Assembly: GCA_907165135.1 (NCBI GenBank)
Contig: OU015570.1
Coordinates: forward strand, 992,001-1,056,000
Direction of reading: 5' to 3'
Length of the DNA stretch: 64,000 bases
From: Oikopleura dioica
Lineage: Eukaryota; Animalia; Chordata
The notes beneath the pieces were generated by a model. It was not told where the DNA came from. It saw only the letters and a list, made by a program, of their open reading frames with translations, and did not search any database. Each line of letters starts with the position of its first letter. The stretch's first letter is position 1. Of this stretch, positions 1 to 64,000 are shown in pieces. Position numbers and translations under genes: made by a program.

Positions 1-2335
1 TGTTGTTTATTTACACTGATTCAAACGTTTTTACACGAATCGTCGTCTAATGAGCGCACCTCTAGGAATCTATTGAACGACCAAGGGGCCATTTTTACTC
101 GAGAAGTAAAAGTGACAGATTAAAAAGCTCATTTGTGCGACTTTTCATTTATATAAGTAATTTAAAATTACATTGCTTCTTACTGATCCTGGTCCAACCA
201 CTTTTCGGATTTGCGAAAGGTTACGGATCCTTCAATTCGAATAATAGTTCAAGGATAATCTTTCTAGTACCAAAGTTGAACATCCGCCATTCTTCAGAGC
301 GTAAAACCGGATTTAAGGTACACAAAAACCAAATCTTGAAATAAAGAAAAACAGTATCGAAAAGCTGGCGAAATTTCGTTTTTAGTTTTTAGTTTATTAC
401 TGTAAAAAGTATTTTACAGATCAACAAGAAAAAGGAAAAGCAACATTCTGCTCAAACCAGGGAGACTTTAAGCTAGAAATCATAATAATTAAAGATTCGG
501 TGGATTCCGAAGTTGCTACCTTGTATTCTTTCTTGATTTTTGTACTTTCTTTTTGAGTATTTTTATCTTTCGTCCATAGTCTATGGACCATAGACTATGG
601 ACCATAGTTACAATGACAAGCAGAACAGCAAATCATTTCCTACTTTATGGCTGAGAGCTTTGAAAATATACTAGGTTCGCACAGTTCAATTACATGGTCG
701 ATTTCGGCCATGATATTTATGTACAGTTCAGGCATTTTCTGAATTTTTATGTCGCTTTTTAACAGTGTTTTCAAAATACCAGACCATTTTTCCTGAAAAA
801 GATCAGACTAGACTAAACCTTCTAAGTAGGCCCTCCTCTCTTTCTCTCTGCCATCTTTCTTTACATTTTCCTTTGATAAACATTTACGTTATCAAATGTT
901 ATAAACTGTATTTTACTTATTTTCAGCCATTATCTAAAACAAATCCTTTTGTCAAGGCCCTTTTTCTACTAACTACCTTTTTACCAAATAACTCTGCAGA
1001 CCATCCTTGTCGCTGATACAATCGCCGTCTATGATGCAATGCCCACGTGTGCTGAATGAACCAGATAGTTTACTACTGTACATTACTTCTAACGTTATTC
1101 CTTATCTATAGGGTCCGTACACAAAAATTCTAACTATTTTATTCGTCAAGTAAATGATTTTAAATTTTAAGGGGTTAATTGAATGCCCTAAACGAATATA
1201 AAAACATATTTTTCATAAATTTCGAAAAAGGGTTGAGGAGTAAATCGCGAAAAAGGCTGAAAATTAGCCTTCTCCATCGATTTCAAAAAATTTTATAATT
1301 TCTAATTATGTAAAAAGGGGGATTTTTATTTTCATCTTCAAAAAAAGGTTGAAACACGAAGAGAACATGTTCAAATTGCCGAAGAAAGCTCAAAAATGAG
1401 CCTTTTGCGGCGTGCCGCGCGTGGAGCGCCTTACTTTCCTTATTTGGAAGTCGTAGGGTGAGAGCGGCGTAAAAGAAAAATACTACGCTCAGAATAATTT
1501 GAAAATTAAAAAGGTTTTTTATTTATATAAATTGATTGAAAACTCATTTAAATTAAGTCTATAAATAATGTTATTAATTAAGAATTAAAAACAAATTTTA
1601 ATTTGAATAAAATGTAAATCTTATTTTTAATAAATCATATTATGATTTAATTATAAATTGTAATGTATTCTAAAGTTTCAGCCACATCCCTGGCAAATTT
1701 TAATTAAGGGGCTTGACAAAGGCCGGGTCCAGTCCCAACCCCTCCCACTCCCTTTTCCCAATTTATGATTCGGCTTCATTATATCTAAAAGCTTCATTTT
1801 ATCCAAAGCTTCATTGTATCCGAATATCTCATTTGATCCAAAATTTTTTTGGTTATAAATTATTACCAAAAAATTGGGACCCTAGTCCCTAAATGTTACA
1901 ACTTATAATGAAGCAATTGGATCAAATGATGCTTTTGGATAAAATGAAGCCCAATTTTCAAAAAATTCGGAAGTTGGATAGGATGAAGTTTTGGATAAAA
2001 TGAAGTCAATGGATAGAATGAAGCCACTATTTTTTCGAATGAAATAAATGGATAAAATGAATCAAATGGATAAAATATCGCCGTATTTTTCAAAGAGAAG
2101 ATAATAAAGCTTGACTGGTATTTGCTTTGAAATACTTCTCGACCCCCCTCTCAGAAAATTTTTCGAAAATTATTTATTCTTAATTCTTTTAGATTCATTT
2201 TGAACAATAAAAATGAATCATCTATCATGATTTCATTATTTTGTTTTCTATGATATGGCTGATCGCAAAATTTCATCAGACCAGCAATCTCATCATCCAC
2301 CGAATATTGCAATCCAAAATATTCGAGTGGTCTAC

Positions 2336-2405
2336 GTTTGCCCAAGTCGCCGTTTGCCCAAGATCTCCGTTAGCCCAACTTGGGGAAACGGCGACTTGGG
2401 CAAAC
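2336..2405. repeat. Short palindromic repeat (possible MITE remnant)
   Basis: gtttgcccaagtcgccgttt ... aaacggcgacttgggcaaac, a perfect 20-bp inverted repeat. Confidence 0.6.
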
Positions 2406-2478
2406 AGCGACTTTGGCAAGCGGCGATGTGAATAAAATTATATTGATTGACAACCTAATTTTATTGGCTTCTCCACAG

Positions 2479-2900
2479 TCAATCCCGGCTTCAGAAACTT
2501 CAATCCCGGCGTCAACAACTTCGATCCAAGCTTTTCAGACGCCAATCTTCGTGGCTCAAACACCAATCCTGGCATCTCCATCGTCGATCCCGGCTTCTGT
2601 AAATCTGATTCGAGCGTCACACATTACAATCCTATCTTCTCGGACATCAGTCCCGGCTTCTCAGTTGTCAATCATGGCTTTCCGAATAGCGATCATTGAT
2701 TCTCCAAGATTAGATCGACGTTGGAATTTCCAACTTGAAAAACCTAGATTAAAATTAATGAAGCCTAGATTGACGTTAGAGAAGTCGGGATTGACAATGG
2801 ATAAGTTAGGATTGACGTCGAAGAACCCGAGATTGACATCGGAGAAGCCATGATTGAAGTCGTTCAAGCCAGGATTGACGATGGTAGAAGCCATGATTGA
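2479..2900. repeat. Two convergent arrays of degenerate 21-bp units; each arm reads as (V/F)(N/D)PG(F/I)xx heptapeptide repeats
   Basis: About 11 units of tcaatcccggctt plus variable nt on + (2479-2700) and about 8 units on - (2730-2900). Confidence 0.75.
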
Positions 2901-3064
2901 TATGATATCAATGATATTATGTTAATGATATTGGTGGTCTACATCCCGTATTTCTTGTACTCTTTAGGAAGAGCAACTCCTGAGAAATCGATTGGTAAAG
3001 TTTTTATGGTCTGAGTCATCACCTATGTCGTCATAAGCCCCCTTTGAAGAATGGTCATGACTCA

Positions 3065-3328
3065 TGAAGCCCTGTATCTCCAAAAATTTTCGGAAATAAT
3101 TTGAGATTTTGGTATCGTTGGAAAGCCAAGATCAAACTGGTTATGAGCACCTGATGCGCAAAATAAAATTCCCAGCAAAAAAATTTCTGGGAGAAAAACT
3201 TTTGACACAAAAAATTTTTTGGAATTTTCTTTTGCGCACCTAGTGCTCATAACCAGTTTGAGCTGGGCTTTACAACGATACCGAAATCTCTATACTTTTC
3301 TGAAATTTTTCAGAGATACAGGGCTTCA
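3065..3328. mobile_element. MITE
   Basis: TIR tgaagccctgtatctc / gagatacagggcttca. Confidence 0.55.
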
Positions 3329-4510
3329 GTACCTGTCATTTTCATCTATCAAAGGGCGATTTTGGCAAACGGAGACCACTCAAAATATTCAGATACAGTT
3401 GGATTTCTTATTTCCGGACTGATTTTGTCCCTTTGTTTCTGAAAATAGTCCGGTTATTCGACCACCCTCTTAAAAATTATGCATCATCAAGCATATATAA
3501 ATTTCTATGGGTAGCAGTCGCTTGTATGTCTTGAAGCGGTTTCGCGGTGAAAACGGCTTAAATTGCGGTTTTTGCCTTATAATTTATAAGTTATAAATAA
3601 AGGTCGGGTCGGGTCACTTTGAAATGGCTAGAATCATGGTCGGGTCGTCTTTTGTAGAATCGGCCATTTTTGTCACCCGCTGAATTGGGGGGCAGAAGAG
3701 TTGGGTTAATTATATAAAACTTGCGCTAGAAAGGCAAATTATTCAATTTTTTAGTAATTTTTGAATTTTAAAATCGAATCTATGCCAGCGGGGCTGAGCT
3801 AACCTCTTTCAAAAAACGTATATCCCGAAAGTGCTAAACCTCATGTTAGGATCGATACTGTAAATACTTTTCCTAGGTCGGGGTCGGTTGGCGTATGTTC
3901 GCTTGGTCGGTTTGAGATTGTTTATTACGAAAATTCAAAAAATTTGCTGCAAAATATAACTTTTAATCATTGGCTGTTTCTTTAAAAACGCCATTTATTT
4001 AATCTGTCTCTGAGACAGTTTATAGAAATTTATATTTTCTAAAAATAATTCTTCATTTTATCCCGAAGCTTCATTTCATCCAAATAAGCACATGAGAAAA
4101 ATTTGTCTTGATTTTATCCAGAGGCTTCATTTTATCCGAGGCATCATTCTATCCAAAGCATCATTTTATCCAAAAACTTCATCTTATACAAAGCTTCATT
4201 TAATCTAATGGCTTCGTTTTATCCAATTTCCGAATTTTTGAAAATTGGGCTTCATTTATCCAAAAGCATCATTTGATCCAATTGCTTCATTATATCCAAA
4301 AAATTTTGGATCAAATGAAGTATTTGTATACAATGAAGCTTTGGATAAAATGAAGCTTTGGATATAATTGAGAAAGGCCGGGTCCAGTCCCAACCCCTCC
4401 CAACCCCTCCCACTCCCTTCTCCCAATTTATATTTATAAACCCGTTTTTTATTCTTATGGTTAGGTAAACTTGATGAAAAATGAGCTCTTTTTGAGCTTT
4501 CAATATGGTT

Positions 4511-5061
4511 GGTGATACCTAATTCTTCGGCTTGGAGGCCGAATGATTGATGCGTGTAAGAACACTGATTCTTCGGCAAAAAACCGAAGAATAAGTGATA
4601 AATGATGCACTGATTCTTCGGCTAAGGTGAATTAATTCACAGATTCCTGTGCCCCTTACCACGGGGCTTCGCCCCTTAGGTCCTAAATGCCGGGGTCTAG
4701 TCTAGGGTTACTTAGGGTTACCTTCAGTAACCCTAACTAACCCTAGCCTATCCCCTCGGGTGAGTTTGTTCTGTCACTTTGCCCAGTGCCCCCTAACACT
4801 AGCCTCAAATTATAGAAAATACTTATTGGCAATAAGTTATTGCCAAATTGAGTTTTTCTCTAGAAAATGTCTTTTCTTAAGTTATGACTCATAAGTTACA
4901 ATAAAAGAGTTTTGATAATGAATTCTAGAAAATTTGCCGAAGAATCACTGTCAATAATATCATTAATTCTTCGGTTCAAGGCAATTCTTAATTTGCCGAA
5001 GAATCAGTGTTATTGAAACCATCAATTCTTCGGTCTTGCCGAAGAATTAGCCCATACCACG
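4511..5061 (+). mobile_element. MITE family A (TTCTTCGGC sub-terminal repeats, telomere-like core), 8-bp TSD
   Basis: Flanked by ATATGGTT at 4503-4510 and 5062-5069. Homologous copies at 16983-17553 and 33096-33385. Confidence 0.8.
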
Positions 5062-5071
5062 ATATGGTTCG

Positions 5072-5705
5072 ACCTGAATTAATCAACTTATGCAACTTAC
5101 GCAAAATAGGCAGCGTTCTGCGTATTTCAGGTTATAGCGCTTTTTGCTGATTTTTTTGTTGTTTATTTTTCTAGAGCTCAGTCTTGTTTTCATTATTTTC
5201 AATGCCTTTTCGAGCTCATCAAAAATTAGCAAATTAACTATATGGGGCCCATATTATGGCCATTCAAAAATACAGCTCCGTACACTTTGCCTATTTATAC
5301 ACCAATTTTCTTTTGCAATTCTACTTTGATCAAAAACTCGTAGTCACATATGGCCTGAATGATATGGGGAATACAGTATTCCGAATACACGGCGAAATAT
5401 TCAATGGTCGAAGTAGATGACAAAGATCACTAACTAATCATCAATTATCTTTTACAAATATAGCGATTTTTCTTTACGTCATTCATTGATGAACTCAAGT
5501 TTAACGCCCGCTCCGCGGGTAAAATGGTAGGAAACTCAATGGAGGAGATGTTGCACTCAGTCAAGTCTCCAGAATTTAGGAAATCAAAACAAATTCTGCG
5601 TAAGTTGACGAATTCAGGTTATCGGCCTTATGAGTTGATTTTTAACTTTGTTTGTTGCGTATGTCGCGTAAGTTGCGTATGTTGCGCGGGTTGATTATTT
5701 CAGGT
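5072..5705. mobile_element. MITE with TTGCGTA(A/T)G sub-terminal repeats
   Basis: acctgaattaatcaac ... gttgattattttcaggt inverted ends. Confidence 0.55.
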
Positions 5706-5715
5706 TTCTCGTTCA

Positions 5716-6568
5716 ATATAGAGTATAATACAGTTTTAGAATCCCCAGAAGCTGGGGATCATTTTGCCTATTAATACTTGGGGGTCTCGCTCATGCCCTG
5801 AGGCGTTTTAGGCCTCCCAAAGTCCAAAAATCGGGCGATCTCGGTAAAATCGCCATAACTTTTCTTCTCCCCATTTTCTGATGATGCCTAGCATCTTTAC
5901 TTGTAGCGGAGGCTCTGACGGTTCAAAATCTGTGTAGAAAACAATCGGACACCCCCATTCTAGGGCTCCTAAAACCTCTAGAAGTAAGGGTAGTCCAACG
6001 AAAATCGGTATTTTTACATAAATATGGCAAAACAGGTATATTTCTTTACAAAAACAATCTAGGAATAATAAAGCCGTTTTTGTGACCTCAAACTTATATT
6101 TCGGGTAATTTTTGAAGTACTTCGGGTGAGTTTTTACGAATTTTTTAGAACATAATTTGACTTTAAGTGACCTTCGATGCCCTCTAACTATATTTTGGAC
6201 ATCACGAAGTCGATTATATCGGGATTTGATCAATTTCGGACAAAAATTTTCACCTTTTACCACATTTCAGTTGAAAAGTACCGATTTTTGTCGGACTTCC
6301 TAATTTCTAGAGGTTCTAGGGGCCTAGAATGGGGGTTGTCCGGTAGTTTTCTACACAGATTTTGAACCGTCAGAGCCTTCGCTACAAGTTGAGATGCTAG
6401 GCATCAACGGAAAGTCGGGAGAAGAAAAGAAATGGCCATTTTACCGAGATCGCCCGATTTTTGGACTTTGGGAGGCCTAAAACGCCTCAGGGCTAAAACC
6501 CCAAGTATTAATAGTCAAAATGATCCCCAGCTTCTGGGGATTCTAAAACTGTATTTTACTCTCTATAT
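5716..6568. mobile_element. ~850-bp near-perfect hairpin (palindromic non-autonomous element)
   Basis: The left ~350 bp is the reverse complement of the right ~350 bp (e.g. ttttagaatccccagaagctggggatc / gatccccagcttctggggattctaaaa). Confidence 0.8.
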
Positions 6569-7203
6569 TTAAAGCTCAAAAAAGAGCTCATTTTTCATCA
6601 AGTTTACCTACTTATGGTTTTTATTAAAATGTTTAAAAACCTTTACTCTAACCATTATTTTGTCTTTTTATTATCTTTTTATATCAAATTATTATTTTTG
6701 AAAGAAAAAATATAAGAAACCTTTTTAGTTAGCTCTCGCATTTTTTGCAAATTTGCGCGGCCACCCTCTATCACGCGCTCCCTTGCGTGATCGAGCGCTG
6801 CGCGCCGCGTTCAAAACATCGACGAAATTTACAGTTTTTGTAAATTACGGGCGAGGGAGTGGGTGTTTCAGACTTTTTAAAATGAATTCGAGTTAAGCTC
6901 GGTCTTCCGGTCATATTGGTGCCCTCAAATTTTTTGAAGTCGATGGACAACATAATGAACTCGAAAATGCCCATTTTTGACCCATGATATTTTTCAACCC
7001 TTTAGTTTAGGAAAAAGTTAAAAAGCAAAATTACTTAGAGTAGCTAGTTTTAAAACAAATTTGAAAATGAAAAAGATTGATTTTTATTATTTCGGGTACC
7101 TAATTTTTGTCTACGGACCCTACTTATCTACGACTTCAACAAGAAACTCCCTTTTGTGTGCTTTTTGTGTGCTGTATCTTATAAGTGAAGCCTGCCGACC
7201 AAA

Positions 7204-7480
7204 CTCACCTTCTCCCTTAGTGGCGGGGCGGACGTTGCCGGTACCAATCCGAAATTTGTACCCGGTCTCAAATTTCTGGTACCCGGTACCGAAAAATGTC
7301 AGAATATCCAGCTAAAATTGATTTTAAAAGGTGTATTCGGTCAATAAATGAAGTTTCCTTGCTCTTCAGCCGCGGAGCGGACACTAGTTTTTCGATGAGT
7401 AATAAAAAATGCTTGACTTTGGTACCGGGTACCAATTTGGTACCGGCACCGTCCGGCTCCCTAAGTGGGGGTAGGGTGAG
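7204..7480. mobile_element. MITE with GGTACC repeats
   Basis: ctcaccttctcccttagtgg...ggtacc and ggtacc...ctaagtgggggtagggtgag form imperfect inverted ends. Confidence 0.55.
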
Positions 7481-8541
7481 ATATTCTGGCTTAGATGCAG
7501 TTTCAGCCTCATTTCCAGTGTCTCGTACAGTCAGCTGTTTCTTTACGCTCCTCTTCTCTCTAATTTTTGCAGTGGAATTAAATTTTGAGGAATAAATGAA
7601 CTCAGAATCATGAAATGCGCTCGAGCCCAATTCCTGAAAAATGATCTGATCTCGAATTCCATTTTTCCAATGAAAAAATGGAAAATCCCACTGGCATCTT
7701 ACCTTCACTGAAAATTTTCAAACTTAAGAGCGATTTGAGCGAGGCTTGTCTACTAGGCGAGTGCTACTGAAGGTCGGAGATCCTTGCTCTGTTGTATACT
7801 AGGGCTGCGGTGAAGCCCAATTAATGGATCCGTAGTATGATCTCAAAATTCGGCCAATCATAGCCGAATTATTCTTCTATATTTTCAATAATTCTGAATA
7901 AATTCGGCGAAATTGACCGAATTATTCGTCAGATTTTACGTAGTATTCTGGTGAAAAATTAGGCCAGCGAAATTCTCAGTGTATACTCATTTTTCTTCCT
8001 CGCGCGCTCGCGCAATCGGATTGAATAATCCCCTTAACAATTCCTAAACAAAAAAGCGCAGTGAATCCACTCGTCAGCCTATTATTCTTTCAACTTTCAT
8101 CATTTGAAAAATGGATGATCCCGAAGAGCATCCAATAATTATAACTGAAATTGACCAGACTGTAAACAATCGGAAGAATTTTCCTAACATTGTGGTATTC
8201 GAAAATGATTCTTCATGGATCAGCTGCTCTTGCAAATAGTCTGCTGTACAATTGTCAGGGAAGAATGCCGAAGGAATGAACAGATGATCAAGCGAGTGAC
8301 TCATGAGAGGACAAAAACGAGAAATGGAATCACAAGAATAACAACGGAGAAGAAAATCACTGTTCGTAATGATACGGATAAAATCGTCGATGTTTACAAT
8401 TACAATTAGTTAGCTAGGGTTAGCGCAGGTAACCCTAGGTAACCCTAAGTAACCCAAGATAACCCTAGACTAGACCCCGGCATTAGCAAGTGGGGTCCCG
8501 GAGGGCGTAGCCCCCTGGGTTAGGTTAATACGGAAGAACTT

Positions 8542-9073
8542 TGTAATGGTTTTGCAACCTATGCAAATAAGTGAACACAAGAGAAATATACAGACAACTG
8601 AGCAAAGTTGGCTGTGTATAAAAGAGTAAAGTTTTTGAGCTTTTATTTGATTTATTCTCTGAGCGAGCAAAAGTGAGAATGAATGTGAGAGAGATGGTGA
8701 GCGGTTTTTATAGTTTTTCAAATTTTCGGGTTCCCAGTAGATTAATCGGCTGTTATTCGATCGTATCGTTTTCATCGGATTAATTGAACATGAACGTAAT
8801 AATTCGTCACCAACGGATTTTGTCACTTGGAAAAGGAATAATTCCATTTTAGCGGATTAATCGGATTTCGAGCATCAGGATGTGAGAATAATTTGTAGAG
8901 CGGCGTTTTAAAACGGATTATTTGGTTTTTCAGGAAGGGCGCGCGTTTTAGAGTCGATTATTTCGCCAGCGCTAGTGCGCCATCATTTTCACTTACGCGC
9001 CGTGCTCGCGTGGCAAGCTTTGCTTTGCCCCGCGGCGTGATCGTAATTAGAGCAATTCTGTAGAACCACTACA
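8542..9073 (-). repeat. 3' LTR
   Basis: TGTAGTGG...CCATTACA on the minus strand; about 11 differences from 14390-14923 counted by eye. Confidence 0.95.
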
Positions 9074-9850
9074 TATTCTTCCCTCTTCTTTTTGAGCGGA
9101 GCGTTCTGGTAAAGTTTGAAGAAGGAGCGGTTTTGAGCGAGTAGGATCTTTGAAGATTTGAGCATCTTCAAAGAAGATTTCCATGAAAAAAGGAGTCGAA
9201 TGCGTCAGAAGTTGCTGGGTCCATATCATCATTAAGAGTAGCCTGACGAAGGACATCCTGCATACTGATTGTTTGTTGAACTTCAATTTGAAAGTCATTA
9301 TTGTTGTTCTGAGCAAGCGACAAATTGACAAGATCGTATTCACGAGCGGGGGAATTCCAACGTATGTCCAAATTTCCTTGCCCTGAATTGTTGAGCGGAG
9401 CTTCAGGGGGTTGTAGACTACCAGGGCAGTCTCTTGAGCTACAAGGCAATCTTTCTGGCATTTTTCGATAAAGAAAGCAAAATGGACATTGGAGAGGAGT
9501 TCAACTTCTTTCAGATCGGAGAAGTTAAGCTTGTCCCAGGCGATTCTTCTGTACATGAAATGTTTGACAAAAGATTCGCGAACTTTGTCAGCTAGCTGAA
9601 GTTCTCCTTCTCGTGAGGTCTCGAAGTTGAGAAGGATTTTCATCGTGAACGCAGTTTTCTTTGTCCATAAAATTATATCATTTGGACGCGGTTCTCTTTC
9701 GTAAGAGATCCAGACATTGGTGAGCTTTTCGAGGTCAATTTGAGCAGCAAAGTTGCTGTAGAACTCGTAACCTTTGCGAGCAGATTCCTCGACGATTCTT
9801 ATGAGCTGGATTGTTTTTGGATATCGAGTGTCAATTTCGAGCGGGAACAT
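9047..9850 (-). CDS. Orphan accessory ORF of the LTR element (267 aa; C-terminus probably frameshifted and running into the LTR)
   Basis: Open frame between degraded ORF3 and the PPT. The first ~170 aa have globular composition. No family recognised. Confidence 0.5.
   Translation of the reverse strand: MFPLEIDTRYPKTIQLIRIVEESARKGYEFYSNFAAQIDLEKLTNVWISYEREPRPNDIILWTKKTAFTMKILLNFETSREGELQLADKVRESFVKHFMYRRIAWDKLNFSDLKEVELLSNVHFAFFIEKCQKDCLVAQETALVVYNPLKLRSTIQGKEIWTYVGIPPLVNTILSICRLLRTTIMTFKLKFNKQSVCRMSFVRLLLMMIWTQQLLTHSTPFFMEIFFEDAQIFKDPTRSKPLLLQTLPERSAQKEEGRICSGSTELL
9074..9094 (-). promoter_or_regulatory. Polypurine tract
   Basis: Minus strand caaaaagaagagggaagaata lies immediately 5' of the 3' LTR. 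Confidence 0.85.
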
Positions 9851-9859
9851 TTGAGGTAT

Positions 9860-10642
9860 GACGTATCTCAGGAAATTGGTTTTCAGATCACTTCCGGTTT
9901 TCTACTTGTCTCTGAGCCATTTTCGATCTCTTATGAGTGGCGTTTTTCTCGGAAGCGGAGGCGAAAGAGCATTTTTCGATCAACGATTCAGGAAATTGAG
10001 CGCTTTTACGTAAAATTCAACAGTCGGGAGGCTTGCATACTCTTCCCTTTTCTTTTGAGCTATTGAATCTTCTGAGCGATTAGTGTCTGAGCGAATTCTT
10101 TCCTAGAGCGAACAAATTTGAGCTGAACCGTCTCTTTGAGCAACTTGATCTTGATCGTTTGAGCAGATGAATCCATGAGCGAGCAGAATCATCTTTGAGA
10201 AACTTGATCTTGATCGTTTGAGCAGATGAATCCATGAGCGAGCAGAATCATCCTTGACCAACTTGATTATGAATTATCTGAATGTGACAAAGCAACTGCA
10301 CGCATTGCTTCGCATCTTAAGAGGAGTGGACCAAGGTTCAGAAAAGTGGTGTCCATCGTGTGCGCAATTGATAAACACATTAGCTGGGTTATGAGAACAC
10401 AAGTCCAAAGAGGCCTGTATGAAACTTCTGCACAGCAAATGAGCGGGACTGGATTCCCTTTGATCGAGCGAACAGGGATGACTTCGAGCTTTGAAGTGAG
10501 CCGATCCAGTGTGCATAAACATTGCCGTAGTTTATGATCCAATATTTGAGCTTCAGGTTAACCTTTTGAGAACAGGACTTTTTATCACAGATTTTGAGCG
10601 AACTTCGTAAACAAGTGTGAACGTGAGCAGGAACAGGAGCAT
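9860..10642 (-). pseudogene. Degraded third ORF (env position)
   Basis: ATG 17 nt after the pol stop gives a signal-peptide-like MLLFLLTFTLVYEVRS. Cys-rich fragments and a 60-bp tandem duplication (10143-10265) follow. Multiple stops. Confidence 0.5.
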
Positions 10643-10658
10643 AAGTTTAATGGTTTGA

Positions 10659-12977
10659 TCAACATCGTCGTGAGCGAAGGCAATGATTCCATTTAGGAGC
10701 TTGAACTTGAAGTCCATCATCTCTATCAACAGGCTCATGTTGATCTTTATGAGGGCTTCTGATACTTTGAACTTCTTTCGTATCATTATGAGCAGGAACT
10801 TGAGCAAGATCTTGATCGAGCTGATCTTCTTCCGCTTTTTGATCAGTGTTTTCTTTGACGACAAACTTTGTTTGATTTTCAGTCGTTTTGAGTCGGAGCG
10901 GTCGGATCAGGCTGATATGTCGTCGATACTCTTTCTTCGTAAGCGGGCACTTGACAATGTAACTATCCTTGGAGATCCTTTTGTGAACTCGATAAGGACC
11001 TGACCAGTGAATCCCAAGTTTTCCAGAGATGAGATCCGGTTTCCAGCAGAGAACAGAGGTGCCGATCTCGAGCAAAGGGCAGTTATTCTTGTCTCTTTTA
11101 AGGAGCTTCTGGTATTGTTGAACTTGGAAATTGGGCAGAGGATGATGTAGAGTCTTCATGTATTGATTGATACTTTTGATGAAAGATTCCGAGGTATCGG
11201 CGGCAGTTTCTTTGAGCGAGAACGGTACGTGAAATTGTCGTCCGAATACACACTGATTGCTTGACAATCCATCAAGGCTTCCTTTTGGCGAATTATTGAT
11301 GAAATATTGAGCGAGCGGCCAAAATTCAGACCATGAGCGATTTGTAGCGAGCTGAGCTTTGAGCTTTTGATGGAGTTCACGGTGGATTCTTTCGCATTTT
11401 CCATCTGATCTTGAGTAATAAGCAGTTGTGGTGATGTGTCGAATTTCAAACCGATTAAGGATTGATCTTGTTTTTGGTCCGACTTCTCTGCCATTGTCTG
11501 AGATGCAATATTGAGAAACTCCATGGCGAAGGATGATTCGTAGAAGAGCTCGGGCGACCAGGTTATCGGATTTGTTTGAGAGGGGCTCACCGTCCAAATA
11601 TCCGGTGAGACTGTCGACGCATGTGAGCAGGTATTGTTTACCTTGAGCATCCGGTCGTCCATAGTCTACGAGATCAATGAAGCCTTTTTCGAAAGGTAGT
11701 GGAGCAAATTGTCGGTCTTTGATGAGCGATGGTCGAAGACTCTTGAGCGGTTTGAGTCGGATACAAGTTTCGCACGAACTTGTAATTGAGCGAACTTTTT
11801 GCTCAACATTGCTTATGAAGAACTTCTTGAGCATCTGCATGAGCTGTTGACTCCCAGCATGAGCCGTGATCGTATGCAGATATTGAATAAATTCATCAGC
11901 AAGAGAACTTGGCAGAACGAGCCGATCATTTGAGAAGAACACATTGTCTTTGAGCTTGAATTGTTTCGAAGAATTGTTGATTTCTGATTTGACAATGAGA
12001 TTTTTCGTCTTTGAGCAGGATCGTTGAGCAAGAGCCATTTCTTTTGAAGTTAACGAACGATTTTCAAAAGAAAATAGAACTTCATCTTTGATGAGAAGTG
12101 AATTGATTCCTCGAGCGTTAAGACTGATTCGTATTGTTTGATCAGGTTTTCGAAGGATGATCAGAGTAATGTTGTGAGCGGATTGGGTTTTCTGAATGAC
12201 TTTGAGCTGTTTCCATTTCGTCATCGCTTCATCGACTTGATCTTGAGAGTGAATTGGTATTGGTCTTGGAGGCTGGTGAGAAGTTTTGGATTCATCGTAG
12301 AGCTGAAGGGTGGTACGAAATCCAAACAGTCGTCCAAGATCGTCCGAGTCCATTGAGAAGCTAAGCCGATATTTGTACACAAGTTCATCCAATTGAGCCT
12401 TTTGAACATTGTTTGCTGACCCGTATGATCCGATATCGGGTTTGAAATTGATCCTTTCGGCGGCTTGTGAACGTCTTTGGAGGAACTGATCGTATTCCTC
12501 CCTTTCAGAGCCAGATTTTCTATCCACCTCTATAATTCCTGTGAGAAGCAGATCTGAGGAATTTGGATTGATCGTGGGGATAGATTTTCCTAGGAGAGTT
12601 GTCGAGCTTTCTCCAATCGTAACTTGCTTGAGCGTATCCATGCCAAGAATGATCGGGCACGAAAGGTTGTGAACAATGAGCGGGTTGAGTTTGATCTTGA
12701 GTGGCGATTCATTTCTTATCAGATTTGCTTCGATCGTGGAGCTGAGCGTACTGACTTGAACGATTTCTGAATTCGCACACTTGAGCCTTATATTCGAGGG
12801 TGTTTGTTTGTTGACGTGAGCTGGAAGTAGGTCGATTACATCGGAGCGGAAACAAGTTCGGCTACATCCGGTGTCAATAAGAGCGGGAAAGGTCAGTCCG
12901 TGGAGCGTGATCTTGACATATTTGAGCGAGGTCGGTGCAAAATGAGCATATTTACACGTTTCGGTGACCTTTGATAG
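10659..12977 (-). CDS. pol: Pol: aspartic protease + N-terminal RT stub + integrase (HHCC, DDE, GPY/F)
   Basis: Manual translation of 12977-12642 is open (ALIDTGCSR...PIILGMD) and in frame with ORF 10659-12641. Motifs: H-x4-H...C-x2-C (HTITAH...CETC), FIDLVD, SDNGRE, GKCERIH, HWSGPYRV. No YxDD or RNase H. Confidence 0.92.
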   Translation of the reverse strand, partial: LSKVTETCKYAHFAPTSLKYVKITLHGLTFPALIDTGCSRTCFRSDVIDLLPAHVNKQTPSNIRLKCANSEIVQVSTLSSTIEANLIRNESPLKIKLNPLIVHNLSCPIILGMDTLKQVTIGESSTTLLGKSIPTINPNSSDLLLTGIIEVDRKSGSEREEYDQFLQRRSQAAERINFKPDIGSYGSANNVQKAQLDELVYKYRLSFSMDSDDLGRLFGFRTTLQLYDESKTSHQPPRPIPIHSQDQVDEAMTKWKQLKVIQKTQSAHNITLIILRKPDQTIRISLNARGINSLLIKDEVLFSFENRSLTSKEMALAQRSCSKTKNLIVKSEINNSSKQFKLKDNVFFSNDRLVLPSSLADEFIQYLHTITAHAGSQQLMQMLKKFFISNVEQKVRSITSSCETCIRLKPLKSLRPSLIKDRQFAPLPFEKGFIDLVDYGRPDAQGKQYLLTCVDSLTGYLDGEPLSNKSDNLVARALLRIILRHGVSQYCISDNGREVGPKTRSILNRFEIRHITTTAYYSRSDGKCERIHRELHQKLKAQLATNRSWSEFWPLAQYFINNSPKGSLDGLSSNQCVFGRQFHVPFSLKETAADTSESFIKSINQYMKTLHHPLPNFQVQQYQKLLKRDKNNCPLLEIGTSVLCWKPDLISGKLGIHWSGPYRVHKRISKDSYIVKCPLTKKEYRRHISLIRPLRLKTTENQTKFVVKENTDQKAEEDQLDQDLAQVPAHNDTKEVQSIRSPHKDQHEPVDRDDGLQVQAPKWNHCLRSRRC

Positions 12978-14318
12978 TCATTCCTCGTTTTTGATCAATT
13001 TCTTTACGTGAGCTGGAACATCATCGGAGTGGATGTATTTGCATTTTGATCCAAATTTACACGATCCCCTTTTGACAAAGCTGATGCAGAAACCGTCGAT
13101 CTTTGAAGTGTCGATTCTGTTTCTCTTCCGCTTTGGCTCTTTTGGCTTTGGCTGATCCTTTTTGACTGCTGAAGACACAATTTCTTTCAATTTTGAGCAG
13201 AGCATTGAAACTTCTGAGCTTTGTGTCGGTGAGGATTTCTCTGCAGTGAATATATTTTCTTTCTTGAAGAACGATCTTTCAAGTTCAGTGCTGCGCTGAG
13301 CGATGTTTTTGAGAGTCAGCAGCGATTTTTCCCTTCTGAGCAACTCACATAATCGCGGTTCTTGAGCGTTGATGAACCTTTCGCAAATTATGCTTTCGTC
13401 GGCTGGATCAAGGGTTTCTTTGCCGTATCCTTTCTTGAAGAAGGCGATGAGCTTTGTGAGCGCCATGAATTGTGATTCACTCCCACGTTGGAAGGTGTTG
13501 TACTGAAATTTGTAATGTTCGGCATCCTTTCCGAGGATGAGAGTGAGTTTGTTTTTGAAAAGATCCCAGCTTTTGAGCTCATCAGCTGAGATCGCTTCGA
13601 TCAGTGCGCTTCCGGTCTCTTCAGTCAGAAGTTGAGCGAGACTGACTTGGATCAGGTTTTCTTGCGAGAGACCGTAGCAGAACCTGTAGATTTCCATTGA
13701 CTTTAACCAATTTTGTATGGGGACCGAGGGGTCAAACTTGGGAGTCTTGATCTTGAAGTTATCGCCCTTTTTTGGTTCGTGTCGGGATCTTGACCGTTGT
13801 TTTGGAACCTTTGGAGCTTCTCCCTCCTTTTTGTGGTTTTGATCAGGAGTCTCTTTCTTGATTTTCGGTTCATTCTTCGGAGCTGATCGTTGATTCTGTC
13901 GAACCGTTTCATCAAGTTTACTCCAGTCAATAGAGTCTGGAAGAGATTCTTCCGAGCTTTCATTGTCAGTGGCTTCTCCCATTTTCATGGAGATCATGAG
14001 CTCGGCAAGTGTTGTGGCTTGAGCGGATGCCAGGATTTGCCTGATCTCCATCTTGTGATGCCTCTTAGCGAACTTCTGATTTATCTCGTCGCTTCCCTCG
14101 TCATCATGGAGGTAGTTTGTGAATTCACCTTCCTCGTTGAACACGAACTTACGATTTTCGGCGAAAAACTCCACATCCAACTTGTGGATATTCAGAACAA
14201 TTGATGACTTATCTGCGATTGGGAGCTGTGGAGGATACGTTTGATTCGAAACATGGTCGTAGATCTTCAGCAGTTCTTCTCGATTCAGATCAGAGGCAAG
14301 TTTGAAATAGCGAGTCAT
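12978..14318 (-). CDS. gag: Gag (446 aa) with C-terminal CCCH zinc finger
   Basis: Position after the PBS; capsid-like TPKFDPSVPIQNWLKSMEIY; CISFVKRGSCKFGSKCKYIH = C-x8-C-x5-C-x3-H. Confidence 0.88.
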   Translation of the reverse strand: MTRYFKLASDLNREELLKIYDHVSNQTYPPQLPIADKSSIVLNIHKLDVEFFAENRKFVFNEEGEFTNYLHDDEGSDEINQKFAKRHHKMEIRQILASAQATTLAELMISMKMGEATDNESSEESLPDSIDWSKLDETVRQNQRSAPKNEPKIKKETPDQNHKKEGEAPKVPKQRSRSRHEPKKGDNFKIKTPKFDPSVPIQNWLKSMEIYRFCYGLSQENLIQVSLAQLLTEETGSALIEAISADELKSWDLFKNKLTLILGKDAEHYKFQYNTFQRGSESQFMALTKLIAFFKKGYGKETLDPADESIICERFINAQEPRLCELLRREKSLLTLKNIAQRSTELERSFFKKENIFTAEKSSPTQSSEVSMLCSKLKEIVSSAVKKDQPKPKEPKRKRNRIDTSKIDGFCISFVKRGSCKFGSKCKYIHSDDVPAHVKKLIKNEE

Positions 14319-14367
14319 GTTTCTTTACAGCAGCTCTCTTCAATCGTAAATCTCTATATGGGGGAAG

Positions 14368-14385
14368 CGTTTTTCTCAGTCACCA
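14368..14385 (-). promoter_or_regulatory. Primer-binding site TGGTGACTGAG...
   Basis: Starts with TGG 4 nt after the 5' LTR end; primer tRNA not identified. Confidence 0.75.
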
Positions 14386-14389
14386 AATT

Positions 14390-14923
14390 TGTAATGGTTT
14401 TGCAACCTATGCAAATGAGTGAACACAAGAGAAATTTACAGACAACTGAGCAAAGTTGGCTGTGTATAAAAAGAGTAAGGTTTTTGAGCTTTTTATTTGA
14501 TCTATTCTCTGAGCGAGCAAAAGTGAGAATGAATGTGAGAGAGATGGTGAGCGGTTTTTATAGTTTTTCAAATTTTCGGGTTCCCAGTAGATTAATCGGC
14601 TGTTATTCGATCGTATCGTTTTCATCGGATTAATTGAACATGAACGTCATAATTCGTCACCAACGGATTTTGTCACTTGGAAAAGGAATACTTCCATTTT
14701 AGCGGATTAATCGGATTTCGAGCATCAGGATGTGAGAATAATTTGAAGAGCGGCGTTTTAAAACGGATTATTTGGTTTTTCAGGAAGGGCGCGCGTTTAA
14801 GAGTCGATTATTTCGCCAGCGCTAGTGCGCCATCATTTTCACTTACGCGCCGTGCTCGCGTGGCAAGCTTTGCTTTGCCCCGCGGCGTGATCGTAATTAG
14901 AGCAATTCTGTAAAACCACTACA
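14390..14923 (-). repeat. 5' LTR
   Basis: Direct repeat of 8542-9073. Confidence 0.95.
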
Positions 14924-15251
14924 ACTTCACTCCTTAACTTCATTTATACTGAAATATTAACGTTAAATGAAGAAAGAAAAAGAAAATTATTTTCGTGTGG
15001 AAAGGGCAAAACTTTTGAAATTTTGAGAGTGGTGATTTTCTTCAAGAAAGCGTGACAATTGGCACTCTAGTAACCCAGATTGTCGTCAATAGAATGCACC
15101 TGCAATCTACTTAGCCGATCTCGGCTCTACTGTGATAAACGACTCAGAAGTATGTGCCGGGAAGTAATCTCCGGGCATCCCGCTTGAGGGGTCGCAGCTC
15201 CGCCGAGATTACGTTGGGCGCGACGCATGTGTCGAGATCAGGAAATAATGC

Positions 15252-15626
15252 TCATGAGATGAATTTCGAAGCCAAACTCGCGAACGTCGTATTTCTGAGC
15301 TTCGGATCGAAATGCGCGATGCCAATATCTCCGGCCAATTTTCTCCCGTATCGTAGCACTTCTACTTTATTGAATTTTGAAGCCAATTCTTCGCTGAAGG
15401 GCAGTTGGAGGTCGAGTCCGTCCACAGAAGACATTATTGTTTTGATTAGTCCCTCGTTTTTCTGACGGAATCCAACGATCAGCAGATTGACTGAGGATAT
15501 CGGTGCCTTGGGCATGTTTTCTCCAGCGTACATCAGCTGAAACCCATAGCTCTTCGCAATGTCGTCGTAGGAATTCGAGTACCCGTTCTTGCTCAGGTCC
15601 ATCCGGAAGCTCCTGCGCAGTTTCAA
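15252..15626 (-). CDS. Orphan ORF fragment (124 aa)
   Basis: GC-richer, protein-like stretch; the frame continues ~35 codons beyond the stop. No family recognised. Confidence 0.35.
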   Translation of the reverse strand: MKLRRSFRMDLSKNGYSNSYDDIAKSYGFQLMYAGENMPKAPISSVNLLIVGFRQKNEGLIKTIMSSVDGLDLQLPFSEELASKFNKVEVLRYGRKLAGDIGIAHFDPKLRNTTFASLASKFIS

Positions 15627-16534
15627 ATGGACAGAACAATTTGACGCATTGATTTTTTTGTAAACAGACCGATTTTTATCATCAATAATGTCTTTATGCG
15701 ACTCAATGAATTTTTTCTTATATAAAAAAACACGAGCTTTTTAATGAGCTTTTATTTATTATGAAATCGATAATATTTGAGGAACTTAAGTGTGCTTAAA
15801 CTTGAGCTTCTGTGTACCGCTGTAACTCTCCCCCAAAATAAGCTAAAATAAAAATTCGAATTTAAAAAGAGGAGAAAAAGTTACGTATGTCTACTAATTT
15901 TCATGAAAATCCAAGCATTTTGAGCGAGTCGATCGGCGAAGATGAGGGTTGCGCGCGCTCACAAATATAAGGTCAACTTTGAGCGCTAGAAAAAGGGGTT
16001 AACCATAAACATTTTATAATTTTTAAACGTTTCCGCAACGGTTCAAACGATTATCTAAAACTCTGTAAAATTAGAATTTTGATATCTATTCTACTTCTTC
16101 CCAAAACTAAACGTCGAAAATTTCCGATTTCGGGACTTTGAAGCGCCGCGCTTATCACTTTTCGGTTTCGGAAGATGGAAATAAAAGTTTTTCCGCGGTT
16201 TTCGAACACGCTGAATTCATGTATGGCAAAATAAACTTGATTGGAAAAATTTTTCACTTTTGTCTAAATTCGATTTAATTTGTCCTAGGCTCTCTGGCTT
16301 GGGGGACGATTTCTATGCGTATTCGCCTAACCTCGTCTAGCCTAGCCTTCAAGGCGATTTCGAACTCTGGTTTTGACTTGGTGATCTTGTAAACACTAGG
16401 CGTCTTAAGGCCTAAATATAACTCTAACTCTAATGTAGTAACGTGAAGAGAAGGTCAAAAAAAGGAGAAGATATAAAAATATTCAGTCAGACCTTCTGAA
16501 GGCTACCGTAAGAAACTAAATATACAGTATATTA

Positions 16535-17817
16535 TAGTTTTTTTCCATCTTCAGAGGCCTTTTGAGATTACAAGGGCTGAGCAAAAGTCCTCTTAAGTTG
16601 GAAATTTTCGAGTCGAATCAGGTACACATATTTTCAAAATTTGAAATTTTTAAAAACCCCATATTTTTGCTTCCTAATGCGTCCGAAGATTAAAGTTGCT
16701 GCAAAAACTTGATAACAGGAAGTGTTGACGAAGAAAAATCAAAATTTATGCCAAAATTGGCTCTGATTTGGGTTTGGGTTTCAGCATCGGATACAGACGT
16801 CGAATTTGAAGAGGGAGATTATTCGGTGCATTTTTCAGAAAATTTTAGCCTACCGGCCAAAAACACCTTCAGAGGTGTGAGCACTATAATTGCTGTGCAC
16901 CATACATGGTGCATCTAGTAATCCTCAAAGTAAGGCTGTTTCCTAACCCTAACTGAGAATAGCCGTAAGGGGACCTTAGGGGGGTGATACGGCCTAATTC
17001 TTCGGCTTGGAGGCCGAAGGATTGATGCGTATAAGAACACTGATTCTTCGGCATAAACCGAAGAATGAGTGATAAAAGATGCACTGATTCTTCGGCAAAG
17101 ATGAATTTATTCACAGATTCATGTGCCCCTAACGGTTAGGGCCTAACCACGGGGCTCCGCCCCTTAGGTCCTAAAATGCCGGGGTCTAGTCTATGGTTAC
17201 TTAGGGTTACCTTCGGTAACCCTAACTAACCCTAGCCTATCCCCCTCGGGTGAGTAAGTTCTGTCATTTTGCCCAGTGCCCCCTAACACTAACCTCAATT
17301 TATAGAAAGTACTTATTGCTAAAATGTGTTTTTTTTTCTAGAAAATGTCCTTTTTCATAAGTGATGACTCATAGGTTGCAATCAAAGATTTATCAAAAGA
17401 ATTTTGATAAAGGATTCTAGAAAATTTGCCGAAGAATCACTGTCAATTTTGTCATTAATCCTTCGGTTCAAGGCAATTCTCAATTAGCCGAAGAATCAGT
17501 GTTATTGAAAGCATCAATTCTTCGGTCTTGCCGAAGAATCAGCCCATACCACGCTTAGGGGGCCTAAGCTTATCGATGAATTGTCCAACAGTTTCTATTT
17601 TTTAAATATCAAAAGCACTTCGCTGAAAGAGCTGATTCTTTGACCAGTGATCCACAGGTCGTGCACCGTGGCTGGCCATGGTAAATAGAAATTTTCTAAA
17701 ATTTAATAAAATTATCATGAAAGTCCTCTTAAGTTGGAATTTTTCAGGGTGACAAAATCAGCCAAATTGACGCAAAAGTCCTCTTAAGTTGGGGCCTCTT
17801 AAGATGGAAAAAAACTG
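16535..17817. mobile_element. Tc1/mariner-type non-autonomous TIR element hosting a family A MITE
   Basis: agtttttttccatcttcagaggcc / ggcctcttaagatggaaaaaaactg|ta; repeated aaagtcctcttaagttgg motifs. Confidence 0.55.
16983..17553 (+). mobile_element. MITE family A copy 2, 8-bp TSD CTTAGGGG
   Basis: Colinear with 4511-5061; TSD at 16975-16982 and 17554-17561. Confidence 0.8.
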
Positions 17818-18137
17818 TACTCGATATCGATGCAATTTTGAATATGAAAAGCGGTGGAACTGCGGATTTCACTCAAAAAATTTCAATTTTTTTGAGGGTT
17901 TATTTTCACAATTTTTCGGATTTTGACCAAAAACTCCCAAATTAAGCACTCCCAAATTGACCACCCTACTGTAATTCTCTTAACAAATAGCATCACATCT
18001 TATTGACGGAGAAGCCAGAATATTAACAAGGGATCAATGTTTGCTTTTTTGCAGAAATGCGTAGTCAAATACCCGGCAAAATATGTTTAGCAGGGCCATT
18101 TATAACTAAAATTTGTGAAGGTGAATTTTTGAAGGTA

Positions 18138-18354
18138 CCGCGATTGGCAGTCCTGACTGACTGATTTTTGAAAGATGCACATTGACGTTACAATTCTCCA
18201 TGCTAAAAACATAGGAGATTTGTAACGTAGATTGCGTAGGCGTCACTGGTTTGACGGAACTCTCAAAGAAGAGACACTAGAGTCAAATTTTAATTGGTTG
18301 ATTAGCTATTTCACTCGAAAATCAGAATCAGTCAGTCAGAAATGCCAATCGCGG
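18138..18354. mobile_element. TA-flanked MITE
   Basis: TA|CCGCGATTGGCA ... TGCCAATCGCGG|TA. Confidence 0.65.
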
Positions 18355-19103
18355 TATAAGTGCTCAAGCTGGGCAGAGTTTTTTGCCGGGAATGAGAATT
18401 TAAAATTCGAAAGTTGATATTTCGCGATTGTGTCGTGTAGCTGCCTATCGGCGAAAAAAGATCGATGCCGTCAGCGATCTTCTTTCATCAGGTAGCAACA
18501 GTGTTATTCATCGGACAAATCAAAATAAGATCTTTGTCATGAGCTATTATCTGATTATCTTTTCAAAATCTTTTCTTTTGTAAGCCTTTGAAGTCTTTTT
18601 CTCTCATGAAGCTGAATTTTTTTCATGCACAAGGATCTTATAAAACCTTGTCTAGCGCGTTCGTGCCTTTTTACTTTGGGTCCTCAAATATATATATAAC
18701 GATATAAAACGATGGTCGATGAAATTATTGACAGATATCCAGTAAAGTTTTTTATGGAATTTGTGGACATCAAATTTGTGGTCATTTTTCAGATTTAAGC
18801 GGTTTTCTTGGGTCACATTCAAAAAAAGAGGTTATCAAATTTATTGACATTCTTTGTCAATTGATCGTCTAAATTAATGGTCAAACTTAAGCTTTAAACG
18901 CCAATTTTATCTCGAAAGACTTGTTTCTCGTCATGATCTAAGGGATTTTTTGAAAGCAATCTTACCTATAAATGCACATAAAACTCAAATCTTGTATTTT
19001 CAAAAAAATTTTTACAGAAAATTCTCTCTTTAGACTCTTGAGTGATTTTAAATCTTACCATCTCGATTTCTCGAAATTTTTCCACTAAATCGCTTGAGGG
19101 ACC

Positions 19104-19977
19104 TTGTCGAGCTGGCTGAAGCGCGACTACGGGGGCGTTTCATTGATTTTTGACTTGAGATATTTTCAAAATTCTTTTTGCAAACATTATCTTCAGAGAC
19201 TTTTCTTTCTATTGCAGTTTTTACTTTTTCTCTATCATTCTTAATTCAGTCGCTATCGGCGAAAAGAGAAGTTTAACTTCAGAAGGATTCAGCACTTTCA
19301 ATTTTGAAGATATAAAAATATAATTACATTTGATGATTGAAATTTTTATTTATTTTTTTTTTATTTTTTTTTTTGGGACGCGTTTCGGTCTCAGTGGACT
19401 TTCGTCAGCCCTAAGTACAGCTTTTAAATGAAAATTCAAAAAGTTCAAAAACAGGAAAATTACATTTACCGGAAAGCCCAGAAAATTCTGTACAAAAGTT
19501 ACCTAATAGGGTCATATGAAAATCATTGATGTAGTGGTAAGAATCTGTAATCCATAGTTATTAGCGCGCGCTTTGCGGGAATCAAGCGCAAACAAGCCAA
19601 AATATTGCCTCGCGCAGCGCGAACACTCGCTGTGGAACCGATCCACTCCGGAAAAGCTCATCTTTCACTCGGCAGGTTATTGTTATCATAACCCCATTAC
19701 TAATTGGCCATTAGGTAACTTTTGTATAGAATTTTTTGGGCTTTCCGGTGAATGAAATTATAATTTCATATCTTCAAAATCGAAAGTGCTGAATCCTTTT
19801 GAAGTTAAATTTCACTTTTCGCCAATAGCGACTGAATTAAGAATGATAGAGAAAAAGTAAAAACTGCAATACAAAGAAGAATCTCTGAAGATAATGTTGG
19901 CAAAAAAAATTTTAAAAATATCTCAAGTCAAAAATCAACGAAGCGCCCCCGAAGTCGCGCTTCAGCCAGCTCGACAA
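19104..19977. mobile_element. Long-TIR (~270 bp) non-autonomous element
   Basis: 19104-19325 plus 19458-19510 is the reverse complement of 19709-19977. Confidence 0.75.
19375..19411 (-). ncRNA. Degenerate minimal hammerhead ribozyme inside a 126-bp TSD-flanked insertion
   Basis: Minus strand GGG-CTGACGA-A-AGTC-cactga-GACC-GAAA-C-gc-GTC-CC, followed by an A-rich tail. Confidence 0.55.
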
Positions 19978-20379
19978 AAAGCCAAACTTTTAGGTCGAAC
20001 TATTTTTTTTCGGGCTTCGCTACGTAAGAGGCTGAGGGCTTATTTTGAAGGCCATTTCTTTACCCTATGCGTCTCGGTCAGAGCACCCCCTGTGCGGCTC
20101 GCGGGGGATTTTTTTTCACCCGCCCATCTAGAACAAAGTTATCCATTATTTTACGCCTCTCCGGAGCAAAATGCGCTGACTCTCGTGTTATCACAGTCTC
20201 GGAGACAGAAAATCTTCAATTTTTGGTGTCTTTTAGTCGAGCTAGAGATTGTTATGTAATAATTTTCATGTTCTCGAGACGTAAACGCACCAATTTCACG
20301 CGTGTTCATTCGATTCTCTAGACAAATTTCATGTTCTCGAGACAAAAAATGGCCATTTTCTACTGTTTTTTACGATTTA

Positions 20380-20700
20380 CTCGATTGAATTCGTTTATTG
20401 CAGGCTTAACGTTTTCGGAACAGAAATTCCATCATCAGAGCCAGTTGCTTGTATAAAAACTTGACGATCTTTAATGAAAGGAGAGACTGACCTTGTCTTG
20501 TAGAAAAGTGAACTGATCAAAAAACCGAATAAGAACCCAACTGCCTTCGAAACTTGCCTCTGAACGGTATCACAAAATAAAGATTTTACGATGATTAACC
20601 TGTTTATTTAAACAAGGATCTGTACGTGTTTCTCACAGTACATAAGTTGGATAACTAGTTGCGTTTATCTTATTCGCGAGCGGGAATACAAATAGTGAGC
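20380..20700 (-). mobile_element. Penelope-like 3' remnant
   Basis: Minus-strand ...DPCLNKQVNHRKIFIL* resembles the P-x-LN-x-Q end of the GIY-YIG domain. A hammerhead and AATAAA follow. Confidence 0.5.
20403..20442 (-). ncRNA. Minimal type-I hammerhead ribozyme (Penelope type)
   Basis: GGCT-CTGATGA-T-GGAA-tttctg-TTCC-GAAA-ACG-TTA-AGCC: intact core, 4-bp stems I and II, palindromic stem III (AACGTT). Confidence 0.7.
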
Positions 20701-20709
20701 GACGAACGT

Positions 20710-21039
20710 TGTGTTAAAAAGAGCAAGTTTTATTGTGGTGTCTCTGAGTAAAAGTAGTGTTGTGTGTGATGTGTGTGTGAGCGAGTCAGTGAGAAATAAG
20801 ATCGTTTATATATGGTTTTCATAAACCGTGGTGAGCTGTTAGATCGTGGTGAGTGACTTTTTGGTGAGTCGTGAGTTGATCCTAGTCCGTGGTGAACTGT
20901 GCTTTCGCGGTTTGCGGCGGAGTGTTTGCGCGTGGTGAAATGCGCTTCGCGAGTAGTGAATAGCGCTTCGCAGGTCGTGGACTGCGCGCGGCGCGGCGCG
21001 GTGAAATCAAGTGGCGGATGACAATGAGAAACACTAACA
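20710..21039 (-). repeat. 3' LTR of a second gypsy-type element
   Basis: Minus strand TGTTAG...AACACA, preceded by purine tract aaaataaatggaggaggaatta; contains TATATAAA and AATAAA. No partner LTR in the window. Confidence 0.6.
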
Positions 21040-21111
21040 TAATTCCTCCTCCATTTATTTTGGATCGTTCGACTATCCGGTAGAGGAATATCCTGTGTTT
21101 GAAAGCCAATA

Positions 21112-21804
21112 CCGTGGTTTACCATTTTAAGAGCGTTTTTTGGATGACAGGCCTCGCTCAAATCGCTCTTATATTGGAAATTTTTCAATCAAGGTAGGAT
21201 GACAGTGGTGTGTTGTTCCCGGTGTCAACCTTGTGTTCTGCAATTACAATAAAAAAAGATCCGATGTTTTCTTTACGATTTCATCGTCGATTATGATCAT
21301 CTGAACATCAAGGAGGAAGATCTAGTGAACAAAGCGAACGAAATCTTCATGAATATGAATCCAGCAATCTTCAAGCGCTCTTGGATCAATACTGGGCTGA
21401 TCAAGGAGGAAGAATTCGAAGGAGCTGTTAAAGATTTTGAGGACTTGGATGTTTTGGAAAGTTTGCTGGAGAAAGAAGACGAGGAAGAGCTGGTCGAGCA
21501 TTTTCTGGCGCTTCAAATCGATAAAACACGAGCCGCGACCCCGATGGAGATTGAAGAGGAACCTCAAGTTCAAGAGATAGAGAGTGCCGACACTGCGAAT
21601 GATTCGACTTCAAAATGGCCAGAAAAACAGTCGAAGATTTCAAAATTTTTAAATAAATGATTCACTGTAAGTCTGAAAATTTTTTGATTATTAATAAAAA
21701 TCTTCGAAAACACTCTTAAACTGGAATTTTGGCAGATGACAACATTTTCAAAATATACGCAAAAACGCTCTTAAAGTGGGCGCTCTTAAAACGGAAAACC
21801 ACGG
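21112..21804 (+). mobile_element. pogo-like non-autonomous element with transposase C-terminal remnant
   Basis: TA|CCGTGGTTT...AAACCACGG|TA; DHLNIKEEDLVNKANEIF...AIFKRSWINTGL resembles the post-DDD helix of pogo. Second copy at 36836-38685. Confidence 0.75.
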
Positions 21805-23539
21805 TAATTTCATCGAGTCCATTTTGTCCATAAGCAGCTATTGTGGTAAGAGGATCGTTTTCCATATGATTGTCAGCATCAACAGGCGGCTGTCGAGCAA
21901 AATCAACCGGAACGTAGTTGATTTGAGAGGTTTCGATGAACTGTATTTCTTTACGAGCCGAGGTGTTTGTTGGTGAGTCTCTCAACAAAGGTGCTTCAAG
22001 AGGTCGTGAATTATGAAGCTGACCTCAGATTTCAGAATTCGTAGATCGGTGATTTCGATATTTTCAAGTCTTTTCCAAACAGATCTTTGTTTTGCCCATT
22101 TCCTTGCATATTCGGAGACAATCGAATTTCTTGTTTCAGAATTCTATCTTTGTGCGGTGAGTATGAGGCTTTTGCAGGAAAAGATGAGGAGACACTTCAG
22201 ATTACTGTCGATCGTGCTGAGATTGAGCGATTTGAGTCAAGATTTGGAACCAATACTTCGATTTACTTCGATACTTCGATTTCTTCGAGAAGCTCTCTTA
22301 TTACTAGAGTTTTCTCACAAATGATTTCTTCCACAATTTGTATTTTTATTCCCATGACAAAATTCAGCGCGAATTGTTGATATCTTCATTTTATGCAGCA
22401 TCTCTGAAGGTGGAAAATATCTGTTTCAAGATTTGTCGGCATTCTTCATTGGGTACAATTTCTTTCAGGATCTAAGCACTTTTCATCTCAATAATTTCCG
22501 GACTTTCTCTTCTTGCAACTTGAAACAATAAGATTTGTGACTCGCGTGGTTGATCCGGAAGCTTCGTATCTTTTTAGTGAGATCATTTTCGGCTTCGGCT
22601 TGTTTCAGTCCGTGCGTTTCCATTTCCACGGTGGGGGATCAGGGATGTGACGACGGGTCCCTTTTGTCCTGGCGCGGGAGATTTACGAGCGTTGCAGCGC
22701 GCCGAGCTGTTTTCCCTGTTTGAACAGCAATTTTCATTGATTAGTATTCTCGATTGCGGAGCAGCGTGAGTTTTTCGAAAACCAAGTGAGCAATTTAGCA
22801 TTTGTGAGCAAACGAGCAGTTTTCTCTTTCCTCTTTTCTTTCCCCCCTTTCAGAAGAAGGACATTCGCATCGTTCCATTCGAGCTGGGAGAATGCGTTAA
22901 GACTATTTTTCGAATACGGTGATTTGGCAACTGCACACATTGCAAACATCTGCGGAATAACGGCGCAAGGTTAAGAATAGCGGTGCAAGTAGAGGGCGCC
23001 AGTAACTTGAATATAATGAGCTTCAAAATCGGCGGTGAGCAGCTTTAAAAGAATATGCTTCGCTGATTGAGAGGACAATTCAATAAGCATTAATATTGTC
23101 CATGAGCAACTTGAGAAGAATCAGCTTATTTGATTAAGAGGACGACTCCATGAGCGTAAAAATCGTCTGTGAGCTTAATTGTTGCTTGATTGTTAGAGTA
23201 GACGATCCCATGAACGTCATAATCGTCTTTGATTATGAATTTAGCAGACGGTCCCATGAGCGAGCAGAAACGTCTTTGAACAATTTGATCTCGATCGTTT
23301 GAGCAGATGAATCTTCGAGCGAGCAGAATCATCCTTGAGTAACTTGATTATGAATTATCTGAATGTGACAAAGCAACTGCACGCATTGCTTCACATCTTT
23401 AGAGGAGTGGACTAAGGTTCAGATAAGCGTTGTCCATCGTGTGCGCAATTGATAAACACATTAGCTGGGTACATTACTGGTACCCACATTCAAGAGAGTG
23501 AGCGAACGGGGGTACCGGTACCCACATGACCACCTACAA

Positions 23540-23614
23540 CCGCGCCCAGCTCGGGCGACTTCCTTCAAGTGCCAACTTGATTCATCGGGAAAATAAAGAC
23601 AGTAAATCCCTATA
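23540..23614. repeat. 75-bp dispersed copy of the segment at 28973-29496 (without its MITE)
   Basis: ccgcgcccagctcgggcgacttccttcaag tgccaacttgattcatcgggaaaataaagacagtaaatccctata is present at both loci. Confidence 0.8.
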
Positions 23615-24519
23615 CTATCTCCCTCCTTTGTCAGAAAAGAGCAGATTTGGGAGGAAGTGTTGTAGGATAAGGCCAGAGCGGCTTTGAACAGGCGAAAATC
23701 GAAACAGAAAAAAATGTATTAGGAGCTGGTTGAAGCCGAGCAATCGGCTCTAGAGTCTAGACGCCAGGTCAATCAAAGTCAGGCCGAATTCGAGACAGAG
23801 CAACGCAGTAAGTGTCCAGTTGGGTTTGATTTGGTCGCAGCGAGGATCAAGTCAGGAGCTGCCCTGATGCAGAAGACGAGGAGTACTTGCTCTATGAATC
23901 ATAGACAATGATAGTGATGTGTCTTTGCTGTCCTGTCGAGAGGAAATTAAATCTAACCTCACGTGAGACACTTTTTCTTTCGACACTCATTAATGGAGTC
24001 TATTATTATCGCCAATTCTGTGCGATTTCCGCTCGATTGATTTCAAAATTTTCTTGGTTCTGGTGACATGTTCTTGGTGGCATGTTATCCTTGCGTGCCA
24101 AAGCAATGTCGGATTATTTTCAACCCTTTCTTTCCCTCTTCTCTGGGGTTTTCTATTTTACGTTGTATGAATTCACGACTTCCCGTTCGTTCAAAGTTAG
24201 TCTCGTGGCGGTCCGAGCTGATTATGTGTTGTGAGGTTTTGCCGTTGATCTAAACGCATTTGTGTTCTTTTATTCGAGTTCTTTTCGCTCGTGAAATTCT
24301 TTTCAAAAACATATTATGGTCAACTCAGCCTTTCGTTGCCAACAATTTTCGTCATAAAATCAAATATAAATTTCGTGGAATCTGTCAATCATTTTAACAT
24401 TACTCCTTGTTACACCGATGGAGTTTGATAAGTTGGACCATGGAAAAGTTGGCGTTTCAAACGCGGCTCAACCAAAGTTCGCATTTTATTTACCGGTTAT
24501 GTCATTTTTCCGTGAAAAT

Positions 24520-24643
24520 CGTCAACTGCCAGTTGATGAGTGTCGGAATCATTGAATGTTCCGCACCTGAATGCTCCAGTCTTTTCCATGTCGACTGTAT
24601 TTTTAATTTCGGGTTCATTTGTCCCATAACCCCTAGGATATAA
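24520..24643 (+). pseudogene. PHD-finger-like fragment
   Basis: CQLMSVGIIECSAPECSSLFHVDCIFNFGFICP shows C..IxC..C..FHxxC..CP spacing. Confidence 0.35.
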
Positions 24644-25813
24644 GCAAACCGTTCTATTTGTTCGGTGACTTGCAGGTTATTCTAGGGTCATTGTCAATCT
24701 TTATCGCGGCTCGCCTGCCAGGTGAGCCTATTGTTTCTCGGCGGGAGCCTGTTGGTAGGCAATATTTGAACTTGGCTGGCCCCTGGAGGCGCAGATTTTG
24801 GGTTTTTACTGTTTATAAGGGTGGTGGCATGGAATGTGAAGGAAATTGAAAAAAAAAACGTGTAAGAAATAACTGGCCAGTTGTCAGTTTGAGTGTTTTT
24901 TTTTTCTTGATAATGAAACTTCACGTTCCGACTTTCACTCAACAACAATTAGCTCTAATGAGCTACAAAGAGCGCTCTAGATATCGTCTACAAGAGATGG
25001 AGGCAGAAAAACGTTCGGTCATCGTGTCCGATAATCATGTGAATTGAGTCTGGGGATATATTTGGGGAGTCATAAATTTGGAAAGTATAAAATCTAAAGG
25101 AAATACTAGCGCGTCGAATTTTGACGTGAAAAATTTTCCATCTCCAGTTTTGCTGGTTAATGGCCTAATAAATAGTGTTGAAAAAGAAATTTGAAATCGA
25201 AAAATGTGCTCTTAAAAGTAGAATTTTTCAAAGTAGTAATTATAATTATTTGAACTTCCTAAAATCCCTCTATTCGGACTGAAGTGAAATATCGTTAAAA
25301 CGGATGCTATCGAACTTTACCTTGATTTACTCGCGGTTTTGGCAAGCAATTCGAGAAGGCGATGTTTCTGAAAAGTTTCTAGACGAGCTTAAATTTAAAA
25401 CCGGCAGGGGCGGCCTCAAGCAACTTGTTGTTGAGTTTTGGAGTAACTTGACAAGTCGGGAATTGACATTCAGAGAGGGAGCTGCTCTCGTCTCGGAGAC
25501 ACGATTTTATTTCAAAAAATTTATCAAGGGGCCATCAGGGATTGCTTGTGGTTCAACACCAGCCGTTCCAAAATATCTTTAGGTCCGAAGCTCATTTAGG
25601 AATAATTTTGTTTTCGAGGGACGGAACGGTTTTACTAATCTTCTAAAGGGGCGATATTTCAATAGTTTCAGTGGGTATTTTTTTTCAGTTGTTATCTTCC
25701 AGGGCGTTCATTCCCTTAACAGATGTCAATACGTTTTCCAATGCGAATACCGTCGGTGCGCTCTTTCCCCAAAGAGATGCATTGGAACTTACCTTTAGTT
25801 GATGCGTTTTCTC

Positions 25814-26344
25814 TCACGAAGGCCTGACCGCCGGTTCTGGCGTGGTTCCTCTGCCTGTCGTGCCGGTAATTTTACGTTTCATTCCGTTTAAGTGAATTTT
25901 ACGTACCTCGGATGCGCATCCTTCCTTTTCTTCGACAATTTGGGGAGTTGCGACAGGCCGAATGTTGCTCCTGTGCGCAATACATTGTCGTCTTGGGTAG
26001 AGATCAGACGCAAGAAGGTAAGTGTAAACGTCTAAACGCTTCGAGACTGTGAGCCACCCTTTCCAGTTTCGAAAGAGCTTTGACTCCCCTGGGGCCCTTT
26101 GGCGTTTCATCAGCACAGTTGTCCCAGGACGAAGAACAGTTTTGTCTTCGGGTCGCACGTCCCGCGTCTCCTCCGCTGTCTGGGCTGTCTGAAGGGACAG
26201 CGCGCGAATCATCGCCCGACCTGCCTTGGCTTGAGCATCGCTTCTGACTTCGAATATTCCAGTGGACAACCTGGCCGGTATAGTCCTAGGAACTTTTTCC
26301 AAGGCAAGTGGGAGAGGTATGGTAAATCGGTTTGCAGCTTTCAA
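25814..26344 (-). pseudogene. Gypsy integrase C-terminal (GPY/F-type) fragment
   Basis: LRPGTTVLMKRQ...SKLFRNWKGWLTVSKRLDVYTY...HRSNIRP. Confidence 0.6.
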
Positions 26345-26620
26345 CTCACTGCGGTTGTTTAGCCATACAGAGACGCCCAGGGGATCGGAAGCTGTGGAGA
26401 CAGTAAAGGTTAGCTGCTCCCGTAACGCTCGGTCCTCCGTCTGGTCGACTGGTGCCTGGACTTCTTATATTGTCCAGTCCATTACTCGTTCAGCTTTCTT
26501 TACTTCGAATAGTCTGGTTGTTTTCTTACGGAGGAGCCTAATGCTTTTTCCGTCGATTTGTATCTTGCTCTGTGAGATTTTGATCGTTCTGTTCGTCAAT
26601 TCTGGCAGCCCGATGATAAT

Positions 26621-27835
26621 AACATGGGCGACCCTTTGTTACTCGATAAAACGCTGGCGCTTTTTAACTAGTTACTCAATAAAACTGTGGCGGGCGGCCC
26701 TCTGTTAATCGGTAAAACGATGGCGCGGCGAAAAAATTTAATCGATAAAACGATGGCACGCTTGTAAATCGAGGCGCGGGGCTCTCTGGCGTGACGTCAT
26801 CGGAGGAATCTCTTGCTGGAAGATAGATAAGTTGAAGACATGCTCTTTGAACACACGAAAATGCTCCTAGCCCAGGCTGGGGACATGAAGCTCTATGGAT
26901 AGGCTATTGGGCTGATTGATTTTCTTGGCAATTGATTCTTGACTTCAAATCTTAAGGTAAAATGAGTAAAAGTGACTTCGTAACATATTGGTTAAAAGTA
27001 AGTAAGTAGTAATAACCTACAAGCATCACTTTCACTTTATTAAAATAGAATTGGCTAAGTAAACCGGTTTAACATCAATTTCGACGCTTTTATCTGAATT
27101 TCTTATGAAGTTCCTGAATATAAAACGCTACGATCTGTTTAAAATACAAAAATTAACATTACATTAAAATAATGTAATTATGTTTTTGGCGTTTTTTCTT
27201 ATAAATTACTTTGTGAATCTAGACTATTGAAGCCTGTTTCCTGACCTTATTACACAGAAATCTGTCTCAACTCAGGCCCTGAGCAGGAAAAACAGGCATG
27301 TCTTTAGTCAGGGACAGGGACAGAAACAGGGTTTCGAGATTTTAATCCCAATTTTTGACAGCTACACAGGACAGGGCCAAAAAACCGGAAACAGGTCCTG
27401 TCTAAGGATTTTAGACAGGTCAGGATGCCGAGCCCAGCACAGCTCAGTTTGCCGAGCTAAGAGCTCACGTCAGTGATTTCTGAAATTTCCTGCTCAGCTC
27501 AGCTCAATTCAATGATTTTCTGAGAGAACCATTTCAGCTCCCATGTGAGAAAATGTAACAATAAACCCTTGTAAATGTGGGTCTTCTAACATATTCGCCT
27601 AGTTGAGTGGTTAGTGATATCCCTTAGTTGGTGGCGGGCGCGGGCTCGATTCCCCTTTTCCATTATTTTTTCAGCAAGAGTCCTCCGATGACGTCATGCA
27701 AGAGAGCCCCGCGCCTCGATTAACAAGGGTGCCATCGTTTTACCGATTATATTTTTTGTGCTGCGCCATCGTTTTATTGAGTAACTAACTCAAAAGCGCC
27801 AGCGTTTTATCGAGTAACAAAGGGTCGCCCATGTT
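26621..27835. mobile_element. Non-autonomous element with ~200-bp TIRs
   Basis: aacatgggcgaccctttgttactcg ... cgagtaacaaagggtcgcccatgtt; flanks TA (or TAA/TTA), TSD ambiguous. Confidence 0.7.
27597..27655 (+). pseudogene. Degenerate tRNA-like / SINE-head sequence
   Basis: A-box-like TAGTTGAGTGG and B-box-like GGCTCGATTCC at tRNA spacing; the cloverleaf cannot be completed. Confidence 0.3.
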
Positions 27836-28189
27836 AAGTGTTTTAACGTTCCTGACTACGGCGAATTTAACTTTCCCAAAATCGATTTTTGTTCGTTTTC
27901 GTGTCCGAGTTTGAAAGAGAGTTCGATTTCTCCCAGGACCTCCAGCTCTTCTCCGCCTGCTCCTTGCAAATTCGCTGTCTGTTTCAGGAGTTGACGTTTT
28001 TCGAAAATGCTGGAAATTTTTGGAAAAGTGCTTCGCTCAGGACGCTAATGCAAGCACCCGTGTTGATAAAGCCGGGGTTTTGATATTCTTATTTCAGTCG
28101 TTCAATATTTTCCAGTTCTTGTCACGGAATAACACATGTTTGCATTTCGCTTCATTTTCGGCGGAGATTTTCTTTTTAACGTATAGCTG

Positions 28190-28810
28190 TAGTTAATTGT
28201 TGTTTGTATGGTTTGAGTGTCAGTTTCAAAGACTTAACTCTCGCACTAATATCGACATAATAATGCTCTTGCTCAGCATTTGGCTGGTCGTTGGGTGATC
28301 ACGACAATGCGGACTAGTTGGTTTCCGTGCCAGTCTTGCTTATGCCGGTCATTTCTTTCGATTTTGTTTTTAATCGGGTACCTATTGTGCTCACCTGTAA
28401 GCGTCGTTTGTGCGCAGCAGTTTATTGCAGGGCTGGATAATTTGAAATCAACACAAATCTCAACACCCATATTTCGGAAATTCAGCCATCCTGATTGGTC
28501 AATAGGGCCGTTTTGGGGTGTTGAGATTTGTGTTGATTTCAAATTATCCAGCCCTGGTTTATAGAGTCGCTGTTGTTGTTTGTATAGTTTGAGTGTCAGT
28601 TTCAAAGACTTAACTCTCGCACCAATATCGGCATAATAATGCGCTTGCTCAGCATTTGGCTGGTCGTTAGGTGATCACGACAATGCGGACTAGTTGGTTT
28701 CCGTGCCAGTCTTGCTTGTGCTGGTCGTTTCTTTCGATTTTTAATCGGGCACCTATTGTGCTTACCTGTCTGCGTCGTTTATGCGCAGCAGTTTTTAGAG
28801 TCGCTGTTCT
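28190..28810. repeat. Tandem duplication of ~240 bp next to the Penelope 3' end
   Basis: 28197-28425 vs 28573-28795, roughly 90% identical by eye. Confidence 0.8.
28428..28556. mobile_element. hAT-type MITE (129 bp)
   Basis: CAGGGCTGGATAATTTG...CAAATTATCCAGCCCTG; 8-bp TSD gtttattg/gtttatag (1 mismatch). Confidence 0.75.
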
Positions 28811-29000
28811 TAAACACTTCTGACACCATTGCAGAGGTTTACTCTCTATATAATAAACTATCAAACTTTCATAGTATTGTAATTTATTTGGTCAGTGGCT
28901 AATTTGGAAAATTGCTGCTCGTGGACTAGTGACAGCCGGTTATATAGTGAGCTCAAGTGCTCTTGAGAAGCGCCGCGCCCAGCTCGGGCGACTTCCTTCA

Positions 29001-29446
29001 AGGGGTGACGGCGGGAGTGAGTCTTTGTAAAGACTGAGTCTTTTTGTAAAGACTCATTCCCGCCGTCACCGCGCGGTAACGGCGGGAGTGAGTCTTTGTT
29101 CTAGAAACTTTTTCAACTTGAAAATATAGTCGAAGCGGTAAACGTATAACCTGTTTTATCAATGAATTTCCTCTAAGACAAGCGCGGAGCGCACAGACGG
29201 TCAGAAAATGGTTTGAAATGTCATTTTCACTGACTTTTAGGTTATTCCTTCATGTTCAATAAGAAACTGATGAAAAGAAATGATTCAGAAGAAATAACAA
29301 ATTTTTTTCTAGAGACGTAAACAATTGTTCGAAAAAGACTCAGTCTTTTATTTTTCTAAAAAAAAGACTCACTGCCCGAAGAAAAAGACTGAGTCTTTGC
29401 GCGAAGACTCAGTCTTTACAAAGACTCACTCCAGCCGTCAACCCCT
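29001..29446. mobile_element. Harbinger-like MITE
   Basis: AGGGGTGACGG...CCGTCAACCCCT. Comparison with the empty site at 23560-23575 gives a 3-bp TSD TCA (or 5-bp TTCAA if the ends are GGGG/CCCC). Confidence 0.6.
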
Positions 29447-29496
29447 TCAAGTGCCAACTTGATTCATCGGGAAAATAAAGACAGTAAATCCCTATA

Positions 29497-30762
29497 CAGT
29501 GAAACCCCAACTTAAGGCCAAGCAACTTAAGGCCACTTTTTTGAAAAAACCCAAAAATATGTCATCCGAAAAAAATCCAACTTAAGGGATCCTCCCCCGG
29601 AATCGGCAACTTTCACTTGAAATAACTTTCGTTTGGCCTTATGGATTAATATAATTCGAATTGCATATAGAAGTTTAAATGTTGATTGCAATTCGCAAGT
29701 AGCTCATTTGGAATTGTCAAACATGCACTCAGGGGCTCTTGAAAAATTCGAATTTTCGAAAAACGCCTTTAAGGGGTATTTTCAACGCGAAATAACTTTT
29801 TATTGGGCTTTTGCTTTGCTCTCAAGCCTTCAAGATCAGAAAAAATGGACGCTAATCTAAATTTGCAAGTAGCTTCAGCATGATTCATCAAGTTATAAAA
29901 ATTTTTTCCCATTAAAAACTTTTCAAGCCCATTTATGCTAATTTTTGGCATCGAATTGCTCTCTAGCGGCAAATAACGGCCGAGAAATTTTGTGCGGTCA
30001 TTATATTCTTAATCTGTAGATTCTGAGCTTTCTATAGACCCCTTATTTGTCTATTTTCGATGACATTGAAAAGTCGAAAAAATTACGATTTTCACGCTAA
30101 GTACAATTTACATGCATTTTTGCAATTTTCGAAGGCCAAAATTTTGGGTTAAGATATTTGTTAGGGGTACTATAATACATAAAAATGATCCTCAGATAAC
30201 GAGGAATCTAAATATGCGACAAAATGACCCGTTATTAAGATTTGAAATTCCGGGGGAGGACCCCTTAAGGCCACTTTTTTTCCATTTTTATTCACAGTAA
30301 GTAAATCGCAGGAAAACAGGCGAGAAATGGGGAAGATAAGATATTTTTCGTAAAAAATTTCTTGGAATTTCTTTCAAATATGTTATAAAGAAACTTTTAT
30401 AATTGAAACTGTCTGTTGGCATGATAATAACGAGAAAAATATTTTAAATTTTGATTCATCAAGGAAAAATTAAAACCGTGAAATTTGAGTTTACAGGCCT
30501 GCAAAGCGGCTTTGCCAAAGCCTGTGAAACCCGTAAAACAGGATCTGTTCCTGTGTTTTTTATCCTGTCCTGTTTCCTGTTTCGAAAATGGGCCAAAAAA
30601 TAAAATGTTCCTGTGTACAGGATTCCGAGGCCAGATTCAGTCCCTTGCTCCAGAAATAGAAAATTTTAGCGTCATCCAACTTAGTTGGAGAATCACCCAA
30701 CTTAAGGCCACTTTTCAAATTAGCTGTCATCCAAAAAGTGGCCTTAAGTTTGGGTTTCACTG
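29497..30762. mobile_element. Tc1/pogo-type non-autonomous element inserted in the Penelope endonuclease region
   Basis: TA|CAGTGAAACCC...GGGTTTCACTG|TA with ACTTAAGGCC sub-terminal repeats; related to 39134-40467. Confidence 0.75.
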
Positions 30763-32120
30763 TATATTTAAATCGCGATTCTGGATTATTTTGCGTATAT
30801 TTCTCATTAAATCCTGTCTTAAAATCATCGCAATCCTTTGTGTGAGAAAATATAGCTGTATCTTTGGAAGGTTGACGATGATCTCGGATTCTCATGCTCT
30901 GGGATTCCGACTCTCCAATATACTCTCGGCCGCACCAACATTTAAATGAGTACACCACATTTATGGCCTTCTCAAATTCCGTCTTCGGCAGTAGACTGGA
31001 GATAATCGTATAACGCATCGTTACAGTTCTTCATGCCGTATGTTAGTTGAACTGGGGCAAAAAGACGGATATAACCCTACGCAGTTCACTTGTAATTCTC
31101 GAAACCCTTTGACTAGTGAATGGGATGCAAAGTGTAGAGTTCCCTTCGGGGAATTCACTTTTTTCAAGCTTGCAGTCTTTTTTGTCCGTTTTGCCCTCTT
31201 TCACTACTCTGACTACATCACGAATAATTTCTAGGGGATATTCTTGGGCGAGATATTTCTGTTCTATCTCTCCGAACTCATCGTCTAGAGTTTTTTGACA
31301 AGAGTTTTTGTAAATTGATCTTTTAAATTCTGATAAAAGAATTCCCTTTTTCAAAGACACCGGAGCAGTATCTTTTACGAAATTAATGGGAACTGTGTGT
31401 TTACGATTACTGCGAATTTGAAGGATATTTAATTCTGACGGATAAATTATATAATCAAGAAATTCAATACTACATGTATTTGGGGAAGATCTTTCAACTG
31501 TTACTTTCAGACTTTCGTGTAGATTTTGAAAAATATTGTTGACTTCTTCGAGACAACCACGTTTTAAAACCCAATTGTATCATCGAGAAAGCGTTTATAA
31601 CAAAAAATTACTTTTCGATCAATTAAATCTTTAATTTTATCTTTTTCAAGAACATTTAGATAAAAATTTGCCAGCTTCGGGCTAATACAGTATTAGCTAC
31701 TGTCACCCATACTGAGTCCAGAAATTTGCTTAAAATATTTATCAAAACAATAAAATGAGGTGAGTCGCGTTAGAACAGAATTCAAAATTGGCCGAAGAAT
31801 ACTTTTTGGAATTGGTTTTAGTAATTTGTTTTTATCATCTCGATATCTAGGCAAAATTTTTGCTGGTGAATTTTCTTCATAAATATACTTTATCAATAAT
31901 TCAATCAGATGCATAGTGCTGATTGAAGGATGCATTTTTGCAAATTGAAACTAGCATAATCAATTTCCTTGTGATCAAAATTTTTGCTAATGAACCAATC
32001 ACTAAATTCTTTTGATCCCTTGAGAGTGTAATCACACTTCAAGTGATCAAGGAATTTTCCCAAAAATTTTTTGAAAATTTTCGCTAACCGTATTCCTTGC
32101 CGAAACGATAGGCCTCATAT
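30763..32120 (-). pseudogene. Penelope-like retroelement ORF (RT + GIY-YIG endonuclease), 5'-truncated and frameshifted
   Basis: MRPIVS; YFKQISGLSMGDS; YKRFLDDT; SIEFLD; VVYSFKCWCGREYIGES...RIRDH...AIFSH. Confidence 0.85.
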
Positions 32121-32282
32121 TAAAATCCTATTCAAACGATGACTTATGAGTTTAAGCTAAGCCATAAGCGATTTATACTAGAAACAGGTTTATTAAAATT
32201 GAAAAATTTTTGTCAACATATTTTTCCAGTGTTCTTAAATTTTTTGCATTTCAAGAACATCATCTTCTACTGGATCTTTCGG

Positions 32283-32996
32283 TAACATACCCCCTAAATT
32301 TCCGCGCAATTCGTGGTATTTCGCCAAAGTTTACGTTTCCTAACTTTTCCGAAGCCCCGAAATTTACGCTTCCTCGCGTTTCCCTGCGTTTCCAAATTTC
32401 TTCCAAATAACGGGCGCGTTATTCAATCATAGCGCCAAATTAAACCAAGGGATTTCAGTCTTTTCATGTACTTGAGGCGCTAGAATTGGAAATTTTTCGT
32501 GGCTTGGACACATAAAAATCGTACCATTCGAGTAACTTAAAATATTTAGTTCAGGATTTTGCTCCGCAGAAGTCGTTTTCATCTATCGCACTAGCATAAC
32601 GTTCTATCAAATATTTATAAACTTCACTGTAACAATAAACAATAATATTATCAAAGCTAACATAAGATAGGGCTGCCCTATAAGTAGGGTGGGGATACAA
32701 AAAATGGCCTCTACGACGTTTGCTGAGAAAGTTCATTTTTGTGTCCCCTCCCTACCTATAAGTGAATCTGGCTATTTATAAAAGATCATCCTTTCTTTGC
32801 CCGGAGAGAGCAAAACAAGACTTTTGCGCACTCAGAAAGTTAACCGACGAATCTAATCAGCGCCGCGAGCGTAAATTTGGGCGCACGCGGAAAAGTTAAG
32901 CGGCGTAAATTTGGGGGGGTTTTGAACAACTCAGGAAGAGTAAATTACGGAAAATGCACCGAGAAATGCGCGAAAGCTTGGGGGTGGGGTATGTTA
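32283..32996. mobile_element. TIR-bounded non-autonomous element
   Basis: taacatacccc ... ggggtatgtta with AAATTTACGC-like sub-terminal repeats. Confidence 0.45.
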
Positions 32997-33095
32997 TCTA
33001 AAGAGCACTCATTTATTGGATTGTGTCGACTTTGAAAAGTCTAAAATTCACGAATTTTTTCTAAGTTAAATTTTTTACAGTTATTTTCCTCTTTT

Positions 33096-33385
33096 CGTGG
33101 TATGGGGTGATGCTTCGGCAATACCGAAGAATTGATGCTTTCACTAACACTGATTCTTCGGCTAATTGAGAATTGCCTTGAACCGAAGGATTTATGATAA
33201 AATTGACAGTGATTCTTCGGCAAATTTTCTAGAATCCATTATCAAAATTCTTTTGATAAATCTTTGATTCTTACGAATGAGTCATTACTTAAAAAGACAT
33301 TTTCTAGAGAAAACTTATTTTAGCAATAAGTATTTTCTATAATTTGAGGCTAGTGTTAGGGGCACTGGGGAAATGACAGAACAAA
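33096..33385 (-). mobile_element. MITE family A, truncated inverted copy
   Basis: Reverse complement of the right half of 16983-17553. Confidence 0.75.
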
Positions 33386-34101
33386 CTACCCCTATTTTGT
33401 GGAGATTTTTGCTCCATTTTTTCATAAAAATGTCCGCAAAAATGGGCAAAAGTCTTCAAAAAATGTCCCGCTGTAAAAAGAGCCTAGAGCCTTAAAATTT
33501 TTCTTCGATAAATTTATCTTTGAAAAATGGAAAATTTCATCATCAAATCTCAAATCTTTTTTCTGCCTTTTTACCATTTTTAGTCAATCACACGGTTTAG
33601 GCCATTAATTTTTTATAAAAACATCCATATTTAATTAACAAATCCTTATTATTTGACAAATGTCCACAAAAGTGGAACATTATCCTTGCAAATATGTAGA
33701 AAAATGAAGAATGTAGAAAATGAAGAAAAAATCCACAAAATTTGAGTCCACAAAAGAGGAAAAAAACTGTGTCAAAATAAACCATTTTTAAAGCTTTCTC
33801 ACGGCTTATCACCCTTGACATAATATATGTATATGAAAATGATCGTCAATCTATGGAGAATTTAAAAATATATTACACGGAAGCTCTCGATGAAATTTTC
33901 CGAATCGCCGAATCCGGAGAGGGGATCCCTTAAGGGTTAAACATGAAATCGGCGCGCGGCGCCTCGCTCGCCCAGCGCCCCGCCGTGCCCTACTTTTCAG
34001 AATGCCCTAAAATCGGAACGGATAAAGCTTTTTCAAAAGTTTCTTCGGATTTCAGATCATCAAAGCCTTTTCTTTTCACAGATCAAAAATGAGCAGAATC
34101 G

Positions 34102-34395
34102 TTAGGGCTTCCGTATAAAAACAAAATTTTAACTGGGCTGACCGAATTGTTTGAAATTCGGGGAGGGAATGTATTTTTTAGTGGAGAAAAATATCAAAAA
34201 ATAAAAAAAATCGACAAGTGACAACGCACAAATGAAAAATCACCATTTTTATTTATATAATTTTGATATATAACATTATTTTTTTTTATTTCTTTTGCCC
34301 CTGAAAACCTTTTCTTATATTGATTTATCCCTCCCATAATTATTTAAGGAAACAATGAACGGAATCAGAAACACTTTTTTATACGGAAGCCCTAA
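34102..34395. mobile_element. MITE
   Basis: ttagggcttccgtataaaaa / tttttatacggaagccctaa. Confidence 0.55.
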
Positions 34396-34416
34396 GAATC
34401 GTCAAAGAATAAGTCG

Positions 34417-34796
34417 GAGAAAATGACATGAGTTGGTTTAACTCTATCTCCTCTCGCAATTCTTTTCCGATTTTTTCAAATTTAGATAGGTAGGAAGCGC
34501 TCCGTTAGACCTAAAATTTCGTAGTCTCAGAATTATTTTTGAAGCTTCTTTAAGTTCCACACGGCTTCTCAAAACAAGTGCTTTCACGCCGCGCCGCTTC
34601 TTCTCTCACGCTGCGCGCCTCACGACGGTGCAGCTCTCATTTCAAAAGCTCATATAAAATTCCATAAAGCTTCAAAATTAATTCTGAGACTACGAAATTT
34701 TATGTCTAACGGAGCACTTTCTACCTATCTAAATTTAAAAAATCGGAAAAGAATTGCGAGAGGAGATAGAATTAAACCAACTCACGTCATTTTCTC
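34417..34796. mobile_element. Hairpin MITE
   Basis: Inverted arms of ~130 bp (gagaaaatgacatgagttgg... / ...ccaactcacgtcattttctc). Confidence 0.65.
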
Positions 34797-35087
34797 ACGT
34801 TCATTTCACTCATTAAATGAAGTTTTGACGGTGAACGCTAATGGAAGGCAATATTTCATAATATGATAATTATGCACTACTGCGTAAAGTAGGCGTTCAA
34901 GACAGTAAATCAGGAGTTTCATTATAAAGTTCATTATCGAAATTGAGTTTTATAGCGAGAGTATTCAAAGATGCGCTTCATTTTAGTAAAGAACATAAAG
35001 GATGAAAATGTAGGATAAAAGAAAAAGTGTTTCATGACGGGGCAAGTGATACTCGAAAATAATTGGTCACGGTCGGATTTGAGTTGG

Positions 35088-35561
35088 TTATTCCTCATCC
35101 ACCAAAATTGCTAAAGCCTCCGTGAGGTCTTGGATGCAGCGTTTGATGTCGTCAGCAAATGTTGCCTGAATTACTGTGTCGAGTCTACTAGCCTGGAATT
35201 TTGACTCTGGGAAAACAGTGTCCCCGTCGAATATTTGGATGTTTTGCAGCTCTGTGAATGATTTGATGACGAGAGGCTTCTCCTTGATTTTTCCCCAGTG
35301 CGCTGAGGGATATCCAAGTTCAATATTACCGTGTCCGAGAGTGAACTCTCTCTGCCAAAATCTATTTTGGTTTCTCGATAACGTCTCCCGGACGAAGAAA
35401 CTGTAGATCTGATCCGACGGTGGCGACATTTTTAGGTGAATGAATTTTGCTCTCACGATTTTTCCTTCCTCTTGACAGAATACAGTACGAAACAAGTATT
35501 TGAAGGCTGCTTCTATCTTAACCTTCGTGAACATTATTTCCTCTTTCTCTTGGCTCGTCAT
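35088..35561 (-). CDS. Orphan intronless ORF (157 aa)
   Basis: ATG-to-stop frame with protein-like composition; no family recognised. Confidence 0.45.
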   Translation of the reverse strand: MTSQEKEEIMFTKVKIEAAFKYLFRTVFCQEEGKIVRAKFIHLKMSPPSDQIYSFFVRETLSRNQNRFWQREFTLGHGNIELGYPSAHWGKIKEKPLVIKSFTELQNIQIFDGDTVFPESKFQASRLDTVIQATFADDIKRCIQDLTEALAILVDEE

Positions 35562-35689
35562 GATGAAACTGATCGCTGATTTTCGCTTACGCCGTTATAT
35601 GCTGAGATGAGAAGTGGATTGTGTTTTTTAATTCCTTGGTTGGGTGCGTATTCTTTGACATGCTGAGTGGTGATATTTTTGATCTTGAA

Positions 35690-36301
35690 TCAGAGCATGG
35701 TGAGAGGATTTTGACTAAAATCACAAGTTAGAAGGTAATTCGCCACTGAAGATCCTCTGAGTCGGAATCTGCCTTGACAATTTTCACTTTCTCGCGCATC
35801 GATCCTTTGGTGGATTTGAATCAGCAACCATTTTTGTAAGCAACGATTTGCTAAAGTTCTCGCTGACATGACAACAATGAAAATGACTGTGAGTGCTCCT
35901 CCAAGGCTGCTTATTGTCAATAGAATTCGAATTTTCTTTTCATGTCGGTTTTCGATACCAACTAAATGTGAGAAAGTCTCTTCTGCCGTTAGCTTTGAAG
36001 TTTTCAGTTGATCGCTTTTAATCTTGAGCGTTGATACCGATGAAAGAAGGGGGTTGCCCTGGACTCGAGCCCGAATTAGCGACACCAAGTGTGCGTGTTT
36101 CGCTTTTTCATTAAGCGGAGGACCACGCGGAGCTTCCGCGGCGGAGGAACCCACCAGCTGGAAGAATTCCCTTTTACGAAAAGAAAATCCTCTCACTGAA
36201 CTCTCGTATTTTTGGATTTCTTTTTCACGTGAGCGAAGGGGAACTAAAAAATTCATAGATATTCGTAATGAAATTTTTTCGAAAAAATTGAAAATTTTCA
36301 T
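35690..36301 (-). CDS. Orphan ORF (~190-200 aa) with one putative TM helix
   Basis: Hydrophobic IRILLTISSLGGALTVIFIVVMSA; no family recognised. Confidence 0.35.
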   Translation of the reverse strand: MKIFNFFEKISLRISMNFLVPLRSREKEIQKYESSVRGFSFRKREFFQLVGSSAAEAPRGPPLNEKAKHAHLVSLIRARVQGNPLLSSVSTLKIKSDQLKTSKLTAEETFSHLVGIENRHEKKIRILLTISSLGGALTVIFIVVMSARTLANRCLQKWLLIQIHQRIDARESENCQGRFRLRGSSVANYLLTCDFSQNPLTML

Positions 36302-37140
36302 TTTATTTTAAAAAGCTTTCTAAAGTGATAAAAATAATTTTGAAAACAGAAAGAACTCATTTTAATTGGTCTTGACAAAAGGAAAATTTGACGACTGTGA
36401 ACTTGAGTAAAAAAATAATATAAAAACCATAAGAAAATAAAAAATAGGGACAATATAAATTTAAACATCAGATGGAGGTGGGCGGGGTTGGGGACGCAAC
36501 TGAGAATGATCAACTCAGTGTTCGATATTCGCTCCAGCTCGCTAATTTCTTTTTTGTAGTCGATTCGTGGAGCGAAGTTGCTTGACTTAGCCTCAATTCT
36601 TTGGATATTCTTTGAGGTTTGATATTCTACTCCATTGCACGAGAGCAAGAAATCTCCACCATTCAATAATGATGTTCCTGGCTCGTGGCTCGCGCTCACC
36701 ATTTTTTAAGCACTTCTCTAAATACATTTAATCGAGTCAGTTCTTTAATTATCAATTCTACTCATTTTTTACCTATCTATGCGATGTTTTTCTTGATAAT
36801 TGAGGACTTGAAGTGATTTTTATTTGTTATATATACCGTGGTTTTCCATTTTAAGAGCGTTTTTTGGATGACAGGCCTCGATCAAATCGCTCTTAGATTG
36901 GAAGTTTTTCAATGACAGTGGGATTTTCAATTTTTCCGTTTGACAAATTGTTAATGTCGCTCGGACATTTTCAATCCTCTGACAACCTTGTGTTCTGCAA
37001 TTACAAAAAAGATCCGATGTTTTCTTGACGATTTCATTGTCAACAATGATCATCTGAACATCAAGGAGGAAGATCTAGTGAACAAAGCGAATGAACATGA
37101 ATCCAGCAATCTTTAAGCGCTCTTCGATCAATACTGGGCT

Positions 37141-37332
37141 CAGGGTTGCATATTCACCCGTCTTCACCCCACCCACGGGTGAGGGTGAAAATTTTCACCC
37201 TTTAAGACGGGTGGGGTGATCAAGGGTGAAGATCGATTTTTGCTCAAAAGGGTGAGGGTGGGGTGAGGGTGAAAATTTTCACCCTTTTTCAAGGGTGGGG
37301 TGATCAAGGGTGAGGGTGAATATGCAACCCTG
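37141..37332. mobile_element. hAT-type MITE (192 bp)
   Basis: CAGGGTTGCATATTCACCC...GGGTGAATATGCAACCCTG; perfect 8-bp TSD ACTGGGCT; copy 1 shows the empty site. Confidence 0.9.
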
Positions 37333-37684
37333 ACTGGGCTGATCAAGGAGGAAGAATTCGAAGGAGCTGTTGTAGATTTTGAGGACTTGGATGTTTTGGA
37401 AAGTGTGCTGGAGAAAGAAGACGAGGGAGAGCTGGTCGAGCATTTTCTGGCGCTTCAAATTGATGAAACACGAGCGGCGACCCCGATGGAGATTGAAAAG
37501 GAACCTAAAGTTAAGTGATAGAGACACTGCGAAGCCTTCGACTTCAAAATGGCCAGAAAAGCGGTCAAAGATTACAAAATTTTTTAATAAATTATTCACT
37601 GTAAGTCTGAAAATTTTGATTTTTTTAAATCTTTAAAAACGCTCTTAAACTGGAATTACGGCAGATGACAACATTTTCAAAATA

Positions 37685-38649
37685 CAGTACACTCGCACAA
37701 TTTGGCCCTTTTTTGTTTTTGCGATATGTCGAAAAAGGGCCGAATTGTGCGGGTCCGAATTGTGCGACTTCCGAAAAACTTTTTAAGCCCCCGTTGATTA
37801 ACTGTCAGTTGATGTTGTTTTTGCTAGTTTTAAGAAGTTAATCTTTTAACCCGTTGCCGAGCGCGTAGCATTCAGGATGCTACAAGCGCCTTTCAAGCCA
37901 AATATCTTGAGATCAAATATGCCGATTTCAAAAATTTTTTTGATTTCTGGAAATTTTAGTCTTTTTTGAATACGTTCGTTCGAATACGTTTAAATTATCT
38001 GAAATAATATGAATCTTTTAGATGAGGCTTCGATAAATAACTTCAAGAAAAAATATTCGTAAAAAATAAGTAGAAGTGGAAGAAAATAGCGCTCAAAGTC
38101 ATAGCATTCCGAATGCTACGCGAGCGGCAAGCCAATCTAGCGGAGCGCTCGGCAACGGGTTAATGTAATCTTTAAAATGAACGAGAGAAAAACCAAGCCA
38201 AGGAAGAAATTAGGGAGTACTCGCGTAGATGTCTCTCTCGAAACAAGATTGAAGTACACCCGAATGATCGTCATCCAAAAAATGAAGACGAAGGATTTGA
38301 GTAAAATTTTCGAAGATGAGCATGGAAAGCGGATGGCTTCCACAACTTACAAACGATGGAGAAGAGAAGGTCCAGATCTTCTGAAGGAATATGCGAATGG
38401 AACTCGAGTAACGAAGAAGATCTGCCGTCCAAAATACAAGCAAAAAGATGAAATTAAAGAAAAATTCCAAGAAGTCGTAATTCAAGAGCTAAAGAAAAGT
38501 CAAGTCGATGGCTTGGTTAGCGTTAAGGTTAGGTTAGGGTTAGGCTAAACTCACGGGTCAGGGGGGCCAAATTGTGCGATTTTCTAACGTTTTAGCGAAA
38601 TTCGAAAAAAGGGCCGAATTGTGCGGGGCCAAATTGTGCGAGTGTACTG
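37685..38649 (+). mobile_element. TA-inserting pogo-type element carrying an HTH remnant
   Basis: TA|CAGTACACTCGCACAATTTGGCCC...GGGCCAAATTGTGCGAGTGTACTG|TA; empty site at 21750-21760. Confidence 0.85.
38177..38548 (+). pseudogene. CENP-B/pogo N-terminal HTH fragment
   Basis: RVDVSLETRLKY...SKIFEDEHGKRMASTTYKRW...KKICRPKY; truncated. Confidence 0.55.
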
Positions 38650-39133
38650 TATATGCAAAAACGCTCTTAAAATGGAAAACCACGGTACGTCAAAAATTTA
38701 AAACCCAATAATTTGCATCATGCCGACCCAAGCTTTGAATGATTGATATAGATAGTGCAAATGAAAACAAACTATCTTCAGGATCGTGGCCGTTAAAAAA
38801 TTCAATCTGATCAATCATTTTTTCAAGTTTTCTCTTTCTATCATTTTGTTCAGAGCTTGGCTAAAATGAAAATGTTTCCTTGTCTCGGATTATAATAATC
38901 AGGATGTTACTTATACTCGTGTGTGCGATAGCCTCTCTATCCGAACACGTCTCGAGAAGGAGGCAGCGCTAGAAATAGTTATTGTCGATTTTTCATTCGA
39001 TTTTATGCGGGCAACACTGGTAATGTCGCCGTTTGTCACGAACAGAGTTGGTGATATGGAAGGGTAGGGTAGTTCAACATGATAATTTGTAAGTAAATCA
39101 TCTGCACTTAACTATACATTCTTATTTGAAATA

Positions 39134-40467
39134 CAGTGATAACCCATTTTAAGGATGTAGGGCGCCTAGGTTCACAATTGTGAACCCGGTTCACAATTTT
39201 GTGAACCCGGTTCACAATCTGTGTGAACCCGGTTCACAAAATTTTTAAAAGTACGAAATCAGGGGTCCATATGCGCTCCGCTCCTGATTTCAGAGAAAAA
39301 CTCAAATTTGAAGTTATTTACTTTCTCTTCAACCGCGCCTTCAGTCAATTGGAGTCACTTTTTTGACCGAAATTGTGAACCAGGTTCACAAAATTGTGAA
39401 CCAACCGATTGTGAACCTTGGCGCCCGCCACCCCATTTTAAGGCCGGCCCTTTTAAGGCCACTTTTTCGGAAAATCCCCAAAATCTGTCATCCTCAAAAA
39501 ATCCATTTTCGACTGTATTGTGTTTAATCAAGAGTTGGTAAAATATGATACTTTTCATTTCTCTTTTTCGTTACTCTTTGATGATTTTTTCTTTTCAAAT
39601 TTTCACTTAGATTTGAGTCCAAGAGTTCCAATCTATCATAAAATAGGCGAGTATAAATACACAGACGCATTTACAGACCATTTTTCTATAGAAAAAGCTC
39701 AGTACAGTTTTTTATGGAATTTTTGGACATCAAATTTTTGGACATTTTTGCTATTTTATGGGGTTTTCTTGGGACACTTTTTAAAAGTGCCCGTATCAAA
39801 TTTTTGGACATTTTCTGCGCCGTATTTTTAAATTTTCTGTTATTTTTGCCAGATATGAAGTTTTTTCATATTAAAATCTTACTTTTTCTTTGAGAAAGAT
39901 AAGATTGAAGGTTGATCTCGTACCCCTTAAACATTTTTTGTCTTTAGAAGAAGGATTAAACAAAGAATGATGGAGATTTTTCTCAAAAAAAATTTTTTAA
40001 GCGATTTGGATGGGATATTTTTTTTGGCCGCGTGTATCAAATTTATGGACATTTTCGCGAAAATCTTGGGACAAAAAATGTCCAAAAATTCCATAATTAA
40101 CTGTAATTGTCTTCTCCACGTCACTGTTCTTTGAGGTCTTCACTAGAATCTCTTCAAATCTTTTTTCTTAGCATTTGTCATGTTTATCTTTTTTCAGACG
40201 TGTTCTTCGAATATAATTTTTGAAATAATGAAAAAAAAGAATCACCTTGAGTTCAATTCAAAGGACACATTTGTAAAAAGTCCATGATTTATACTTTCTT
40301 CAGCGAAAGAAATATGCGATAACCCTATAACCCTCATTCATCATTTTTTTTCCAAAGAATGAAAAAAAATTTTTGTCATCCAGCTCGAGAAAAAAAATAT
40401 CCATTTTAAGGCCACTTTTGAAATTCGCTGTCATCCGAAAATCGGCCTTAAAATGGGTGGGAAGCTG
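39134..40467. mobile_element. Tc1/pogo-type non-autonomous element with a nested GTGAACC palindromic MITE (39158-39426)
   Basis: TA|CAGTGATAACCCATTTTAAGG; right end GGCCTTAAAATGGGT, degenerate. Confidence 0.55.
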
Positions 40468-40770
40468 TCAAACAACCCGTTGCCATCAATAATGAAGAAT
40501 CTACAGAGTTTCAAAGAACCAAAAATTTTGTCCGGACAAAATTTTTTTGACTCTCGTCATGAAGTTAACACCGATTTTCTGGAACGCATAGAAGGGGAAA
40601 ATTAAATCAGATCAGATGAGATGCGACTCCGGGAATCAGATGACCCGATGACCTGCCGATGGCCTAAATTTGGAAAACAGCTGATGTCACCTGCTGACGA
40701 GAAATTGCTCAGAGGCGCCGACAGGCAACATAAATTTGGACGTCGCGGAGAAAAAACAAACAAATCGACG

Positions 40771-42465
40771 ATGAAAACAAAAATCCTTTTCATCCTCGCC
40801 CAAGCTTTCGCCGAACTATTCACCTTTGATAGAGAGAATGGTATCATCTTCTCCAAAAAAGAAGATATTTACGTCTTCGATGCAAGCGCACCAACACAAA
40901 TCCCGATAATGTTTGCAAGCCCATACCACCAGTTTAGAGAAAGCGTACAAGCCGACTGTGGGTACCCGGAGAGCGGAATCATCGGTAAAGAAAAGAATTT
41001 TTTCGACCTCGAACCTAGCGACAACTCAATGAAAACCATCTCTGAACATTGCGAAACAGCCTTCCGGGTCTTCGACGATATTCTTTTGGACATGATCGGA
41101 GCCGATCTTCTCTTCACAGATGCTTACGCCGAAAAACTCGACGAAATGGTAAACCAGAGACGAGTTAATACATTAAAGAAACGAACAGCGAGATCAACTC
41201 AATCCGCCAAACGAAACACGAGCAGGAAGAAGAGAGCCGTTGGAGTCGCCGCAGCTGCTGGAGTAACAGTAGCAGCAACAGGCATCTCTCTCGCATACAC
41301 AGGATATGTGGACGCAAAATCAAAGCAGCGCGATCAAGAGCTTCAATTTCAAATAGATGACAGCCGAAGAGCGATTTCTGAACTCTCCGAAAGCTTCGAA
41401 CTCAACACCGAAATGATTGGAGAACTTGCAAAACAACTGAAGAAATCACAATCCCCGATTATTGTGCGAGGAGGAATCGAGATATCTACTGACCAAATTA
41501 TGCAGAAAGACGTCCTCGACGGCAACCCGCAGAGTACAATCGAATATTTTGCAGCCTACAGCTCAAATTATGGAAAAGAAATGGTACGATCCCTGATGAC
41601 ACTAACTTACCACAGGCTCCCCTTGTATGGAACCTACATCGACACAATTCGCGCCAACTGCCTCGCCGTGCAAACAATTGATGACGAGAAAGTCAAAGAT
41701 GAATTCTGTCTCGGCTTTGCTTATCATTGCACCCGGTGGTACACCGATCTGAGATACATGGGCGTAGGAATTACCACTTTCGACCAAGCCGAGAACGCGG
41801 CGGCGACGACACCTCAAATGCTAAGGATCAAAGAAGTCATCATCAATCTTCACATCCGAATACCCAGGCTTCAACTGAAAGCGGAAAGATTCCAGGTGAT
41901 AAATCTGGGATATTTCCAGGACGCAGCAACAAGAAGAAGACTTGACATCCCGCAATTTCTCGTCCGAATGCCGTCCTCAGAAGTGTTATCAATGAACCCA
42001 GCGTTATGTCTGCGTTTTTCACCAACGTATGCATGTAGTAGTACTTCACTTCAGCCGGAGCAGTGTGGTGAGCAAGTTCTCTCAAGAAACTTAACGAGAT
42101 TCTGCAATTCGACACCCCTGGACCCGCAGAAATGCGGCCTCTTTGAGACAAATGATATGGCATTCGTCTCAATGCGACAACCTTCCCGAACGACCTTCTT
42201 TCACCACGCTCCGGTAATCGAGGTCAGCAAAATCGACTCCTTCAGAAAATCACCCTTCAACGGCGCCTTGAACTGCGGACAAGTGATACTGAAAATCAGC
42301 GCAGCAATAAAGAGTGAGACGACAGCAACTCGCATTAATTACATTGCTCCCGTAAAAATCCGCGTGACAAACGTCGAAGAAGAACGAGAGTTCGAAAATG
42401 AGCAGAGAGTTCAGAAAATGAAATCACAGAATGATGATAAATTCGGCACTGGAAGAACGACATAA
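40771..42465 (+). CDS. env: Env-like class I fusion glycoprotein ectodomain (orphaned from its gag-pol)
   Basis: Signal-like MKTKILFILAQAFA; furin site RKKR (41224-41235); fusion-peptide-like AVGVAAAAGVTVAATGISLAY; heptad repeat; Cys-rich domain. Frameshift near 42435 before the second heptad repeat. Confidence 0.8.
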   Translation: MKTKILFILAQAFAELFTFDRENGIIFSKKEDIYVFDASAPTQIPIMFASPYHQFRESVQADCGYPESGIIGKEKNFFDLEPSDNSMKTISEHCETAFRVFDDILLDMIGADLLFTDAYAEKLDEMVNQRRVNTLKKRTARSTQSAKRNTSRKKRAVGVAAAAGVTVAATGISLAYTGYVDAKSKQRDQELQFQIDDSRRAISELSESFELNTEMIGELAKQLKKSQSPIIVRGGIEISTDQIMQKDVLDGNPQSTIEYFAAYSSNYGKEMVRSLMTLTYHRLPLYGTYIDTIRANCLAVQTIDDEKVKDEFCLGFAYHCTRWYTDLRYMGVGITTFDQAENAAATTPQMLRIKEVIINLHIRIPRLQLKAERFQVINLGYFQDAATRRRLDIPQFLVRMPSSEVLSMNPALCLRFSPTYACSSTSLQPEQCGEQVLSRNLTRFCNSTPLDPQKCGLFETNDMAFVSMRQPSRTTFFHHAPVIEVSKIDSFRKSPFNGALNCGQVILKISAAIKSETTATRINYIAPVKIRVTNVEEEREFENEQRVQKMKSQNDDKFGTGRTT

Positions 42466-43405
42466 ACTCAACTCGACTCTTAACCTGATGTACGAAAGCG
42501 GTAAAGAAGAGATCCAACATCTCAAAAACCTTGTTCACGGATAGAAGGGGTTTCCTGGTTTGGTACGAATCCTGGTTTGGTACGAATCATGGTTTGGTAT
42601 GAATCCTGGTTTGGTACGAATTTCAAAATCATACCAAACCATGATCTGTACCAAACCAGGATTTGTACCAAACCAGGAAAATCGAGAGTCAAAAATCTCA
42701 AAAATCAAAAAATGAAATCATCGACTCTTATCAATTGTACTCGACCCCCCCCTTGGACCCAAAAATTTTTTTTACTGAGCAATTTGATTCAAATAAATAT
42801 GTCCGAAAATAAAACTTAACCATTTTTTATCAGTATATATTGCTTTAACTGCGAATATACTGTAAATTTATATAGTTTTTTTTTCATTTGTGCAGGAATA
42901 CTAATGTTCGATGAGTTGAAGAGTTTGCACACTCGCCGAGAATGCCGCGGATTGAGCCTTAATCTGCCTAAAGAGCCGGAAATGCGCCACACTATGAATA
43001 TAAGAAATCCTATTTTGGTTTGTGACAGCGATGTCGCGCCCGCCAGTGCGGAGCTCGTTGCTTTTCATCTGGCCGGATCGAGGTTGGATTAATTTAACCC
43101 TATCAAACTAAGTCAACAAAAATAATCAACAACCCACTCCTAGAATATCTTCCGTCCACTCGAAATTGAGCCTCAAGTCTCCGCATCCTCACAGTGCTTG
43201 ACATATGCCAAGTTCTTCGCTAGTTCTGGGTCAAAAGCTGGCAAGTCGTCAATTGAGGAGTACAACGCATTCGCCGAGTGGTTCTGAATATACTAATTAG
43301 AGTGTTTCTTACTTTCTCAGTTTCTTTCTGTTCAATAAAAAATCGCTTCTCTAGAATTATTTTACATGCACAGCCATTATTGTGCCTGTATGTTAGTTTC
43401 GCATC

Positions 43406-43973
43406 ATGTCGCAACTAAAAGCAGCTAGAACGCCTTGGATTATGAGTTCCGCCGAAAGGCGTTGGAAAATACAGAAACCAATGCAGGAAAGATTTATAAA
43501 AATTCTGAATTATTCTATTATTATTGCAGGATTATTTAATATCTATGAAAAGAAAATGCAATACACAAAACTGCTGGATGCATCTTATGAGTCTCCCGAG
43601 TTAATCGCCGTCCTGCCTTGTGCGGGGACAGGAGCAATCCGTTTCTATTTTAAAAGCTACCTGCAGTTGTTTGAATTTCACACTACTGCACGGCAGTTTC
43701 GCGATTGCGTTACCTCTCGGAAGAAAGGAAAAATTGATAAATCTATCATCAAAATTAAATGCAGCGCTTTATTATTTAATAATAATTTTTTTGTATATAT
43801 AATTACTCGAAAATATTATCAAAATTTTAAAGGAACAGTCCTTCTTGTCCGTTTACGATGTAAAGCGGCGAACCGAGGATGTCGAGCTAAAATCTGCCTA
43901 CGAATGATAACATCAAATCCAGATGATGAGGAATTTTGGAATTTAAGAAATTGGTCGATTTACAGTGCTACAG
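43406..43973 (+). CDS. MULE transposase N-terminal exons (FLYWCH/WRKY-like zinc finger), tentative
   Basis: After removing an AT-rich in-frame GA-AG intron (43728-43832): ...SRKKGTVLLVRLRCKAANRGCRAKICL...W. Confidence 0.5.
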
Positions 43974-44069
43974 GAATGTTCTTTTTATAATTTACTTACG
44001 AAATTTCTTTTGCGCAATTCGATGATAATTAGCTGTTGCTGAAAGGGAACATCTTCAGTGCTTCGATCA

Positions 44070-45030
44070 GTATATGTTTTGATATTCTTGGGAGAATTTT
44101 AGATTCGGAGATTAAGTGATTAGCTTTACCTTTTTGCACACATGAGGATTAAGGTCGGTTCAAGTTTCGTAAGCATTTCAGGCGTGAGTGTGTCTTTGAC
44201 CAAGTCGAAAATTTGCACCACCGTGTAAGGACCGAAGTTGTACTGTTTGGGGTGATTCCTTCTGCTCAAATTTGGTAGGACTCGATCGAGCAAGTCCAAA
44301 CCATTGGCGATCAGAATCAAACACGAGCCAGCCGAATCAAACAAGTCATACAAAACAGTTTCGCTCTTCGAATAGCGATTTTCGAGTTGAATTTTTCTAG
44401 TAGACTTTTGTAAATTTGATCTGCTTTTTTCACCGCCATGCAGTTGATAAAAACTGAAAAATATTTATAACCGAAATTTAATCATTGTATAAAAGATGAA
44501 GGATAGATCGATAATTAACATACTCTTACCCGTGTGTTCGTGGCCAGGCTCCTTAATCAAATCATTGATTGTAGCGGACTTTCCCGTGCCAGGAAATGTA
44601 CATCGAGTTGCCCTCTTCTTTCTTCAAACAGCCAGAAATGAATCCATTAATCGCTTTAAATTCGGCTTCTCGTCCGAGAATCTTATCCGGGAACTCCAAA
44701 TTTAGCGCCGCTTTGATTTTACCGAAGTTTTCGCAGTGGCATTTTTTTGATTTTCTTAACTGGAACGTCGTCGAAGAGGTTTCGTTTGACAGTTCGTTTT
44801 TGAGCCTCTGTAACTAGCCTGTTGTTCTCGATGTTGATTTTTGATGGCGATAACGGTGTTCTGGGTGAGGCGAGTCTCAGGCTGAAATTTAGGGTTATTC
44901 TCGCACTAAAACCTATTCATATAAAGCTCTATGGAGAAGTCAATATACCACTTTTTTTCGTCAAATTTACCTTTTTGATTTTATAGGAGTGCAATCTGGG
45001 GATTTTCGTTTCTTCGGCGATCCCCAAATA
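44070..45030 (-). pseudogene. CDC6: Captured CDC6 fragment with introns
   Basis: SP/TP-rich N-terminus with KRNLF; KAALNLEFPDKILGREAEF...NSMYIS/PGTGKS (Walker A frameshifted); KSETVLYDLF...LILIANGLDLLDRVLPNL...YNFGPYTVVQI...LMCAKR matches the Cdc6 signature order. Confidence 0.8.
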
Positions 45031-45400
45031 TCCGTCAAAACTCCTCCGAGAACATCTTTTTCAATCTCTGATTTCCTCAATACTGATCACGTTAGCTTCG
45101 GTCTCTTCTAGCTTATTTTGCAGAGCTTCCATCTGGTCAGAAAGCTTTTTGTTTTCTTCACTTTCTGTCTTGGCCTTTTCTTTCATCTCATCTCGTTCTC
45201 CGATGAGTATCGCCTTGGTATTCGCCGAGCTCGTTCACGTCGTTGTCTTTCTCAATGATCTGCTTGCTTAGAGCGTCGAATCTGTTGGTATACTCGTTGT
45301 TTTTTCCCAACTCGTTGATTTTGGCTTCCATTTCTTCTCTCTCATCATCCCACTGTTTTTTATTGTGCTTCTTGACGCGGTTCGTCCCTGAACATAATGA
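45030..45400 (-). pseudogene. Coiled-coil coding fragment upstream of the CDC6 fragment
   Basis: KQWDDEREEMEAKINELGKNNEYTNRFDALSKQIIEKD...; frameshifted. Confidence 0.4.
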
Positions 45401-45419
45401 TTAATTCACAATAAAGAAC

Positions 45420-47126
45420 ATCTGAAGATTGCCACTGTTCAAAAAAAGCGACAAAAAATTACATAACAAAGGAAAAAAGGGCTGAAAAAAAAGCGAAAAA
45501 AGCGACTGAAATCAAGGAAGACAACAATGTTTGCGAAGAAAAACCGACTGAAACCAAGCAAAAGAAAAACTTCTTCCAGAAAATTGCGCTGTTGAATTTG
45601 ACGTGCTCGAGGATGGTTATTACAATTGGAAATCGATTGTTAATATTCAAAAACGAAATCCAAAAAAAAGAAAACTGGAACGCGACGAGAAAAAGGAAGA
45701 AATGTCTTTGATGGATTTTGTCGAAGAGTTATCTAAAAACAACAGCGTTAAAAACAAATTGGCCAGCAACAGAAATTCATATTTCAAATTGAAATTGAAG
45801 AAAGAAAAGGTCGATGTTTGGGAGGGAGGTAACAATCTTGGAACAGTCAGATGGCGCTGCCTTCCTGCTGAAGACGAGTTCCAGCACAGCGCCTTCAAAA
45901 AATATATTATTTTCTCAACGAGACATGATCTTCAACAGCTTGGGAAAGCAAGACTTATAGCAATAGACGGCTGTTTTAGCATAATGGACGAGGTTAGAGC
46001 TGAACTTGGTCTTGGGCCATCAGCGCAGCTTGTTATTATTCAACAACCCTGCAAATTCACTGAGGACCAAAGCAAGGACAGCGTCTAAGCTAACTAAAAA
46101 ATATCTGTAAACACCATTTAACCGCGTGGGACAAATTGTACATTCCATTGTAGTTTAAGCGAAAACTTGAATAACTCGCGACTCGCAAAAAACGCTCTCA
46201 AGGATTTCTCCGCTGGCCGTATATACGCGATTCTTCCGGACAAAAAGGCGTCTACTTATCGAGAGTTTTTGGAAGGAATCAAAAGCGAGGCTGGCTTGGA
46301 AAACCTTGAGGGCGTCAGCATGGACATGGAAAGTGGTTATATCGAAGCCTTTCGTGAGGTTTTTGGACCCAAATTGGACATATTTTTCTGCATGTTTCAC
46401 ATGTGGCAAGGAAATTTTCTTAAATTATTACTCACCTTTATACAGTAGAAACATCAATATCAAGCTTCATGAATTGCTTATCTTCATAATTCCGAAAAGT
46501 CGAAATACTGTAGTCAGATGTGAATCGCAAGTAAACATTGTCTTGATCAATCTAAAGTTAAGTTTAGCAACTGTAGTATTTGATTTTTGTAAAGAAATTT
46601 ATTTTTTATGAAAATTATAAAGCAATGTCGAGATATGCTAAAAGCCCAAAGTGTGGGCTAGGTTCAGAATGGGAAGCATACGAAGCGAAAGAAGTGAAGC
46701 GCCTTATATATTCGCTCGGATATCTCCCGTTGGATAACTCGCTTGTTAACGAATGCTTCGCAGATCTCCTGAACCAAGAAATTTCAAAGCTTGAGGAGAG
46801 ACACCAGGGATGGCGAGTATTCTATGATTACGTGATCAAGAATTACGTCAGTTATGGGGGTAGATTCAGTCCAAAAGGAAAGTTTGATTAAGTTACAACT
46901 TTTCGATCATCAAAGATGTTAATTACCATTGTTATTATCCATTGTTATTTCATTTTCCAGCGTCGCTACTTGTTGATCAGCGATGGGTAGCAGGCCGAGT
47001 TGAGCACGCATCTCCGCAACTTTGAACAGTGTCGACTTGTGCTGCGTTGTGGTGTTGTTGGAAGAACTGGTCGATAATCGGTTGGAGTCGACCAGTCTCA
47101 ACTCGTTCATCGATGGAGAGTACTAA
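45420..47126 (+). CDS. MULE transposase catalytic core (multi-exon, probably defective at the C-terminus)
   Basis: IIFSTRHDLQQL...IAIDGCF; AILPDKKASTY...SMDMESG...AFREVFG...CMFHMWQ; LGYLPL...FYDYVIKNY. The third catalytic residue (RTNNxxE-type motif) was not found. Confidence 0.85.
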
Positions 47127-47339
47127 AACAGCTGTTTAAAAAAACAGACTTTCTAGCTTCGTATTTACCGCTATTATAGAGCTAGAAACGCTGTGTGAGT
47201 CGTCACAATCAGGCGTGTCGCTCGAGGTCAATCTCAATCTATCGTTTGTTTCCTGGATTTTTTCGAAATTTTGAATTTGCTCGCGCAAATATGCTCTGAT
47301 CGGCTGATTCGTCGGATTCGGACTCGGAGGAGTCTTTTT

Positions 47340-49192
47340 CGAATTCCACTTTTAGGTAGGTTCCGTTGTTACTAGAAGTCTGATTGAAGAAGAGAAGGCT
47401 GAAAATGACTTACATTTTTGGCTTTGACTTGATAATCTCCGTTGTTTCAGTAATAACGGTTGTTATTGTAGGTTTAATTTCTTTACTTTTCTTTAGCTTT
47501 TCTTCGAGATCTTCCACGTCTTGCTGGGAGACTTCAAGGTTTTCTTGCAATATTTCTTTTTCAAAATTAAGTTCGTTAATTTGGCGCGTGTATTTTTCTT
47601 CAATAGTTGAGAGCTGTCTTGCTTTTTCGTCGAGGGCTTCTTTCATTTTAACTTTTTCTTCTTTCAAGATAAGCTAAAAGTTCAATAAGAAAAAGAGGAT
47701 GTTGTCAGCAGATTTCTTTATTTAGCTATTGGAGTTTTAATTTTACCTGGTGGCTTTTCTCGAGCTCACATATCTTCGCCATTTCACGAGAGCCATTTCA
47801 CCCTGAGCGACAAGCAAGACATCTTTGAAAACTTGCTCGTGTCGTGCAAGATCGAGATACCAAAGATCACCAAGGCAAAGGTCGACCATGTTCCAGCTGA
47901 CACTTAGGTTCTTAGTGAGGTTTAATTTCTTTACTTTTCTTTAGCTTTTCTTTATTTAGCTATTGGAGTTTTAATTTTACCTGGTGGATTTTCTCGAGCT
48001 CACATATCTTCGCCAGCTGCTCGTTAAGCTGGCTAAGCTCAGCAGATTTCTTCGCGTTTTCACGTTCCTTTTCGCTGAGGAGATTGCTCTTTTCGGAAAT
48101 GATTTTTTGGAGATTGTCCTCCAATTAGACTGTTTGTTCTATCGCGAGGTGCAGTTGTTTTTCCATGTTGTCGAGCTCGTTTTTCATTGACTGCTCGTTT
48201 GATGCAGAAATGTCCCTAAAAAGATGTTAGTTTCTGAAGGTTCTTATTTTACGGGGGAATTGAATCACCCAAATAAATTCATAAAGTGAGAACTTAAAAG
48301 ATAGGCCTTCTAAATTGAAGCTTTGATGGTTCAAAATTTTATAGGTCAACACTTACTTGAGAGCTTCAAGCTCCATTTTGAGCTCCGAAACAGTCTGTCT
48401 GAGCTGTTGAGTTTGCTTTTTGGTGAGTTCGTTTTTGCTTCGTCCCTTTTTATTCAGCGCCTCGACGAGGGTATCTTTGTCCTTCAAAGTCTTCTTGGTG
48501 ACTTCGTGTTCGGTCATCATCTGTGCGATTGTACTTTTGAGGTCGTAGTTCTCTTTGTTGGTTTTGTTGAATTGAGCGATTTGGCCGCGCAATTTCGTGC
48601 ATTCCTTCTTCTCGAGCATGAGTTTTTCAGAAGAGCTGGTGACGTTTTTGTGGAAAGTTTCGTTAATTTCTCGAAGCGAGGCAATTTGAGATTTCAACTC
48701 GGCAACTTCCTTCGTTTCTGTTTTTTCTTTCTGATTCGCTTTTAAAGCCAGAGCGCGGATTTCGGCAGATAATCTGTCTTTCTCCGCGTATCCCAAGCTG
48801 ACGAGACTTTCAAGTTCGGCGATTTTGGATTCACTCTTCTTAGCTTCTTCTGTCAATGTTTTGGCTTTTATGGCTACGGAGAAGTAGTTTTTTTGCGCTT
48901 CCGAAAGATCGTTCTTAAATTTTTCCATAATTTTTCCGTCGAGCTCAATGTTTTTCAGCATCTTCTCGGCGTTTTCTTTTTCTTCTCTTGTTCGGATCAA
49001 TTCTTCGGCCAGCTTTGACCCCTTCTTTTCTACGTTTTCCATCTGATTTTGAACATTCTTTACTTTCACTTCTTCGATGTCTTGTTTCTGTTCGAGTACA
49101 GTCTTTTCAGCCAAGATTTTGAAGGTCTTCTGTCTCGTTCCATCCAACTCTCTCGTTTTTATATCTGAATTAAATGATAAGTATTTAAACAT
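47340..49192 (-). CDS. Multi-exon coiled-coil protein (unidentified)
   Basis: 279-aa E/K-rich heptad ORF (48353-49192) plus downstream exons; internal ~240-bp duplication (47713-47780 vs 47950-48015). Confidence 0.55.
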
Positions 49193-50852
49193 GGTTCTAA
49201 CAGATTATTCTCTTAAAAAGTCAATATTAAATACAAATATCAAACTAAAAAAAGATTGGGCTTGCAACAACAAAAAAGTCCTTGACAGAAACGAGAGCAT
49301 TACCAACAATAGCCTGGAGAATGAAAATAGCTTGCTCACCCAGGGTGGAGACACGAAAAAGCCAGCAAATGCCACCGCGCTGGTTACGAGATTATACAAC
49401 CATAAAATGGACAACTGGTCAAACGAAATGTCAATACTTGGCGGCGGTAAATTCCCACTCTACTCTAGTCAAGACCTATTGCAAAAATTCGTAAGAGGTA
49501 ATGCTCTACGTCGTCTGGCTGATGTTTACAAGCGACGAAGTGGTTGCATTTACGAGCTATCACAACTTGACATCGATATGGTTCAAAGACAACTGCGACG
49601 TTGCTGTAAAGATATATACTTGTCCAAGTCGATTGCTACTAACGCTCTATCAAATCAAGAAGAATTCAATGCATTTATGAATGATATTCCAAATGATATT
49701 CATAAAACAACATTGCAGAAAAGACTGGACTTTCGTGTCGAAAATGTTTATGAAAAACGAGAAAAGAAAGCTGCAAAAAAGGATGATGAAATCAAGGAAG
49801 AAAATCTAAGTGCGCAACGAAGAATTACGGATTATTTCAAATGTGCATCGGGCGCAGCGATCATACCTGAAAAAAATGATGAAATCAAGGAAGATCCAGA
49901 AGTCGTCATTCTCCATCCAGAGCCATCCAAAATCGAATCGAAGGCTGAAAATGATACTTTAACTTTATCTGCTGCTTTACAGAAACAGGTCAATAACCAT
50001 TTCAAAAAACGTGGACGAACTGCGAAAGCTAAGAATCAAGTTATTGAAGAAGTATATGGCTACGATTTGAGACTGGAAACATTTATGGAACTAAAACCTA
50101 AAGTTGGAATAAGCGATCGGGCCATTGACGTCTATAGTTCTATTCTTTTGAATGAAGCTGATGCCCTTGGAAAAAGAGTTGTTATCAAGTCGGCTTTATT
50201 CTATACACAACTCAACAATGGCTTACCTTCAATGGGAAGCGCCAACCCGTACAATGGTGATGAAATTTATATTCCAATCAATTGTTCAACTCGATGGCAT
50301 TGGATGTTGATGCGGGTCATTCCATCTGAACACAAAATGATTATTTACGACTCAAAACAACTCGAATCATTTTTTGAAGAAATGCATGGCGATTACAATG
50401 ACTGTTTCAAGACTATAGAGCGAAGTTTTTTACAGTCATATAAAGGTGTTCAATGGGAGAAAACAATTGGCTATTGCCCTCAACAAATCTCTGGCTCGAA
50501 TAATTGTGGAATAATACTGTGTTTGGCAATGAGATCGTTAATTTTCCAAGGCGAATTCAAGGATATATCAATTGAACCAAGAAAGAATATGCGAAAAAAA
50601 ATTGCTGAGGAAATTATTGCAAAAAGACTCCTTTTTAATTTTTACAAGTCAACTGTAATCAAAAAAGCTTCAAATATATCTCACCTCTTCGAAATCAATT
50701 ATTGCAGCAGCCGTTTGAATACATCTTCTAATGAACATGTCTACTTTGTATCGAAGCTCGTTCTCGTTGAGCCTTTTTTCCTAAGAAAGACCTTTATCTC
50801 GGTAAGGCAAAGCTTTCTCCTACCTTTGCATATGAAACGAAGACGTTTTTGA
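49191..50852 (+). CDS. Ulp1/C48 SUMO-protease-family protein
   Basis: IDVYSSIL...SALFYTQL...IYIPIN...WHWMLM...IIYDS...PQQ...NNCGIILC gives an intact H-D-(Q)-C set; intronless 591-codon frame. Confidence 0.88.
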
Positions 50853-50859
50853 AGTAGAT

Positions 50860-51600
50860 TTCGTAAAGCTGTCTGTCCAACACATCGCTGTCAGCGCCCA
50901 AGAATCCCTCCATTGCAGCGATTTTGGACTTTTTACTGAGAGAGACTTTTTGAGGCTTCGTCGTGAAACCAAGAGACTTCTTTTGCAAACGGCTTTGAAT
51001 GAGCTTCGGCAGTCCAGTGAACGCGCCCGAACAGATAAAGAGAATATCAGAAGTGTCCACTAAAACCATACGATTAGGGGTAGGGTTTGGACTAAGATAA
51101 CGGGCTTCTACTTCTTTTGGAGAATTCGAGCCTTGTTTTAGGAGTCTAACAATTTGCTTTACCTTGATTATTTCCCGCTGCAGGTTTTTTAAAAGGATCT
51201 TTGACAGAAACAACCGACCCTTCCAGCAATTTGAGCAGTCCTTGCTGAACACCCTCGCCAGAAACATCGCGGAAGTTACCGCCGGATAGCTTTCTCGCTG
51301 CAATTTTATCTATCTCGTCCAAGTAAACGATACCACGCTGGGCCTTTTCTACATTTCCTCCAGCGTTTTGCAAAAGCTTTTGAATGACCGATTCGATATC
51401 TTCGCCGACGTAGCCTGCTTGAGTTAGGGCTGTGCAGTCGGCGACGGCGTAGGGGACGTCTAGATATTTTGCAAGCGTCTAAAAGTGGGCTTCTGATAGT
51501 TTTTTATACATTTGTTGTCGTTTTACCTGGACTAGATGTGTTTTTCCAGAGCCAGTTGGGCCCATGATTAAAATATTAGACTTGTCAATGAGAACACTCG
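50860..51600 (-). pseudogene. CLPX: Captured mitochondrial ClpX AAA+ module with two introns (51479-51526, 51132-51162)
   Basis: Spliced: IDKSNILIMGPTGSGKTHLVQ|[32 protein letters not shown]...[10 protein letters not shown]...[18 protein letters not shown]...[13 protein letters not shown]. Lacks both termini. Confidence 0.93.
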
Positions 51601-52284
51601 CAATTTCTCCACGCTAATCGACGGGTCATCGAAGTCGCGAACCCAAAAGCCCCGGATGCGCAGGACGTCTCGAATGTTTCGCATCACGAGTTCAAGTCTT
51701 TCTTTCGTTCTTCCTCTTTCGTTCTTCCAGAATTCAAAAGCTTAAATTTTTTGGTTGACCGTAGAAGATCACCGTACTGAGATTAACTTAGATTTAAAAA
51801 AAAATAATAATTTACAGTTTCAAAGCACAAAACATTAAGAAAAAATCAGTTAAAAATAAATTCAAGTCTTCTTTATTCATTCTTCTCGATTTCCTTAGCT
51901 TTCTCAAAAAAATCTTCCCCGACCCAGTATGAAAAATCTCGTCAAAAACGGTTGACCAATCACAAATAGGCGCGCGCAATTTCAAACTATTGCAAGATTG
52001 AACTCGTGAAGTATTTTTTATAATATTCTGAGAAATAAAGTCTATCTCCTGAAAAATAATTTCAAATATTGAGGCCGAAGGGGGGGTCGAGCACAATTGA
52101 TAAGAGTCGATGATTTCATTTTTTGATTTTTGAGATTTTGGACTCTCGATTTTCCTGGTTTGGTACAAATCCTGGTTTGGTACAGATCATGGTTTGGTAT
52201 GATTTCGGAATTCGTACCAAACCAGGATTCATACCAAACCATGATTCGTACCAAACCAGGATTCGTACCAAACCAGGAAACGCC

Positions 52285-52522
52285 CGGATAGAAAGCACGA
52301 ATAATGGGCTGGCTCACAGGAGTATCAACCCTTGTGGTCGTCATCATCATACTTGGAATCATCTTCAGATGCAAAAAATCCGACTGCAATGCTACTCCCC
52401 GAATCGTCCTCCAACCACAATACGAACAGCCACAGCAACAGCCCCAACACCAGGAGAATCAACAATCCAACCAACTTCTTCAAGCAGACAATTTTTCAAA
52501 CAGAACAGAATCAACTCTTTGA
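52285..52522 (+). pseudogene. env: Env C-terminus (TM helix + Gln-rich tail) separated by the MULE
   Basis: KARIMGWLTGVSTLVVVIIILGIIFRCKK is in frame with HLKNLVHG on the left of the insertion once one TSD copy is removed. Confidence 0.8.
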
Positions 52523-52647
52523 AGACCCGCCGACAAACGATAGATGATACGATACTAGCACGCGCAAAGAAAAACTTTATTTTACCGCCCTTATTTGCTT
52601 TCCCCTTATTTCGCCCTATTTCTGCGCCCTACTTCTGCCCCTTTTTA

Positions 52648-52878
52648 TGTTATCGACTTTGTTTGTGAATCGCCCTTGGAAACCATCGATGCGGAATGAC
52701 GCCCCGCCTAGAAAAGTTTCCAACTGACCTACTTACCTACTGCGCCATATGACGCTCCTGACACACTTTTGCCGTATATAAGAAAACCTTTGCCCTGTAA
52801 AAAGTATTCAATCCAATACATCACTCAATCGCCTTGAAGTTTTTGTCTAGTTTTTGTCAGAGTGTTAGAATCACATCA
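52648..52878 (+). repeat. Possible 3' LTR of the env-bearing element
   Basis: TGTTATC...ACATCA with TATATAA; no polypurine tract and no partner LTR seen. Confidence 0.25.
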
Positions 52879-53989
52879 CGAACTTCCTGCAAAAGTTACC
52901 TCCATCATCCTTTTAACACATTCAAAGACAATTTTGATGATCCAAAGGCCATGTCTACTAGACGCACCATTTAGACTTCAAATTTTCTTGAAGCCGAAGA
53001 GTGTTATCACAATGAGTAATATTCTATTGCTCATACAAGTGCGCTTTTATGAACGCGCGACTTGCAAAATAGGGCCTCGCTACCCAGAACAGGATTCGGC
53101 GCGCGCTACCCACTAGAGGATTATCTACAGTATTTTACCAAAAAATGAAGAATCGGAAATCTGCCTCTTTCAAAAAACGCTTTCAACTCTTTATTCCGAA
53201 ACGCTTTTGGATCCTTTATTTAAATTGAGATAATCTCGTCCGAATCCCCTGCTAAACAAGAACCAGCCTAATTCGATGATTTTCGCTAACTCGTGCCCAA
53301 AAATTACGATAAAATGTGAAGTTATTAGAAATTAACTTTTCTATGCACTTTGAGATTCGACCAAAAGCGTTTGTTCGTTTTTGAAATTTTTAAATGAAGC
53401 AGTTCACAAAGTGCTTTTTTTGGATTATTTGCGCTAGATTTTAGATTCCAAAAATCGAAGAAATCGACGATCTCTCGAAGTTTTTATTCAAACTAAAAAA
53501 AGAAAGAAAAAATCAAAAGAGATAATTATCGTTTTATGATCTTTTTTCATCGCTAAAAAGGAAAATTGTTTTGGTCGTTTGTTTTCGAATAGATATGGAA
53601 TAAAATCAGAAGACAGGAGATAAATTATGGAGTACTTTTTAGCCCTTTAATGAGAGTTTTAAAATCGCTCAAAAGACTTGACGGGGAAAAAGCACATCAA
53701 ATACCCGCTCTGATTCTGCTCTGGCAAAACCATCTGACACAAATTTCGAAAAGTGGCAACGACTATCGGTTCCTTCTTCAGGGCATTAGCCATCTCCCAT
53801 CATTTAAATTCATCAACGTTAATTTAGTTTTTAGAATTCTAGCATTGTTTTGTTTCTTTTTTATTTTTGCTTTCATCTTATGTGACAAAAACGAAGAAAG
53901 AGGAAAAAATGGAATGGCTGTTTACTGATCGAGAATCAAAGGGTTTATATTGATTGTGACAGTATTTCAATCAATTAAACTTTTGTTCG

Positions 53990-56462
53990 ACGTCAAAAAA
54001 GCCACAATCGACGAGAGAGAAAGAGATAGAGAAGAGAAATAACGCGCTACAGTATGACTAAACAAGTCTTTGATTATTCAGCGAGATGCTTTCAAACAAA
54101 TTTCGCTAAATGATAAAGCTTGGATAGTCAGCTTAGCGACAAACGACATTCAATTCAAACCCTATTATGAAAATAATGAAATAAAGAAACGAAGCGATGC
54201 TCCATTTATCCACATTAACACCCTTATCACGGACCTCTATCACGGTTTGGTTTTTCGACAGTTGAAAAGAAATAAGAAACTAACAGAAATAAGACTCCTT
54301 TCAGTTGATTGAAGTTAACGGATTTTTTGTTGGACATTTGCTGAATTGTGAAAGTTTTCAATTATAAATTGGCAAAATCCAATTCGTGGCGGATTTTTTT
54401 CGTAGCTTTGGGCGTGTTTTTCATTTTTTCTAGGCTTACTATAACTTATAGTCTATAAGATAACGAGTTTCATTATGGGACGGCTGAGATTTTCGGAATT
54501 CAATGATTCACGGGGCGCCGATGTCTACTGTGCTTACAGTGAAATACTGGAATTCCTGTCCACATGTGGAGAAACTGGCTTTGACTCTGATGAGAAAGAA
54601 ATCGAAAAAGCACTTGCTTTTGGATGCGCATCAAAAATAATGTCTACGCTTTTCAATGGATATCTTTTAAATGGAGAAGTCAAGAAGGTGCAAGGTCCAA
54701 AGCGATCTCATCCTGTGTGCTTATTGTGTCTCTTCCTCAATCCCTCGCTCAAAAACTGTACGTTTTCGCCAACAGTCAAAAAGCTAAAATCATCAAGCCT
54801 GGCTTTTTAAGTAGGTACCCGCTGAAAACAATAAGTGATCGATTTCCTATCCCTTTTTGAACAAAACTTTGTGACAATAGTAAACAAGTACCCAAAAATT
54901 CGATTCCGAGCTCAAAATTTCGAAAAAAGTTCATCTTCCGGTCACTAGAGGTCATCAAAGTTCAAAAAAATCAGTTTTCTTTTTTGGCTGCAGGGATGTG
55001 CCTTTTGCTTTTTTTTCGAGTGCGGTGCGGTGCGAAGTGCGATTTTTTTTGCGGGTTTTTCTGCGGTGCGAAGTGCGATTTTTTCAAATTTTTCTTCGCA
55101 GTGCGACGCAGAGTGCGAAGTGCGAAATGTGGAAACAAATTGCGGAAATTTTTGCGATAGTGCGAAAAGTGCGGAAGTGCGAAAGTGCGAAGTGCGGAAA
55201 ATAAATGAAAAGTGCGAAAAAATTGCGATTTTTTGAGAGAGTAGGAAAAATGAATAAAAATCACCGAAAATTTCTCCCACGCCCCGAATAGAAATAATTT
55301 TAAAAACTTCCAATCATAACCATTATTGAGGTTTAAACAATGATGATTTGAATTTTTTTGTGGGTGGGGTTGGGGACAGAACTGAGCTTGATCAACTCAG
55401 AGTTCAAAGCCTTTGTCAAGCCCCTTAAACTTAAAAATCATGGAACGGGGCTGAGACGGCCCAAAAAGACAAAAATTTACAGAAATTGTCTGCAAATGGA
55501 CCGCAAAATCCGCAAAGTGCGAAGTGCGATGAAGGTTGAATAGTGCGGGATACGACTGCGAAAAGAATCGCACTTTTCAAAAATTTTGCGGAAAGTGCGA
55601 AGTGCGGTGCGATGAAAAATATCAGGTCTGAGTGCGGTGCGAAGTGCGAAATTTCCGTAATCGCACCTCGCACTGCGAAGTTTAGTGCGGAATCCGCACT
55701 GCGAAGGCACATCCCTGCAGCTTTTTCAAAAAAGCCTTCAACAGTCATGCTTTTTTCCGCGAAAATGGAAAACGAATTCGCGATTTGGCTGATTCAGAAG
55801 GATGGAAGCAGCTTGCCATGAAAAATATTAGATTGACGGACAGAATTCTGAGCTCTGGTTATGATTCGATGGAGACGGAGCATGTTCAAATTGAAGATGA
55901 TGATGCAGATTCTGATGATGACTACAGTAAAGGAAGAGTTCGAAAAATCATTTTTCTAAATGTCTGAACAACAAAAATCAACTCTTTTCAAGGCAGTAGC
56001 CAGCCAAGTTTGGCTTCAAAGAGTTCTATTGACGAAGAAATCGTTCGTTATGATGCTGCATGTGATGAGCAATTGAGAGTCATTTGGTCCGCGGCAAAAG
56101 CTCAATTTTCCGACAATGTTCCAAATTTTACTTCTAAACGTCTCCTTAGCTATTGGACAAGTCCATATGTTCAATTAGTTATGCCACGGTTGGCGCGATG
56201 TGCAGAAAAAGTATCGTAGAAAAAGTATTTTTGAAAACTATCATTTTTATTTAAGGTCTTGTATATTCCAAGTTCATCCTCAGGGCTCGAACGCGAGTTT
56301 TCTTTTTTATCACAAATTACGAAGAATCCTAACCGAAATCAAATTCAATGTGAAACCTGTCTACAACTCCGACAATTCGCGACATCAACAGAATTTGAGG
56401 AATTTATCATTAAAGTTTGTAAAGAAGAAAACATCGAGCTGGATTTGTCATTCTTCGATTAG
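53990..56462 (+). pseudogene. Decayed multi-exon hAT transposase
   Basis: C-terminal dimerisation motif LLSYW...MPRLARCAEKV|LYIPSSSSGLEREFSFLSQI...RNQI; upstream CLFLNPSLK. Confidence 0.7.
54991..55717. mobile_element. MITE with GTGCGAA arrays interrupting the hAT ORF
   Basis: CAGGGATGTGCC...GGCACATCCCTG; flanks palindromic (CTGCAG), so the TSD is ambiguous. Confidence 0.7.
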
Positions 56463-56533
56463 CCGAAATTACAGTCACTGTCAAACAAGAACCAATCGAA
56501 GAAAGCATATTTATCATTTGAAATTGTATTCTA

Positions 56534-56822
56534 CTGATGGGGTGTTTGATAGCGGAATTTCCATCAGAGCGCTGTGACGAATCAGAGTGCCTATCTCAAG
56601 CGGGCCTGAGTTAGGCTAGTGAGGCCAGCTACCACACATTTTCTTGGTCGGCGCTCTGATTCGTCAGATGTTGGAAAAACGGGTTACGTGAATCTTATGG
56701 AAAATTCGAGAAAAATTATACGGACGAATCAGAGCGCCCGTCAGTGGGATGTCTGGTTACTAGCCTTACAAGCCCAAACCAGGCTCCGATGAGATTTTTT
56801 CCGCTATCCAACACCCCATCAG
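56534..56822. mobile_element. TA-flanked MITE
   Basis: TA|CTGATGGGGTGTTTGATAGCGGAA...TTCCGCTATCCAACACCCCATCAG|TA. Confidence 0.7.
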
Positions 56823-57310
56823 TAGTGTTAAAATGATCAATAAATTCAAAATAAAAATGAAAAAAAAAATTGGCCAAAAATGAGTGAACAGTGAACAGGA
56901 CTTTCAAATCGCTGTTCACTCCAGAGTGAACATTGAACAGGGGTTTTCGGCAGATTTCGAACCCTGGTCTCTACTACTTTATGTCTGCGCTCGCTTTTTC
57001 TCGTGCCGTGTAACCCACCGTATAGCCGTGCCCTAGCGCTGGCATAACCTTTCTTAGGTTTTTTGATTCAAGACTTTTCTCGTTACTTGGGGCTACCCCC
57101 GGCTTGGAGCCTCACAACGCTAGTTTTACCCCCGATTGCCTTTGAGCTACACCTTCGCTCCCCTCATTTCACGACTGTTCGATAGTCGGTCCCATTACCA
57201 ACCGACCAACACCGTATTTAACCGACCACAAGAGCATCTCATATGTGTTCCAACAGAAGAAGTTGAAGGCGTCGTTGCCAGTGCGGGTCTTGAAAATGTT
57301 TATGGGGCTA

Positions 57311-57670
57311 CCCGGACTATGTCGCAAATGTCGCGAATGTCGCAATTTTGAAAAAAAAACAATTGTTCTAGAAAATATAACAAAATTGCCAAATTATCAA
57401 AAATTGTCATTTTTGACGCGAAAATATGCTGGAATTTCGTAAAAACGAAAAATATTGAAACGGTCATAAGTCAGTGCCCGCTCCGCGGGTTTACTGGTAG
57501 GAAACTCCTTGATTTGGCAGGTTACACATCTGTTTTTACGCCCCTACTGTTCCTAGGAACCCGAAAAATTCTCATTTTCTAGAGTGTTTTTGTTTTCAAT
57601 TTTATTATTTTTTTTTGCTGCGACATTCGCGACATTCGCGAAATTCGCGACATTCGCAACATAGTCCGGG
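57311..57670. mobile_element. MITE with ATGTCGCGA repeats
   Basis: cccggactatgtcgc / gcaacatagtccggg. Confidence 0.6.
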
Positions 57671-59010
57671 AGTCCCTGTTTATGAGACTCAGTCGTTTTG
57701 ACGTGGCCTGTATCAAGCACGCGGGAAATGAGATCTTGCGATTATCGCTGCTGATGCGTTGTCTAGAGTCTTCAAGAATTCCGAGTTCAACGACTTTGAC
57801 GATAGTGACGACGATAAGGGTAAAGTGTGTTTTAAGTGGTTCTAACACCGCGCACGCAAATCGGCGCCTTGCTAAAGATGACTCAGTACAATCTCCGCTC
57901 AAATGCTAGAAATCAGCAAAAAGAACGCGTTTTTGTCGTTTATGGAGTTGGTAACACGTACAAAATGATTCATAGGCTATAAATTATAGGGCACAACTTA
58001 GCGATGAGTACATCCTAAATCAAATTCATCTTAAGAAGCTCACTCAGCATGGGAACGGACTTAATAATGCTGAAAATGGCGCATACCGATCTCAACTATT
58101 TCTACCCGACGATCTTGCGCACTATCTTTGTAGCTTTGTGCACGTGAGCATGGGACATCGTGAATCCGAAGCGCTGGCAACAATCTTTTCGCGAAATTTC
58201 GCTGCGCGAAACAATCAGATAATCACCAATTATATTTGCACAGGATGCTCTAGTTGTGTTATGGACCATAAGTTATGGTCAAGCAAAAACCACCGCTCAA
58301 CTCCTGCGAGCGACCACGGCCAAATATCGTTTGTGTTTCTTGGGCTAACACGTTTATGAACATCACTGACATGGGTGCTCCAGATGATCAAGGCAATCGA
58401 TACGTGCTTGGGATTTTTGACTCTCTCACGCATTTTTTCGTCGCTGCTCCAATAGAAAAAAACCCGCAAGAAGTGTCGCTAAAACCTTTGCTACACTTCT
58501 ACTCTGTCAAAATGTCACAAACTGTCGTATCATAACGGACAATGACGCCACTTTCCAAGCGATCGAGCTACTGCTGAAGAAGTTTCACATTACTGTTGGA
58601 TTTATCAGTCCCAATTCACCGGCAGGCAATCGCATAGAAAGGTGCTGGCAAAAACTAAAGATCAAGAGTCAAAGAACTGAATTGTCATGTGATGCTTAGT
58701 CCCATGAGCTCTGTTATCTTGTGTTCTTGGTAAACAGATCTCCGTCAAAGAGTGTTAATTTTCTGAGCGAGTGTTTGGCTGATAGAAGCCTCCTTCTATC
58801 GATTTTTCAAACTTCGAAATACGAAGATCTACAGACCTACAATCCGACGGCCTGGTTTATCTCGGGCTGGTCGCGAGCCTTGGGAGTTGAACTTTCTCGG
58901 CCAGAAATGAAGAAGTTTTTGAACTCAGAACAGCCGCTTCTGAAGGCTGTTGAACTCAAACCAGGAACTGAAAAATTTTTTTCGGCGTCCCTAACACCAC
59001 GAAACTAAAA
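57671..59010 (+). pseudogene. pol: Decayed gypsy pol (RNase H end + integrase)
   Basis: MRLSRFDV...IIAADALSR; HVSMGH...CTGCSSC; TDMGAPDDQGNRYVLGIFDSLTHF; TDNDATF; GNRIERCW. Confidence 0.8.
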
Positions 59011-60343
59011 CCACGGTAATTTAAACTTTTGTTCAAAGGCCAAGCTACCTACTATGACCATGAAACTACAGGCGGGTTGCTTCGAATTCAAAACTACTTA
59101 AAGGCGCAGCTTGCGGCGTAATATCAGATTTTTGATGCCTCTCCCGAAATCGGATAAAATTCAATTTACTGGCTGTTCCAAAATTTTGGTAATAGAATTT
59201 CTTCTCCTTGAACCTCAGAATTGTATTTAATAGAAATAAAATTACAAAATTTTCCAGGGAAAATTTTCAGACCGATATCTTTATTTATCTGATTTTTTCA
59301 TAAAATAATGATAGCATGACTTGAAGGAGCCACGTTGCTGGATGGCGGAATCCTTGAAGAACGCGCTTGAGGCGTAACATAAATCGACTTCTTTCGCACC
59401 CACTACATACGACTAGTTCGCGCTACGCCACTTGATATTTATGCGAATCTGACCTTCTAAGACTGTAGCCGAACTGCTTTCCTGGAACGACCTGCGAGCA
59501 AAAAAGACGTGCACGGAGAAACGACAAGTTGAGATCGCTGCGAATTCAATATTTTATTGGTAGAAACATACCGTCAATGTCTTGAAGAGATCTTGACAGA
59601 AGCTGAGCGGATGACGCTACAAAGACGCGATCATCACAGTGGCGCGTCTCATGTGTTCGGCCTCGTGAAGTTAGCTCTGGAAAGTCATAATACTTACAGT
59701 GGATATGGTCGATTCCGCAGATTTTTTTTACCAATTTCGCTGAAATCCGTGGAATTGACGACTTTGCCAGAATTCCACAGTTTTTTGACAAAAAGACCAT
59801 CCTGATGTCAGAATTCATATTTTTGTTTCGCCAGAAATACATATTTTTGAGTAAGTATGAAAGTGAGAATTTTTACTTCTCATTTTCCGTGCTCTTTTCA
59901 CTCGGAAGAAAATGCATTTGATGAAATATCGTCAAAAATATAGATTAAAGTTGCCTAAATAGCTCGAACAAACAAATTGGTTCGTTTTAACAGTAAAAAT
60001 CTCAGCGGGCGCTCGAGTATGCCAGACTTAATCCCGTGTCAGGTGCAACTGAGTCGTGATAAAACTTCCAAATTTGCACAAAATACTAAGAAGGCATAAA
60101 TCAATCCACATTTAAAATTTCAAATTTATCGGATTTATAGTTTTGGAATACCGAGCCCCTAAAGTCTTAAATGACATTGGAATGTACGATTCGTCCCACG
60201 CGGTTAAAAAATTAGGAAAGTCAAGGTTAGGGTGACTTGTAGTTTGTCTGCTTAAAATGCCTATTTTTAAATGAGTCCTTGGTATTGGACCCAGGCGTCA
60301 CTTCAGAGGAGGTATCCTGGGGGTGAGACCCAGGCGTCACTTT

Positions 60344-61743
60344 TGTAATGAATATTGGGTCTGAGGCTAATTGTATACTCAGGGTCCACGCCCAACAAAA
60401 AGCTACCCGAAATAATGCTCGGAATATAGGATTCGGATTATCAGTTCAAGCTCAAGTAGACTCGGATAAGCAGCCAGGGAGACGACAGCACCATGACCCA
60501 GAAAAGAAGTGGGAGTTGATACGGGCGTAAGAGAGCGAGTCATTTAAGCAGCCGGTTAAGGTACTCGTAGAAAGAAGTTCTCAACAAGCAACCAGAAAAA
60601 TTTGACTCGCAATACAAAGCGACTCTCGCTAGAAATCGTGAACTACAAAAAAGTCGCGCGTTGAATTTGCGCAGTCTTCACCTAAAAATCCGAATTCAAT
60701 GTTTTAACAACCGATTGAAAATTTTTTTCTCGAAATTCGGAGGTACAAAGCCTCTTCATGTGGCATTTAGTTTCATTTGGGCTCAGTCATCACACGCCGA
60801 AAGCTCCATGATTTGCCCCCAGTTCACTCGAGTTTTGCCCAGCACCTCTCTTAGCAGGAGTGTAGGAGTTCCTGCATAGTCTTGATAGGGATTTCTACTC
60901 TGCTGCCCTCTGCTGGGGCCGCTGTGTCACACAGCCTGTGTGCATGATATATCATCAACTTCATACTCTGCAATAAACAAGAATTGAAAACGAATGAGAT
61001 TGACAATGGCTTACCGGACTAAATTTCAGCCATTTTTTCTAGCTTAATTTAGCAGTAATATGGCCTATTTTTGGAAAGCCCAAGACCTGGGCTTTCATTT
61101 GGTACCCATATCGAGGGGGTAAGGTTATGCCCGCAAGGCAATTTTGAGGCCGGAAGTACAAAAATAGGCACTAGAACTCTTGCATAAAATTTTTCGATGC
61201 ATTTAGGAGATCAAGAGCATTCGACAGTCAAGTAATAAGAAAGCTCATGCTCTGAGCTTTCTATAGAGCCCAAAAATCTAGCTGCCAGTCGGTCTGTGGC
61301 CTCCAGCGAGCGCTAGACGTCCAATTTTGGTGCCAAAATTTCGCTAAAATTAAAGACAATTCCACAAAAAGTGGCAAAAATGGGGAAATAGGTATTAAAA
61401 TTGATTATTGATTTTCATAAACCCGTTGGCAGCTAGATTTCTTGGGCTCTATAGAAAGCTCAGAGTTTGAGCTTTCTAACAAACCGACTGTCGAATGTTC
61501 TAGATCGCCTAAATGCATCGAAAAATTTGATGCAAGAGTTCTAGTGCCTATTTTTGTACTTCCGGCCTCAAAATTGCCTTGCGGGCATAACCTAACTCCC
61601 TCGATATGGGTACCAAATGAAAGCCCAGGTCTTGGGCTTTCCAAAAATAGGCCATATTACTGCTAAAATAAGCTAGAAAAATGGCTGAAATTTAGTCCGG
61701 TAAGCCAAGAGATTGTGTTAAAGACAAGCAGGTCACTCCAACA
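60344..61743 (+). repeat. 5' LTR of a third gypsy-type element (interrupted by a MITE)
   Basis: TGTAATG...CCAACA, AATAAA at ~60972, followed by AT + PBS and gag. The left boundary is tentative. Confidence 0.6.
61007..61707. mobile_element. ~700-bp palindromic MITE
   Basis: tggcttaccggactaaatttcagcc ... ggctgaaatttagtccggtaagcca; arms ~290 bp. Confidence 0.8.
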
Positions 61744-61745
61744 AT

Positions 61746-61757
61746 TGGTGACTGAAG
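61746..61757 (+). promoter_or_regulatory. Primer-binding site TGGTGACTGAAG
   Basis: 2 nt after the LTR-terminal CA. Confidence 0.7.
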
Positions 61758-61812
61758 TAAAGAACTCGCAACCCCAGACTGCTAGACCAGTACTACTGGC
61801 CTGTGGCGAAAC

Positions 61813-64000
61813 ATGAGGTACACCTACTCAATAACCAGTCTTGATGTGAAACTTCTGGATGCAATCGGAGACAAGGAGGCGACTCTCAGAGGAAAAACAA
61901 CACAGATGTTCTGAACTTCCTGAAAAACAAATATGAGGACAATGCTGGAATAACGAGAGTCCCGATTCGGTTTCCTACAAGTTTGCTTGCCGGAATGTTG
62001 GAATTCTATGATCTGGAACTACATCGACTCGTTGCAGCACCGAAGGACAAGTACCCGAAGTCTGCCTGCTACTATCTTGAAGCCCCAGATCAAATGACGG
62101 AAATGGCGAAAATCATAGAAGCCATGGATAAGCTTGATGAAAACCTCAGGAAAATGATACGATTGAAGAAAATTGTTGAAGTGACACTTGTGAGTAAAGA
62201 AGATTTGGATGATTTGGCGTACAAAGCAGAGAAGTGCTTAGAAGATCAAAAACAGAAGGCTCATGAGGTAAAACAACAAATGGATGTGACGTGCCTCTTT
62301 GAGAATTTCGAAGCGGAACAGGCTGCTACATTGGAGAAGATTCAGCTCGAGGTGGTTAAGAATCAAACGATGTATGAGGAAAATATTGCAAATTTACGTC
62401 AAGTCGTTCAAGAGCTAGAAGATGAATTGAGTCACGATACTGAGAGAACTCGAGAGTTGGAAGCTGAAAATCGGAACCTGAAGGAGAGATATCGAGAGAC
62501 GCTGGAAAGGAACGGAGATCTCCAAGAAGAGCTACGGAGGAAGAATGATGAACGAGGAGAGACCTTCATTCAGAAGATCAAACGTCAAATTACTCCAACC
62601 CGCAAAGCACCTGGTGTTGCGTCAGTAGGGCAATCAACTCCGGTTGAACCGACGACGCAGAGAGTCGGACAGACGAGCGACCCTGCGCGAACCGCGACCG
62701 CAGTGTCGACGCAACAACCAATCAGTGGCACAATTAGTGGTGCAATTAGTGGTCAACCGCAAGACGGGAGAAACACCAGGGTTCAATTCGAGAGACATCG
62801 TGAAAAGGCTCGTTAAGAAATCACTAGCTTCCTCAATGATCTATCGGATAAAAATAAGAGTCTGAATGCTTCGATGAGGAGTGAAGCTGAGGTGAGGATG
62901 GATCTTGATCTGGAACGACGTGGACGGAGTCGAGAAAGACGCTCTTGCGAACTGGCACATCAAACTTGATGTCGAAACTCACCGGGTGGCCGTAATCAGG
63001 CGCGGAGTAATGAACGTGAGTCGATATGGATAGACGACAGACCACTCTCTCGGGATCGAAATCACCGTCCTCTACGTTACGCGCCTTATAAGGGACGACG
63101 TGAGGAATACCGGGATGAGTCGCGACCGCGAGAGTATGGAGACGTGGCTTCAAGAAGGGAAGTTGGAAGAATGCAAGAAAAATCCTACTTTAAAACATCC
63201 ATTAAACCTCCGACTTGGGAGAAGGGCTCATCTCATGCGCAGAGAATCAGCAATCTTAATGACTTTATCGACAAGTTATATGTGTTTCGAATGGTTACGC
63301 CGATGAATGACTATGAGATAATCTACTCAGCACTGGAGAAGAGTGACAGAATGGATATTTTTCGTGAGTTGACGCCTCAAAGCAGAAATAACGTTGACAT
63401 TTTCGTTGCTCACTTGAGAAGAGCGCATGAAGGATCAGCAATGAAGCAGCGAGCAAATCTTGATAACATCAAACAGGGCTCAACAGAGTCACCGCTGAGC
63501 TTCTTTATGAGGTGCATTCGAGAGTATTACCTTGCAAGGGACATGTCTCCGCCAGGACCAGCCGAGATCTATGATGACGACAGACAGATGGATCTGATCC
63601 ATCTTTTATGAGGGTTGAAGCAGCCGAGAGTGGCAGAACATGTTCGGCTGAATACGAAGAGAGTTGAATTTGCAATGCTTGGCAACTTAGCAAATGAAGC
63701 GGCGGAGGCAATGGAACAGACAACTCAGTACATGACGAATATAAGAGTCAACGAAGAACGAGATCCGAGGACACTTAAGTGCTTCAGGTGTGGCATGAAA
63801 GGTCATACAAAACATGAGTGCATGGCGAGCCCAAAGCAAAGAGGGCGATACAAGAGAAGTCTGAGTAGGTCACGCCGACAAGCTACTCCGTATCCTAAGC
63901 AATCAAACAGAGAGAACGACAAAAGTGCTTCGAGGAATCGAAAAGACAACTACGGAGACCAGAAGAGTGATCGTGATAAACGAGAGAGAAGCAATTCTCG
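61813..64000 (+). pseudogene. gag: Gag (coiled-coil N-terminus, capsid-like region, CCHC knuckle), with stops; runs off the window
   Basis: ORFs 61983-62816 and 63144-63611 (KPPTWEKG...KQGSTESPLSF); CFRCGMKGHTKHEC at 63780-63821. Confidence 0.8.

Follow-up and report, generated by a model that had tools for sequence, protein, structure and literature searches.

A Mutator-type DNA transposon of Oikopleura dioica with antisense host gene fragments and a predicted transposase-Ulp1 fusion gene

A single DNA transposon of the Mutator type, 9.7 kb long, occupies positions 42547-52284 of the window, the stretch of 64,000 nucleotides of the Oikopleura dioica genome analysed here. It very probably belongs to a lineage-specific cut-and-paste family of the Mutator superfamily, in which one five-exon gene encodes a fusion protein and host DNA has been captured into the leader, introns 1 and 4 and the trailer of that gene. 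In the predicted product of about 1,041 residues, a Cys-rich N-terminal part would be followed by a DDE transposase core and, at the C-terminus, a cysteine protease of the Ulp1/SENP type.

Boundaries and insertion site

The ends of the element and the target site duplication (TSD) are as follows.

42538..42546, no strand: left TSD copy, 9-bp CGGATAGAA; the empty site in a paralogous copy of the retroelement has it once
42547..42767, + strand: left terminal inverted repeat (TIR), 221 nt; folds back on itself
52064..52284, - strand: right TIR, 221 nt
52285..52293, no strand: right TSD copy, 9-bp CGGATAGAA

The target of insertion was the 3' part of the env-like region of an LTR retroelement. A paralogous sister copy of this retroelement (C3:1810361-1811143) provides the empty site: both flanks are present, at 93% and 97% identity, and meet on one copy of the 9-bp target. 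The two TIRs are 95% complementary over 221 nt. The outer ~130 nt of the left TIR are built from a 17-bp unit in four direct and three inverted copies, and their self-folding is strong (-53 kcal/mol, z -14). Perfect 9-bp TSDs were found at four independent insertions of the family (the present element and three relatives). In the Mutator superfamily, TSDs range from 8 to 11 bp and are typically 9 bp (PMC6446971); the 221-nt TIRs likewise lie within the tens to hundreds of bp of its long TIRs. The present element has a single copy in the genome, where solo ends of its family also exist. The TIRs, the TSD and the empty site together bear out the proposal of an earlier note on this DNA that one TIR/TSD-bounded Mutator-like element is present.

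The putative transposase-Ulp1 gene

The transposase and the "Ulp1 gene" most likely form one gene of five exons. The predicted structure is listed below.

43406..43973, + strand: exon 1, N-terminal Cys-rich region; homologous in the sister element; dN/dS 0.27
43974..45579, + strand: predicted intron 1, GA-AG, 1606 nt; first cargo slot
45580..46076, + strand: exon 2, first catalytic Asp (LIAIDGCF)
46077..46202, + strand: predicted intron 2, GA-AG, 126 nt; missing in the sister element
46203..46410, + strand: exon 3, second catalytic Asp (VSMDMESG) and CxxH motif
46411..46622, + strand: predicted intron 3, GA-AG, 212 nt; position and junction residue same in the sister element
46623..46877, + strand: exon 4, ends ...RFSPK
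46878..49254, + strand: predicted intron 4, GA-AG, 2377 nt; second cargo slot; splits the DDE catalytic domain
49255..50852, + strand: exon 5, third catalytic block (TNNSLENEN), linker and Peptidase_C48 (Ulp1/SENP) domain at about 50259-50624

Joining the five exons through four AG|GA...AG junctions gives 3,126 nt, or 1,041 codons, free of internal stops, which is not a fully independent test because the splice model was picked partly for frame compatibility. All four predicted introns would be of the GA-AG type, which is frequent in O. dioica (PMC7072748). Comparison with relatives is consistent with this model. In a divergent sister element, ends of the same kind enclose the same internal order, and introns 1, 3 and 4 share the GA donor context; the junctions of introns 3 and 4 are phase-compatible there, although silent sites between the two elements are saturated. 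The coding parts flanking intron 1 sit in one open frame in the related copy L048, and the intron 2 junction (QSK|DFSAGRIYAIL) agrees with the uninterrupted sequence of the sister element. Positions 46124-46186 of intron 2 match a multi-copy short repeat. A mutated boundary after exon 4, together with a repeat remnant breaking the transposase, was considered and rejected, as the GA-AG intron model keeps the frame. Exon 5 no longer has its natural stop after ...RLLF and reads on for 68 residues into captured piece F. Judging from substitution counts, every coding block is under purifying selection at the level of the family: pN lies far below pS throughout (dN/dS 0.12-0.27).

The earlier note described an apparently intact SUMO-protease gene. 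An open frame of 591 codons (49077-50852) with a Peptidase_C48 domain (4e-7; PF02902, 30.5 bits against a cut-off of 20.7) is indeed present, and alignment to human SENP5 shows that His, Asp, Gln and Cys are kept (HW, YDS, Q, CG); with the catalytic His, Asp and Cys and the oxyanion Gln, the domain is, by sequence, an Ulp1/SENP cysteine protease. Its status as a separate gene is probably not borne out: the frame most likely forms the final exon of the transposase gene, and it contains TNNSLENEN. This third catalytic block lies in the Ulp1 exon of the present element, the sister element, a third copy and a metagenome relative, and in four further loci the Ulp1 exon is situated 1.2-3 kb downstream of the second-Asp exon on the same strand. 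In the sister element, the Ulp1 exon lacks a start codon upstream of its conserved part. A search for homologous proteins with the 591-residue frame, limited by a length filter, gave no match.

The DDE transposase blocks lie on the + strand, carry the motifs D...D...CxxH...TNNxxExxN and match Pfam DDE_Tnp_ISL3 (1.7e-8; 34.5 bits, above the cut-off of 23 bits). The match to Pfam MULE (PF10551) is weak (1.5e-3 here and 7.5e-5 in a relative), its 19-23.5 bits being below the curated cut-off of 27.6. IS256 is a bacterial relative of Mutator. An AlphaFold model of the core of a relative (pLDDT 72.5) has as its best fold match the IS256-family transposase of ISCth4 (PDB 6xg8; E 6e-4, TM-score 0.42 on the query), which differs in belonging to a bacterial insertion sequence and in sharing only 13% identity. 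Zisupton/KDZ elements have 8-bp TSDs; a Zisupton or ISL3-like class was dropped in view of the 9-bp TSDs at four insertions and the IS256 fold match. A phmmer search with the core exon of a relative against 1.8 billion representatives returned only six short metagenome fragments, so the family placement rests on motifs, fold and TSD length; a family-alignment profile found nothing meaningful among PDB sequences. The conserved Cys-rich block of exon 1, in which no Pfam match and no zinc finger of the FLYWCH/WRKY or SWIM families was detected, is probably DNA-binding.

Captured host DNA

The cargo consists of at least seven captured pieces from seven loci: a HECT ligase gene, CDC6, two coiled-coil genes, a dynein heavy chain gene, CLPX and one locus without gene assignment. 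The parental loci were found at 84-97% identity.

42931..43282, - strand: piece A, HECT-domain E3 ligase fragment in the 5' leader; 96% to C1:10038782-10039134 (parent HECT 6e-17)
44021..45069, - strand: piece B, 5' part of CDC6 with introns; in intron 1
45069..45364, - strand: piece C, fragment of a long coiled-coil gene (C2:3612422-3612920); two internal deletions
46948..49150, - strand: piece D, 3' two-thirds of a coiled-coil gene (C5:12746500-12748512, 92-93%)
47787..47919, - strand: piece E, 133 bp of a cytoplasmic dynein heavy chain gene (C1:10657998-10658130, 96%; parent DHC_N2 2.5e-122); nested in piece D
48353-49192, - strand: 279-codon coiled-coil frame, a copied piece of the C5 parent of piece D, 92-93% identical
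50705..50906, no strand: piece F, left part of a segment from C2:9667195-9667811 (no gene assigned)
50907..51610, - strand: piece G, CLPX from Walker A to past sensor 1, two introns; 95% to C2:11622341-11623044
51612..51716, no strand: piece H, right part of the C2:9667195-9667811 segment

The non-coding leader and trailer, together with introns 1 and 4, contain most of this cargo. A fragmentary copy at C3:216861-217368 shares the subterminal region as far as 52153. The earlier note had counted two host pieces, CDC6 and CLPX, too few by at least five; it rightly placed both antisense to the transposase (they lie on the - strand, and all six orientable pieces are antisense) and rightly saw them as captured at the DNA level. 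Host introns are retained, which points to capture of DNA; a retrocopy lacks introns, and the CDC6 and CLPX copies both keep those of their parents. A cDNA origin of pieces B and C, which show gaps relative to their parents, was rejected: the gaps are deletions inside exons, and introns are present. Nor are the fragments the sole loci of these genes, as complete residents exist for CDC6 (C1:13860824-13862171) and CLPX (C2:11621961-11623233). The coiled-coil gene of the earlier note exists as the 279-codon frame, which is a copied fragment of the C5 gene and not a gene of its own.

The CDC6 piece (2e-7 to human CDC6) has five internal deletions, with short direct repeats at them, a frameshift in the P-loop and no start codon; relative to the resident gene it shows Sd 22, Nd 30 and dN/dS 0.37, with introns 15% diverged. 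A genome-wide search for Pfam Cdc6_C is uninformative, because even the resident CDC6 was unmatched. Between the CLPX piece (2e-35 to human CLPX) and the resident exons there are 11 synonymous changes and 1 non-synonymous change (Sd 11, Nd 1), and piece D differs from its parent by Sd 24 and Nd 21.

Captured pieces adjoin within 0-5 bp, and some are nested or replaced. Piece D is divided into two blocks (46948-47781 and 47952-49150) with a 64-bp duplication flanking the dynein insert, and CLPX precisely substitutes the middle 311 bp of the older F-H segment. Host genomic DNA with its introns was copied into the tolerant parts of the element (5' leader, introns 1 and 4, 3' trailer), probably via template switching during double-strand-break or gap repair. 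Antisense pieces alone persist, the likely reason being that host signals for splicing and polyadenylation, if present in sense, would disrupt the transposase transcript. Comparison of cargo among copies, which the earlier note had proposed, shows that the sister element, a third copy and a metagenome contig share the layout, differ in cargo and have antisense host-like frames in the same slots; in the sister element these include weak polymerase-delta-like and MOZ-like matches.

Related systems and alternative readings

Gene capture by Mutator elements is a plant paradigm and has been little described in chordates. The Pack-MULEs of rice, maize and Arabidopsis resemble the present element in their Mutator-type ends, their 9-bp TSDs and their several host gene fragments, captured with introns as DNA, rearranged and truncated. 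They are non-autonomous, whereas the present element keeps a complete-looking transposase frame, has a chordate host and carries its cargo mostly inside transposase introns and entirely antisense. The term Pack-MULE, used in the earlier note, thus fits as regards host gene fragments between MULE ends but not in its strict non-autonomous sense, because a transposase is encoded in five open exons. In Ulp1-bearing MULEs (the plant Kaonashi type and clusters of MULE plus Peptidase_C48 proteins in diatoms and oomycetes), a C48 protease also travels with a Mutator transposase. Ulp1 is a separate frame in Kaonashi, whereas here the protease is apparently fused to the transposase C-terminus across a long cargo-filled intron. 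Phantom and Foldback-like animal MULEs share long, internally repetitive, hairpin-forming ends and TSDs of 8-10 bp (PMC6446971), but have no detectable sequence similarity to the present element, in which FLYWCH and SWIM fingers were not detected. Pack-MULEs are known from plants, as the earlier note stated, yet Pack-type capture by animal TIR transposons has also been published: 370 Pack-TIRs in 100 animal genomes carry copied host sequence, for which an origin by template switching was proposed (Tan et al., 2021, PMC8277862). Those are short non-coding carriers, unlike the present coding element, and the main text of that paper makes no mention of tunicates. A broad survey found Mutator elements to be scarce in chordates, with one sequence from Ciona savignyi (PMC6446971).

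A compact chordate genome here holds a family that combines capture with an apparently intact transposase, the two coexisting because the cargo sits in introns. With nested captures, 64-bp duplications and precise replacements preserved, the family offers a system for asking how host DNA enters transposons, why antisense pieces alone survive and whether transposon genes favour the GA-AG introns typical of O. dioica. It is also a candidate starting point for a MULE-based genetic tool for animals; this single copy in itself is of modest practical importance.

Whether the present copy can still make transposase is a separate matter. It may remain active, and that the family works as described while this copy is now a dead relic is quite conceivable, though somewhat short of an even chance. 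The copy is single, its natural stop codon is lost in favour of the 68-residue tail, and the additional insertion that forms intron 2 contains the remnant of a repeat. Four raw-read RNA runs (samples of unspecified sex, stage and strain) contained no element reads, only 1-5 reads, all from the resident CDC6 gene, and none of the indexed RNA runs contained the element stretch; the four runs are no support for expression rather than proof of silence. Against decay stand the open state of all five exons over 1,041 codons, the catalytic residues of both domains, the 95% matched TIRs and the perfect TSD. The same runs count against a function for the cargo, which we consider unlikely, and lend no support to the antisense or small-RNA role suggested in the earlier note. 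In such a function, antisense host sequences in the transposase pre-mRNA would regulate essential host genes, or would protect the element against small-RNA silencing, since those genes would be hit along with it. The uniform antisense orientation (six of six here, similar in relatives), the housekeeping enrichment (CDC6, CLPX and dynein, with the weak matches in the sister element) and the near-absence of non-synonymous change in CLPX agree with such a role, and in maize, captured fragments have been proposed to be the object of an epigenetic conflict (bioRxiv 10.1101/777037). However, splicing constraints alone predict the orientation bias, the CDC6 piece is decaying, and, in a species whose heterozygosity is about 3.6% (PMC8008620), the CLPX pattern is consistent with a diverged allele having been captured recently. 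Equally improbable is the wider proposal of a coding, possibly autonomous chordate Mutator element whose non-canonical GA-AG introns serve it as cargo bays, so that it might stay mobile while shuttling antisense pieces of essential genes, its pre-mRNA modulating CDC6, CLPX, dynein and other genes or deterring small-RNA silencing.

The fusion gene itself has to be weighed against the layout of the earlier note, a Pack-MULE with a transposase, an independent intact Ulp1 gene, a coiled-coil gene and two host fragments. The 591-codon frame does have an in-frame ATG a short way before its conserved part, the 279 codons of the coiled-coil frame contain no stop and show dN/dS 0.20 relative to the parent, and the separate Ulp1 frame of Kaonashi-type MULEs offers a precedent. 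This layout nevertheless has little probability: the DDE triad would be divided between two proteins, an ATG is missing ahead of the conserved block in the sister element, the larger gene of which the coiled-coil frame is a truncated copy has its start outside the homology, and at least seven pieces are present instead of two. It is exceedingly improbable that there is no single transposon and that a mosaic of gene fragments is enclosed by chance, either between two unrelated short inverted-repeat elements or through an assembly join. The region is repeat-rich, the assembly is Nanopore-based (PMC8008620) and solo ends of the family exist, but this explanation is already contradicted by the empty site, which joins both flanks on one 9-bp target, and the sister element has the same internal order between like ends.

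Ends, insertion site and family copies

Two terminal inverted repeat (TIR) arms bound the element, and CGGATAGAA flanks both of them as the target-site duplication (TSD).

42547-42767, left TIR arm, 221 nt
52064-52284, right TIR arm, 221 nt, 95% complementary to the left

A paralogous copy of the host retroelement at C3:1810361-1811143 (C1-C5 denote genome contigs), compared at the flanks only, matches the left flank at 93% and the right flank at 97%, and the matches overlap by exactly one target copy. Because this copy joins both flanks on a single target, the element is a true insertion with a 9-bp TSD rather than two independent MITEs, and the earlier note's description of one TIR/TSD-bounded element holds. 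In both ends, the outermost ~130 nt are composed of a 17-bp unit in four direct and three inverted copies; the predicted hairpin has a folding energy of -53 kcal/mol, with a z-score of -14 relative to shuffled sequences. The genome-wide TIR search proposed in that note, carried out on the genome to which the window belongs (64.28 Mb in 19 contigs, the window being C3:992001-1056000), revealed the same kind of ends elsewhere and, besides the window element, three complete end pairs, each with its own perfect 9-bp duplication.

Complete end pairs besides that of the window element
C5:7468089-7470888, 2.8 kb, target duplication AGGGTTTAA
C4:2135230-2138099, 2.87 kb, target duplication GGAAATTGC
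C3:2844827-2855187, sister element, 10.4 kb, target duplication TTTCTGTTG

The sister element (L038:2828-10000 plus L044:1-3188) has the same exon order as the window element and ~50-56% protein identity to it; its cargo differs and is drawn from at least eight loci. Nested in it is also a ~495-bp MITE, copies of which are numerous in the genome.

The insertion site is in the 3' part of the env-like region of an LTR retroelement (window 40621-42465 and 52304-52522, both + strand). A 614-codon frame in this region contains an RKKR site, after which comes a hydrophobic stretch rich in Gly and Ala, and a membrane-anchor-like frame (MGWLTGVSTLVVVIIILGIIF...) is situated directly past the insertion. 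The flanks of two family ends, L039:7074 and L042:4748 (C3:1840073 and C3:1865747), are mutually reverse-complementary over at least 40 bp, which indicates a putative large inverted duplication (palindrome) of ~25 kb on the repeat-rich contig C3.

The predicted split transposase-Ulp1 gene

The + strand of the element contains five open blocks. The first Asp motif is LIAIDGCF, and the second Asp motif, followed by CxxH, is VSMDMESG...CMFH. TNNSLENEN, followed by K-x-P-L...LL..F.R, is found in the N-terminal part of the 591-codon "Ulp1" frame; this pattern is the third catalytic block customary in Mutator-type transposases. The sister element has TNNSVENEN at this place, a third copy (L049) has TNNAVECIN, and the equivalent in L052, a relative from a marine metagenome, is TNNALENEN. 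At four further loci, a homologue of the third-block exon lies 1.2-3 kb downstream of the second-Asp exon on the same strand. From the position of this exon in the element, its relatives and these four loci, it follows that a long spacer always interrupts the catalytic triad. The apparently intact SUMO-protease gene of the earlier note is most likely the last exon of the transposase gene: the third transposase block sits inside its frame. The loci C1:16972222-16975923, C4:7644540-7646418 and C5:12173143-12175023 score the same as one another for the second-Asp exon, and likewise for the third-block exon; they probably represent a more distant, younger family built on this design, in near-identical copies.

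Predicted AG/GA...AG junctions of the gene
43973/45580, + strand, junction 1
46076/46203, + strand, junction 2
46410/46623, + strand, junction 3
46877/49255, + strand, junction 4

Joined by script for codon counting only, the predicted exons run from the ATG at 43406 to a stop codon at 50852 and make up 3,126 nt, a frame of 1,041 codons that no internal stop interrupts. Junction 2 (QSK/DFSAGRIYAIL) recreates the unbroken sister-element sequence QTKDFCSGRVYALL. The sister element has introns 3 and 4 at the same codons (E/AFKRYAK, SPK/DW), bounded by GA-AG sites of compatible phase, and its frame through these sites stays open for 521 codons, until a frameshift in an A-run that could be a Nanopore homopolymer error. 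In a related copy (L048), the coding parts of exons 1 and 2 are within a single open frame.

All four predicted transposase introns (window 43974-49254) are GA-AG, with AG/GAAAGT-like donors, and the visible host introns of CDC6 and CLPX are GT-AG (5/5). An unusually high frequency of GA-AG introns has been reported for O. dioica (PMC7072748). Predicted intron 2 holds a 63-bp stretch (46124-46186) with matches of 95-97% identity at 15 or more genomic places, each of which has an inverted partial partner ~470 bp away; the stretch resembles a terminus of a ~530-bp MITE. Intron 2 has the direct repeat CAAGGA at its bounds and no counterpart in the sister element; it may have been gained via insertion.

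In the comparison of window element and sister, pN is 0.31-0.44 and pS 0.68-0.90 in each coding block (dN/dS 0.12-0.27 where computable); purifying selection has thus acted during the evolution of all of them, exon 1 and the protease included. The Peptidase_C48 match at the C-terminal end (4e-7) exceeds the cut-off, and His, Asp, Gln and Cys are kept in alignment with human SENP5. The stop after ...RLLF is present in the sister and lost in the window element, where the frame extends 68 residues into captured DNA. Pfam MULE matches are weak and DDE_Tnp_ISL3 scores higher, and an exhaustive phmmer search returned six short metagenome fragments and nothing more. The top match to a predicted model of a relative's core exon (pLDDT 72.5) is the IS256-family ISCth4 transposase (E 6e-4), with generic integrase cores below. 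Pfam MULE scores being weak, we file the element under Mutator on the 9-bp TSD, the long TIRs, the motif pattern and the model match of the relative's core.

Captured host DNA and its history

Alignment of the element to its own genome identifies ~45% of it as copies of host DNA.

Captured pieces, with the locus of origin (parent) and identity; strand is that of the gene sense
A, 42931-43282, - strand, HECT ligase gene on C1 (parent HECT 6e-17), 96%
B, 44021-45069, - strand, CDC6 on C1, 84-95%
C, 45069-45364, - strand, long coiled-coil gene on C2, 93-97%
D, 46948-47781 and 47952-49150, - strand, coiled-coil gene on C5, 92-93%
E, 47787-47919, - strand, cytoplasmic dynein heavy chain on C1 (parent DHC_N2 2.5e-122), 96%
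F and H, 50705-50906 and 51612-51716, C2 locus without gene name, 92-96%
G, 50907-51610, - strand, CLPX on C2, 95%

The earlier note had named CDC6 and CLPX as the host-fragment cargo and had listed a coiled-coil gene alongside them. The pieces come from seven loci, and the coiled-coil frame is the copied piece D. Because resident CLPX is complete (C2:11621961-11623233) and no stop interrupts the four exons of the resident CDC6 locus on C1, the CDC6 and CLPX fragments are extra copies. As that note had stated, they carry the host introns and are antisense to the transposase. Gaps in the copies were also considered as missing introns; this reading was rejected, the gaps being deletions within exons, several with short direct repeats at their bounds. 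Gene sense is on the - strand in all six pieces of known parent orientation (two-sided binomial 0.03, the pieces being partly non-independent). Antisense host-like frames occupy the same slots in the sister element, L049 and a 7.7-kb metagenome contig; those of the relatives include coiled-coil frames, weak polymerase-delta-like and MOZ-like matches, a WD-repeat match and a kinesin fragment.

In a fragmentary copy at C3:216861-217807 (L035:5862-6808), the F-middle-H segment is intact. In the window element, the CLPX piece takes the exact place of the middle 311 bp, so CLPX is a later, nested capture. Dynein piece E is bracketed by a 64-bp duplication of piece D, and neighbouring pieces adjoin within 0-5 bp. 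From the nested replacement, the duplication and these joins, we infer that the pieces would have been taken in by template switching during repair synthesis. The fragmentary copy is itself a 947-bp right-end fragment (inner TIR, H, middle, F) that lies in a further member of the host retroelement's family. A ~100-bp target duplication flanks it in place of a 9-bp TSD, and it resembles repair-derived filler DNA rather than a product of transposition.

Alignment to the resident loci, also proposed earlier, gave the following.

Codon changes between copies and parents
CDC6: 22 synonymous, 30 non-synonymous; introns 15%; five deletions, P-loop frameshift, start lost
Coiled-coil D: 24 synonymous, 21 non-synonymous; frame open for 279 codons
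CLPX (50907-51610 against C2:11622341-11623044): 11 synonymous, 1 non-synonymous; introns 13%; exons without frameshift

If half of the CLPX divergence were neutral in the copy, ~17 non-synonymous changes would be expected; judged by its codons, the copy has undergone hardly any neutral evolution since capture. In the simplest reading, CLPX was captured very recently, from an allele that differed from the reference one beforehand; heterozygosity in the sequenced animal is ~3.6% (PMC8008620). Alternatively, the source might have been a lost gametologue, as the contigs of the CLPX parent and of the element, which by their sizes may be X- and Y-specific scaffolds, would suggest.

Expression and known relatives

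None of the indexed RNA runs contains the stretch. In four raw-read RNA runs compared with 43350-49349 at 97% likeness, 1-5 reads each matched, all at 44021-44081 and continuing into resident CDC6 sequence; the runs thus give no support for an element transcript, antisense RNA or small RNAs.

For animals, 370 cases of Pack-type capture by TIR transposons are on record from 100 genomes (PMC8277862), with no tunicates in the main text, and a Mutator survey gives little chordate evidence apart from one Ciona savignyi sequence (PMC6446971). A literature search for Oikopleura and MULEs together found no paper. Diatom proteins uniting MULE, Transposase_mut and Peptidase_C48 are known from an Atlas lead (score 0.75). 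A MULE-C48 fusion as such is probably not new.
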